Origin: Dimorphilus gyrociliatus
Taxonomy: Eukaryota > Animalia > Annelida
Assembly (NCBI GenBank): GCA_904063045.1
Contig: CAJFCJ010000012.1
Location: 1,302,001-1,366,000, forward strand
DNA: 64,000 nucleotides
Reading direction: 5' to 3'
The notes beneath the pieces are model-generated. The model searched no databases, had not been told where the DNA came from, and saw nothing but the letters and a program-made list of their open reading frames with translations. The position numbers and the translations under genes are program-made. Below, one piece after another: positions 1 through 64,000 of the stretch; within the stretch, counting starts at the first letter, position 1; every line of letters begins with the position of its first letter.

Positions 1-796
1 TAATCTTATAATGAATTCCTATTTAAAAACAAGACTTTTCCATTCCTTTTAACTTCCCTTTTCACTTTATTCTTTTCCTCCTCTTTCATTACCCGCCCCT
101 TTTAGCCTCCCTCTCGCCTAATATTTACACAGTCTTTCCTACTTTTAATCAGAATTAACCTCTAATAAATTATAAGATAAAAAATACCATTTCTTACCTG
201 GGAAATATTATTGTAAATAGTTAATGAATTAACAGGAATTGCTTTAAAATATAAAATTGATCAAAATATTTTTTATTATTAGATCAAATGAAACAGAAAG
301 GAACAAAAAAAATTTTTATTCTTTTTCTTTTTATAAGTACTACCTTTTGATGAATCATTTAAGTAAATATATGTTCAAATCAAATAAACTTCCAATTAAA
401 ATTCTATATGGATTCTAATCAATATATATATATATATATATTAGTATATATAAATATATATACAATATATAGTCATTTTTTTTACCTTTATTTATATAAA
501 TGACAAATAGGATTTATAAATCAATAGAAAATTCCCTATTTTCGGTTGTGCCTTTGTTTTACAGTTTTTGTTTTATAGGTAATTTGATTATTTATTTTTA
601 TGTTATTGTCGTTTGACTTGATTAGCCTTTATTAAAATATTTATCTTCTAGTTAGTAAGGTAATGTAAAAGTCTAAATAGGATGATATAGATACATTTTA
701 ATACAAATTAATTAGTCTAAGTATCTTATATCACTTTGTATTAATCATTGATTTTTTTTCTTCCCCTTTTTATCTTCCTTTCCTCTCTTATTCACC

Positions 797-817
797 ATCT
801 ATCTATCTATCTATCTA
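797..817. repeat. (ATCT)n microsatellite
   Basis: About 5 perfect units. Confidence 0.8.
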
Positions 818-3281
818 CTTCATTTTCTCACTTTCTCCTCATCTTCTCGACACTATCTTTTCTTTTTTCCTATTACAGCTTCAACCTTCCCGTCTACATA
901 TTATCGCTTTTCAGAATGTAGATATGTCAAGAAATTACTTTGAATTAATTAATCATATCTCTATTAAGAATAAAGTAGAATAATCATCAAATATCTCATC
1001 CACTTGTATGGTTGATATAATAAAATATACTTTAAAGCTATCAAACTATCATCTTATCAAATATGACGATTTAGTAAAACATAAAAAATGAAATAGTGTC
1101 AATTAGCAAATATCAAACAATGTTGAATGTAAATACATAAAGATAGAATAAAAAAAAAGAGACGTTACAAACATAAATAAAGCAATAAAATAGTATGATC
1201 ATAAATAAATAAAAATACTAATTAGAAATGTTATAAGCATAACGAAAGATTTCAGTCTAGTTTACATTTAGTCGTGATTATCTTAGAAATAGAAAATATT
1301 TCCATATTATAAGAATAATCAATTAGATTTATGGTTTTTTTCTTTTATCAATAAATGTTAAATTTATATTTTTATATAAACAAAAAACTTGTAGAATAAT
1401 AATTTTTTTCATGAAAAAAAAACAAACTGTCACTATTATCCTATTCAGAATCAATAAATGTTATATTGACGCTTCAATTTGTTGAATTTTACATATAGAT
1501 CTATAAACAGTATATACAGTATAAATAGACGGTTAATATTTGCTATTACTATTCTTACTATTATTATTGTTATTGTTATTATTATTGTTATTACAATTGG
1601 TAATTGAAAAATTAGTAATATGCTTATTTTTTACTGTTAGATTGAAAATGTAACTTTTATCTGCAAAAAAATTCCTTAAATTATGATAAAATTTCAAAAG
1701 ATAAGTGCTATTTTAAAAGTAGTTTAATGTCAAATTAAAAAATTATATCTTTAACCTTTAAGAGTTCAGAAATAGAATCCAATGCTAATAAGATAAATAT
1801 ATTTAATATACAGTATATTCTATATCATATATTGAATATATGATCTATATTACATCTCTTCCGCTTTTTTGCATGTAAAAACATAAAGTTTTTGCAGTCG
1901 ATTAAAAAAATTGCTAATCATTTACAGATTAGTTAAAGTGTAAATATTGTATATAGCAAAAAATGGAGATGAGGAAAGGTAAAATTTTAGTTACAAATGA
2001 ATTTTTTATATGACGATTATAATATATTGTTAATAATAATTGATAATAAGCAATGACAAGATAAGATTATTATTTAGTAATATGTAATATATTTCATTTA
2101 AAAAGTTAATTACAACTAATAAATATTTACTATATTACATAAATATCCATTACTCTGTAGACACATTTCTATTATAGCTCCATATCTTTATCTTTTTATC
2201 AACTTCCACAGGCTTCCTTTTCTCTCTCCCCTCTCCCCTCTCCCTCTCTCTTTCATTTCCTTCTATTTTTATCTTTTCTTCGAAAGTTTATAATACTGAA
2301 TCAGAAAAATTGACAACTAAAAAAAATACAATATTGTTCCTTATTTCGTTCATCTTTACGCAGGTTTTTTTGGTTTGTTATTAATCTGATTGACATTCTA
2401 AACTAGTAATAAGTTATTTTCCTTATTGGATTGCTTATGGGCCATGAACTTTCCGAATAAATCTCTTAAGAGTACGATATAAGCTTTAATATATATATAT
2501 CTTTATTCGACAGTTAAAATATCATCAAAACCATGAATATGGCACAGTTTTTTTTCCTATTTTCTATAGCATTAATACATCTAAAAATATAAATTTATAA
2601 CTAAATTGACGTCAATCTTCTCAACTCTAATTATATTATCCTTATATTGTTAAAATTGATTTACTTATCGTTCATCATTCTTCTTGCATTTACTTGTCTT
2701 TTATTTCCTTTTATCATATATTTTTATTTAATATAGAAATATTTAATAATAAATGGAATGATTATTTTTTTTGGGCTATTTAAATATATTTCTCTTTAAC
2801 TTCCTCTTTACAATTGCTATGCAATAATTTCTATTCTTTTTCCTATCAAATCTCTCCCGCCTCTTCCTCCCTCTCCCGCTTTTAAATATATTACCTCGCA
2901 TTTTTCAAATCTTCTTCTCTGAAAAAGTTGACCTACTCTGGCACTAGATTATAGGTCCTATTGATAAGATAACTTTTTAGAGTATCTTCTTATGGTGTTA
3001 TGCACGCTCCTACATAATAAAGAAAAGACGCACTTTAAATATAACATTGTAATACTGAATAATTAATGATTTATCCTTCTCTGAGTGCGTTCTACTTAAA
3101 ATCTTATCTGCCAACTATCTGATTTGATAATCACTTATCTAAATAATTACTGTACATTCTATTAAAATAATAATCTTTATCAAAAATCCACTACTCTCTA
3201 GTCAGATATAAAGCATAATAAAAACAAGAAACATTCTTAAAGCCATTTCTTTATATTGTATAACTCAGCAGGAGAGTAATT

Positions 3282-5420
3282 ATGATTTTCCGATTGAGTA
3301 TTCTCGTTTTTTGTGTGGTTTTATTTAACCTTTCTCAAGGTGCAAAACTAGAGAAAAAACCGGAAGTAGCTTCAGAAAGTAGGTTTATTATAACGAAAAA
3401 ATATATACTGTGTATTAGCAACACAAGAAAGAACGTAAAATTCTCATAATTTTTTCGTCTCTTCTTTCATTTTAATAGATAAAGTTATTCTTAGCGATAT
3501 TTAAAATTGCTTTTTACTTAACAGAATGCTTAGTAAGCGATTGGAAAGAATGGAACGAGTGTAAATCAAAAAGTGGAAGTTCACTAAACAAACGTCTTAC
3601 AACCATTCATTTAAAACGTAAGAGAATATTAATAAGAATCAGTCTTTCTTTTTGTTTTTTTATTGTTCTATTTAAAATCTATTTTTAGCCGCTCAGTACG
3701 ATTCTGCAAGAGAATGGATGAAGCTTTCCATGGTAATTTATAATAGTTATCCTCTTTTTTCTATCTATCTGACATTTGCTTTTGTTTTTCATAATGGCAC
3801 TTTTCATCCGATAACTAATAGGCGGAGAAGGAAGAATATATAAAATATCTAGAAAAATGTAGAGCTGACGCAAGTTGTCCTATGTTGAATTTGAAGCCGT
3901 CAAAGGGAAGAGTAGACTGTGTAAATGGAATGGCAGGCGAATATCCTTGTAAACTTATTGATCAACTTTCGTTCGTCAATTTGCGTGATTTAGGCAGCAC
4001 TGACCCGCGGTAAGCTATTACTTATTACCTAAAGCGTAAAATCCTTTCTAATTATGTTTTTCCACTCGATTTATCTCTTAGAATGGAGGGTAATGATATC
4101 TGGGGTAAATATCGCACTTTTCACTTTTGTGAATAGAAAATTTTACATAACTCTAATCACATAGGTTGGACTGATCCTCAAACCAACGATGAATACGCAA
4201 TCGTCGGTGTCACTGATGGAACATCTTTCGTTCGAGTAACAAATCCTGAAGAACCAAAAGTCTTGGGTTTCCTTCCAACAAGAACAACTAGAAGTGATTG
4301 GAGAGATATGAAAGTGGTTAACAATCATGCTTACATTGTATCCGAGGCACCCGATCACGGTTTACAAGTTTACGATCTCACGCAACTTAGAGGAAAAGAA
4401 ACTTTTACCGTGCTTGAACCAACTGCAATCTACAGTGAATTTGGCAATGCTCATAATATTGTTGCCAATGAAGAATCAAATACTGTCTTTGTTGTTGGAC
4501 AAAACAAGGGTAATTACCCTAACCTCTGTGCAGCTGGCTTACACATGATTGATGTTTCTAAACCTGCTGAACCAAAATTTTTGGGTTGTTTCAGTGAAGA
4601 TGGCTACGTTCACGATGCACAGTGTCTTTTCTACCATGGTCCAGATGCTGAATATAGAGGCAAAGAAATATGCTTCTGCTATAACGAAGATACTCTAACT
4701 ATCGTTGATGTTACTTCTAAAACTGATGCTAAATTGATATCCAAAGTTTCATACACCGGATATAGATATACTCATCAAGGTTGGTTGCTAGAAGACCACT
4801 CCGCTTTATTGATGGATGATGAACAAGATGAAAGTAATGGATCGGGAGATGGGTAAGTAACACACAATTTAAATCCCTAACAAGAGCAATCATCTAATTT
4901 TAATATTACTTTTCAGACGAACCATTACTTATTTCTGGGATGTCAAAAGTTTGAAAAATCCTGTTCTTATGAACACTTATATTTCTAGCGAAAGAGCTAT
5001 TGATCACAATCAATACATCCTTGGTAATTACACGTATCAATCTAATTACGAAGCTGGTCTACGTATTCTTGAAATTAACAAGCCTGACTGGACTTTAGAA
5101 GAGGTTGCCTATTTCGACGTCATGCCAAAAGAGATTGGAGAAGTAAAATTCCAAGGAAGCTGGAGTAATTATCCTTATTTCAAAAGCCGTAAGTTTTTTT
5201 TTCACCAAAATTGTCACAATTTCTAACTTCATTCAATTACAAAACAGGAAATGTCATCGTTAACTCTATCGAATTTGGCTTATTTGTAGTTCGACCAAGG
5301 TACGATGATTTGCCAAAATCAAAAGAAACAGGTGAACAAATAAGAACCAGAAACATTTTAGACGCCTCACATGCCAAATTTTGTCCTCATCTACTCGAAA
5401 GTAGAGAGTGTAAACCCTAA
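3282..5420 (+). CDS. Secreted choice-of-anchor-B (TIGR04312-like) / LVIVD-repeat beta-propeller protein with TSP1-like termini, 8 exons
   Basis: Manual exons about 3282-3378, 3525-3617, 3689-3732, 3822-4009, 4082-4104, 4165-4852, 4917-5188, 5248-5420; all GT-AG and phase-compatible. Signal peptide MIFRLSILVFCVVLFNLSQG. Family motifs GEYPC, GNDIWGWTDP, SDWRDMKV, DHGLQVYDLT, YVHDAQC, YTHQGWL, IDHNQY, SNYEAGLRI, GSWSNYPYF. Confidence 0.88.
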
Positions 5421-6737
5421 AGTTACTGATTATATTACTCCATCAGTGAAAGAACGCTATATTTCATTTTTTTCAAAGTCATTTTATTAAGAAAACGTTC
5501 TAGAGTACGTTACTATAAATAATTCAACCTTTTTCTAAAGATGAAAGTTAAAATACAGATGAAACACAGTTAATAAAAAGAAGCATTCTTTAATTCTTTA
5601 AGAATTTCCTACATATAATATGAATGAACAACCAGAAATAAACATAAACATTGATAGTAGTTTCTTTAATAAACACTTTAAATATTACGTTCATTATAGA
5701 TTATCTTTATTTATTATTGCGCTGTTAGTTATGTTTCGAACGTTAATTTTACAATCTATATATAGAGGTAGAAGACGTAAAATTGCGGATAAAATATAAT
5801 CTCTTAGCAAAACAGACATGTATATATAAGGAATAATTCTTCATTTTGCATCAAAATAGCAACCTTCCGTTATATAGATGAGTATTAGTATCTATTATTC
5901 GCACCAAAATACAGTTTTAAATTTCAATATATACCATTGCTGTTATCTCTTAAAAAAGATCTTGACATTTCAACACTACACCTAGGTGTTAAAGTACCCA
6001 TTTCCATTGGAGAAGAATTAACAAAAGAAATAAAATAGTGCTACTAAGAGTTAATTAACCATCTTATCGCTGTAACAAATAAATTGCTAATAGGAATAGT
6101 AAAAATCGATATAGTTTAAATTCTTTCCTTTAGAAATATCATCTCTCAACATGGATGGAAAAAAGTAGCAGTTCTATGCTGTTTTTTCTTCTTATTTCCT
6201 TCTATAGAATCCTAATCTTATGAGGTTTGAAGCATGCAAAAAATTGTTCTAAATACATGACAAGAATCAAACAAGAATACGATCATTTCAAAAGTATTAT
6301 AATTTTGAAAGGAGTACTGTCATGTGTTTTATTGATCTTATCATTTCATATACTATATACTGTATTCTGTTAAATTCAATACTAAAAAGAATACTGAATC
6401 TTAAATGTCGAATTCGACATTATATAAGAATAAAAAGCTATTGAAATTATATCAAACCTCTTGGTATCTAATGCATAAAAGAGAAGAAACTAAATTTGTT
6501 TCTTAGTGTATTCGTATAATGGAAAATAATAAACATATCTCTTTAGTTTTATATGCAAAAATAAAAATGAATTACTTGAAGTGAAGCTATGAATTTATGT
6601 CTATATCTTACTTTATACGTATTTTATAATCCTAATATTATATTCAGAATTTTTTATAGCACAATAAAAATCCCTTCACTCCTTCATATCCCGTTCATTC
6701 TCTCTGTGACATATTATTGCTTTTTTTTTCATTTTAA

Positions 6738-6758
<21 letters not shown>
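6738..6758. repeat. (CT)n microsatellite
   Basis: About 10 units, followed by degenerate CT. Confidence 0.85.
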
Positions 6759-6770
<12 letters not shown>

Positions 6771-8143
6771 TTCATTCTCTCCATTGAGCTATTTTTTTCC
6801 AAGTCTAGAAATAGTAGTGTGTATACATTTATTGATATGTATACATTAATTTTCTCTTTCACTGTTTCTTTTTCAATTAGTAGACAATAAAATAAATCAA
6901 ATGATAAAACTAATAATTCATTATATTTAGTTAATATACATTTTCTATTGTTCAAATAGAAATAAAGAATTGTAAAAATACAATCATTGTTATAGAAAAG
7001 TAACAATAATTATGAGGTAATTATTATCCGAAAACACCCTTTGGCAATTCGTATTGATATTCTTATAAGAAGGGTGGGGGGTGGGGGAAAGAAGAAAGGG
7101 AAAATTGGGATAAAATGATTTGACTAGGGAGAGGTAGGGAGAAATAATTAATAAGGCACACTAATTTCCTATAAACAGTCTTTTTATTGACTATAAAATT
7201 ACTATATCGAACAAAAGCGAAAAGAGAAGCATATAGCAATTTTCCACTTGCGAATTATAGGAAATAATCAAAGTAAATAGCCCTAATAAACACAATAACA
7301 TTTAATAAAGACTTATTACATGAAACCTAAAAATAAAGCAAATCAAATGTATGATAATCAATAAATAAAGGATTATTCAATAAAGGAAATCTTCAGTCCA
7401 AGTTGAAAAAAGAGACTGTAGAGAGAAATCTGTATATTTAAAAATTTATACGAAAATCGAATATCGTACGAAGAACATTTATGTACAAAAAGTTTAGAGT
7501 AATAAATAAAACTTCCACCCAAACCTTTTTCTCTCCCCCTCTTCTTTATTATACTGTTATAATTGAAATGCCAGTAAACATATAGAACCTACTGGTGTGC
7601 ATAATGAAGAGTAGAAAGCAGGATAAAACGTTAATACGTGACCCTAATGTAATCGATATCAAGCTTATATGATACGCTATGTAAAAAGTACAGTTTCCCA
7701 GAAAAATAAAAGAACCAAAGCAAACGTGAAAACTAGGAAAACTAGAAAAGTCTTATCTATGACATGCTTACCTTATTTCTTTAAATAATCTCTCTTTAAA
7801 CATAAAAAATATAAATGTAGTAATTTTTTCCGATCATCTACTAATTACCTTAAATATTAATGACCCAATTATAAATGGATATTTAAAATATCAATTTTCA
7901 AGTTTAATTTGATACTTTTAACAACAATAGTAACAAGATTTTTAATGATACCGTTTATCTTTTTGAAAGAGAGATCTATCTCTCTCCAAGGAAGAAAATT
8001 AATAAAGTGTAAAATTAAAAGCAACTCTTTTCGTTTTTCTTAGAAATCTAGCAGTTGAACTGCCAGTATGATAAAATATAATTATAAAATAATAACATTA
8101 CACAAAGGTTAACTTTCGAGAGTTTATACGTATACATATACCA

Positions 8144-8180
<37 letters not shown>

Positions 8181-9505
8181 TAATTACTTTTAAATACACA
8201 TGATGGCGTTACGATCGAGACAAGAATACTAATGCACATCTACTTTATAAATGTCTTCGTTATCAGAATCTGGAATGAGTTAAAGGAGAAAAATTGTCGA
8301 ATTTTTTGATAAAAATGAATAATTAAAGGTGTTTTATTTTTTCAAAGTTTATTTTGTTCTTATTTATATAACTAAGAAGAAAATTGAAATAGAAATCATT
8401 CCTTTTTTCCTTAAAAGAATGATTTATAGTACAAAAAAATCTATAAAACATGTAAATAACATTTACACGTTGAAGGCAAAAAAGAAATGAAAAGAAATGA
8501 TGTTATCTTTATCTTTACGTTTGTCTTTCAAGAGTATATCGGAGAAAAAACGATATGTGGACAGAAAGCAACAGCATTTTTCTTCTCTATTAAGAGTGTT
8601 GTCTTTTTTTATGAATATCATAAAAGTTTTTATTTAAGATGATAATAGCGGAAGTATCGAATTTCTTTTAACCATGGAATTCCCCTTTGGAATAGACATT
8701 TTAGTTCTCCAAAGAATTCTTTACCTCTTCCATCCGTTCTATTTCCATACCCCTCCTGCCCTCTCATTTATACAAAAGTAATCCCAGTGGCATATTCCAG
8801 TTATACTTTTGCAGTTTGTATGAACTTTTAGTCCAATGTAATTGAGTTAGCTTTACATCTGACATTCACGATAAATGAATTTGTTTTCTGTTGGTCTTTC
8901 CGTCGCTTTTTTTTGTTCCTAATAAAAGGACAAATGAACAAACAACGATATAACAATTTGTTGTTCTCCCTTCGAGTGAACATTACAATACTCTTACTGC
9001 GTAGAGAAGCAGAATATAAAATTCATACACAAATGTATATATTATATATCTTTTACTATAATCTTTTTCATTTAAAATTTTAGATAAGAAAGGAAATGTT
9101 GAAAATATTAGAAAAGGAGAAAATAACAGCTTTAAAAGACATAGATAAACAATTATACTGTACATAAAGCTTACATATATCTTTGACATACTATATACCG
9201 TATGCACTTTTAATTAAGCAATATATAAAAAGTTTTTATCTCTAATACCTGTCTGTTTCTATGTTTGCTTTACATCATAGAAGATATTCCTTGGAAATTT
9301 TTAATAGAGAAACATAGTTAATAATTATCAGAATACACCGCTTAATCTTCAATTGAATGACAGAAAATCCTTTATAAATTATAGATTTAATTGTTTACGG
9401 GAATAGAAAGAGTAATGAAAAATAATTAAAACTCTTTTGTAAAGCTTGTTTAAATTATTAACTGGATTGAAAGAGGATTAAAGATAAAATTACCATATTT
9501 AAAAC

Positions 9506-10558
9506 CTATTTGTTGCTGTAAACAACGCTGAGCACCACTATTAATAACATACCACAAAATATGCAAAGAAAAGCAACAACCATTTTATAGCGAAATTTTC
9601 CAGATACGACGTTACTTAAAAAAATTGGTCCTGGATGTTCGTCCTGCTTCGATACATCGGATGATTTATTAGTGCCTACGCTAGATGGCATACCCATCGG
9701 TTGCAAATACAATCTATAGAAAAGGGAAAAATGGATGGAAAAATTTATTTAAGGGGTGGAAAGTAAAGTGAATTATTGTTACGTGTCAACCTTGGCGTCT
9801 CGACCCATTGTACAATGTCTGTATTTTCGTCTATAGCGATAGTTTGCCCAGGATTGAGAAATGTTTCAACCGATAGTACTTTCATTCTGGAGCAATCGGG
9901 ACTATTAAGATATCTGTTAATCTTAGAGATTAACTCTTTTGTCTTTTCAAATCTCTCAGTGCCATCATTATCAACAACAATTTCTGGTATAAAATTCTCA
10001 TAGGTTATAGTATAAGAAGACTTTTGACCAACTGATGATGTCAGATACCAAACTCGAAGAATTCTTAAAAGTTCCATTCCCGCTGCCTTGCTGACTGCTG
10101 GAAGTGTAAAGTGGCATAATGTATCCGTTGAGAATTGCGTATCTGTAGGGGCAAAACAGTAGAAATATATAGTCTCTTTTCTTTTTTTTATAATAAATAA
10201 ATAGAAAACAAAGGAGAAAAGTAAAAGGAAATGTTTGTAAACTAAATTAATCAACCAGTTTGCAGGAGAGAAATTCTTTATTTCCTTACATTGTTCTTGA
10301 ATATATTATATCTGTATTTACCTGATACAATATACATATGTATACCTTGATAGATCAATTGAAAACGGGGCAAACTTTTTGTGTAAACAATGGATTAAAT
10401 ATTTAAAAAAAATACTCAGAAAATGTCACCTAAAGTGACTTAGAACGTTAGCTGCCGAGCCTAAGGAAAAAAAACTACTCCAGTCCTAGTCATTAACTAA
10501 AAGGTAATTAGACTTAAATATGGCGCCTTCTCTCTTTCCTCATTTCTCGATCTATCAG

Positions 10559-10591
<33 letters not shown>

Positions 10592-13500
10592 TCGGCTCTA
10601 CCCCTATCTTGACTTCTCTATCTGCTGCTGCCTGCTCCTGTTCCCCTCCCTTTCTCAATGGACGCACTAAAGAAGAAATTTATTCTTTTATCAAATTGCT
10701 TAGGCTGGAAAGAAGAAATGTCAACGATATTTTTTATGCTAGAGTTAGAAAAGCATATTGTTAACTTTGATCGTCAAGAGAAAATGTCTCACACTTTGAT
10801 ATGAATATTATTTTAATGCAGGTTTCAGTAGCGATTGCTAATTTATGTTATTTTAGTTAAATTTACTCAGATACTATAATTCTGATAATTTAGACATCAA
10901 ATAGTAAATAACGTGAAAATTTTTGCCTTTGACAGATAGAGAAAGACAGAAGTTTTTTTCTATTATAGATCTCAATTATGGATCAACCTATCCCATTATG
11001 TATGGGTACTTTATGATAAAGTGAGGTCCATACTAATTTTCCGTTAAATCGCTTTGACAAGCAGATAAAAATTTGCAGGAATTTATGTACTTCTGCTTTT
11101 GATATAGACGTTGTTATGAGAAGAAAGAACGGAATCCTTGTTAAGATGGTAGATTTTTGCATCATTTCACTCCAAAAGGTTTATTATTGAATGGAAATAA
11201 TTTTTTTTATCATAATAATGTACTAACAAGAAATTTTCAGTGGTCGTCTGCAAAACACAGAAAGATATATCTCTAATCTACATTTTCTTGTATAGAAAGC
11301 TTACTTCAAAAATATAATATTTACCCCCACTTAGTTTTTATAAAAAGGAAATTGATGCAAATTAAGCCTCGGGATTATGACTAACTCGTCACAAACCCTA
11401 GATTTATCTAAAAACGACTTTTTGCTCAGATAACCTCTGAGTGGATTTGAATTGTCAATGGTAAAGAATTAGAAAAGGGGATGGTGTGGAACCTGATTGA
11501 GAGGTAGTTTGGGTTTTTGGGGAGTGGACAATATAGGAGTTTGTATTCAGAAAAATTTCATTGTTCTAATAAAAGGGGTTCAGTATACCATATGTCAAGA
11601 TATTCTACACGGATACCTTTCTTCTCTGATGGTATTTATTTTCTATATTCCGCACTGATTATGAAACATCCTAAACTCTTTTCCTGAAATATCTACTTTC
11701 TGCTTTACTAGCGTAATGCTCAAGTGGACGAGACAAACCCAAGGGACAATGGAAAATTGCTGAAATTTCCGTAGAGTATGCGTAAAAACATCGTCCAAGA
11801 TCAATTATTAATAGTTCTACATTACAAAATATAACTAATACCGTTTGTCTGTACCAACATGGAACTTTGAAGATTTATTATGTTGGATTTCTTTTCGTTT
11901 AACCAAATATTGGCCTTGTCCACCAGACGGGAAAAACTTTCGTATTGGCCATTCTCGTCCTGTTGGGGAACAATGTTTTCCAATCCAATTCGATTGCCGT
12001 GTGTGTCCTCCTTTACTTTACTATAGTATATCCTAATGATAAGAAGAAGGGGTATATCGACATCATTCGGCTGTGACCAGAATGTGCGATCTGAATCGCA
12101 AACGCCAAAATTATTTTCATAAGGAACAGTTTCTACAGCGATAATTCTGCCTGTGGGCAAAAAAATTATTGTTTACGTCCTCTTATACGTTTTACAGGCT
12201 GGGAAAACTTTTCTGGACAGTTTTATTGTCGACAGGAAAGGGCAGAGTTTGCGTAGGTCAAGTTACAGATTAAAACACGAAACCAACTTACCCTTCCACC
12301 TTTTCTCTTCCATCTCTTTATTGAGACGCCTTACAGCTCCTTTTAACGTTTCACCAGTTTTTGGTAAACAATCCTTCTTGGAAAATTGCTCAACAGTATC
12401 CAACTTTTGCGGTTTTAACCATAATCTCAAGCAACGCCACTGGTAATTCCTTCCATCCTCCGAAACGTTATGAATTTGCAGAGTAGAATTTTCGAATAGG
12501 GCATCTTCATAAGTGTTCTCCTTCAGAAGCGTCTCGCAGGAATATAGAGAATATTCCCCGCTACTTTTTAACCATTCATTAGCACGTCTGACTAAGGATC
12601 TGTGACAAATGATGCTCTGATTAGAAATATTCTCTTCTCTATCCTTCAGGAATTGTTGAGATTTGGTAAAAGGGACAAGAAAAGGAGAACGATTGGGGTT
12701 TCGTTTCTCTTCCCCCTAAAACCCTTTCCCTAGAAGGCCTATTTGAAAGAGGCCTCGGAAACGAGGGAATCTCACGGGAGTCAACCTAATTTTGAACGGT
12801 CTTCTTATTTGCCCGTCTCATTTCTCATGTCGTACATAATTATACTCTTATAATTCAACAATCGTTTTTATTATTATGCGTTTAAGAATACTATTTAATG
12901 TTTCTATGAAAAGTATAAAACTTCTTTTTAAACAATATGTAAATATGAGCCTGTATGAATTTTCCAATGAAAAATTACTACAAACAAACATACTGCATTA
13001 TATGTTAATTGAAAATACAACGATTTGCTGAAAAGTTGCAGAAGAGGCGACAGATGTTTAGTATTCCACGCGTATATTTTATATAAAAATGAAAAAAAAT
13101 TCTACATCTATGTGTTTTATGAGTATTTGTAGGCTTATATATCTACATAAATATATGTGTGCTTATGTTTTGTATATATAAAATATAGCTAAATTGTAAA
13201 TAAAGATATATATATATACAACACACATATTAGACGTAATGAAATTCCACTACTTGTTTATATTTATATATTTCAACAAATACATATTTATATAAAAACC
13301 GATATTTTATATATATAAAGTATATATATATACTGTATATTCATTGCATGTTTTATAGGTTTTATATTTTTTTATATTTATTACATTAGCTAGTTTAGAG
13401 CTGTTCAACATTTTTTTCTGTTTGTTTGTTTTTATGTTTACATTCAATAGAATACAAGCGAATAATGATAATATTAGATTTTTTTGCTTGTAACTGCGCA

Positions 13501-13776
13501 AAATTATAATGAAATATTTGATATATAAGTCAGGCTGTTTCACTATATTCGTTAGGTTTAATTAAATTAACAAAATAAATTTGAGGATAATACTTACGAG
13601 AAAGATTCAGTTGTACTTTGAGGTAGAACATCGTGATAATTAAGCTTAACCACAGATTTCACTCTTGTCGGCGCATGAATTTGAACATGTATGGAATCTG
13701 TTTTGAACGTCTTAGAAGATGATGAAGGTTGGAAATCATCATTCCTCAATAAACTTGTCGAAGCGCCGTCGTCCAT
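9506..13776 (-). CDS. Uncharacterised protein with four tandem ~80-100 aa repeats and a possible C-terminal membrane anchor
   Basis: Exons about 13776-13599, 12599-12292, 12150-11842, a possible small exon near 11750-11710, 10142-~9785, and 9713-9506. Splicing exon 1 to exon 2 rebuilds ESFSSLVRRANEWL, matching ESFSRLVDKANIWL in exon 3. The join to the last exon is uncertain. Confidence 0.72.
10559..10591. repeat. (TATC)n microsatellite, intronic
   Basis: About 8 perfect units. Confidence 0.85.
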
Positions 13777-14379
13777 TTCATAATAGTGCTAACCGATAAT
13801 AGCCGTCGACTCGTTTGAAAGCCGCGTCACTTTTTTCCTCCACTCCAACCGAAATCCGACGCCATCTACAGGCGGCCAAGTGACAATGATATATTGATTT
13901 CTCGCTGACGCGTTCTAATTGGATTAGTGATTTCTCTGTTTGTTCAACGGAGGAGACGAAACAGGAGTTAAGGATAAAATTGAAAGTAATCATAGTGGAT
14001 TTCTATATAACCAGGTCTCTAATAACGATATCTCTTACTACTAGTGTTTGTATGCCATACACGTTGGTCATAAACTGATCCCTTTTATAGTCACAGATAG
14101 TATGTGACAGGTAATAACTCGTCAGAAAACTAATTACATGCCTCATGTTGGACTTTTAGCAACAAATAATACTTGTACAAAATTCAGTATAATCCGTAAA
14201 GTATATATCACATACCATATCAACCTCATAAAATATCATACCATCCAGCAAGGTATAATCTCATTGTTGGCCTAAATTATAACTGCTTGATATAACCCTC
14301 ATAAATAATTTCATGCAACATACAACACGTGTATAAGCTGTATATATACAATATAAAATGTATTTAAATAAAGATATGT

Positions 14380-14415
<36 letters not shown>

Positions 14416-15555
14416 TTAAGAATTGGTCTATTACGCGAACATCGATAGAGACTTAGATTAGAAAAAAAACTATAAAAGTGCTTATAGCATAATGGGAATA
14501 GAGTAAACAAGATTATTTACCTCTATTACTCCAACTTTTTAAGAAAACACAACAGCTAAATGATATTAAATGTTTCTATTTCTATTATTTCACTTCAAAA
14601 AATGAAATATTTAATAATATCCGTTTTAAAAGACAGTTAATTATCTTTATTTCAAAAATCATTGTTTTAATACCAACATAAAAAAAGATATAATTGATAT
14701 TACTTTTCCTATCATTATTTATGCTACCGCCCACACTGCCTTTTCCTTCTCGTCCTCCTCCCACTCCCTATTCTAATTAGGGAGAGAACGACCGAAACCG
14801 CTTAGATGGAAATTAATTTATCTTCTCACGAAAACTTTATATTTACACGATTCTTTTTTTTTTTACTCTTTTCATCCAGTTCCCTTGACAAGTAAACTCT
14901 TCCTTTATATATATATAAGTATTTATATACTTCTGAGGCCCAATATTCCCATGATTCTCAATAGCTTATCTTCTCATCTCAACAATTAATGTAAAACCTC
15001 GTCGTTTTGGAGTTTTGACAAATACTAACATGCTTGTTTCAATTTCTTTGAATTAATTATATATTCTTTATCTAATCGTTCTCTCTCGTTAAATAATTGA
15101 TGAAGTAATCTCATTTTATTGTTATTGACCTTCAAAATAGTTGCCGTAAAGTGAAATGATTAACCATGGGAAAACGTTTGTTTTGGAATTAAAGAAAGAT
15201 AAAAGAGTTTTAAATGACAAGAAAGGCTTTTTCCAATGACAAGCGCCATGTGGACAAAACAACATCGATATCTTTTTAATTATTTCTAAGAGATTTAGAA
15301 ACTATTTTATGTCGCTTGTTATTTATTTGATAAATGAGAATAGAATAATAATGACACATTCTAACTTAAATTTCTTGACTTAAAGCGTTTACCTCTTTAC
15401 ATTTATTATATTTAAGTAGCTTATTGAATGATTATAATATACTCATTATAAGCGAAACTCTTTATTTACCTGGTGATGTAATTCAATATTTATTGAACAG
15501 GCTCTTCTTGCTTACTTGTTGCTATATTACATCTTTCTTTTTAGATCGTATAGCA

Positions 15556-15937
15556 ATGGCCAGTGGTGAAAATATAAAAAAACCTTTATTGTATAAATTA
15601 TTTGGCAAATGTTCTAAAAGCTCCTCGACAGAGCCGATCAATCCTTCGAAGAGGCTAAGTGGAACGTTCTCCTATGGATTTTTTTCTCCCAAGCCTTTCC
15701 GGTGAGTAAGAAATAGATCATTTGATATACTCTCAAGTATATCATTTTTTGTTGACTTTGCCTACTCTTTCTAGGCCTTGCCGAAAAAAAAGGATAAGGA
15801 GGGTTGATAGCCACAAAAGAGAACTGTATCGTTTAGGAAATTTCAAAAGGAGAAACGAGGATATTACGAAGAAGCGGGAAATCTTAGTTTTAATCATACA
15901 TCTTGGGGGAAAATTGAATAAAATGCGAAAAACCTGA
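15556..15937 (+). CDS. Small Lys/Arg-rich orphan protein (~100 aa), 2 coding exons
   Basis: ATG at 15556 (MASGENIKK). Donor CG|gtgagt at 15702 and acceptor tttctag| at 15774 (73-nt intron) join in the only frame that stays open to TGA at 15937. No homology recognised. Confidence 0.4.
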
Positions 15938-16575
15938 ATTTTCCCAGAGAAGAAGTCTTTTCATGTGACATACTACGATTTACATGTAGAATTGAATTGG
16001 ACTGTGTTGACCAGCCAGAGTTCAACAACCATTCAGAAAAGTATAGTAAAGTTATTTAATTTAAAATCAGGCAATGGGGACTTCAAAAGGAGGAAAAGAG
16101 GAAAAATGAAATTGTAAGCGCTTATTTATAGCTGAAAATCGTATTCATTCCATCATGCGCAAATTCCCTCAGATTATAATATAATAAAGAATAGAGAGGG
16201 AGAAAAAGTTACTGTCAAATCTGTCTTTAGACGCCATCTACCGATGAAACATAAACTACAATGTAATCTTGAATTAAATCTTGAGGTTTTTGCTTTATAT
16301 TTCCAAATTGAATATAAAAGTTATTATGGCACTATAAATACAATGAACATATGCCTTTTTAGTAAATGATGCATATGTTAAAGTCTATCATACAAAAAAA
16401 ACACAATTATCCTATGTATATAAGTAATGAAAGTTATAATAAACAAGTTAAAATAGACTGTTAAACAGCACCAATAAGGCAAACGAAGTAGTAAAATGAA
16501 AAGAAAACAGGAAAGAAAAAACAAAAGGTAACATAAAGCAATACCAATTTTAAATAATCAATATGAGAATGAAGG

Positions 16576-19500
16576 CTAACGCCTTTTCAACAGCTTCTCC
16601 TCTGCAAACTGACAAAGGCAGAGCGTGTGCTTGACATGCCGTACGTCCTCGGCCGGTTTGTCCATCTTTTTAACAAGTAATTTGGTGTATTCGGCGCTGA
16701 AAGATAACAATTTCTCTTCGGTTGTATCGTGTATCGTTGTTCCAGCTTCGTTATCTGATAGATTGCAGTTAGGCATTGAATTCAGTTCATGTTCGTCGTA
16801 TTCGAAAGTTGGATTAGCATTTCCTGTTTGGCCGGATAATAAAACTTCTTGGAAATGACCCTGAAAGACGTTATTGATTAGTATTTAGTAGCAAATTGCT
16901 GGTGTTATATACTAACCAAACACGGCCCGACTTCGTAATAAAAGAAATGGATCTGTTTTAGTAATAGTTGAGGAAGATATATCGATTCTAGTTTGTATAA
17001 GAAATAAATATATCGGCTATATACTTAAATATATATAGAAGTCATCTGTCTAAGAGCTTACGTATAAAGATAATATCACATATATTTATACATAAATTTA
17101 CCAATTTATATCTATATATAGCTGTAGATATAGATATAGATATGTACGTATACAGTATATCCATATTATTGTTTTATCTCTATGCTTAAAAATATCTATT
17201 ATAATATATACATTTTAAGTATTGTTTAAATAAACGCTCTTAGTATTGTAAACAAAAAGGATACGTAATATTTATTGCAGTCGGCGATAGATAAATCCTC
17301 CATTCCTATTAGAACGTTATGTCTAACGAAAATGGAGTTGATGGACGATAATTCGGCAGCCATTAACCGGTTCATCTGTTGTATGAGTATTGAGGAAATA
17401 GAAAGAAAATTTTTTGTCTATTAATTTGAGCTAGTAAGCCTACTTACCCTCCTTCTTGACAAGTAAGAGACAACTAAATAGAAAGATAAGGATGTTAGCC
17501 ATATTAAACAACCATGTATGTATTCCAATCCCGTATTAGCTGGTGCACTGCTAACGAACAACTGCACTTCGACGAATGGAATAATTGTTAAGCAGAGAAC
17601 GAAGAAGGAAGTGAAGAAGACGGCGGCGGCAGGTGCCGAAAAACAACATAGATGGCAACGTGCCTTGAAAGACTGCATCAGATTACTGATAGCTTTAGCG
17701 TACTCATCGTTCGGTATTTGTAGTCCGTGCGCCATAAGCTCTTCGGGCAATTCCGATTCGATTTGTTCTCTACCACAACAGCCGCATCGTGATCTATAGC
17801 TTAGTAACAAGTGACCACTTTGTAGCGCCGGATTTACTCCAGCTAACCCTGGTGAATTCCTATTTGTATCTGTGCTTAATATGTGCACAGAATCTGTTGG
17901 AGTTAACCAATTGATTAATTTATTCCACCAACCAACAGTACTAGCATTTAAAGAAAAAACGTCAGTAAATATAAAAGGTAGTTCGACTTCTTGCACAATT
18001 AATAGCATAAAATCCGATTTAAATCCTTTAAAGTTCAATTCGGGTAAAACTTCCAATTCGCAAGCAGCCCATAAATCCGTTAGCATCATTGAACTTATTA
18101 TAAATATTGTTTTCGCTGAATTACGAACACCTTGAACAACACACTCAGCTAATGATAAATCAGGATCTGCGTGGAAAAGGTCGTCTTGGTTAAAGCACTT
18201 AAAACCATATCTTGTCGATTCTAGGTGTTCCTGAACACTTTTTCCCATTTCCGAATCATGAACGTGCCATACCAAAAAGATCCTATTTTCGTTGTTCGTG
18301 TCCTTGAGCGAAACCTGCAAATCGATAGGAAATTCATTTTCGAAACGCATGACGCGTGTCGATCTCGAAAAAAATTGCTCTCGTTCCATATTTTAAATGC
18401 AATTAGAGAATTTACAATGAAAGCCTTGTAAAAATATAAAAGAGACCAATCTAGAAAGAAATTCTTAACGGTAATATTAAGTAAAAGTAACGTTAAGGTG
18501 AAGAATATAGAAAGGAAGAGAGGAGAGAGGTTAACGACAGTTGCGGTAATCGAATAACTAAATCTTCTTTTTGTAAAGTAGTCATTTCTTTAAATTACAA
18601 ATACCTTCTAACTCTATTTATAAGTATTTTCCTTTCATTAGAGAGAGAGAAAAAAAAGGATCCATAAGTGAAAATTGAAAAAGGTTTATCTGTCTTTTCT
18701 CATTGCCTTCCCGTTTTACTCCGCTCATTTTCTCCGCCCCTTCGACAATAACTATTCCCCAACCATCTCACCCCTTCTATCTGAAAATTATGATATAAAA
18801 GAATCTACTATCCAATATTTTACAATTTACAATCAATCAAATCATTATCAAAATAGTAGTCAATATTTTACGGCAAGCGTTTATTTCCCAAAAGATCTAT
18901 TATCGAATCGGCTTATGTATCGCCAAACTATATAGGCGGTTTAATTAGGCGTGTATGGTAATCGGTTTTTCTTTCTCTTCTTTCGCTTTTCTTTTATTCA
19001 TAATACGAAGACAAATAGGAATATTAAATTTACGCTTTTTGTCTTTAATATTTATCCTTATCAACTTAGCACCAAGCTAGTAGAAATTACATTAAAGCTA
19101 GTCGCAGATGCGAACCCTCGTCCGTCTGTTTACAACTAGGCCTATGGATCTGTCTTGAGTCAATATAAAATGTACAGAATTGTAATAAATGAACGTAGAA
19201 TAAGATGAAAAAAATTTTAGTATGCTGTAATGAGAATACAAAACACAGACGATGAAAGCTTGGACAAGACGGAAGCGTAATGTCAGGTAGGGCGCTTTCT
19301 TTTATTCGGTAGCCTACTAAGTGCGTAGCAATGAAGAGATTCGTAAAAATAGAAAATACTCTAACCTTAAAAACTTACATATACAAATTCTTATATTATT
19401 TTTAATATAACCACAGATATTTCTCTCTTTGGTAGTCATCCGTAAAAAAAGATAATAAGCTCTTCTCCCCTTTTTTTACTTAAATAACTAGAAGTTAAGA

Positions 19501-19808
19501 TGGAGAAACAAATCCAAGATCGGGGAAGACAGCGAATAGATTAATCACACAAGTCGACCGTTCTAGAATCTCTCAGTCTAAGAACATACTCGTCAGACGT
19601 TCCATGAAACGTAAAGTTCGAGCAAAGCAAGAAAAGAAAATAGAAAAAACTGAACGTTTTAATTAATTCAATCGGGATAAACTTTCATCTATCGTAAACA
19701 TTTAGAGTGTCTTTGACTGTTGAATATCGATAACTCATTAAAACCTACCCTATTAGTAAGTCCATCAAATTCATCATCGTCGGTTTCGGGCAATTCGCCG
19801 TAGTTCAT
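16576..19808 (-). CDS. TIR-domain + TMEM268-like two-pass membrane protein
   Basis: Exons about 19808-19749 (MNYGELPETDDDEFDGLTNR), 18314-17448, 17375-17265, 16952-16917, 16860-16576, all phase 0. TIR-like RIFLVW..D...FKCFNQDDLF...SAKTIFIIS...WAACEL; two hydrophobic helices; C-terminal RH..HTLCLCQFAE resembles the TMEM268 RH...CxCQxxE tail. Confidence 0.78.
16953..17264 (-). other. U12-type (minor spliceosome) GT-AG intron
   Basis: 5' splice site GTATCCTTTT at 17264. Branch-like TTCCTCAAC at 16975-16967, about 15 nt before the AG at 16953. No polypyrimidine tract. Splicing keeps the frame. Confidence 0.75.
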
Positions 19809-22800
19809 CGTCTACCGTCATTTGCCACAGCGGCGTCTATTATTGGCGGCGCTGTAATTCGCGACGCCGATTTGCTCACCTCCCGTTTCTTAACGACTTT
19901 AATCGAATAATTTAAAATTCCCTTGTACAGATCACGTACGTCTATTCATTAGGAAATTTACGACATGCCAGCTTCATAAAACTTTATTCCTTTTTATTCT
20001 TCGATTTTATTTTTTTTTTTATTAATTTTTTCTAATTTTGACGTTTCTTTTCTTAGTTTCCTCTTCCCTGTCATTTTCCTGTCACATTTATGCATAATTT
20101 CCCTGAACTTGCCAACAACTTATCACTCATAGGAAGAAATACAGTATACAGTAAAGTATAAGCGTTCGATAAATAATATCGGCTAACTTTGCAGTCACTT
20201 TCGTAAATTCAATTTACGGGTAAACAGTTTAGCGAGATGATCGCCGAAGCTGCGGGCCGTTTTTCCTCGCTTCATTTGAAAAGCTTGTCAATTGAAATTA
20301 AGGAGAATTCACATAACCCACCCGTCTCATTTCTATCACTAGCAGGAATAATTTCCTACCCATTTTACCAGAAATCTTCATTCTCCCATACATTCTCTCA
20401 ATCTATCATTTTCAGCTTTCTCTATTATTTGCAAACATAAAGAGAGAAAAAAATCTGTCATTTCTGTTATATCTACCCCGAAAGCGACATCTGCGGGCGA
20501 CAAGGGCTCGCCGAAATTGTTACTTTTTCGCAGTAGGATTACGGTCTCGGCTAATTCGTTGACGTAATTTTCCCCCGTAAAAGCCCGGCGGTGAATAGTT
20601 GCAATTTAAAGGATTCTATCTACGTCGGTATTCTCCGTTCCGGCTAACTTCCTTTAACACTTCTTCGCCTATCGGAAACGTATGTCCTCCTTGCATGGCG
20701 AAATAGAATGAATTACATAGAGCGTTACGTTGTTTCTTAATCTATGTTACTTTATATGTATATGAAAAAGCTATTTAACAAAATATCGGAGCCTGAGGAG
20801 AACAAATCTATTAACTTTTCCTTTCGTGCAACAAGATTTCTAGGGGGTCTTTCATTGGTTTTTAAAGGTCTACATCTAGCTTATTCTTTTGTTCATTTAA
20901 ACCCGTACTTATCCCATTCCAATTTGTTCATAAGTGAAATACTAAATCATCCTCAAAAAAACACACCCTTAATGGAACGACAAAATCTGCTAGTGACATG
21001 TGACGTCATCGGTCAATGTTTCCGATCGGTTTCCTCGCTTGGAAACTCAGTGGATGCCGATCAATACAGGACGGACGAACGGTGGGAACTTTCTATACTT
21101 TAAGCTCGACAAGCGGGATTAAAATTACGCCATCTATCGAGTTGAATTCTATATTAAAGCTAAAAGAGTTAAAGATGTCAATATACACATCTTTAATATT
21201 CGTATTGAATAATTTAAGTTTAAAAGTCGTAAATAATTAGTTAGAAACTGGGTCATATTGTAAAGAGGTCCTAAAAAACTCATTCATTTTTATCTCCTTT
21301 CATTAGTAGCGGGTAGTTTTGATGTAATCCGCTCAACTGTAATATTCTGTATTAGCAACACCGAAAAACGTTTCGTTGTTTTTTCAAATTTATATAGTAG
21401 AGATATATCCTTTTTGTTTATTTCCATTCTTTCCGTTCATCATAATGCGATTGCATTCCGTTCGATTCCGCTCTTTCTCCTTCGGGCGTCACGGGAATAG
21501 ATTATTAGCATAAATTATAAACAGAAGACGAGCTATATATTCACAAGGGTGGGGATGTATACAGTAGATTCCAAAAAATTATTAATAATGCAACGAAATA
21601 GGAGAAGAATCATATTTAATTGTAGAAGAATTTCCCTATCGAAAAATTATTGTAAGAAACTTTCACTTCTGAATCCGGAGGCAGTCTTATCCAAAAAAAG
21701 GGAAACTTTACAACGAGCTGAATTGTCAATAAAGAATGAGGAAATTGGAATACTGATGATAAAACATAGGAAGAAAACTAGTCGCGCCTTCAGGGATTTT
21801 TAGAGTCTAAGAGAGCTTCTTTATCTTCTTCTCTACACACGTATTCATAATGCTACGATTTTCTGTCTAAATCTTAGTTTTCAAGTGTTAAAAGTTAAAT
21901 TTGATTGATTCATATACTTCCATTTTTCTCTCAAAGGCTTTTACGTGTATTACTCTCAATTTTTAATATTGTACGTCTATAAATATTTATATACAATAAA
22001 CCAGACTGACCATAATAACAACACAACCGTTAAATTCATCAGGAAATAAAATCCTTCCAGACGAATGGACTCTCATCTCTCAGAAATTTAACAATCAATT
22101 AATAAATGAGCCAAGTAAATAAATCAAGAGCAACTGGAGTAGCCTATTTTATACGTAAAAAAATATGATACAGATGACAGAGACAAAGACGAGATAAGCC
22201 GGTGATTGGAAAAAGAAAATCCAATAAGAAGATCCAATACGCCGAATTAATCCAACTGAGCACAAATTTTCTAAACTAAAAATGGTTGATCCCTAAGTCA
22301 GAATAGATACTCTCCAAAGAGACTTCTATCTAAAAGATGTGAACCCCGATTACTTAATACCCCAATTAATTCCATTTCATCGCACTTTCAAAGGGTATAA
22401 ATTATTCGTTCTTGAAAGCTTTTTATTCCGTTTTACCTTATCTAAGCATTATTGAATAAATTATAATTTTAAGATAATGATAATCTTTATTCTATCACAG
22501 AATTCCCTTAAGTAGATACTTTTAGACGCCAAAGCGGTAAATAGACGAATCCTCTCAGTTGAAAAAAAAAGATACTGTACAAATTATTGTTCTTTTATGC
22601 GATATAGTAATAGTGAATGTTCCTATCAATCAAGTTGACATGGAACACCTCTACAAGAAAAATTCGCAATTAGGAGAAAATACCGGATATTTCAACCTTT
22701 TATATTAAAAAACATCCCTATAATCTCAAAATAAGAGATAGTATGCCAGAGGCTATTTAAATATGCGTAGAGTACTTAATGGACTTATTAAGTAAGATAA

Positions 22801-25586
22801 TTTTGTCCTTCATCTAAAAGAACTCACTATGTTTTATTTGCATAATCAAAGAACATTTTTACTGCATTTCTCATTCTTTTTCCTCGATCTCTCTTTAGTA
22901 TATATGCCTTCAAAAACTCTCTATATTTCGATTTTTCTATCATCTTATTTACAATTTTTGTTATGAGCATATATCCAATATAATTGCATTAGATAAGACA
23001 ATTATACTTGCTGGTATTCCTTTAATAATTATTATACAGTATACTGCAAATTCTTTTCTATATACAAAATTCTAAACAATTTGTGTTTTGTTTCGTTAAT
23101 ACTAAACAGAGATATACGTTGGTTTAGTTCCCATCAAAATATTTTAGTACTCCATTAATAGAATGTCAAAGTGTTAAAAGGTAAAGAGAAACAGAGAATG
23201 ATATGTAAAAGTAAACGACTATTTTCAAATAAATATGAATAAGATGGAAAGAAACGAAGAGAAAAAAAGAGGGAATTTTTTTTCTTTTCAATTAGTAATT
23301 TGATGTATGCTGTGTTTTTTTTTGTTCTTTTTTTTTTAATATACTTAACTAATATAAAACGGAAATAAAAAAAAAAAATCTGATTAGAAAGTACTTATTT
23401 AGCATGTAAACACTAAGTATATAAAAAATGTATATAAAAAATTGCTAACCTGTTTGATATTTTCGTCTTTTACTCCTCCCTCCTCCATCCTTTGCTCGTA
23501 CGATTAGTAAACTGAAGTCAGTGGGCTTGAGGGACTTTAGCGCCACATATCCGCTGCTAAGAAATTCTTATATAATAAATAAGAAATATTTGCGATGACA
23601 GCTCTTTTTCTCTTTGTATATGTATTCGTTGGAGAAATAGATTGAGGTTTAATAGAGTGTTTTCTACTTTTTTTCTCGTATCATTTCACTCTTTCTTTAT
23701 ATCTTAATCATTCCAATGCCATTCCTTATCCTATTGGGGAATAACTAATAAAAAGAGAGTGAATAAATTACTTACAAGAATGGAATAGTTAAGTTGGCTA
23801 CTAGAAAAGAGGATTTGACACTTCAATTAAGAATGCATCATTCTAAGTAAGCCTTGAGAGGATCGCGCTTTACGATTTACGGTTTGCGGGTACCCATCTG
23901 CAAGTTTTGCTCTAACAGTTAAGAGACAAATATTGCCAAACATCCCTTAGTAAATCATGTCACGAACAACCGTATAAACGGCAAGCAATACAACAAATCT
24001 TTTAAAAAGCTAGCAGATAAAGAAAAAGGAATTCTGACAAGTCTTATAATTCCTAATGAATAGCTATAAAACATTACAAATAGAAACAGAAAGAGACTTT
24101 GCTTCTTTTTTCAAAAATCTGAAATAGAAAGGTCGAATCGCTTTTATCTCTGTCAAACTTTTTTAAAGAGTAACAAATTAATGCGATAGTTCATCAATAA
24201 CCTTATCCGTATTATTTATAGCCTCTTTCACAGTCCTAGGATGTGACCTGAATAAATAAATTTCAGTCAAATTTAGATAGTCCTACTATATTCTTTGACA
24301 ATGTCTTTTATATTTGCAGTCTAATTAGTCGTTTTTTAGAAAGGGCGAATACAAAAAGAGCTTTTTTTGAGTGTTCTTTTCTCCTTTCCAATGTCATTTT
24401 CATTAAAAAAAAAACCACAGAAACTATATAAAGTCAATAAGCGACAGTCGTCGAATAGCTGTACAAACCCGTCAAATAACTTTCTCTTGGGAATATTCAC
24501 GATTTGACAATCGAAAGTGTTTGTTATACTTCTGGGTCTAGTCCTCTTATATGAGCTTATATTAATATAATCTTCTTTTAAAATAAATTCAATTACATAT
24601 GAAATCTGCGAATGATTTGATAGAAAAATGCAATACTACTACAGAGTAGCGTGTAATGTCAATTGCGCATCAGGATGAAAGTGGAATAGTAAATTACTAA
24701 TATTTTAGTATTGTACTCTAAAGCTTTCAGCTGGCCGGAAAATATCGAATCGGGTAGTTTAAATGATTATATACAAAAACTACAAAAAGCCTTCAATTAG
24801 TTATCAAGTCGTTGAATCCAGAAACGAACCTTTGGTTAAATTGTAACAAATTTAATATAATTAATGAGCAAAAAGAAAGGCAAATTTTCTAATAGTATTA
24901 TAGTATTAGCAGTATGCTTATTGAATCTACTCCTTTTCTCTTTCAGTTGCCTTTTAGTGTTTTTTTTTTAAATATATTTAATGAAGCTAATTATATAAGC
25001 TTTCCGCATTTAAGATTGTCTTTCCTGCGCTTTTAATGTATTAGGTAGATTCCTGTCATTTTCGAATACCTCTCATGTTATTATATATCGACTATTCTAT
25101 AGTTCAGATGTCAGCACTTTCGATTACTTTGAGCTAAGTCTGTTGTTTATTAGCTGCTCTTTGTCAAAAATTTTCGTTGAAGATACGCTACTTGTAGTTG
25201 GTTGAATAAATAATGTATACGAGTAATTAATCAAACTTGCAGTAAAATGATTTATGGCTTATAGAATTCTATAACTTTCCTTCAAACTTAAAGAATTCCT
25301 GACAAGTCTAATAAGAATGAATTCCTTATTATATAACTTATTATGAATGTTATGACGAATGGCTCCAAATAACCCAAAGAAACTGATCATGGTCACGCTA
25401 GCCGCCTTATTACTTACTTCGATTATTGTAACATTGCTTCTTCTTACTGATGAATGATAAAACACAAAACAAGCAGCTGCAGCAAAAACAAAATTGTTTT
25501 GTTATTCGTACCTTTTAGAGATCATTGCACTTAGACAAGGTAAAAAATGCCAGCAATAATATAAATTAACTATTTAAATGCAATTT

Positions 25587-27148
25587 TCAATCTTTATTTT
25601 TAATAGCTTTCTTCTTTTTCAACTTTTTCTTTTTCTTCTTCTTCAACTTTTCTTCTACAGCTTTTTTTGCTTCATCAATATCGTCTTCTTCATCACTATG
25701 TGTTTGTTTAATACAAGCAACTTCGATATTTGAAGATTCTTCAATGTCTTCACCGTCTATTAATTTTCGAATACAAGGTACATTATATAAATTTAGAACT
25801 CTTATTTCATTATGGCCTCCAACAACAACTGTTGTTGGCTTTTCTGGACGAGAAGATAAACAATGCAGAGGCCCCATTCCCAAGTCCTATAAGTAAAAGA
25901 ATCAAAATATAAAAGATATATATTATTTGTTTAAAAGATGTCTATTTTTCCAACCTTTTCGTACAATAAAGAAAACTCATTTTCCTGATTTCCAATACGG
26001 ACGAAATTATCCTGCCCAACTGTCGCTAGTACGTTTTTCATAGGAATTGATAAACCAGTGACAGCCTTATCATGAATTTTTGAGCATAAGAGAGGTTTGT
26101 CACTTCTCACATCCATCCTATACACGTGGCCTGAATCTGAGGAGGCACACAGGTAAAATGGATCAAAAGTGTCCCAGCAAACCCTTTCAATTTCACCAGG
26201 CATTTTCCAACATTTATTTGCAGTCTTAGGATCTCTGCAGTCAAATAGTCTAACAGTTTTATCAAAAGATCCAGTCAATAAGCACTGTTGCTCCCTACAA
26301 TGCCACTTTACAGCTTGTATTTTATCTTCGTGTGGTAAAGAGACGACAGTTTTTCCCTCGGTTAAATCCCATATACCAACAGTGCAATCAGCTGACGCAC
26401 TCGCTAATATTTGACGTTGGTTGGTATTCCACGAGAGACCGAGCACAGCATCAGAGTGACCCTCTTGTGAGACTTTTTTCTTTTTGCCTTTACGCTTTTT
26501 CTCTACTTGACCCATAAGTGTAAAAGCGGGTTCCATTGTGTCAACGACATCAAGGTCCCAAATTTCAATGTGCGGTAGCATACTACCAACAGCGACTAAA
26601 TTTCCAGGATTTGCCTCACCAGGATCGAAATTCAGCCATTCGGCACAAAGTGGAAAAGTAGGCAAAATGTAGTCGTGGTGACAAAACATATTTCCTTCTT
26701 TTTCATTATATAAGAATACTTCTAAACTAAATAGATCTCCTGAGACTTTGGGAACAATTATGAAATTATCGTCATCTTCAACTTTCATATCTTCATCACT
26801 TAATTCTTCTTCTGGTAAAATTGGCTCCGTCATATAAGGGTCCTTGTCATTATTGGTGTGATAGACGAAATCCTTCAAATCAAAGTGTTCTTTTTGCTCT
26901 TCATCTTCGTCATCTTCAAACTCATCATCTTCTTCAATTGTCTTTTCTTTTTTTTTCGTCGTCTTTAGAACACGTTTTCGCTTTCTATTACTATCCTCAT
27001 TTATTTCATCTTCTAGTTCATCATTGCTATCTAAATTAGCTGATTTTGCAAATAAATTGCACAATTCTTCGCTGCTTGGTTTCAACTTGTCAGGTAGGGT
27101 CTTAGCAGCTCCTTGAGGAACCCATGCTATATCTGGTATTACATCCAT
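25587..27148 (-). CDS. PWP1: Periodic tryptophan protein 1 homolog (WD40, nucleolar)
   Basis: 405-aa ORF with IAWVPQG, CHHDYILPTFPLCAEWLNFDPG, GNLVAVGSM, HSDAVLGLSWN, LASASAD; second exon from about 25890 to 25587 with an acidic/poly-Lys tail. Confidence 0.95.
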
Positions 27149-27325
27149 GCTTGAGCGATATTAGGGAGTTGCGGAGATCCGAAATTGGGCTGATTAATAT
27201 TTTCGTAAAAAAAATTAAAAACTTAATAAAAATGAAACATATGGTCATATTTAATATAAAATTTTAAAAAATTTATTCATCGAAAATATCTTGGGATTGG
27301 AAGTTACATGACCAGTTCGCTGCTG

Positions 27326-27349
27326 ATTGGATAGGTTTGGTGGGGCGAT
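27326..27349 (+). promoter_or_regulatory. Inverted CCAAT box plus SRE-like element in the PWP1/SREBP bidirectional promoter
   Basis: ATTGG at 27326-27330; GTGGGGCGAT at 27340-27349 (reverse complement ATCGCCCCAC, one mismatch to SRE ATCACCCCAC), 15 nt before the SREBP ATG. Confidence 0.45.
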
Positions 27350-27363
27350 GTTGTAAAACAAAC

Positions 27364-30300
27364 ATGGCTGACCCTCTGAATGGATGGACCACCGATAGTT
27401 TTTCAGATTTAAGCTCTAATTTAAATGTTTCTTCTGACTTAGATGGTTCATTTAATCCAGAAATTGATGGTAAGTTATAGGTGAAAAAATGGTGTTTCAA
27501 CTTTAAAAGAAAATGAGGAAAATAGAGTGATTATTTGATGATTTCGAAATCAATATATTTCTCTGTTGTTTGTCTTAAGAAAATGAATGAACCATAGATA
27601 GCAAAGTGAATTTAGTGATGTCAAGTGTTTATATTAAATTGTTTAAATAAATCTGAATGAGTTTTATTAATTTTTATGCTAAAACATAACTTTTTAATGA
27701 CTATTAATCATTATTTCAGAACTCGTATCATTCTTAAGCGAACAAAGTGATTTAATTGATGATCCGTTCGTATCAGCAACTGGAGTCAAAGCAGAAAATG
27801 AGAAATTCTTACCAAGGACTAACATAAAAAGTGAAAATACTTCATTTACCCAAGCGACGTCACCTGGAGGGGTGAAAACTGAGAGTAATGATTTTGAAAA
27901 GCCCACTCTTTTGAAATTGTTAACTCAGAATCCTGAACCTAAACAACCTAATCAAGTAAATACGAGCACACTTGTTAATCTACTGCAAAATGGCAGTAGT
28001 GTCCTTCAACCGCAACCTCAACCACAACAAATTCAAGAGCAAATTCTGCAGGCTTTACAAGTTTTAATAAATAAAGAAGCCGAAAAAAAGCAGCATGAGG
28101 AACAACAAAAAGCATCTCTGTTGCAATCGCAACTGGCCCGCCATCTTGCGGCTGACTCACCGCAACCTACCACAGCTGCTCAAACAAGTTCTACCCAAAT
28201 TATAATAAAACAAGTGCCGGTAAGAAATTGTCCTATTAATTAATATGCTAACATACTTTCGAGAAAAACTAAACCTTAGCTGCTTTGTTGATTATCGCTT
28301 TCGTAGACTCAGGTTTCAACAATTAACCAAACGCCGCAAATTGTCTTAAATTCGGCGTCAACTGCTCAGACGGCGCCTCAAACAGCTAGCATTGTATCAA
28401 ATAACGCAATCAATCTTCAGCAATTGCAGCAGGTGACTAACAAAAAGCTTGTAGTAAATCATTGATTAAAACTTCGATTTCAAAAAAAATTCTAAACAAA
28501 TTTATAGATGCTATCGAAAACTCCTGTGGTCAAACAGGAAGCTCGCCCCAACGTTGTCTCTCTCAGCTCTAATGCGCCTACTAAGGTTACTAATTCAGGA
28601 TCGACTATAGTAACTACTTTACCCGTTCAAGTTGTTGACACAACTGCAAATGAAAAAGTAAGTAAACTAATTTATCCCACCTTCTTCCCCTTCAGTGCAA
28701 TAATAAGTATGTTTTACAAAAATTCTCAGTTGCCCATACACCGACTTCAAACATCTCACAAACCCGTATGTGTAAAAGGAGAGAAACGTACAGCGCATAA
28801 TGCTATTGAAAAACGTTATAGATTGTCGATCAATGACAAAATTCTAGAATTGAAAGACTTAGTCGCTGGATCGGAAGCGAAGGTTAGTAATTTGTAATCT
28901 TTAGACGGAGGAGTGTACTTTAGAGCCGATAAAATAGATAAGACTGTTCTAAAAATTTTACGTAATCGCGAGATAATTTTCACTAAAAAACGTTCAATCA
29001 ATTGTGATATTTAAGCATAAAGACCAGTTTTAAGTATTCTTGCGATATACTAACCAGAAGATAGCATAAATATACTAAAATTTGAAAATTGTTCTAGAAC
29101 GATTGCAAGGTATAAAAATTATGGCCTATTCAGTGTTAAAAGTCCGCTTGGACTCTTTTAGAATCAGACCGGTGCAACTTCGTGTATCGTTAAAGTTGTT
29201 ATCTTGTCGTTTTACTGCCAAGTTCTAAAGTGTCGCTAACTCAGTTGGCCAGTTATATGTTTGCGAGGTTGCCGTTTCAATTTGCATTTTGAACGTTGTC
29301 CATCTCTGATAACTTTGTTGAAGAACAACACTCGTGAACGTTTTATTTGAGTCATCTCACCGACGAATTAAATCATTCTAACAGCTTCACAAATCGGCTG
29401 TTCTACGGAAAGCTATTGATCACATAAGATGTTGCCATTCTCAAATCGAACGACTAAAGAAGGAAAATATGCAACTTCGTATGGCTACAGGCGGAACAAA
29501 TGTAAGAGATTTATTGAAGGAGACTGAAATGGATTTGACTCCCCCTCCATCCGATGCAAGCTCTCCTTCTTATTATCCGTCATCCGGAATCGACTCTGGA
29601 CCTGATAGTCCCATAAATCCCAACGAAGTTCACATGAAAAGCGAACCTTTGATAACCGGTATGCTAGACAGTTCTCGCCTGGTTCTCTGCGTTTTTATGC
29701 TAGCCATTATCGCTTTTAATCCTTTTGCTCCTTTTATTCAAACTCCAAAAAAATTTGGAACGGAATTTTCACCTGGCCATACTGGAGGAAAAACTTTAAA
29801 AGGAGCTGTAACAGATGGATGGTGGGATTGGATGTTCCCAACTTTATTAATGTGGTTTGTAAATGGTGTCGTTCTATCAGGCTTCCTTTTACATCTTTTT
29901 ATATTTGGCGAACCTGTATCTACACCTGAATCTAACAGTGCCGCTTCCTATTTACGATTCAAGAAGCAAGCAGATTCTGATCTACGTAATGGTCGTTATA
30001 ACGATGCCTCATGGCAATTAAGAAAATCCTTGGCGGCTTTGGGTCGTCCGATACCTGTTTCGAAAATAGACCTGGCTTCATCTTTAATATGGCATATTTT
30101 TAGACAGTTTTTGCACCGATTGTATATTGGACGATGGCTCTCTACATCAACAGCGACCATGTTCCGCTCGCATATCAAGGAAGAAGACGTACAATCGAGC
30201 GCCAGAGATGCAGCCTACGCTTATCATGAACTCTTAAAATTGCATATTAGCGGAAGAGCAAAGTGCATAAATCAATCGGAGGCCTTTAATCTGGCATTTT

Positions 30301-31727
30301 GCGCAGTTAATATGGCTGAAACCGCAGGCTATAAAGTTGTTGGGGGAGAATTCCTAATTAGCGTCCATTTGAATGCATCCATCTGTTTTCAAAAGAGTAA
30401 TTGGGTAATATTAAGAAGCCACTTAAGCGTAAGTCATTAGTGTTTTAGTTTCAAATTTATCATTTTCTATCTTTCTTCCTTATTTAGAGCTACTTCCTCA
30501 ACCTGGCAAAGAAAGTGTTAATGAGAACTAAAAATCCACCAAAAAATCTTGAATGGTTCACGACCCCAGCAGGCTCTGAATTCTTTTACAGTGGTGAATG
30601 GAACTGTCAACATCACAATACTTTATACGCCTTATCCGAAAGAAATTGCACTAATCCTTTGTCCTATGTTACGCAATCATTCCGAGAGCACTTGGTCGAA
30701 AAATTATTAATAAATCTAATGAGTGGACAACCTCTAGACGAACTCGACACTTTGATCGCAAGTGCCAAAGATGCCGGATTGAAAGAATGCTTTTTGTTGA
30801 AGAACTCTGATGGTGGAGACTTTGTTTCTCTTTGGTGGGGAAGCTTCTTCAAAGTTATTTCAAGTTGGAAACAAGGAAAGAAAGCAAATGAAGAAGACAT
30901 TTCGATTGTTGAAGAACTACCATATCCGTTGTTAACTACACCTGTTCGCGCTTTACATTACATTTTTGAAGCAAATCGCATACTACATACGCCATCAGGT
31001 AGTTGGTTCAAGGTTCTCTCGAAATGCGAAAGTGCAAGTCGTCTGCTATCGTGTGATCATGGAAATCAAGTTAGCAAGTTTAATTTGTTACAACAATCAT
31101 TTTAAATCGATAAGTTCATATCGCATTGTGAGTGTGCATTGTAGTTGCATTGCATTGTTTGAAATTATAGGTGCAATGTTCCTGCAATGCGATGCCCAAG
31201 ATGCGTTTTTATTCACAATTATTATCGAATTTACGTAAATTCTGGTGCAATTGTACCAGTTACATTCAATTGTTAAATTTAAATTATCCTCTATTTATAT
31301 GATCTTTATTATTCAGATTGTTACAACGGTGGCATATGATTGGTTGATAAGCACTAAGCTTATGGCCATTGAAATAGAATTGGGTGACTCCGAATCAGTT
31401 CATCCAGAGGATATATTTTCTTTGGAAAAAAATATTTATTCATTGCGCAATCACAATAAAATCACCAAATTTGTATCCAAAAAAATTAATGTATACGAGT
31501 GCGCACTGAGAATTTTGTCGAGGGTTAATCCATCAGTCACTCAAAAAATGTTAAAGCAGTTGAATCGCTATGATTTACCAGCTGGAGAGTACGCACAGTT
31601 GATGATACTTGCTGCTAAGGGAATCCAAAGGGAAGCTCAATGGCCATTCGTTGAAAAAGTACGTTCGGCATTGGACAAGAACGGAAGGGAGAATACCATA
31701 AATATGTTGATTTCTGACTATAATTAA
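27364..31727 (+). CDS. SREBF: Sterol regulatory element-binding protein
   Basis: First exon MADPLNGW...PEID| spliced to ELVSFL. b[30 protein letters not shown]|[12 protein letters not shown] carries the diagnostic Tyr. DSSR, TM1 with FNP (S2P), lumenal KTLK (fits the S1P consensus), TM2 and the C-terminal regulatory domain follow. Confidence 0.96.
31130..31195 (+). ncRNA. mir-33: pre-miR-33 in the last SREBP intron
   Basis: GTGCATTGTAGTTGCATTGCA at 31134-31154 is the mature miR-33-5p sequence; complementary arm TGCAATGTTCCTGCAATGCG at 31172-31191; lies in intron about 31069-31297. Confidence 0.95.
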
Positions 31728-31813
31728 TCACTAATGTCCCGTATTATACTTTGTACATAACACTTATTTAGAAAGAGATGTTGTTTTCCTATATTATCAA
31801 AAATATATTTGAT

Positions 31814-33386
31814 TTATGTTCTATTAAAATCAAGATTTGTTGGTGTAATTAAAAAGTAATTAGGAAAAAATATCAGCCCTTCAAGCGAGTCGTCTCTGCA
31901 CAATTTTCCTTTCTTCTCTGCTTGTAACAATCTCTCTTTGGCTAAAACAATGCTAATTTTGAGTATACCAGCCAATTCCTCGGCGCTTAAACACTTCTTT
32001 TTAGATACAAAGTCATAAGTTTCTTCGATAAGATTTTCCTCCATCAATGAATGTAGTTTCAATACAATAACTCCAGACTCAAAAATTTCCATTCGAACAG
32101 GAAGTTTTAAGGCTTCCAACTGTTGACAGCCATTAATAAGATCTTCGGGAGACAATAGCTGTAACGATTTTATTTAGTCAGTTGTTCGTAAAACGATATA
32201 GCTCTAACCTCGATTCCTCTTGCTCTATTTATTCTACAGTAGGCATCCGTCATCGTCATTACACCTCCGCTCTCCTGTTAGGATAGCACGTGTATTCATA
32301 AATGAACAAGTAAAGTATTTTTATAATTTACCCTCAATGGCTTCTCAATTGCTTTTGAAACTTCTCTAGCCAGTTCTCTATAATATTTCAATCCTGTTCC
32401 ATGAGTTTCTCTAGTAACTGGATCACTTATACCTAATGACAAAAGGTATGACTTGAATCGGACTGTTTCATCTTCACTTATTTCACCCTTCTGATCCTTT
32501 ATCTTTCTCGAAATACTTTTAGATATTTCAACCATATCCTTAGCCTAAAAATGCAAATTTAATAAGCGTACATCTATGTGATCTATACTATTAATAATAC
32601 CTTTACTATTAGACCATCAAGATCTTGAAAAGCAGCAGAGATGGTTTTATCGGTCGCCGCCCGCTGCTTTTGCATGGAACGTTCAATACCACCAATTCCA
32701 ACAGCCTTTCCTTCCTTGATTAGGAAATGAACATATTTTTGAAAAATTTAACCCTATTTAAAATCGAAATATTTACTAAAATTGAAGATTTTTTTGGTTT
32801 TGCGACAACTTTCCATAATTTTCGTTGTAAAGTATCGTTCAAGCATCTATAAAACTGGATAAAATACATATAAATACATCTTTTATTGTAAAATTTATTA
32901 TATAATTACGTACATCAATTTGACCTCCGCTTTTAAATGAAAACTTGATGAAATTGTATTTGCTTGTAGCGGATGGACCTTGGGAATGACCAGACTCCGT
33001 TTCGCTTAAATGAAGAATGATTTTTGCGCTGTTATGATACGATTTATACATCAAAATTGTGTTTTGAATAGTATGATTATATACAATTTTTGTTCCATAC
33101 CTTTTCCCTAACCGGGATGACTCTTCTTCACAAAATACTATTTTAGATAGATGTAAAGCAATTACATAAGAAGGATTTTTGCTATCTCGCCATATTAACT
33201 GATGTGTAGTCAATAATAAGCGACCATTGTCAAACGAAGACTAAGGAAGTTTATATTTTTAAAATATATAATCATTAAATAACCAACTACCTTATCTTCC
33301 CCATCATAAATTCTGATAGCGGATTGTTGTGTCACTAACGTTTCATCTTGACCAAAAAAACCGTCAGACCATGTGAAACGATTCAT
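31814..33386 (-). CDS. VPS36: ESCRT-II subunit VPS36
   Basis: MNRFTWSDG...[17 protein letters not shown] (GLUE domain), [17 protein letters not shown], and [24 protein letters not shown]. Confidence 0.95.
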
Positions 33387-33712
33387 GTCTCGTCTTTATG
33401 TACTGTGGTACCTATCCTAATTTCGCTTTAATTCGCATTCGAGCGAAAAAGTGAATTAATGCATTATTTTCGTACTCACTATTTTAATTATCTCAATCTC
33501 ATAAATAAAAATACAATTCAATAAATAGTGTGGGAAAATATAGTAATTTTTAATACGAAACAGTCTTTGTTTACACCGGAAAAGGAAATAGTAAAATCCC
33601 AAAATTCAATGTCAGATAAGTAGTCGAGTTATAAGCAGGTCGGAAAATCACAAGTTTTTCCGACATCTAACGGAGTTTTAAACTGCCTAAGAAGTGTAGT
33701 CGTCTTTCTAAG

Positions 33713-35588
33713 ATGTCTACAAGTAATAGTTGCAGTATAGTTTCTTTTCTGAGAAAGAGGGAAGCTGGAAAACGATGCGTGAAACGACGCCTTGAAGAGC
33801 TTGCCGAAAGAAAGGCTACTCTTCCGAATCTCAATCTAGCTTGTGAAAGCTCATTGAAAACTAAGTCAACGTTTTTACTCGTGTTCAGTCACGATAAATT
33901 GCGTTTAGCATCAGCGCATGGCGATCATACAGTAAGAGTCACAGAAATAATGAGTGGAAAAACCACTCACGTTTTGAGTGGATTAGAAAGGACGCCTTGG
34001 ACTTTAGCCTTTCACCCATCGAACAGTGAGGTACTAGCAGGAGGATGCCTAGGCGGTGTGATTCATATCTGGTAAAGTATTCCTTTCTTTTGATTTACAC
34101 TAAAACGGCCCAATTATCTAACCAACTTTCCCTTCCCATCCTTGTAGGGACTTAAAGCAAAACGGTGCTGTTTGTGACGTATGGCACACGCCAGACTATG
34201 CAGTAGTATCATCCGTCGCATTCCATCCTAACGACACTATTCTAGTCATCGCAACTGGCCAGTATATTTACTTCTGGGATTATAGCAGTAGTAAAGAGCC
34301 GTTCGCGCGCATATCAACGCCTGCCAGTTCGTTGAGAGTTCGATGGCTAAAGTTTGATCCTTTTGGTCATTATCTATACACAGGAATAAATAATCCAGTA
34401 TTGACTCTCGCATCCGATAGCTCGGATGAAGAAGAAAACTTGATTGGTAGACGAGCAACTTTACAAAGAGCGAGACCTTATCGACTAGGAAGTCAAGCAG
34501 TAGCAGAACACAGTCGATCTCAGATGGCTCGAGATGAAAGACAAGTTGTTCGTGTTGTTAATGCAACCAGTACCGCCGAACATATTTCTCCACCGATTCC
34601 TTCTCAGAGAACAAACTCCGTAACATCTTCTTCCCAAGACACTCATCCCAGGGAATCAACTGCAACAGAAAACTTACATTTACATATCAGTGTCATTAAT
34701 GATATTTTTAATAGGAGAATTAATTCAAGTACTACTAATGATCCTAGTTCCAGTGATGAGGAGGAAGGGGATGTAATAAACAGTGTTGGTGAGAGGAGAA
34801 CTCCACATTTCCGACTTCTCGGACCTTTAAGTGATCGTTTTATGAATCAATCTCGATCAAGACATACTATTCAACTAAATGGACTTGATAGAATGCCACC
34901 ATCATTCTCAATGACGATGTGGCCTGAGCATAATGTGCAAATCTCAACGACAATAAGGGAAACAACGTATAGAATAGACCGATGGGATCTACGGAATTAT
35001 GTTCTTCCTGATATAGAAAAAATGGCCAAAAAGAAGCCTGTTTTTAGCAGGTGTAAATTGCATTTCGATGCCTCATTGTCCATGTCAGATGACGGTAGAC
35101 GGTTAGCATTGCTCGTCCCAGGCAATCGAGTTAGCAGCGATGAACAGTCTATAAACATAATTTCTCTTCGTGATCAAGATCTGGGATGTGTTCTCGTCCA
35201 CCAATCTGTATCTCCCAACGTTGTCAGTCTTTCGTTATCACCTCTCAGCAATTACATTGTGGTCGGCTTGAGTTCTAAGAGAATGCAATGGTTACCTCCT
35301 CCAAAACAACTTATTGCTCAAATATATAAAATTGAAAAGAATTCTTTAGAGCATGTTTGTGATATTTCCCATCCGTCGCATTCTCATCCACGGTTTTTAG
35401 TTAGTGTAAATGCCGTTTCGTGGCTCCCAGCTCCCGGTGATGGAATCGTCTATGGAACAAATAGAGGTCATTTGCATATATGTCGACCAGGATTAGATGA
35501 GCGGCATCCTCTAGAAGGGAGTTCAACCTCAGTTGGTGGCGCCCAACTAGTTCGTGTCCGGTTGTCAAAAGGAACCCAAACTGATTAG
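33713..35588 (+). CDS. AMBRA1: AMBRA1 homolog (WD40, DCAF)
   Basis: STFLLVFS..RLASAHGD, RTPWTLAFHP, GCLGG..IW|DL, SVAFHP, RVRWLKFDPFGHYLYTGI, TTYRIDRWD, LSLSPL...VVGL, SVNAVSWLPAPGDGIVYGTNRG; one intron about 34073-34148. Confidence 0.93.
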
Positions 35589-35927
35589 ACTGAAGAGTGT
35601 ATTTAAACATTCACCATTTATTTTGTTGGATAATGTTATAATTAATACAAATATTACTAAAACCCAAGGAGACTTTTCCTTTTTTGTTTAGGCCTAAAAG
35701 AGATAAATATAGTTTTACTTGACAAATAGTAATCTGTAAAAAATGTGATATTTGTTCTGTTAAGCCAACAGTAATTTTGTATCCAGTTTATATATTTAAG
35801 ACGTTAAAATTGAGCTTATTCTGAACAAGATTGCTTCAACTCAATGTTAACTCTCAATGTTATGTCAGTATAAATCATTATTATTGACCTTTGAAGCTGT
35901 TTGCAGTTATTTATCAGTTACTGAAAA

Positions 35928-37289
35928 ATGGATAAAAAACTACTGATTTCTCTTATTTTCGGAATTTTAGCCGTTATCGCTAGGGTAGCTTTTTTCGTTT
36001 TGACCCCACCATTTTTGGATTTCTTCAAGACGAATTCTTCGATATCGAATTCGACAAATTCCTCCCATCCCGGAACAGATACGAGATCAATAAGTGTTTT
36101 ATTTCTTATGATTGGCCAATGGGCTATGTGCCTGGTTTTTGCGGCTATCTGTGTAGCAATTCAATACTGCTTTGATCGTCAGACAGTTGTTGATAGCCAT
36201 AAAAATTACTCAAAGATTCGTTTTCTGTTTATTGGGTCAGCCCAAGGTATATCAACTGTGTTAGTTATCTACGCAGCAAGCGGCTCTCGAACTGCGCCGT
36301 ATCTTCAAGCAATTCTAGGAAATTTTACAATTCCGATTCAATTTACAATAAGATTTTTAATTTTACGTTTGAGACCCACCTGCAGGAAACTGAGTTGTGC
36401 AATTGTTGTTGTATTTGCAGAGCTTATTTGTCTTATTCCTACAATATTTCCTCAATTAGAGAATTCGACTGCTCATCAAGATGAAGGTGGAGCAACTGGA
36501 GCTGGAAGAATTTTATGGCCAATATGCTTTGTCTCGTCCCAGATTCCCTTCGCAATTGCGAACTCCATAATGGAGTCCAGTGTTAAATCCAATACCGCTG
36601 GAAGGCATGTTAGCTCCATGTTTTTTCTATTCTGGTTCTCTTTAGCCTGTTTATCTGTTATTCTTCTTACTTTCTGGTTTGATATAATTCCGGGTTTTGG
36701 AACATCTGACTCGATAAAGATCTTGGGAGAAAGACTGAACTTCAACTTTAAATGTATACTTGGATTAGATGGGTGTAAAACTCAAGTTGCTCTCCTTGGT
36801 TGGTTTAGTTTTGTTGCCAACACTGTTGGGTCGACATCATTTGTTTTCCTTCTGAGATACTCAGAAGGAGCAAACTTTATCATGATTCTATTAGTAAGTG
36901 GGAATTTTTGAAATTTGCGAAAACGATTAATCTTGATTAAACTATTTTAGTGTTTACGAACTCCACTGGCATTCATTTTCTGGACACTGTTTGAAGAGCC
37001 TCCTCTTCGTTGGGCCCCTCATACAAGCCTAAGTACTTGGCTAAGTATAGGAACCATTGTAGTCATGCTACCAGCCATATACATTTATAATACGGGGTAA
37101 GACCTTTATTATCTATATACAAATAATCTTATTCTCGTTTGCTTATCCAGACCACCGGAAATTTACAGTCCATCGAGAAAAAGAGATCAGGATGCTGAAC
37201 CCTTGCTTGACGATAGCCTAAGCGCTGATCAGAAAAATTTAGTAAATGATAGCCCAGCTACACAGAATGAAACAGATGTAATAACATAA
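35928..37289 (+). CDS. Chloroquine-resistance-transporter-like (CRT/CLT, DMT superfamily) multi-pass transporter
   Basis: About 10 hydrophobic segments and YAASGSRTAPYLQAILGNFTIPIQFTIRFLILR, typical of CRT-like proteins; exons about 35928-36893, 36950-37096, 37152-37289; acidic dileucine-like DAEPLL in the tail. Confidence 0.8.
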
Positions 37290-37574
37290 TCAATTTTGTT
37301 TGAATTTACTACTTTGGCTGTGAAAAAACTCCGTCTCAACGCTTTGTTTTCTTCCTCTAACTGTTTTGAGAGATACTAGCTTCAGAATAATGTCATTACT
37401 GGAAAACTTATTTGCTAGAATAAAAGGTTAAATAAAATATTTAAATCAAATTGTTACTTTAGACATTTCGCTGAAATTCTTTTGTTTTTTACTTTTTTAA
37501 TTACCTTTTTGAAAGAATTTCTATAAATATTATATTATTATAGAATTTCCTATTGTTTATCTTTGTATTCATGT

Positions 37575-39296
37575 TTAAGACTTAACAAAATTTGTTGAGC
37601 TAACAGTTTTTGTCTTCTTTGTGTATTCCACAGCATTATTTACGTGTTTAACTATCAGTCCAGGGCTATTACCAATTACGTCATTCGTTTTAACTGGAAC
37701 AAGTGTCGAGTTCCTATGACGTAGAGTCAATTTTTCTACGCATTTCTTTTGTATCTAAAGTAATATTTTAGATATAAGAGGATTATTTCAGATATTAATT
37801 AGTTAATGTAGAAAAAACCTTATGTAATTCCCCGTCAAAAGGTTCACCGTCTAGTAAAGTTACCATAATCTTGCTTGAAAAAGGTTTAATTTTGAACACA
37901 GAATCAATCTGATAAAAAGATGTGTGTATTAATTGCCGTTTGCATAAAAATGAATACTCACTTGACTCATTGAAGTATTAAAGTTAGCTATTTCATCAGA
38001 TCCCGAAGCTAAATGACGTGGTTGACATAAAAGATGTTTATATCTTCTTTCCATATCTATATTAGCCGGAATTTCTGGTAATTTTATCAAATTCAAAAGT
38101 AATCCTAATCTTGTTAACCCTGAAGCAGCAGATAACTGCTTCATTCTTTGTTTAAATAAAACTTTTGTAACCCAATAGTCATTCCAAGATTTTTCATTGA
38201 CCAACTCCTCGCTTAGAGGTGAAATTAATAACAGCGCCGCTACTTCCCTGAAAGGATTGTTCTTTCATTACATATTTACAAATAAAGTAATTTTTATACT
38301 AAACTCTTCAAACATTTGAGCATAAAATCTGGAAATGGAGGCCCCTAGACCAGCTCCTATTAAGTTAAGAAAAATCCTTATAATTTATACAAGTTTTTTT
38401 TCTTGCTTTGTACTTAACTAACTTCACATACCTACTAAAACAAAAGGCTTCGGTTGTTGACTACTTCCAGTTATAAGTTGATGTAAATCTAACGCCATTC
38501 TGGGAATTGCGAAATATTTATTGTTTTGAAATAAAAAAATATCTTTAAATGTTGTTTCCTCACCTTTCTACTGTAAATTGTTCATCTCTCTTCCATTCTT
38601 TTTTCTCATCGGTCATATTGATAGTCTATATTTAGAATTTTTATAATTAATGTCTATAATCTCCAGATTTATATTATTTTTATAAACCGAGTAAGGTCGC
38701 TCGCTAAATCCTAATCCTGCCCTATCGTACGAACAAACTGTGGTAACTTTTGAAATTTCCCTTTGTATACTGTGCCAAATATCACTAGATGTTGCTGCTG
38801 GAGCTTCTAATATAACTATATATAAATTTAAAAATTAATTACATTCAACAAAAGTATTGTAATAAATATTCTTATATTTCACCTGTTGGAGAACCTTTTC
38901 CTCTGCAGTAGAGATGCAACTTTTGGCCTCGCCCTATATCATACTGGATACCTTGAATAAATAAGTAAAAGAGTAAATAAGTGAACCATTAATTTTAGTT
39001 ATAATATAATTATTTTGTTTATCTACCTGGTAGCTTAACAAATCTAATTTCATGTTGTAGAGCGGCATAGTTAAGGAAGGGTGGAATAAGCAAAACAATA
39101 ATAATATATTTAAAAACTCTAAAGCAAGAGCCAAATACTGATACTTTTTTTTGTTGATTTGCTTTAGGCTGAAAAATTTGAAGGCGAAATGAGTTTACTA
39201 TTTAAAACATAGTCTTAACTATACTTTATTCTCAGTTTGTGTGTCAGCTGCATCTTTTTCATCGTTATTAGCTGTTTTACGTTTTCTGACTGGCAT
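37575..39296 (-). CDS. Membrane-anchored alpha/beta-hydrolase-fold protein, probably catalytically inactive
   Basis: Reconstructed MPVRKRK...|FKYIIIVLLIPPFLNYAALQHE...|GRGQKLHLYCRGKGSPT|VILEAP...VCSYDRAGLGFSE...|MALDLHQL...PFVLV|GAGLGAS; about 10 short exons. Confidence 0.82.
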
Positions 39297-39716
39297 AATG
39301 GGTTTTTTAAAAGTAACACAGAGAGCGATATTAAAGAATATTTTAGCGGCTCACAGGTGGCAGACGAAAGAGAGTTTATAGAGGATAATTTACTTGGATT
39401 AGAGCTTCATTTACGAGACCTGTGCAGCCACCTATGTGCAGTATATAAAAATTATTTATTTTGATTTATAGATTACAATAGCCTAAAAAATGACCTTGAA
39501 CATTTTTTACATCACAAGACATTTCAATCAATTTCCAATGGTTTGAGCAAGCTCTAGCGGAAAATTATGGGACTACAATAAACACTATAACACATTCGAT
39601 TCTCCACAGAGACACCTGACATTCCAAGGTGTTTTACAATACTACTCTAAAGGAGACATTCAATATTGAACTTTGACCAAATATTTCAATGCGTAGACGT
39701 TTGTATTAAATAGAAG

Positions 39717-41138
39717 ATGATACTTAAATGGAAAAAATTATTAACAACATTATTAATATCTATATTAACTGTGCTATTTGTTTTGATTACAAGGATTAAT
39801 TTATTAAATGTAACGCAAGCGTTAGAATACAAAAACTTACAGCATTTTTCCCATAACAAATCAACAAAAATTATTTTATATTGGACTCCTTGGAACAATG
39901 ATTTGTGGGATAAACCAAAAGAAGGTATGTAAAATTTATATATCCAATTTTGATATTGATCCCTAGCATATTCTCCTCAGATGATTCAGATATTGGAAAA
40001 TGCAAGTATAATTGTTTGCATACTAGTAATAGAAATCTGATTTCTCAAAGTGATCTCATAGTGTTTCGAATGCGAAATTTAAATTATCAAGATTTTCCAT
40101 CTGTTAGGCATCCAGCTCAAATTTGGCTATTAGGAGAAATGGAATCTCCAGTCAATAATTATTTGAGAATCACAAACAGTATATTTCAGTTTTTTACTCC
40201 AGACTACTTAACTACAACTTTTAACAACACATTCAATTGGACGGCCACTTATAAGTCAACTTCGGATTTTCCAGTACCTTATTTAAAAACCTTTAAAAGA
40301 AAACACAGTAATGTTGACTTAAGCTTTCTAGAGACAAAGACAAAACGAGTGTTTTGGGTAGTTTCAAATTGTTGGAGTAAAACATCATCTTTTCGATGGC
40401 AATATGTAAAAGAGTTAAAGAAATATATCGATATAGACATATTTGGCCGATCTGGATCTTGCGGTAGTGTACCTTTGCCATGCGAAAAATCAAAAACTTG
40501 TATATTTGATTTAATGAGAAATGAGTATAAATTCTATTTGGCTTTTGAAAATTCAGTTTGCAAAGAATATAGTACAGAAAAACTGGGCAGATCTCTACAG
40601 AAAGGAGTTTTACCTATTGTATTCGGAAGTTTAATTGAAGATGTGAAAAGACTAACTCCTCCAAACTCTTTTATACACGTTGATAGTTTTTTATCCCCTT
40701 ATCAACTAGCGGAATATCTAAAATATTTAGATCGAAATTTCACGGTAGAGTTTCATAATTATTTGTATATAAATAATATAGTAGTAACCTTAAGGGAGTC
40801 TCTTATTCTAATCATTTTTTTAGGCCTATAAAGAATATTTCGCATGGAGGAAAGACTACGAAGTAAAATATTTTATTAAGGAAGGAAAAACTTGTGAACT
40901 ATGTCAACTTTTACACGAATCTTCGGGTAAAAGAAAAATATCGAGTCTAGCAAACTCTTTTAGTGTTGAATCTGATTGTGTTGATAGTCAACTTAGCAGT
41001 TCTAACTTGATTGAAAAAATAAGTGATGAAAATATATTCATCTTCGGCTGTATAATTTTTTTTATCGCCTGTGCAGTTTTAATAATCAAAAAGTATTTTG
41101 GAGTTTACAAAATGAAAACCCATTGTCAGAGGAAATGA
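39717..41138 (+). CDS. Alpha-1,3-fucosyltransferase (GT10) with an extra C-terminal hydrophobic segment
   Basis: N-terminal TM; ILYWT, SDLIVF, FNWTATYKSTSDFPVPY, VFWVVSNC, GT10 motif YKFYLAFENSVCKEYSTEKL, and YFAWR...CELC; 3 exons. Confidence 0.92.
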
Positions 41139-41266
41139 AAATACCGTACAAAATTTTATACATGTTTTAGCATTCATATACGCTTTTAGTACTGTCAGCA
41201 ATTGTGAATAAATTCTTTTTTTCAAGTTTTTTATTTACAGAATTTTCTTTTGTGAAATACATTTGA

Positions 41267-43967
41267 TTATAAAGAGTATGGATGTAATAGAGCTTCCAAA
41301 CTTTTACAAGCTTTATATTTACATTTAGATTGTGTTACTAAAGCTGCCAAATTTGCTTTTGCAGTCCATAACTGTATATTGAGCCTACCTTTTACATCCA
41401 TTATTGCTCCCTCGTATGGTATACAGCACATTCGTCCAGAGATTATACTAATTACATGCAATCTACCATTTATCTCAGACGGAGGTGCTTGAAGAGTTAA
41501 GGTAACTCTATCGTTAAACTCTAACTCTCCACTAGTTGCAACATGAACTACACTACTCATCCAGATAATATTAGCAATAGATGGTTTTGTTATTTTTAAC
41601 CTATCGAATTCTTTGGTGTTTGGTGTTTCAATTTGCACACTGACCATACTAGGCCTATCAACTGCTCCTGGTGGTACTGTTAGACTTACATGACTATCGG
41701 TTTGAGAGTGGAAAACTCCACCTGAAGGTGTAAGCCAGAAAGATTCTAACGGAGAAAGTACCATAACGCCAGATATCGAATCCTCTAGAGTGGTTTCAAT
41801 CTCATATCTTAAAGATGCCCTGAAATCTGTAGGAGTGTTATGACTGTGATCGGAGTGCTGAGGCGATTCTGAAAGACCTCTTAATGTCCTTAGCGTATTT
41901 GTCTTGTTTATACTGTAATAAATAAGCCTGATAAATTACTACTACCCGGATTTTTTATTAAGATGCTTACCTTTTCCGAAAAATTCCTGTTCTGGGTGGA
42001 GGAGATGATTCATGTTCTTTTAACATATTTTCCATACTTTTAACAACCTTAGCCAATTGATCTTCAGTGTTTAAACTAACATCTGATGGATCTGGAACAC
42101 TTTCACCAACATTTACAACTGTACTTCTCCTACTTAATTCATCAGCCACTAACCATTCTCTAGTGTAAGAACTCGGCGAAGATTTTTGAGATACTGGTCG
42201 CCAAATATGGAGCGATGTGTCATGAGCATATTGAACGGGGGTTCTCGGACGACTTTGCGGCTTCTGAATAGTTGGTGAATGAATCGAAGGTGTGGCAGGA
42301 GTTTGATGAATAGGTGATAAAGAAGCTCTTTCCGAATCATAGTTAATAGCACTATTATAGTCACTATCAGCTTCTGGCGATTTACTTTGAATAAACTCAG
42401 AACGACTTCGTCGAGTTGTATTTTGCTGATTTTCTATAGGATTCCCTCTTAAATCAAAAGATTTTAAGGAAGTTAGTTGGTCAATAATTAAAGGTTGTAA
42501 TGTTATTCGATTCTGAGATACATCCAATACTTCTAAATTGTTTAAAACTGTAATTTCTTGAGGAAGATATGTTAATTTGTTTTGTTTCAATCTTAGATCT
42601 ATTAATTTAAGACATCTAAAGAGACCCCTTGGTAAGGCAGCTAATGAATTATTACTCAAGTCCAGATGGGTTAATTTATTCATTGAATGGATATTTGTTT
42701 GGCTACTATTTAGATAGTTATTAGCAGCCGCCAATCTCTCGATATTTTCCAAGCCGTTCGGCAACGATTGTAGTCTATTATTTGATATTAATAATACCTT
42801 AAGATGCTGTTAATAATAATTCATTCAACTATAAGATCAATGATATCGATAAAAAGTAATTAATTATAACATATATCACACCTTCAGGCGAGCTATTCTA
42901 GATGGAAGAGATCGAAGTTTATTCTTCGTTAAATCTAAACCACGTAACGATTTCAGGCAACTAATTGCATGTGGCATACTCTCAAACTCATTCTCGGCCA
43001 AACTTTTTCAAATTTAGTACTTTATTATAAAGTAATTAAACTTTAATATAATTGTTAAAAAACCTACCTTACATGCTGTAATTTAGTAAGATTTTCAAAG
43101 GAGGAAGGCAAAGTTAATAGCCTGTTTGCCTTAAAGCTTATTCCTTCCAAATTTACAAGGGTACACACACTTGGTGGAATATGTTCAAATTTATTATTCG
43201 CTAGATGGAGCTGCTTGAGCCTCTGTTTTCGACATTCTACCATTAATAATGCATATACGAATGCATATATAATAATAATAATAATGAAAACAAGAAAAGA
43301 AAATATTAAGTGCCTGTAAATTCTCAAAACTATGGGGCAGATTCCATATAGAATTACAATTTAGGTATAACTCTTTTAATTCGCTTAGATCGCCAATTTC
43401 AGACGGTAAATTCTCAAGTCGGTTGTTGCTTTGAGATATGAAAAGTATTGTCAGATATATTAACTTTTTTATTAATAATAACAATTCAACAATAAACAAA
43501 CTTGAGTTTTAATATTCTAAGATGTCTCAAAGATGCTATATTCGGAATTAAAGTAGTTATTCTATTAAAACATACATCCAATTCTATAAGATGAGAACAT
43601 TGGGTAACTGGATAGGGAATTATATTAAGAATATTATGATCCAACTGCAAAATTTTTAATCTATAGAATATCGAAAAATCTGATGGTAAATTGCTGAGCT
43701 TGTTGTCACTCAAATTTAGATGTTCCAATCTTGCGAAACGAAATAATTCCGATGGCAACTTTCTTAGATCCCTCTTTGAAATGTCCAAAGAAATGAAACC
43801 TTGACTATTTACTTGAATATTCGTTTTTAGACGCCTTTGCCTAACTGTAGCTGTTGTAAACGAGTTTTTTTTTAATTTCGTTTACTAACCAATTTATTAT
43901 TTTTACCAGTAGAAGCTTTCGAATTTCTCTTCATTAAAGATTCTGCGAGAGCCGCACTGACGCTCAT
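41267..43967 (-). CDS. Leucine-rich-repeat protein with C-terminal ZU5 domain (PIDD-like N-terminal architecture, no death domain)
   Basis: Many LxxLxLxxNxLxxLP repeats in the 43788-42400 exons, an S/T/P-rich linker, then SGGVFHSQTDSHVSLTVPPGAV...LEFNDRVTLTL (ZU5-like) ending at 41267. Confidence 0.8.
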
Positions 43968-44096
43968 GGCTGAACGACGTCGATTGATTTGTTTTAATTT
44001 GCTTTTATTTTCATGCAAATTTTACCTATTCCCAAATGACTTAAATACGAGTTCTCTATTTAAATTATAGATCAGGCGCAAAAATGAAATTCTTAA

Positions 44097-44206
44097 TCAC
44101 GTGATCGGTCACCTGATTTGTTTTATCATGTGATCGGTTTTATCATGTGATCAAAAGATATGGCTCGTCAGCCTTAAGATTATTGTATTGTTAATTGATC
44201 ACGTGT
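44097..44206. promoter_or_regulatory. Cluster of five E-boxes in the LRR-ZU5 / glycosidase-1 bidirectional promoter
   Basis: TCACGTGA 44097, TCACCTGA 44109, TCATGTGA 44126 and 44143 (within a direct repeat GTTTTATCATGTGATC), TCACGTGT 44199. Confidence 0.65.
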
Positions 44207-44290
44207 TAAAAAACACCTCATGAGATAAATCGTCTTATAAATTTTGTACACCATATAACTTTATTTCAATTCTTTGTGAAGGATAACGCC

Positions 44291-47103
44291 ATGCAAAAGC
44301 TTTTAGAAGTCATATCCATATGTAATATGAAGAGCAATAGTTAACAGTTTTTTCCTTTCACAGTATTCAATTACTTACCTTTCAGGTGCCTTAATTGGCT
44401 TGGTCTCGGGTAGCAGATTCAGTCTGGGAGTTGGCAAATCTATGGATTATTCTCTTTCTGTCGGACAGAAACAATGGTTAATCAGCAATAATACTTGGGT
44501 TGTTTACAAGCATCGATTATATCAAACAAGCGATCATAGCCTTGAAGTAATTAACGTTATAATTAATTCTAGCATTCTACAAGATTATTGAACGTATGTC
44601 AAACGTAATTTTAGCTAATAGATCGTTTGACAAAGCGAGGGGAAGACGCACTAGGATCCTTTACATCATTCATTTATGTATTTAAACCAAAAGGACATGA
44701 TGTTATTTACATAAATATTATCAATTCCTACGAGGGTGAACGTCCCTTTGTCCTCTTTGGTCAATATTTTGAAAATGAGTTCTTAGGAACTGATTTAAAT
44801 GGCAAAGATGGTGTTGCAAGTGGTTTTCCAACATTTAACGTTCAAAAATCGGCAAATTTGGGATTTTTAGCGATGGGAGGTATCATGTTCGGAGATATAA
44901 ATAAAAAACTGGGTACTTGGGGAACGTCTGATACAAAGGATATAAGTTCAGGTCTCGATTCTGGCCCATTAGTTTTATTTAGAGAAGACTCCGACGATGC
45001 AATGATATTAACTCGATTTAAGTTAATATTTCTATCATTAATTAATGTCATTACTATAAATCACCTCTTTCCAGTGGTTTTATGGACACATCGGCACATT
45101 ATAATTTAGATAACACAGGGCAGGGCTCTGTCTCATGGGGAGTAATGGGGGGAGTAAAAAAGATCCCCAAAGATTATACGTGTTGGTTCATCGCTTATCA
45201 TTCAGAGCATGGAATAAAAGAAGTATTTTATTACTAATCTTTCTACATATATATAGCTAATAGATTTGAAAAATTAGGCCATAGAAGGATGGGGCGATAT
45301 CATGCGTATGAAATATAAGAAAACACCAGCATATAGAGAAAGTGACTTGACAAACAACTATATAGGCTATTGGACGGATAATGGCGCTTATTACTATTAT
45401 AAAACAGAAGATGGAAAGAATTATCAACAAACTATGCTTGATATTAAGAAATACGCTGATGATATGAAAATACCATACAGGTAATTTCTGTAATACAAGT
45501 AACAGATGTGAAATGTGTTGATTCTGTTATCAATACCAGGTATATTCAATACGATTCCTGGTTTTATAAGAAGGGACCAAACAGAGGAGGTGTGATTGAG
45601 TGGTATAATACACCTGACATCTATCCAAATGGTATGCAATATATCTTTAATCAGACCACCTGGACAGTTTCGGCTCATAATAGATGGTGGTAGGTAAACA
45701 TTTGCTTGAAATTAACTAGATTTGTTGAATATCGTTTGCACGAAAGGTCATCAAAGACGGTCTATGCTAAAGAGAACGGCGGAAAATACAACTTCCATCT
45801 GGAGCCTTATCACGATCTCGCTATACCTCTTGATCAACAATTCTGGACAGATTTGTTTTCATTCTCAAAAACTTGGGGCCTAACTGTCTATGAACAAGAC
45901 TGGTTAAATAAAGAATTTAACACCTTAAATATTACAACAGAGAATGTTCGTGTTGGTGAAACATGGTTAAAACAAATGGGAAAAGGCGCTAGAGAGGCCG
46001 GTGTAAATATTCAATACTGCATGAGCCCTTCTAGAGTGGCTTTACAAGGAGTTGAAATACCAGTAGTTACTCAAGCCAGAGCTAGTAATGATTACCTCTC
46101 TACACCTGATCAGTGGAGAATAGGAATTTCCTCTCATATCGCTGATGCTGTCGGTATTGCACCTTTTAAAGATAATTTCTGGACTGCTTCCGTTCAGCCT
46201 GGAAATCCTTACGGTACGTTTGCTACGATAAAGTTAATTACCCTCCACATGTGGTTTAATTTTTTTCTTTAGATAAAACCGAACCTCACCCGGCCTTACA
46301 ATCAATTGTAGCTACCCTTAGCACTGGACCAGTTGGACCATCTGATAAAATCGGACTATCAAATGTATCGCTTATCATGAGAACCTGTAATGCAGATGGT
46401 TTAATATTAAAACCAAGTTTTCCTGCCAAAGCTATAGATTTACAGATAAAAAAAGTTTGTCAAGACTCCCAAACAAGTCGTAGATTAATCGTTATTTAAT
46501 TAATGTTTTATTATAATAGGCAGCCTTTAAAGGATGGGGCAAAGAAGAGATATGGACTACTCAGTCTATCATTTCAGGTCATCGTTTTGGAATTATCTTA
46601 GGAGCGGGACTACAGCATACATATACAATCAATTCTAAATCTGCTAAACTTGAAAAATTGCCATTAAGCGTTTTATATAAATACAATAGTGATAGGATTG
46701 AGAAGTTTGGTTCTACCGAATCATTAACACTTGATAACAATTGTACACTAGAAAACTTTTGCTTATACTATACGAGTCCTATTATCCAGGATGGGTAAGT
46801 TTACTGATAAATATCGCATAAACTCCCTGAGTTTATTAAAAAAAATAACCTTTACACTATATCACCAGATCGAATACGTTGGCTATCCTTGGAGAATTAA
46901 ATAAATGGGTTCCCATTTCTCCGAAAAGACTACGAGAGATCGCGTTTGTTGGAAGTATTCCTTACCTAATCATAGAAGGGGCTGTTGGAGAGAAAGTTAC
47001 ATATTCATTCTTAATAAACAATAAACTAATTTCATTGGACTGCGTAATACCACCCAGTGGAGTGGCAAGAATGGATCTTAGAAAACAGATATGCATTTCA
47101 TAA
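44291..47103 (+). CDS. Secreted glycoside-hydrolase-like protein (clan GH-D, raffinose-synthase/GH36-like), paralog 1
   Basis: Signal peptide MQKLLEVISI|CALIGLVSG. Motifs YIGYWTDNGAYYYY, YIQYDSWFY, SAHNRWW, VYEQDW, IQYCMS, ARASNDY, APFKDNFWT, TLSTGPVGPSDKIG; many short introns. Confidence 0.8.
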
Positions 47104-47262
47104 GAACCAAGGAGAACGATTACAGAACATATTGAAAAAATTCAATAGATAGTGACACTGATAACAAATTCAATAGATAAAAAATTATGCTTTATAGATA
47201 AAAACATAAATACATATGTAGTAAATACTTTAAACTTTGGTCTACTTTTTAATATTTATGCA

Positions 47263-50200
47263 ATGAAGATTATATTTATTTTGTTTACCCTAACCAGTAA
47301 ATCATTTTATTTACTTGTCCGTTAAAGAAAATAATCAGAACAAGCTGTTCAAATAATAAGATTAGCTTGCAATATAATTAATGATAATTGCAGATTTTTG
47401 CGGGGCTGGACAATTGAAAGTGCAAATATCTATTGACGGTAGCTATTCTATTAATATTGGTAAAGATGTGTGGTTGAGGAGTTCCCCAACTGAAGTTGCT
47501 TTCAATGGACAAATGCATAGCGTGGAAAATGGCCGTTTGAGCGTAAAAAAGAATAATGATTCTCTAACATAAATAAACTACTGCTTGTGGATAAACTCAG
47601 CAATATAAGATTATTTTCTTTCTAGACACCCGATGTCCGAACATCATTTGGGAAAGATAGTTTGGGTCGTTACACTATTGATATATTTAGCTATCGCATA
47701 AAAGATCATCAATTATACTATAAAGTTTTTATTAAATCATATACGCAATCATCCTTTTACTTGTTCGGCCAAGTAAGAACTTAATTTTTCGCATAACCCT
47801 GTACTGTCTGCGTACGCCTCCCTCTTAGAAATTTCATGGCGATTTTTACGGATGCAATGTTAAGGGTAAAAACAGTGTGGCCTCGGCTTTTCCCTCATTT
47901 CGGGTGGATTTAAATAATACCCTAGGATTTCTAGCAATGGGAGGAATAATGGTTGGTGACACCGATAAGCAACTGGGAAAATGGGGAACAATTGATATGC
48001 ATAGAATAAACTCAGGTTTAGATTCCGGTCCATTGGTTTTATTTAAACAAAATAAAGATGATGCTTTAATAATTAGTCCTTTCAGGTAAATAGGTCTACT
48101 TAAATAAATAATAATATTAACTGTATTGAGAACTCTTAATTGAATAATATTGATTGAAATCAATTAAATTTAATCACAAATGTTGTACATCTTTTTTGCT
48201 ATGAAATTTTTTAAAAAAAAGCAAATAAACAGCAATTTCATGGACGTATCAGCTTATTACGACTTGGACGAAAAAGGTCAAGGAAAAGTTTCTTGGGGAC
48301 TTATGGGCAGCATACAGAAAATACCAAGTGATTATGAAACATCATTTATTATCTGCTATAATGAGAGTGGTATTAAAGAAGTAAGATTCTTATAGAGATT
48401 GCATTTAATCTCTCTTGATTAATGATGAAAATTTACGTTCAAGACAATTGAAAAATGGGGTAGCACGCTTAGAAAATATTATAATAAAGACTATAGCTAT
48501 ATGAAAAGTGATTTTGTAAACAATTATATAGGCTATTGGACTGACAATGGTTCGTTTCCTCTTTGGCTCTATTTAAGTATCAGCAAATTTAAGTTTATTT
48601 CATTTCTAGGTGGTTATTATTATTATAAAACGGAGAAAGACAAGAATTACGAGAAAACAGTCCTTGACGTTCAAAAATATGCTAATGAAATGCAAATACC
48701 CTATAGATATGTTCAATATGACTCTTGGTGGTATCATCAAGCGCCTTTCCGTCAAGGAGTCACCGAATGGACAAGCAAATCTGATGTTTTCCCAGATGGA
48801 CTCGTAGGCATGTTCAATAAAACAGGTTGGACAGTGCTAGCTCATAATCGTTGGTGGTCTCCAAAGACAAATTATGCCAAACAAAATGGAGGAAATTATG
48901 ATTTCCGTTTAGAATACGATACTAATTTAGCGTTGCCTCTTGAGGAGAGGTTTTGGACAGATTTAATGATAGAAGCCAAGAAATGGGGCTTAAGGGTTTA
49001 CGAACAAGACTGGTTGAATAAACAATTTGATGAGATGCATTTCACAACTCGTAACGTAGGAATCGCTAGGAAGTGGCTATTACAAATGGGACGAGGGGCA
49101 AATAAGGCTGGCATTAACATTCAATATTGCATGAGTCCTTCTCGAGCGGCCTTGCAAAGTATAGAGATTCCAGTTGTTTCCCAGGTTTATAATAAGTACA
49201 ATTTTTAAAACTTGCATATATATCCTCCATTAGTAGATCCGAGTAAGTCAAGATTATCTATTAGATTCGGAACAATGGAGAATTGGAATATCATCTCATT
49301 TTGCTTATGCTTTAGCTTTAGCCCCATTTAAAGATAACTTTTGGACAACTTCAATCCAATCAGAAAATCCTTATCGTCAGTTTCCTTAATGATTTTAATT
49401 AATCAAGTGAGCAATGAGAGCTGCTTTACCCCAACAGATAAAGAAGAGCCTTATCCAGCCTTAGAATCTGTCGTAGCGACAATAAGCACTGGACCGGTGG
49501 GACCTTCAGATAAAATCGGATTATCAAATGTCACTTTAATAATGAAAAGCTGTAACAATGATGGATTAATTTTAAAGCCTAGTGTTCCGGCCAGATCCAT
49601 TGACCTAATAATTAAGCACGTATGTTTTGTCAACAATACCTCACAATTAATTATCAAACAAGTCAATAGAATAGTACTCGAATTGATTTAAGCTTGACAA
49701 AATAATAAGAACAAAGTAAAGGTCTTATGTCATATTTACAGACTGCATTTGAAGGTGCAATCGGAGAAGAAATCTGGACGGCACATTCGACAATATCTAA
49801 TTTCATATTCGGAATTATTTTAGCGGCAGACTTGAAAGAGATGTATTTATTGGATCCACAAGCTTGTAAATTTGGCAAAAAATTTCCGGATAGCATCGTT
49901 TATCAGTACAATAGTAAGTTAATTGGAAGATTTGGCTCAACAACGTCTATTGTTGTAGATAATTCCTGTACCCGCAAAACTTTTTGCCTCTTATATACAT
50001 CCCCAATTTTTGAATTAAGGTTAATGAAATGATTAGCATTTATCATACGTCTTCTCCTAAAACGATTTCTTTCACAGAGATTCAAGGGTTTCCCTGCTAG
50101 GAGAGTTATCTAAATGGGTTCCTATATCTCCTCAGAGAATAGAACGAATAGAGCAAACGGAGAATGATATCCTTTTAAGCATAAAAGGAGCGTATAACGA

Positions 50201-50312
50201 ATTGATCAATTTTACTGCCATGGAGAATGACAAAACGTTTGTTATAACTTGTAAATTAAATGAGAGTTTAAAAGCGATAATTAGTATTAGACGACGACTT
50301 TGTTTATACTAG
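47263..50312 (+). CDS. Secreted glycoside-hydrolase-like protein, paralog 2 (tandem duplicate)
   Basis: Signal peptide MKIIFILFTLT|NFCGA. Same motif series: YIGYWTDNG|GYYYY, YVQYDSWWY, LAHNRWW, VYEQDW, IQYCMS, IRVSQDY, APFKDNFWT, TISTGPVGPSDKIG; stop TAG at 50312. Confidence 0.8.
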
Positions 50313-50440
50313 AATTTCACAGAAAAATATAAAAATAAAATGATTTACAGATTCTTAAATTGAAATTTTGATTAAATTAGCTTTTAAAGTTTTTGCAGTA
50401 TAATACACTATAAATTCTTCTCGTTAAAACCAAGTATTTG

Positions 50441-52545
50441 TCATGCACTTCTCTGACTACTTTTCGAATGATGATGCGGTATTAAGTTCTTTTCTATAGC
50501 TTCTCTTTCAAGATTAGCTAATTGCCTGTAAGACGAATAAAGCCTTAGCACATCAAAGTATATCTAATGCCCCTCAAAGGCAAAAACATGTTACCTTCTC
50601 AGTTTTATAACTCTTGATTTTAATTGTTTATCTTCATCTTTTATGTTTCTTATATAGTCAACAAGTTTATCTTGCTGTATTCTCGAGGGTTTAAAAGCAG
50701 CGTAAACGTTAGACCAAAAATTCTATTCAAATATAAAAAAAGATGTAAATTATACAAGTAAAGATTGTTCTCAACTACAAAGGATATTAATTAAGATATA
50801 AAAAAAAAACTCACTAGACTCTGAGGAGCTACGGACGGCCAGATAACGGAATGATTAGGTTCGTAAAGGGGATTCATTAAATCCCCTATAACATTTGGTT
50901 GATTTACATAAGACCATAACGAAACAGTTCTGTTTTTTATATCATATTTTCTTCTATCAAATTCGCAATTAGATAAAAACGTTCCGTATTGGGATGAATA
51001 CGCATTATGAAAAAGGAGAACGAGGAATTTATCGCTAAACTCAAAAGAGCAAGGATACTGCTGCCAAATCTAGAAAGAAAAAACGTATTCACTTATATAA
51101 ACTACGAAAAAAACACTTTATTTTATTGTTTATACACACCTGCCAAACACAATCAAGGAAAAGTAGAAAGACTGGTGCCTCTTGACGATTTGGCGTAGAG
51201 CCGAAAGCTATTTTTGCACACCTTTGCCCAAAAGGATGCCCGCCTTGAATCCATTCTCTTTCGATAAGGGCTTGGAAGCCTCTAACTGTTCTACAATCGG
51301 GATCTAATAATAGCTGTGCCAAAGAAGTAACCTGCAGAGTCGAATCAGTACCATCAGACCCATGAACAACCACGGAAGCCTTATCTCGATCAATACATTG
51401 AGCTACAAAGCATGCACAAGTCAAAACTGAACTCATGTGAGTCATCCAACCACTGCTCTCTAGACGCGATATCCACTTGTCGCTGGTACATGACTTGTCA
51501 TTGACCACTTCTATAAGTTTCGACAACGACTCGTGCAAGACGAAGTGCCTTTCAATATTCTGATGAATTTTACGCCATTGTGAATAATGAATGTCTGACT
51601 CTACCCCTTTCCCCCTACTAGCTTCGACTTTGGAATTCTGAGCTGAACGTGTATCAATCAGAAAACCTTTGTGACTAGACGTTAGAATGGCCTTCAGTAG
51701 TTTTTCATCCTCCTTACACCTGTTATTATTCGTACCCACTAAAGGCTGACTACAACGCATCAAAGATGCCTGAGTTTCTTTATGATAGTAGCTTAAAACT
51801 GGAAAGCGTCCTAAATGTCTAAATTTAGCGATGATTCGCAATTCGTCATCGTCGATTGTTTTCGGAACGATTAAAGCTTGAGGATAACTGGGACAAACCT
51901 ATAAATAAATTGAAAATTATACATCCGCTTAGTCAGTGAGCAATCGATACTTGGTAAAAAACTAGGAACTGCAAATCTTACATCGAATTCCTTGTTGACG
52001 TAACTCAAACGAAACTGATCAGTTTTATACTTGATTCTAGCAAATTCTGTCTCGACTTTAAAAGCTTCCCATCCATTTTCTTTTATGTCTGAGTTAGGGC
52101 GGTAAAAGAACGGATACAGGAATTCCGTGCTTTCTGAAGTAGTTTAGTAATTAGTCATTGATTTTCCTGCACAACAATCTACTCACCAACGTTCGATAAA
52201 TTCTCAATCGAAGATGCAACATTGCTACACTCTTCAGATGATTTAAATTCAATATGAATGACCTCGAAGTTCTTACATTTTAATTTGATATGACTCAGTC
52301 CTGAACTTAATTGCTTTTCTACGACCTCGACATTCTTATGAATCAACTGCAAAGTAATTACAATGAGTAAAAATGAAACATATGTGTTATTCAATTTTAC
52401 TCACTAAAAACTCCTCTTTGTCTCTATTAGAAACGATCAGGTGATGGCCAGTTACACATAGAGCCCCTTCTAGATCTTGACGTAATGGACGCTTGACAAC
52501 TACACTTTGTACTTGAGGCGTTTTTATAAATTCGGCAAACTCCAT
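50441..52545 (-). CDS. MTMR9: Myotubularin-related protein 9 (inactive pseudophosphatase)
   Basis: MEFAEFIKTP...CVTGHHLI; RHLGRFPVLSYYH; VHGSDGTDSTLQVTSLAQ (no catalytic Cys); EREWIQGGHPF; coiled-coil tail. Confidence 0.95.
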
Positions 52546-54666
52546 TTAAGAACCTGTGGGCGTATGATTACAGAATACAAACAAATCAAAAAATTGTACT
52601 CTCATAAAGAGAGAATTTTTTTGAAAATTATAATGAAACATACCCTAAACTACTTTCTGCTAAAATCAGTGAAATTTCAGATTGAACGATTTTTAGGTTA
52701 GTAGATTGAAAAGAAAAACGAATTATGTTGATTGATTTACTATTTTGTCGTCTGCTCTTAAAAGTGGAGAAAGGACAGCAGTGAATATTTATGTCGTTTA
52801 GTACATCAGATGGCGTTGGAAATAAATCTTTAGATTTTTTTTGGCTCAAATCGATAAATCCTTTCATAATTAATCACTTATACCATTTATTCATAGTATA
52901 CTTGAATTAATGTATTACTCTATAGAACACTACGCGATAGTGAGTTTCAAACCAATAAATTATTTAAACGAAATTGTACGTTTCTAACAAAAAAAAGGGA
53001 AAAAAAAGATGCAGCATCTCCCATAATTTATGCGTCTGGTAAAATTCGTAACTATAGATATTTGTAGACCATAAAAAAATTGCCTGGTTTTAGATGCATC
53101 CAGCTGTTTGTGGTTATAAACATTGGGTCTATATTTATCATTAATAAATACAAATATATTGCCTATCAATACTTTTCACCAGGGTAAGCTTTGTTTACTG
53201 CCCGGTCGCCGCCCCCGAAACAGTGAACTTCCCATGACCCGTGCTGCCTTTGAACTGTTTATGCCGTTTCGCGAGAGGAAAAAAGAACTGGCAAGCTTTT
53301 TCTGCTTTTACAGTAAATTTTATATGAGATTGGAAAGAAGGGATTTGGAGAAAGATAAGAAAGGGAAGAGATATGTCCTTTATTCCAAGATAATTTTTTA
53401 TCTTGTATTCCCATAGAACAATGTAGAAATTTGATTTCTTATTCTTCTATTACAATTAAATATGGACAAGTAAAAAAGAACTTACACTTGAAGGTGAATG
53501 AGAAATTCATTCTTTCTAAATGTAGGCCAAACTAGGAAATTTTTTTGTAGGCTAGCATAGCAGAATCCCTTATTTCTTTCGTCTGATATATGGCATACAT
53601 GAATTTATTGGGTTACATATTAAAATATTATGTTCTACATAATAAGAACAATTTTACGCTTGATAAGATTCATAGATAAGATAGGAAGAGGATTTGCCAT
53701 TGAAAAAACTGCGTTAGAACAAAAGAAAACCATATCTATAGACTAATTTCTATATACTTATAACGTACATAAAGTCGTGTGTGTGTATGTATGTACGTGT
53801 ATGTTAGTGAGCAAACGTACGTATGTGGTTAGTGTGTACACACAGACACATACACACACTGTCTTGTATAACTTGTTAGATGCGGGGCAATGCGGGATAA
53901 GGACCATTCCCTTATATGCTTAACTCTATAGATAGTATTACTAAGTTGTCCTATATATACAACACACAAATACAACACACATACACACACATTCATCTAC
54001 AAACGCTCATACACATGACTTAATTAGATACAGTGAAATGAAATATATATATTCTAATCGATAAACGCGTAATATGTGCAGGAGAAAGGGATCGATTTTC
54101 CAGACAGATGCTAACGTTTTCAAATTCCATGTATACATCCTCTTTTCTTAGTTTTTAGTTAGAGATTTTATTGATTTTACAGCAATTTTATTCTTCTTTT
54201 AATACGGTAACGCCTGGAACGACCGTAATCTTTTTTTATTTATTCAGGCCTCTTTTCTTGAAGTGCTTTGCCTTTCGGCCTTCATTTTACCTCTTTTGCA
54301 GCTATAGCAAAAGCTGCAGCATTTTTTCTTCGCGTCTGCAATTAATAATGCAGCAGACTGCGGTATAAAACGAACTGTCCGCGTTCTTGGACAGCCAACA
54401 GTTCGCCCGGCGTCTGCCCTTTCCCTGCGTTCTAAAAGGCGGCTAATGTATGCAAGCCTCGCCTTTCTTTACCGGCGTTCAGTGCTGTTCAAAGTATAGC
54501 CAAACGGAAAATAACGATTTCGGCAGAGTATTCAATAATTTGGCCCATTTATGATGCCTGGACGATCGATTGTGAAAATACAGGTCGATCAGGGCCATAA
54601 AAGCTATGAACGAGTGTATGTAACAGAACTATGGCACGGTGACCGGGCATGGCACCCAAACATTTA

Positions 54667-54678
54667 TGCGCATGCGCA
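54667..54678. promoter_or_regulatory. NRF1-type palindrome TGCGCATGCGCA
   Basis: Exact 12-bp consensus in a GC-rich intergenic island between divergent MTMR9 and ZC2HC1A. Confidence 0.5.
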
Positions 54679-55610
54679 ATTCAAAACTATTCACAGACGC
54701 CACTCCGCATAATGTTGTCATGACTACTTCTTCGCGCATTTCACGTTTTAGACCGGCAGTCGACGCTTCTCGCTCGCCTCCCGGAAGACAAATCCTCCCG
54801 TCAGCAACTTTTCTACCAGGTTTTGACCGCCTACGGCCAGATCGATCAGCTTTCGCCTGTGTACCGAGTCCACTTTGTAAAGATGGTGAATGGTGTATTT
54901 TTAGAGGTTAGCATATTAAAACGTCCTTTGAGCGATCTTTTTGTAGAATTCGGGTGCTTTGCCACTATTTATTCGGTTTTACTAACTATATATGTGTAAT
55001 TGGAATACGCCCAATCAATATGATGCCTAGATGTAATTTTAGAGCGCGCGAATAAATTATTGGCATTGCAGTAAATCAATAAGAATACGCCAGTATACAT
55101 TAGCCTACCAACGACAGGTGGCGCGGAATGCAGGGCGGGTTGGAGGGTATCGCATTCCGAAAGCAGCACTACAATTGGATTGATCGTAAGCGACCTAAAG
55201 TTTTTTTTTAGCTTTTTCTTCATTTTTATTCTTATATTACAATAAATAAATTACCTTGACTTTCAAAGTCAAGTATATTAAGGATAAATAGGCCTGTTTA
55301 CTTTAGGTGACATTTTTCTCTATAGGAGAGATCTTTCAACAGATCGCTCAACAGACAGCCGGCAGACACGGTCTGTCTGGAACGCTTGGTATAGTAGCGT
55401 GTGTAGAAGGAAATCGAATAGTACGGAATAATTTAACGTTGATTTCTACGTCTAGACTCGTTTTCGTGGATTTGGTAACATTATTCAATTCCGCTTGATC
55501 TAATTTGAATTACGTAATTAAACATTAGCATTTTTACGCGTACGATAACCTTGTTCTCTTTCAGAAGCCTTCCACTTATCATTTGGAACAAGAATATCAG
55601 CCGTATAGGC

Positions 55611-55684
55611 GTGGAACGAATCAAGTGAGGTCAGTGATGTCTTGAGAAAATATCGAGGATATTCTGACTTCACTGAACCGTTAC
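55611..55684 (+). ncRNA. Candidate miRNA hairpin 1 (unassigned family)
   Basis: 5' arm TCAAGTGAGGTCAGTGATGTCTTGA pairs with TCGAGGATATTCTGACTTCACTGA; basal AACG/CGTT stem. Manual folding only. Confidence 0.5.
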
Positions 55685-55802
55685 CCGCCCTCTAATCCGG
55701 CTCACGCGAACGGAAGTGGTCTTTTTTCAACTCCCGCTCAACTTAGAGCAATTGCGTCATCAGGCCGGTGGGAAGGACAGAATTAATTATAATAAATTTA
55801 TA

Positions 55803-55882
55803 GAGCTTGGAGTATCAAGTGAGGTCAGTGCTGTTGAGAAATTCAGACAACGGCTTTGCTCTCTACTTGAAACTTCCAGTTC
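55803..55882 (+). ncRNA. Candidate miRNA hairpin 2 (paralog of hairpin 1)
   Basis: Shares the 17-nt 5' arm ATCAAGTGAGGTCAGTG; pairs with CAACGGCTTTGCTCTCTACTTGA; basal stem GAGCTTGGAG/CTTCCAGTTC of about 10 bp. Confidence 0.55.
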
Positions 55883-56579
55883 TTTCTTGCACTTAAACGC
55901 CTTCATGACAATGATAAGGCTATTAGTCATTATGTCCTCAATTAATCATCATATGAACAATGCCGGTTCATCATGTTCTGTCGTTCTCTTTATATATTTA
56001 TTTATATTTATCAGTCTTTACTAAATAAACGTTTTGAACGAGTTGAATCCTGTTTAAACGCCTCGGTATTAATCTCTAAAACCGTTTCCGCCTAATCGAA
56101 GAGGTGTGTTTGAACAAGTTCGAACGAACACGTTGCGGCTACTATGTGGCTACATATTTCTCGGTTTAAGTCTACATACGCTTAGATTGACCTTGAAACG
56201 CTTACTATTTCTCGATTTATCGTTTCCATCTGCCCAAGTTAACCTACTTTTATAAAGAGTGGGTTTTCTACTGACTTCGTAACCTAATTTTAATTGCCAA
56301 GCGGTATTAATAATATATACCATGAACAAACTCGCGTGCTTACTGGGTTAAAAAGTGGGGCGCATAATTTATTATAACTCTCTGTGAACTGCCGTGGAAC
56401 TGTGGCGCTCTAACGCCATCTGGATTTTGGAAATAATTAATTGCAATATTTTTACCCAAGAATGCCTTGTCAAATACTATTATTAGGTAACTGATTTGTA
56501 ATGACAGTTAAAACCCATAAAATAAATCTTTATTCGAGAAAATTAACTGCGGGTTGCTATTGAGAACGGAAATACAAAG

Positions 56580-58756
56580 ATGGACGACGACGGTATGAAA
56601 TTCCTTTGTTTTTTTATTCTATATTTCTGTATATTCAAATTAATCTTGCGATTTATTTTCAAAATATTCAAATGTTATGTAATATAAATCATCTCTCGTA
56701 ATCTCTTTAAAATTCCCTTTGTAACTGACCCTGTACGTAAAATGTTTACAGAATCCCCTGCCGAATTGGAATTAATACCATGTGACGTTTGTAGCAGAAA
56801 ATTTAATCCTGAAGTTCTAGTACGTAAATAAACTTATATTTTAGATCGTTTCTTCAGATTTCTTATTAAATAGTCCAGACACAAACCAATATGCGAGAAA
56901 AATGCAGCTAAGAAGCGTAAAGTGTTTGATTCTTCAAAACAAAGATCCGATGTTCTGGGACCATCAGCTCCTCCAGCAAGGAAACCAGAGAAAGAGAAGC
57001 CTGTAAGATATCATACAGCTCAATGAATTCCAAAACGGTATTCCTTATATTTTCCAGACACCAAAGAAAACTAATTGGCGACAAAAACATGAAAGCTTTC
57101 TCCAGTCTCTTAAGGCTGCAAGAGATGTTTCAGCCGCATTGAGCAGAGGTGAAAAAGTGCCACCACCTCCACCACCTGTTATCGATCCTGGTATAGTAAA
57201 CATTAACAATTATAGTCTGTGTACTTGATGTACTTGCTAATTTTACAGATTATGTTCAATGCGAATTCTGTCAGAGGAGGTTCAATGTACATGCAGCCGA
57301 ACGACATATTCCTTTTTGTAAAGAACAATCAATAAGGCAAAAGATAAAGAGCGCCGATGACAAGAAAGCAGCTTTGAATACACGAACAAAGGTGAAAACT
57401 AAATCTCATTAAAATTTTTTTATTAGGCCTTTCAAAGCTTAAGCAATTATTTTTTTCCCTAATAGTATCAACCCCCAAAACTAGGCAGTAAAAAAAGAGT
57501 GACATCTAATTCAAGAATTCCATCCGGACCAAGAACCGAAAATAATAATCCCAGCAATATGAAACGAACAACAGTTTTAGGCAATTCACCCACCGTTAAT
57601 CGTTATGCTAATGGGCAAACTTATGATGAAGACGTAAGGGTTTGATTAATTATATTGTAATTATAAACAGCTTAATAAAAACGTCACAGTTGTACTCTGA
57701 TAATCGACCAACCTCTGGGGACAGTAGGAGCTCATCTGGTCGACCTTTGAGAACTGGCAGAAATCCCGAAACTTATTCAAATGGGTAAGTAGTTCGAAAG
57801 ACTAAGTATATACATATTTTTTCTTTTCCTCGAACAACAAAACTAATTTCAGCATCGCTATTAGCCGTCAGCAAAAGAATGTGGGTTATTCAAAACCTAC
57901 TTCCCGCGGTCGTGGTCTAGCCAGCCCGTAAGTATTTTGGTGGTGAGCACCTGTCGAATGCCTTGCGATTTTATTCAGTGCGAAAAATTAGCTAAAAAGT
58001 TGATTTCCTTTCTGTTTTTTTTATACTTTTTTAAAATTTAGATCAATGAGAACGTCACTACTTCCCGTTCTCTCTTCGTGAGTCTTTTTATTTGAAGCAT
58101 GTTGCGGTGCGCTTATCTTTCAATCGCCAATTCTGGTTTTGCTCGTTTTAAAGATAGACCAATTTTTCACACCTCTCCTGCTGTCGTTTTATGTCTTGGC
58201 AGCGTTAGCTTTTCAAAGATATAACTTACAAAAAGTCTTTGTTGAAAGTGCTAGTTCCTTTTTAGACACACTTTAGTCTAAATTTTGAGTGAATTATAGT
58301 AATTCATCATGGATTTCTATGCACAACAAGAAATTTACGTTGTTTTCCATAAAGTGATTTCTTTTGTGTATTATCATTAAATTGTTATTTGACATTTAAT
58401 TTATGAAATCAGTGAGAAAAAAATGATCAGGAAGTTGTAAGTCTTAGCTTCAAGGAAGATTTTTGTTTGCTTTTTTTATAACCTATTTTATAGTTTGAAT
58501 AATCAAATACATGTAATTCCTTTTCTTTTTAGGTCAGGACGATCGAGGCCACCCGTAGGAAGGTACAACTATTTACTCTGTCTAATTTGTTCGTCTGTTA
58601 TTTACATCTTGACATGTTTTCAGCGGTTCACAGCATCAATCGAGTTCTGCAGGACCACCCGCTAAATTCTGCCATGATTGTGGAACAAAGTATGCAACGA
58701 CAACGGCCAAGTTTTGTGTTGAATGCGGAATCAGAAGAGTTTCCATTCCTACATAG
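56580..58756 (+). CDS. ZC2HC1A: Zinc finger C2HC domain-containing protein 1A (FAM164A)
   Basis: PCDVCSRKF...RHKPIC, NWRQKHESFL, PPPPPP, YVQCEFCQRRFNVHAAERHIPFC, and C-terminal KFCHDCGTKY...KFCVECG; several small exons in the middle may be alternative. Confidence 0.92.
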
Positions 58757-58970
58757 ACACTTAGATTGTTCATAAAAACTATTTACAATATATTGTAAAT
58801 ACTATAACTGTTATTAATATGCAAAGGGATACTCTGTACTCAAAACATCCTCGACAACATATCACTGAAAATTTTTAACGTTTTATTTTTTGTAAGCGTC
58901 AACTTGAAAAAATACACGATATCGTTGACTTTTAATTACAGGTCAAATCATTTAAATTTTTATAATTTGT

Positions 58971-59294
58971 CTATTCATCTTTTTTTTCATAGAAATGGGC
59001 GAATTCTTTCGGGTCTTTCCTTCCTAATCTTGTATGTTCTTTTTCACCCCAATCGTAAATCAAGTAGGCGGCAACAAATGCTGTATTATGTTTTAACAGT
59101 TATCGCATAAAATAAAGATTGATATGTTTATATATCTTACGGGGAACAACCCGAAATACTTGGGAGTACGTTCGTTTGAAGAAGTTTGGAATACCCTTGC
59201 TCAAAATTCCGCCAAAAGTCTTCTGTTCGAAGGGTGATATCGTGTACATTACAATTCCTCTCACTTTTACAAGCTCTCCAAAGCCCTTACCCAT
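58971..59294 (-). CDS. UQCRQ: Cytochrome b-c1 complex subunit 8
   Basis: MGKGFGELVKVRGIVMYTISPFEQK...QVFRVVP|PFVAAYLIYDWGEKEHTRLGRKDP; exons 59294-59141 and 59080-58971. Confidence 0.95.
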
Positions 59295-59604
59295 CTGCAA
59301 GGATACGAATTAAAAAATCTTAACGAAAGTTTCACGGTCATTTGGGTTATTCTACTATTTAACTCACAAACAAACATTTTTAGAAAAAATTACTCTATCT
59401 ATAGACTACAAATATTTCGCTTTTATTTGTCTTAAATTTTAATTGACAATCAAAGTTTATTTAACTATATATATACCTTGATCTTCTGTGTCCTATTCCA
59501 GAAAGAAGCAAATATAAACCAAGGATGGTAACTTGTAAGGTTCCCAACTATTGCTTTTTTTCTCTCTCTCTTTGAATAATATAGCTAAGGTATACAGTAA
59601 TAAA

Positions 59605-61621
59605 ATGGCGGCTGAATACTCTCAAAAAGTATTCTGTGGTTAGTCAGGAACCTGTACAATTCCATAAAATGCAAACTGAAAATAAGCAACAGAATACTGA
59701 TAATTAGGTTATATTTTAAATTTTTTGTCCAAATTACTCTTATGAGAGAAAAAACTTGAAAATATTAAGTATACATATCGACGATAAAAAAATAGCTTTA
59801 ATTGCCTCAGACAGTCAAGAAAAACTAAATTTTAATGCATTTAAATGATATTCTAAATGAATAAATGTGGCAATCTACCCTTATCAAACCATTTCATTAG
59901 TTATGAATAGCATTCGAACAATTTGCTGTTGTGTCAAGTATACCTTAAAAATAGAATTCAAACACAATTTAGTTGCATTGACTTAAATCTATAAAAGGTT
60001 TATACCCCTAACAAAGACATCTTGGGGGACTGTTTTCTTTATGTAATATAAAATATTTTTGTTACAGTTTGTCACTTATATTTTAGAAAGTGCATTTTAC
60101 TTTATAGTTTACTTTAAATTTAAAGGTATGTAATTTATCGGTTCTATTTATAAACAGTAAAAATTTACATATTTACTTTCTTCTTTCATAAAAATGAATG
60201 TAATTCTACTTTATATGAAATATAATATTTCAAATGCTTTATGAATACAACTACATGCAAAAATGTACTGCTATTTTACAATTTACATATCAATTGTAAT
60301 TAATAACAAGCTTTCTTTGAAGAGGGACAATTGTTCACCAGATGGCACTTGGAATCCCCTTTTGAATGCAAAGCCGAAGAATTAGGCAAAAAATGCAAGT
60401 CGATAAACAGCTTAATGAATGCATGAAAAGTGCCTCTCTTTGTAGACTTTCATGCAATAGGACAGACCTATTAACAGAGTCGTTAAATTGTTTGACATTC
60501 TATCGATTAGAGGAAGATGATGATGAAATGTGAGCGATAATACAACAATAAAAAGATTCTTTGTTTAAAAAAGTAGATAAATATGTTGCAGCCCATTATC
60601 TAAAACTGAAAACTTATCGAGTGGAGTAGTATTAAAAAGATGGCCAAATCATACAGAAATTACCATAAAATGTTCTCCTATTTGTCAGATTGAGGCAATT
60701 GATATTCTCTCTAGTCATATTTATTGTGAAGTATGATTCATTTCTACTTATTTCCTTTTTAGGAAAATGCAAAACAAAAATACAATACAAATCTCTAATT
60801 TCAATTAAATCTTCATAAAGATATTTGATCAAGAAGACTGCTATGTCACGACCGATACAGGAACAGAATTACAACAAGAAGGCAAATATCCATTATTTTT
60901 GAAACAGTATACTTTTCCAACTACTGTTCGAAACTGTCGAATTAAGGTAAACGTCAATAAAGAAGGCTTAAGAAAATATTACTAAAATAGTTGATATGGC
61001 GAGAAGTATACTACTTTGCTTGTTTTCAGCTAATAGAAAATGCCAAGCAGAATGATGGCGTGTGGATTCATTCTTTTCATTTAACCCTTGTGAAAATAGA
61101 TTCCCCTATTTCCCAAAACAAATCGATGCCGAATGTTCAAAACATTCTAGCAGACAATCAACAGCAATTGCAAGTAAATTAAAAAGTTATTGCATAATTT
61201 AAGAGATTGTTCTTAATTAGCTACTTTTTTCTTTATTTTTTCTACAGAATTTTATTGGAGTAAATGGAGATATAGGGCAATTGATTAATCAATTCCAGCA
61301 AATGATGTCCTCCAGCTCTAAGGAAAGTGATGAATCAATTAAGAAAACAGAGTAAGTTGTCTTTTCTCTCTTTGCTGCTTCTATATTAATCCTCTATATA
61401 GAGAGAAAAAAACTGATCACGAGGATGTTATTAATAAAACAAAAGCAGAAGAAAAGAATGTTGACAATATAATGGCTAGAATAGATGTATTAATGGAAGA
61501 GAAATTTAAAGTTTTCAGCGAACGTCTCGAAGATAGACTGTCTTCATTCGAAGATCATCTCGTTGCAAAATTGACTCAAGCTTTACATAATTCTAAGAGC
61601 AGCAATACTAAAGAGACCTAA
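59605..61621 (+). CDS. PAAT / C10orf88-like protein (5' exons uncertain)
   Basis: IEAIDILSSHIYCE|IFDQEDCYVTTDTG...NCRIK|L...VWIHSFHL resembles the C10orf88 N-terminal domain; C-terminal helix MEEKFKVFSERLEDRL. The start at 59605 (AAAATGGCGG) is tentative. Confidence 0.65.
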
Positions 61622-61806
61622 TGTATTTGCTTGCTTATGACAGTTCGTTTAGCATAGGAAGACAAACGACTCTCTAATGTGATCATCTACAGAAAAAAGT
61701 CGCGATCGTTGTTATTTTAGAGTGACTAGAAAGAAAATAATTGATTGTTTTCTAAGGTTGTTGTAACGATGTGTATATATTGTATTTAGATTGTTTTACT
61801 CAACAA

Positions 61807-64000
61807 CTAGCACTCAAGTATTCTTGGTTCAATCAATATTTCGTTGACTTCGGCTTGTTTCGGTTGGGAAGCAGCGTAAAAAACAGCGTTAGCTATATCC
61901 TCAGGCACAAGTACAATCTCACCTTTATCTTGCACATCAAATTTGTCACGTGCCTGGATGTCGGTACTGTGCCCTAGTAATTCGGTTTTAACATCCCCAG
62001 GTTGAATAGTAGTCACTTTAATACCCTCGGGAGATACTTCTTGCCGAAGGGCTTGAGATAGTCCCTCGACAAAGAATTTAGTCCCACTATAAACCGCTAA
62101 GCCAGGAAATCCCCTTCTTCCAGCATTAGACGTGATATTTATAATATGACCCTTCTTTGCTTTTATCATTAGAGGAAGAATGGGCTCCAAACAGTTTAAT
62201 ACTCCCTTACAATTAATATCTACTTGCTTGTTCCACTCTTCTACTCGAGGATTCTTCATCTCTCCGTAGAACATGACGCCAGCATTGTTGACTAGAACAT
62301 CTACTTCCCCTAGGCTAGTTCTAACATGATTAACTGCTTCTTTTACACTAGTTCTATCACAAACGTCGCATTCAATAGCGATAGCTGACCCTCCATTCTT
62401 TGAAATTTCACCTGCTATTATTTTTAGCTTGTCCACTCTTCTAGCAAGTAAGGCAACTCGCATTCCGTTCTCAGCTAGTTTCCTAGCAATTGCTTCTCCA
62501 ATACCACTGGATGCCCCAGTTACTACAGCAACCCGTTTATCTAAAATTCTCTCCACTGCAAAAATTATCGCAAATATTCCAATTAAGTAAAAAACAGAAG
62601 CAATAACACATTATAGAGGGTCTCAACTGACCTATGGTATTTTTCCTAACAGGTAATATAACACCTCTACTAGCCATTTTCGAAAAATATGTTTGTATAA
62701 GAGCGTGATCTAATTGTGGATAAGCTAAATCAAGCTCCCCTAGAATTTTCTCCGTTGACACGCGATTAAATATATTCTTGCACGTAAAAAATTCGTTCTT
62801 TCTATGGAATCAGGTGTATATGATGAGTAAAGTATCTAAGAGAAGTTGATATTTGATACAGTACTTAACTGCTCCATTGATAAGCCTCAATAAGCTGTTA
62901 CAGAACTCAAGAGATGAGTTCTCATTGAGCCTAATTTGAAAAAAAAAATTCGATTAATTTACCAGAAAGTGTATAGATTGAGAAATGGAAGAAAACGAAA
63001 GATATAACATGATAATTACAAGCTTTCCCATCTTTCAAAGGAGACGTATCGAATATTGTAGCCGTGGGATATAAGCCAATCAAATAACCATCTCGACTTA
63101 AGAGGATATGTTTGTATCAAATGAAGAACTTTCCCTAAACCCAATACCATTTGCTTTGTCAAATTGACAATAACCTTACTGGCAAAGTCAACTGGTGTCA
63201 TTTCAATTTCCCAATCGACATCGGGTGTTGCACCAACGCCAATGCAACATTGTAAATTCAATAAGTTAAAATCTTCGGGGTTCCAATATGCTTCTTTTGA
63301 GTCCCCGCTTAGATTTCCTTAGGAAAAATGTTAGAAATTGTAACACATACACATGTAACAATTTTTTTCATACCTAGTCTATAAATAGTAGCAGGTAGAC
63401 CTTTGTTCATAGCTCTTTTTACGAGTTGTTCTGCGACCCACTTAGTTTGGGAGTAACCTTCCGTTAACTGATCCGAAACTTGATTCATATCAGTATTTTC
63501 ATTGCAATCTCTCATGTCATGAGGAAACACGGCATTCGTACTATTTCGGAATTAGAATAAGATTACAAATTGAACTACAATCAATCTTAAGCTTTTACCT
63601 AATGTAGTGGAGTGGTTTAATCTTACTTGTACAGGAGAATGCTAAAATATTGCTTGTACCAAGAACGTTTGGGGCGTAAAGAGCCTATAAGTTTAATTAA
63701 ATAATCACTATTGAGAAGATAATTATCCTTATAGAAAATAGACATTACCCTATATGGATAAATAAGATTAACATAAGCTGCTGTGTGTATTATAAAACCA
63801 ATTTCGGCACACAAATAATTGTATTCATCTTCGTTAACGCCCAGTTTCATTAAGCTTATGTCACCTGTAGAATAATTGTATAGGTAAATGAAAAGATAAT
63901 GAAAGTTTAGTTTTTATGGACGGTAATTAAACACCTTTAACGGCGACGACCCGCTGCGAGAATTTAGCTTCGATTACAGTTTCTTCAGCTGTTGCATGCT
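61807..64000 (-). CDS. 3' part of an NRPS-like protein: thioester-reductase (R) domain fused to a classical SDR; 5' part lies beyond the window
   Basis: R domain: VVAVKG|D...IIHTAAYVNLIYPY, NVLGT, HYIS|T..VF, GYSQTKWVAE, PATIYRLG, TPVDF. A 76-nt phase-1 intron (62631-62556) joins it in frame to the SDR (TGASSGIG, NNAG, ITSNAG, YSGTK). Confidence 0.88.

What the first reader, a model, noticed from the sequence alone, without database searches (positions are those of the whole stretch)
3525..5417. Bacterial-type propeller apparently inserted inside a split spondin-type TSP1 domain
Seen: after the signal peptide comes KCLVSDWKEWNECKSKSG (3525-3580), and the protein ends TGEQIRTRNILDASHAKFCPHLLESRECKP (5328-5417). 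Together these read as the two halves of one spondin-type TSP1 repeat (CxVSxWxxWxxC..CG / GxQxRxR...CP.L.E.R.C..C), with about 450 aa of choice-of-anchor-B propeller between them. Established: group-2 TSRs pair C1-C4, C2-C5 and C3-C6. Seen: C3 and C6, one predicted pair, are both absent while the other four Cys remain. Inference: the halves reassemble into a disulfide-linked stalk clamping the propeller. I know of no description of this architecture.
Basis: partly seen in the sequence, partly recalled or inferred. Interest (0 to 1): 0.85.

Follow-up and report, generated by a model that had tools for sequence, protein, structure and literature searches.

The report
Propeller nested inside a split TSR
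An annelid worm gene encodes a secreted seven-bladed propeller whose two ends carry complementary halves of one thrombospondin-type repeat. The halves most likely rejoin into a disulfide-stapled clasp, a domain arrangement that the paper searches run here did not find described.

Summary
Window 3282-5420 (+) is an 8-exon gene of 525 aa. Its product is identical to the database protein DgyrCDS8828 of Dimorphilus gyrociliatus. RNA contigs confirm the splicing of exons 2-8.

Residues 34-50 match the first third of Pfam TSP1_spondin. Residues 497-525 match the last two thirds. About 445 aa lie between them: a helical linker and a choice-of-anchor-B seven-bladed propeller.

The same split occurs in about 95 homologue clusters. 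The named ones are all annelids (Owenia, Spirobranchus) or a transcriptome of a polychaete parasite. They form one clade (support 99).

Evidence that the halves reunite:
- Most members have 3 Cys in each half.
- C3 and C6 are lost together in 2-3 lineages, Dimorphilus included.
- A 3-residue shortening of the Trp strand goes with a shortened Arg strand, in two clades.
- In AlphaFold2 the N-half is confident (pLDDT 84-88) with the C-half present. It collapses to 41-51 when the C-half is removed.

Direct contacts and disulfides were not seen, because no coordinates are returned. The complex test gave no answer.

The propeller family has mostly bacterial members. The nearest relatives, however, are TSR-less eukaryotic proteins of sponges and an amoebozoan. 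Seven paper searches, three of them aimed at this architecture or propeller family, found no description of it. The scan had not noted it on other DNA.

The parts
3282..3378 (+). Exon 1: start codon, hydrophobic signal peptide (residues 1-20) and a short spacer; ends in phase 1
   Evidence: residues 1-32 of P0191. AlphaFold2 predicts a helix at 2-18. The signal peptide is judged by inspection; no predictor was run. The exon 1/2 joint is seen only in relatives' contigs X2 and X9 and in the NCBI model.
3525..3617 (+). Exon 2 (phase 1-1, 93 nt): N-half of the TSR, i.e. strand A with C1, WxxW and C2 (C34-G50 = 3527-3577; C3 replaced by Ser), followed by a short beta-strand (residues 59-61)
   Evidence: PF19028 positions 1-27, E 3.9e-5. 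The family N-half profile hits only TSR N-termini in the PDB (C9, F-spondin 1szl/1vex). pLDDT is 84-88 in the full model and 41-51 without the C-half. The exon is present in RNA contigs.
3689..3732 (+). Exon 3: start of the long linker helix (residues 69-93)
3822..4009 (+). Exon 4: rest of the linker helix, a Cys loop (C91, C97; CxxxxxCP) and the start of the choice-of-anchor-B domain (C111...C121, invariant)
   Evidence: TIGR04312 positions 1-29. Invariant columns C111 and C121. The helix and CxxxxxCP motif are shared with TSR-less eukaryotic homologues.
4082..4104 (+). Exon 5: 23-nt micro-exon inside the propeller's first conserved motif (residues 142-148, NDIW)
   Evidence: Joints 4008/4081 and 4103/4164 in RNA contigs of X1, X2 and X9.
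4165..4852 (+). Exon 6: main body of the seven-bladed choice-of-anchor-B / LVIVD-type propeller
   Evidence: TIGR04312 E 2.7e-76, 257 bits against a cutoff of 100. 7415 homologues at E<=0.001. pLDDT 95-98. VIA-align Z about 30 to seven-bladed propellers over model residues 112-488.
4917..5188 (+). Exon 7: last blades of the propeller
   Evidence: TIGR04312 positions 259-347, E 1.6e-28.
5248..5420 (+). Exon 8: last propeller strand (to about residue 485), a short linker, then the C-half of the TSR (G497-P525 = 5331-5417), i.e. strand B with RxR, then C4-P, strand C and C5 (C6 absent); stop at 5418-5420
   Evidence: PF19028 positions 17-48, E 3.7e-3; residues 494-525 alone score E 9.7e-4. Strands at 497-502, 505-507 and 518-523, pLDDT 80-88. 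RNA contig runs to 5526.

Best explanation
The gene encodes a secreted protein in which a seven-bladed choice-of-anchor-B propeller, with a helical, Cys-containing N-terminal linker, is topologically nested in the strand A to strand B loop of a single spondin-type (group 2) thrombospondin type 1 repeat.

After the signal peptide comes strand A (C1, WxxW, C2, and C3 in most homologues). After the last propeller strand come strand B (RxR), C4-P, strand C, C5 and, in most homologues, C6. The two pieces are proposed to reunite into a three-stranded Trp/Arg-ladder module. Its disulfides all run between the halves: C1-C4 and C2-C5 in Dimorphilus, plus C3-C6 elsewhere. The chain ends would thus be tied covalently, forming a clasp or stalk on the propeller.

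Shown: the gene model, its transcript, the two complementary TSR matches, conservation, the covariation between halves, and the dependence of the modelled N-half on the C-half.

Inferred: the actual fold, the disulfide map, any C-mannosylation of the WxxW motif, and the function. The working guess for function is a matrix- or glycan-binding TSR face combined with a ligand- or metal-binding propeller face. The propeller carries invariant His/Asp/Glu residues, and its best structural match is the LVIVD-type phosphotriesterase Sb-PTE.
For: 1. Gene and transcript: 8 GT-AG exons in frame. The product is identical to P0191. An RNA contig joins exons 2-8.

2. Complementary homology: the N-half matches PF19028 positions 1-18/27 and the C-half matches positions 17/20-48/52, in this protein and in P0005, P0007, P0217 and P0196. 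41 of 50 N-halves and 34 of 63 C-halves hit PF19028, with no rival family. The N-half family profile retrieves only TSR N-termini from the PDB.

3. Cysteine logic: most members have three Cys in each half, so each half alone has an odd number. All 13 members without C3 also lack C6. On the tree, C3 was lost 3 times (2 on well-supported branches) and C6 went the same way each time.

4. Length covariation: the 7 members whose C1-C2 spacing is 7 instead of 10 have an R-to-C4 spacing of 5-9 instead of the usual 12. They fall in two separate clades. Uncorrected Mann-Whitney p = 7e-7.

5. AlphaFold2 with a 77-sequence alignment: mean pLDDT 90.3, N-half 84-88, C-half 80-88, with bridges and strands in both. 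With the C-half deleted from the query and all alignment rows, residues 20-46 fall below 50 and lose all bridges. The rest of the model is unchanged.

6. Single origin: TSR-bearing proteins form one clade (support 99), apart from TSR-less eukaryotic and bacterial homologues.
Against: - No coordinates are returned, so the contact, the ladder and the Cys-Cys distances were never observed directly.
- The two-chain complex test of the isolated halves gave no answer (ipSAE 0.13). The tool states that this is not evidence either way.
- The whole-protein PF19028 score (32.9 bits) is below Pfam's gathering cutoff of 41.
- The C-half family profile alone found no TSR in the PDB.
- The covariation rests on few independent events (2-3 for Cys, 2 for length), and the sign test cannot reach significance.
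- One member (P0190) has C3 but no C6. It may be truncated.
- P0236 may also be cut at its C-terminus.
- TSR-less eukaryotic relatives carry a CxGKC motif where C2 and C3 sit. C2 and C3 could therefore have another, local pairing.
Confidence: 0.75

Rival explanations
1. The two ends are independent relics. One is an N-terminal WxxW/Cys motif, for example a C-mannosylation or sorting motif. The other is a C-terminal Cys hairpin. They would descend from two different degenerate TSRs (an ancestral TSR-propeller-TSR) and would not assemble with each other today.
For: Each half scores below Pfam's threshold on its own. The isolated halves gave no interface in the complex test (which is not evidence either way). 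An origin from two flanking TSRs that decayed to complementary halves is evolutionarily plausible and is not excluded by the trees.
Against: Most members have an odd Cys count (3 + 3) in the halves. C3 and C6 are lost together. The lengths of strand A and strand B covary. The profile coverage is exactly complementary, with the break at the A-B loop. The modelled N-half collapses when the C-half is deleted.
Confidence: 0.1
2. The halves do touch, but the assembly is not a TSR fold. It would be a different small disulfide-rich cap on the propeller, for example with C2-C3 pairing locally as in the CxGKC motif of TSR-less relatives, and the TSR-like motifs would be only partly homologous.
For: TSR-less sponge and amoebozoan homologues already have CxGKC at the position of C2..C3, plus the same helix and CxxxxxCP linker. 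The C-half profile alone finds no TSR in the PDB. No coordinates were available to check for a Trp/Arg ladder.
Against: Both halves hit the same Pfam TSR model on complementary positions in dozens of members. The conserved residues are the diagnostic TSR ones: C-x-V-S-x-W-S-x-W-S-x-C on one side and Q-x-R-x-R...C-P-x-L-x-E-x-x-x-C-x-x-x-x-C on the other. The strand pattern of the C-half in the model (497-502, 505-507, 518-523) fits TSR strands B and C.
Confidence: 0.12
3. The resemblance to a TSR at both ends is chance or an artefact of gene prediction.
For: The motifs are short and Cys/Trp-rich, and the scores are below the gathering threshold.
Against: Whole-protein E-value 7.7e-8. The motifs are conserved across about 95 clusters at 45-60% identity. 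A transcript contig spans both ends.
Confidence: 0.02

Closest known systems
Group 2 (spondin-type) thrombospondin type 1 repeats, e.g. F-spondin TSR1/TSR4 (PDB 1szl, 1vex), complement C9 TSR, TRAP; Pfam PF19028 TSP1_spondin
   Same: The same diagnostic residues in the same order: C1-x-V-S-x-W-x-x-W-x-x-C2-(x3-5)-C3, then Q-x-R-x-R, C4-P-x-L-x-E, C5-x4-C6. The N-half profile retrieves exactly these PDB chains. PF19028 is the only Pfam family hit by both halves.
   Different: The repeat is not contiguous. About 445 residues (linker plus propeller) sit between C3 and strand B. The canonical C-x-x-S/T-C-x-x-G O-fucosylation context is absent. In Dimorphilus C3 and C6 are missing. The score is below Pfam's gathering cutoff.
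Bacterial choice-of-anchor B family proteins (NCBIfam TIGR04312; LVIVD repeats PF08309)
   Same: The propeller is 50-57% identical over about 225 residues to many such proteins. It scores 257 bits on TIGR04312. It shares about 34 invariant residues with them, including C111/C121 and a set of His/Asp/Glu.
   Different: Bacterial members have no TSR halves and no CxxxxxCP linker, and they often carry long C-terminal extensions. This gene has 7 introns, a eukaryotic signal peptide, and sits in an animal genome.
TSR-less eukaryotic choice-of-anchor-B proteins (sponges Corticium, Oscarella, Sycon; Stereomyxa; chytrid Quaeritorhiza; 400-490 aa)
   Same: They are the nearest relatives of the propeller on the tree. 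They have the same N-terminal helix and CxxxxxCP linker, and a CxGKC motif at the place of C2..C3.
   Different: They end a few residues after the last propeller strand. They lack the C1/WxxW strand and the whole C-half.
Sb-PTE, phosphotriesterase / haloalkylphosphorus hydrolase of Sphingobium sp. TCM1 (PDB 5hrm, 5ioj)
   Same: It is the best Foldseek hit for the whole model (E 3e-10, TM 0.51-0.54). It is also the only PDB sequence found by the family profile, through LVIVD-like blade motifs (E 0.009).
   Different: Only 14% identity. It has no TSR. Whether its metal ligands correspond to the invariant His/Asp/Glu here was not tested.
MSP130 (choice-of-anchor I) proteins of bilaterians
   Same: They are a precedent for a mostly bacterial seven-bladed 'choice-of-anchor' domain in secreted animal proteins, and are also present in Dimorphilus and Owenia (PMC11878542).
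   Different: They belong to a different family (choice-of-anchor I, not B). No TSR is mentioned in that paper. The gene here hits only TIGR04312.

Membership tests
TSP1_spondin (Pfam PF19028), group 2 TSR | Score at or above Pfam's gathering cutoff (41 bits) | tested here: not met
   The whole protein scores 32.9 bits, E 7.7e-8, in two stretches. The halves alone score 24.3 and 17.9 bits.
TSP1_spondin (Pfam PF19028), group 2 TSR | WxxW (Trp ladder) on strand A, flanked by C1 and C2 | tested here: met
   C34, W39, W42 and C45 are present. W and both Cys are invariant or nearly invariant in 50 members.
TSP1_spondin (Pfam PF19028), group 2 TSR | RxR on strand B, followed by C4-P and C5 | tested here: met
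   R501, R503, C514-P515 and C523 are present. R, C-P and C are at least 90% conserved in 63 members.
TSP1_spondin (Pfam PF19028), group 2 TSR | Six cysteines (C1-C6) | tested here: not met
   The Dimorphilus protein has four; C3 and C6 are absent. 36 of 50 full-length homologues have all six.
TSP1_spondin (Pfam PF19028), group 2 TSR | One contiguous domain of about 50-55 residues | tested here: not met
   The halves are separated by about 445 residues (51-496).
TSP1_spondin (Pfam PF19028), group 2 TSR | Three-stranded fold with stacked Trp/Arg layers and C1-C4, C2-C5, C3-C6 disulfides | tested here: inconclusive
   AlphaFold2 gives confident halves, and the N-half depends on the C-half. C3/C6 and strand-length covariation fit. 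No coordinates or contacts were returned. The complex test gave no answer.
choice-of-anchor B (NCBIfam TIGR04312) | Score above the curated cutoff (100 bits) | tested here: met
   Exon 6 alone scores 257.2 bits and exon 7 scores 100 bits.
choice-of-anchor B (NCBIfam TIGR04312) | Beta-propeller fold | tested here: met
   AlphaFold2 pLDDT 95-98. VIA-align Z about 30 with rmsd 2.3-3 over 285-310 residues to seven-bladed propellers.
choice-of-anchor B (NCBIfam TIGR04312) | A C-terminal bacterial sorting or anchoring signal after the domain (the reason for the family name; from my knowledge of the NCBIfam description) | tested here: not met
   The protein ends in the TSR C-half, 40 residues after the propeller, with no hydrophobic tail.
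MSP130 / choice-of-anchor I | Match to a choice-of-anchor I model | tested here: not met
   The NCBIfam scan of all exons at E<=10 returned only TIGR04312 among choice-of-anchor models.

The most novel reading that the evidence does not exclude
A thrombospondin type 1 repeat can exist as a discontinuous domain. In one clade of secreted eukaryotic proteins (every named member an annelid or from an annelid-parasite transcriptome), a whole 375-residue propeller plus its linker sits in the TSR's A-B loop. The reunited TSR acts as a two- or three-disulfide clasp that ties the propeller's termini together. This would be the first TSR shown to host a nested domain, and a natural example of a split, self-reassembling TSR. 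The propeller may additionally be a metal-dependent enzyme that the TSR tethers to the matrix.
Probability: 0.6. Interest if true: 0.72.

Novelty: new variant of a known kind. Interest (0 to 1): 0.62.

Why it matters
TSRs are among the best-studied extracellular modules, in thrombospondins, spondins, ADAMTS proteins, complement, properdin and apicomplexan adhesins. As far as I know they are always treated as small contiguous units, each usually encoded by one exon.

A conserved family in which the repeat is split by about 445 residues yet keeps its Trp, Arg and Cys signature would show three things:
- The layered TSR fold tolerates a very large insertion in its A-B loop.
- A TSR can serve as a covalent clasp for another domain's termini.
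- Domain annotation pipelines systematically miss such cases. Here the score is below Pfam's cutoff, and most members are annotated only as choice-of-anchor B or not at all.

It also gives a natural template for split-TSR protein engineering. Finally, it is an entry point to the unknown function of the large choice-of-anchor-B family, because an animal version with a matrix-type module suggests an extracellular ligand or substrate.

Tried and rejected
- Complex prediction on the isolated halves (residues 30-66 against 486-525): no answer, ipSAE 0.12-0.13, controls not run, my alignment not used.
- Foldseek against the PDB and VIA-align wide on the full model: both lists were filled by propellers (model range 112-488). 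Nothing was learned about the TSR part.
- C-half family profile against PDB sequences: no TSR hit.
- A regex-based measure of strand-B length misfired. It was replaced by an alignment-column count.
- Paper searches for choice-of-anchor B (0 papers), LVIVD (nothing relevant to eukaryotes or TSRs), Pomatoceros with 'regulatory P domain' (0 papers), and TSR with inserted or discontinuous domain (nothing relevant).
- An intact-TSR intermediate, sought by motif among the fetched proteins other than the already-surveyed family block (P0151-P0236): none found.
- Recent transfer from bacteria straight into annelids: not favoured, because the TSR clade groups with TSR-less eukaryotic proteins. The direction and number of transfers remain open.
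Exons were searched one by one by reference. The full-length steps used the database protein P0191, which is identical to the spliced product.
Full report
**Gene and transcript**

The window is AT-rich eukaryotic DNA. Between 3282 and 5420 on the + strand there are eight exons: 3282-3378, 3525-3617, 3689-3732, 3822-4009, 4082-4104, 4165-4852, 4917-5188 and 5248-5420. All introns are GT-AG, and the exons stay in frame for 525 codons.

The exon translations occur in order, with one junction residue between each, in database protein P0191. This is NCBI 'DgyrCDS8828', Dimorphilus gyrociliatus, 525 aa. The window is therefore from this miniature annelid. Its assembly here is 77.9 Mb; the published genome is 73.8 Mb (PMC7854359, listed).

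A 1599-nt RNA contig from a coral metatranscriptome run (X1, about 99% identical) joins exons 2 to 8 at exactly the predicted junctions, including the 23-nt micro-exon 5. Run X14 holds the same joints in pieces. Two runs of relatives about 90% identical (X2, X9) show most of the same joints. There the exon 2/3 boundary appears as a differently placed joint (3603 to 3692) with 17 diverged letters of unchanged length, and X2 includes exon 1.

**What the parts are**

- Exon 1 encodes a hydrophobic signal peptide. This is by inspection; AlphaFold2 predicts a helix at 2-18.
- Exon 2 alone matches Pfam TSP1_spondin (PF19028) at profile positions 1-27 (E 3.9e-5).
- Exon 8 alone matches the same model at positions 17-48 (E 3.7e-3).
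- Exons 4 to 7 match NCBIfam TIGR04312, choice-of-anchor B. Exon 6 alone gives E 2.7e-76 and 257 bits against a cutoff of 100.
- On the full protein, PF19028 scores 32.9 bits (E 7.7e-8) in two stretches. This is below Pfam's gathering cutoff of 41, so standard annotation does not call a TSR.

The part of the N-terminal match beyond profile position 18 is probably not meaningful. In homologues that stretch aligns to a conserved 'FSYPME'-like strand, not to a TSR strand B.

The layout is: signal peptide; TSR strand A (C34, W39, W42, C45, with Ser where C3 would be); a short strand; a long helix (69-93); a CxxxxxCP loop; a propeller (about 108-485); a short linker; then TSR strands B and C (R501, R503, C514-P515, C523).

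**The family**

An exhaustive HMMER search with exon 6 found 7415 homologues. Most fetched examples have bacterial-type architectures that lack both TSR halves.

A word-indexed search with a 60%-identical homologue (P0005) and with P0191 listed about 95 clusters of 440-560 residues with the same ends. I inspected them. The N-terminal consensus is C-x-V-x-x-W-S-x-W-S-x-C-x5-C. The C-terminal consensus is E-Q-x-R-x-R-x(about 12)-C-P-x-L-x-E-x3-C-x5-C.

The named sources are Dimorphilus, Owenia fusiformis (six paralogues), Spirobranchus lamarcki, and a transcriptome labelled Siedleckia nematoides. From my own knowledge, Siedleckia is a parasite of polychaetes, so that sequence may come from the annelid host. 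The rest are transcript-sized contigs of 1.4-2.7 kb from JGI and Logan assemblies of unknown organisms.

Scanned one by one, 41 of 50 N-halves and 34 of 63 C-halves hit PF19028 at E <= 0.1. No other family is hit by more than two. A profile of the N-halves retrieves only TSR N-termini from PDB sequences: complement C9, F-spondin 1szl and 1vex, R-spondin, a TRAP-family protein and properdin. A profile of the C-halves alone finds nothing in the PDB.

**Do the halves reunite?**

Four lines of evidence say yes.

1. Coverage is complementary. The break falls at the A-B loop of the Pfam model in every member tested.

2. Cysteine logic. Most members have three Cys in each half, so neither half can be self-contained. 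Thirteen members, including Dimorphilus, lack C3, and all thirteen also lack C6. On a propeller-only tree, C3 was lost three times (two on well-supported branches), and C6 went the same way each time. The events are too few for a significant sign test. One member (P0190) keeps C3 but shows no C6. P0190 and P0236 may be truncated.

3. Lengths covary. Seven members in two separate clades (three environmental sequences and four Owenia-type sequences) have a C1-C2 spacing of 7 instead of 10, which is one turn of the Trp strand less. All seven have an R-to-C4 spacing of 5-9 instead of the usual 12. The Owenia-type group also has a C4-C5 spacing of 6 instead of 8 (uncorrected Mann-Whitney p = 7e-7).

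4. Structure prediction. AlphaFold2 with a 77-row alignment gives mean pLDDT 90.3 and pTM 0.88. The values are 84, 88 and 80 for residues 31-60 and 80-88 for residues 491-525. There are bridges in the N-half and strands at 497-502, 505-507 and 518-523.

   As an in-silico deletion control, I removed everything after residue 485 from the query and from every alignment row. The propeller and linker kept their confidence. Residues 20-46 fell below pLDDT 50 (blocks 41 and 51), and all N-half bridges vanished. The confident placement of the N-half therefore depends on the C-half.

The tools return no coordinates, so I could not measure contacts, the Trp/Arg ladder or Cys-Cys distances. A two-chain test of the isolated halves gave no answer.

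**The propeller**

The model is a seven-bladed propeller. VIA-align gives Z about 30 with rmsd 2.3-3 to many seven-bladed propellers over residues 112-488.

The best Foldseek hit, and the only PDB sequence found by the family profile, is the LVIVD-type phosphotriesterase Sb-PTE (5hrm, 5ioj). The match is weak.

Thirty-four columns are invariant across bacterial and eukaryotic members. They include H245-N246, H298-D299, H352-Q353, D367-E368, D370-E371 and D407-H408. Several of the His residues sit at the start of blade strands. This looks like a conserved metal or ligand site. That is inference; no residue-level comparison with Sb-PTE was possible.

**Ancestry**

The second protein search also found shorter eukaryotic homologues of 400-490 aa in sponges (Corticium, Oscarella, Sycon), Stereomyxa, a chytrid and unnamed transcriptomes. 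They share the linker helix and CxxxxxCP loop, and they carry a CxGKC motif where C2 and C3 sit. They lack C1, the Trp strand and the entire C-half, and end a few residues after the last propeller strand.

On a tree of the propeller, the 28 TSR-bearing sequences form one clade (SH-aLRT 99). This clade groups with the TSR-less eukaryotic proteins (support 88 and 98), apart from the main bacterial group.

The split TSR therefore arose once. The data do not tell whether a propeller gene landed inside a TSR, whether two flanking TSRs decayed into complementary halves, or whether the TSR-less forms lost the ends.

Only one intact copy exists in this genome. A decayed fragment with stops lies just upstream of the window.

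**Comparison with what is known**

The halves carry the diagnostic residues of group 2 TSRs, but the protein fails three membership criteria: contiguity, the six Cys, and the Pfam threshold. The propeller is a clear member of choice-of-anchor B.

MSP130 proteins are a precedent for a 'choice-of-anchor' seven-bladed domain in animal secreted proteins. They belong to family I and have no reported TSR (PMC11878542).

Full-text searches found no paper on choice-of-anchor B at all, and none on a split or discontinuous TSR. The scan's own notes hold no other instance.

**Verdict**

I rate it a new variant of known kinds: a TSR that hosts a nested propeller. I give confidence 0.75 that the halves form one TSR-like, disulfide-linked module. 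Function remains inferred.

Noticed in passing
L002:1504-1710 and L002:2033-2170 (G000:C12 about 1301146-1301812, 0.2-0.9 kb upstream of the window start): A decayed copy of the same propeller gene. Two tblastn pieces match P0191 residues 202-266 and 363-423 at 35-39% identity, with in-frame stops and deletions. It is probably a pseudogenised tandem duplicate.
   Followed up: partly
window 4082-4104: A 23-nt micro-exon inside the propeller's first conserved motif (residues 142-148, NDIW). It is confirmed by spliced RNA contigs in three runs.
   Followed up: yes
P0299, P0304, P0307, P0320, P0312, P0296: Sponges, an amoebozoan and a chytrid have TSR-less choice-of-anchor-B proteins with the same helix and CxxxxxCP linker and an N-terminal CxGKC motif. 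The family has an old or repeatedly acquired eukaryotic branch that does not seem to be described.
   Followed up: partly
window 4165-5188 (P0191 residues 194-422): Invariant His/Asp/Glu residues occur across bacterial and eukaryotic members (H245, H298, H352, H408, D367-E371 and others). The best structural match is the binuclear-metal phosphotriesterase Sb-PTE. The family may be a metalloenzyme family.
   Followed up: partly
run X1, laid on window 3200-5600: A coral metatranscriptome holds this Dimorphilus transcript with only 7 differing letters over about 1.6 kb. The worm, or a very close relative, was therefore living in that coral sample.
   Followed up: no
P0190: This is the only full-length member with C3 present but no C6; it ends C-E-V-P-K-V. 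It is either truncated or a true exception to the C3/C6 co-occurrence.
   Followed up: no
P0191 residue 320 (window about 4677-4679): The mature protein has 13 Cys. C320, in the C-F-C motif of many eukaryotic members, has no obvious partner, because bacterial members have C-F-N/A/G there. It may be a free thiol or form an intermolecular bond.
   Followed up: no

Follow-up and report, generated by a model that had tools for sequence, protein, structure and literature searches.

Two tandem pri-miRNA-like hairpins sharing a 5' arm form a predicted pair of paralogous miRNA genes in Dimorphilus gyrociliatus

Results

Two hairpins lie in an unannotated interval flanked by MTMR9-like and zf-C2HC genes

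The window analysed here is a 64-kb stretch of the Dimorphilus gyrociliatus genome. Over the 15 kb that were compared it is 100% identical to contig CAJFCJ010000012.1 of GCA_904063045.1, and the offset puts the window at about 1,302,001-1,366,000 of that contig. The NCBI annotation places an MTMR9-like gene on its minus strand (52545-50441) and a zf-C2HC gene, encoding a 328-aa zf-C2HC_2 protein, on its plus strand (56580-58756). A UQCRQ exon, 100% identical to DgyrCDS8842, follows on the minus strand at 59100-59300. NCBI annotates no gene between the MTMR9-like and zf-C2HC genes, and it is in this interval that the two hairpins described below are found, 0.7 kb upstream of the zf-C2HC gene and on the same strand. 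The open reading frames that run over the hairpins have no Pfam match. One of these, a 102-aa frame overlapping hairpin 2, returned no record in an exact sequence look-up and is disrupted by a 4-nt indel in a related worm. With no Pfam match, a frame-breaking indel and no annotated gene, there is no coding signal at the hairpins.

The MTMR9-like gene itself has a myotubularin catalytic loop that reads HGSDGTDS and not the Cys-X5-Arg motif. Judged by this loop, the protein would be catalytically dead, which is the usual state of MTMR9.

A 17-nucleotide repeat marks the 5' arms of the hairpins

Within the whole 64-kb window the sequence ATCAAGTGAGGTCAGTG occurs as two exact plus-strand copies, at 55620-55636 and 55814-55830, with a spacing of 194 bp. 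No further match with two or fewer mismatches was found in the window and none appeared in 100 shuffles; chance predicts no such exact repetition. The initial annotation of this DNA had placed the 17-mer at these two sites, and exactly two copies are indeed present. It had also described the 5' arm as the only part that the two hairpins share. The shared arm stands, the exclusivity does not, as other stretches are alike in both copies: UGU at positions 18-20 of the predicted 5p product, UAUAG at the basal junction, and the similar ends of the 3' arms (...ACUUGAA in hairpin 1 and ...AC-UGAA in hairpin 2).

Both hairpins have the dimensions of miRNA precursors

Hairpin 1 (55608-55689, plus strand) is a pri-miRNA-like stem-loop composed of a 10-bp basal stem, an upper stem and a 16-nt loop. 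Hairpin 2 (55802-55883, plus strand) has the same organization, with an 11-bp basal stem and a 13-nt loop. According to the MFE pair tables the upper stem measures approximately 22 nt in each hairpin, and the predicted precursor is 58 nt long in each. The U of the shared UCAAGUG comes immediately after the basal stem in both. From the fold, the 5p product of hairpin 1 is predicted to be UCAAGUGAGGUCAGUGAUGUCU (55621-55642, plus strand), starting 10-11 bp above the basal junction, and that of hairpin 2 to be UCAAGUGAGGUCAGUGCUGUUG (55815-55836, plus strand). Both would have the seed CAAGUGA, and in each hairpin 20 of the 22 predicted 5p nucleotides are paired. The pair tables put the predicted 3p (star) products at 55659-55678 in hairpin 1, drawn with a 2-nt 3' overhang, and at 55850-55872 in hairpin 2, both on the plus strand. 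Drosha/DGCR8 cleaves approximately 11 bp above the basal junction. Both hairpins display the geometry of a Drosha substrate, namely a basal stem of about 11 bp, an upper stem of about 22 nt and a loop of at least 8 nt, and in both the complementarity between the arms extends over at least 16 nt, the extent set by the MirGeneDB / Ambros criterion.

RNA folding, a check already proposed alongside the initial annotation, showed both hairpins to be far more stable than shuffled sequences on the plus strand. Segment 55600-55700 folds as one stem-loop at -39.7 kcal/mol (z -5.55), and segment 55795-55885, likewise one stem-loop, at -34.7 kcal/mol (z -4.44). The minus strands are weaker, at -32.7 kcal/mol for hairpin 1 and -25.0 kcal/mol for hairpin 2 (z about -3.1). 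Because the reverse strands fold clearly worse, the plus strand is the likely RNA strand. We also scanned the 64 kb on both strands with a sliding segment of 90 nt (25,564 segments, mean -11.9 kcal/mol). Among single hairpins, hairpin 1 ranks first in stability, a mir-33 hairpin second and hairpin 2 third.

Basal UG and a CNNC 16-18 nt downstream are accessory pri-miRNA motifs known from vertebrates, where they are helpful and not obligatory. Neither hairpin has UG at -14 or CNNC at +16 to +18; CNNC is seen at +7, +8, +11 and +20 in hairpin 1 and at +1 and +26 in hairpin 2. The lack of these motifs at their canonical places is one of the points that speak for conserved structured elements of a lncRNA, or of the 5' leader of the zf-C2HC gene, that would act in protein binding or RNA stability and would not be processed. 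The presence of a same-strand gene 0.7 kb downstream and the long conserved non-coding domain around the hairpins point the same way. We nevertheless consider such unprocessed elements quite improbable, given that the hairpins have the dimensions of Drosha and Dicer substrates and that constraint bears on the sequence of one arm and just on the pairing of the other, which is not expected of a protein-binding helix.

One arm is held in sequence and the other in pairing

This constraint emerged when each 5p position was tabulated by script with its pairing partner in both paralogs and in both worms. Since the covariance-model alignment contains antisense rows, it was left out of the formal pair counts and the script tabulation was used. 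Positions 1-16 of the predicted 5p product are invariant across both paralogs and both species. In this comparison the G at positions 9, 10, 14 and 16 is partnered by either C or U. At positions 17, 21 and 22 both sides of the pair are changed between the paralogs (A:U to C:G, C:G to U:A and U:G to G:C, respectively). The basal stem, the loop and the 3' arm are the parts that have diverged. Most positions of the basal stems differ yet pairing is kept, with five pairs changed on both sides. Altogether the paralogs differ by roughly eight compensatory changes that affect both members of a pair, besides several switches between G:C and G:U. The combination of an arm fixed in sequence with an opposite arm that merely keeps its pairing is the signature of a guide and its passenger.

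These data also bear on the architecture that had been read from the DNA at the outset. The plus-strand folds place each copy of the 17-mer in the 5' arm of a long imperfect stem, and the pair tabulation agrees with the statement that the 3' arms differ yet each pairs with its own 5' arm. The basal stems ascribed to both hairpins are likewise present, with 10 pairs in hairpin 1 and 11 in hairpin 2.

The hairpins and their spacing are conserved in a related worm

Conservation was assessed between D. gyrociliatus and one close relative, represented by Logan contig SRR23372228_145081 (40,966 nt; L004/L008/L011), which is collinear with the window over approximately 27-62 kb. The relative was found by means of an MTMR9 exon (90% protein identity) in runs SRR23372216, SRR23372228, SRR23372229 and SRR23372232. 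Its contig also lends itself to phylogenetic footprinting across the window.

Across 52550-59100 the intergenic identity between the two worms is 78%. The relative carries both 17-mers at the syntenic site (L004), again with a spacing of 194 bp, and because both copies are present in both worms the duplication is older than their split. Hairpin 1 is unchanged and lies inside an 88-nt run of identity (55597-55684); the z-score of its ortholog is -6.28. Hairpin 2 shows six changes in 87 nt. The loop has four of them and a bulge has another; the sixth preserves pairing, being a U-to-C change in the 3p product opposite G10 of the 5p product that converts G:U to G:C. Unpaired positions take five of the six changes (binomial P = 0.009), and the predicted 5p product of hairpin 2 is identical in the relative. 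The ortholog of hairpin 2 (L004 6028-6114, minus strand) folds at -39.5 kcal/mol with a z-score of -6.81. Between the two worms the arms are more conserved than the loop, the pattern named in the MirGeneDB / Ambros criterion.

The two hairpins are contained in a conserved non-coding domain of approximately 2.2 kb (about 54.0-56.2 kb) with about 92% identity to the relative, and as conservation is domain-wide, part of the sequence conservation of the hairpins could have another cause. The domain includes other perfect runs of 94, 86, 79, 67 and 65 nt, which means that sequence identity by itself does not set the hairpins apart. The other conserved blocks that were tested do not fold (z +1.4 to -0.6, with 54335-54440, a hairpin candidate that we rejected, at -1.9 and -2.9), so it is only at the two hairpins that structure and conservation coincide.

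Conservation without folding in the neighboring blocks is enhancer-like, and the 17-mer contains both TCAAGTG and AGGTCA. The repeat might accordingly be read as double-stranded regulatory DNA, an NK2-type TCAAGTG and a nuclear-receptor AGGTCA half-site within a conserved enhancer, in which pairing is incidental. Such an enhancer would leave unexplained the z-scores of -4.4 to -6.8, the strand asymmetry, the compensatory changes and the clustering of interspecies changes at unpaired positions, and we regard it as very improbable. The initial annotation had itself argued that repeated transcription factor sites would not account for the pairing; they cannot explain its conservation and are not needed.

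Conserved flanks suggest candidate borders of a primary transcript

Some 55 nt before hairpin 1 lies a 67-nt block (55486-55552) that is identical in the relative. The palindromes TTACGTAA and ACGCGT and TAATTA motifs are found in it, and it is unfolded (z +1.4 and 0.0). This block may be a candidate promoter or enhancer of the primary transcript of the hairpins. On the other side, 141 nt downstream of hairpin 2, a plus-strand AATAAA (56024-56029) is a candidate poly(A) signal of that transcript and lies inside a 50-nt run identical in the relative (56015-56064). The hairpins may be part of the zf-C2HC leader or of a transcript of their own that would end at this conserved AATAAA.

Farther upstream, the segment 54300-54800, and also 54031-54116 and 53050-53300, are non-coding and 95-100% identical to the relative, compared to the 78% background. 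A 94-nt perfect run spans 54372-54465, and the palindrome GCGCATGCGC is located at approximately 54668-54677. No significant fold, Rfam match or Pfam match was obtained for 54300-54800 and its companion blocks. They are possibly a cluster of promoters or enhancers, or exons of a non-coding host transcript.

The candidates behave like a bona fide mir-33 in the same window

A search of the window with Rfam 15 returned mir-33 as the only family passing the gathering threshold, which provided a positive control. This mir-33 (RF00667, 51 bits; 31129-31198, plus strand) is situated in a short intron between large SREBP-like open reading frames and is present in the relative at L011 3390-3459 (54.5 bits). 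Between the worms its 5p arm is identical, its loop has approximately six changes, its 3p arm has one change, and its intron flanks are about 60% identical. The z-scores of the mir-33 fold are -4.8 and -6.9 in the two worms. The candidate hairpins behave in the same way, with conserved arms, a variable loop and z-scores in the same range. They resemble mir-33 in size, stability and interspecies pattern, including the single 3p change in hairpin 2. Unlike the candidates, mir-33 belongs to a bilaterian family with an Rfam model and resides in an intron with fast-diverging flanks, whereas the candidates match no model and form an intergenic tandem pair within a conserved domain.

Family membership and copy number

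Over 55400-56100, Rfam 15 at E-values up to 10 returned noise only, and the same holds for the related locus. Literature searches of main text with 16-, 13-, 10- and 8-mers turned up no animal miRNA in which UCAAGUGA(G) is printed. We know of no bilaterian, protostome or lophotrochozoan miRNA family with UCAAGUGA(G). miR-26 begins UUCAAGUA, and its six-letter overlap with the candidates is regarded as chance.

Dimorphilus is a genome-only entry in MirGeneDB 3.0 and no small-RNA reads exist for the species, so that only conserved, anciently inherited families can be listed there (PMC11701709). In the same release the Dimorphilus annotation relies on homology (MirMachine and orthologs), and many families are listed at the annelid level. 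This leaves room for the hairpins to be real miRNA genes of a family already held in MirGeneDB or miRBase for annelids or lophotrochozoans, in which case their novelty would be nil. The failure to match Rfam 15 even at E-values up to 10, and to find a printed animal miRNA with UCAAGUGA(G), argue against a known family, and we judge it rather unlikely.

A covariance model of hairpin 2 picks up hairpin 1 in each of the worms (E about 3e-4 and 2e-5) and no third family member in 131 kb of the two species. Hairpin-forming repeats commonly give rise to false miRNA calls, and relics of inverted-repeat (MITE-like) transposons that fold by accident were therefore weighed as a source of the pair. In the 131 kb there are just two adjacent copies, orthologous in position, imperfect, short-stemmed and clearly constrained, and no terminal repeats were seen at them. 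Many dispersed copies would be expected of a MITE, and we regard a transposon origin as very unlikely.

Beyond the two species, the motif is absent from the UQCRQ relatives (L002 and L003), which are distant and on short contigs. The lone metagenome match to the 5p pattern (contig L001) has a z-score of +2.2 and looks coding, and was rejected as chance. Other hairpin candidates in the window were also discarded: 55410-55505, with a weak mir-723 match (z -1.1); 55675-55775 on the minus strand (z -1.5); and the GT/AC-rich, low-complexity segment 53755-53875, which folds like its shuffles (z about 0) and gives weak, spurious mir-466 and mir-297 matches. Seed matches within the window number five against approximately seven expected, which is chance level, in a count that has no power.

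Discussion

Structure and comparison together predict that the two hairpins are real tandem paralogous miRNA genes, and we consider this probable. A reading as paralogous pri-miRNAs had been put forward in the initial annotation, and it gains support from the structure, the strand asymmetry, a stability rank like that of mir-33, the pattern of retention and substitution in the relative, and the compensatory changes. For the accompanying claim of a new family the supporting evidence is that the sequence appears neither in Rfam 15 nor in paper text that can be searched. The more specific proposal is that the pair represents an uncatalogued family of the dinophilid lineage, with seed CAAGUGA, that had duplicated by the time the two worms diverged, has kept nucleotides 1-16 unchanged, and lies inside a 2-kb ultraconserved non-coding domain; we hold this to be an even call.

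If the hairpins are miRNA genes, both would most likely derive from one plus-strand primary transcript. Drosha/DGCR8 would cut approximately 11 bp above each basal junction to release the 58-nt precursors, from which Dicer would take off the 13-16 nt loop. The 5' arm, UCAAGUGAGGUCAGUG(A/C)UGU.., with seed CAAGUGA, would then enter Argonaute as the guide, leaving the divergent 3' arms as passengers. Because nucleotides 1-16 are identical, both paralogs should repress the same set of mRNAs.

The arrangement resembles known tandem paralog clusters, such as the annelid Mir-10-P1 duplicates and the novel Platynereis clusters (PMC12257675), whose members are on the same strand a few hundred base pairs apart. 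As in those clusters, tandem duplication is combined with a shared seed and with divergence of the 3' part of the guide, the loop and the star arm. The Mir-10-P1 and Platynereis clusters are supported by small-RNA reads, whereas the Dimorphilus pair is predicted from structure and comparison, and the candidate guide sequence is unrelated to Mir-10. As a lineage-restricted annelid family, the pair would be comparable to Mir-1995 and MIR-2692, which are restricted at the level of the phylum, and to MIR-1987 of Pleistoannelida; these three are compared by description only, and the conservation of the candidate extends over D. gyrociliatus and one close relative.

The locus offers a concrete site for validation of what is otherwise an ordinary kind of gene. 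The genome of Dimorphilus gyrociliatus is among the smallest in annelids. If the prediction is true, D. gyrociliatus has a lineage-specific miRNA pair, which would mean that this miniaturised animal also gained regulators. The pair would then count among a small number of regulatory gains specific to the lineage, in an animal noted more for the reduction of its genome.
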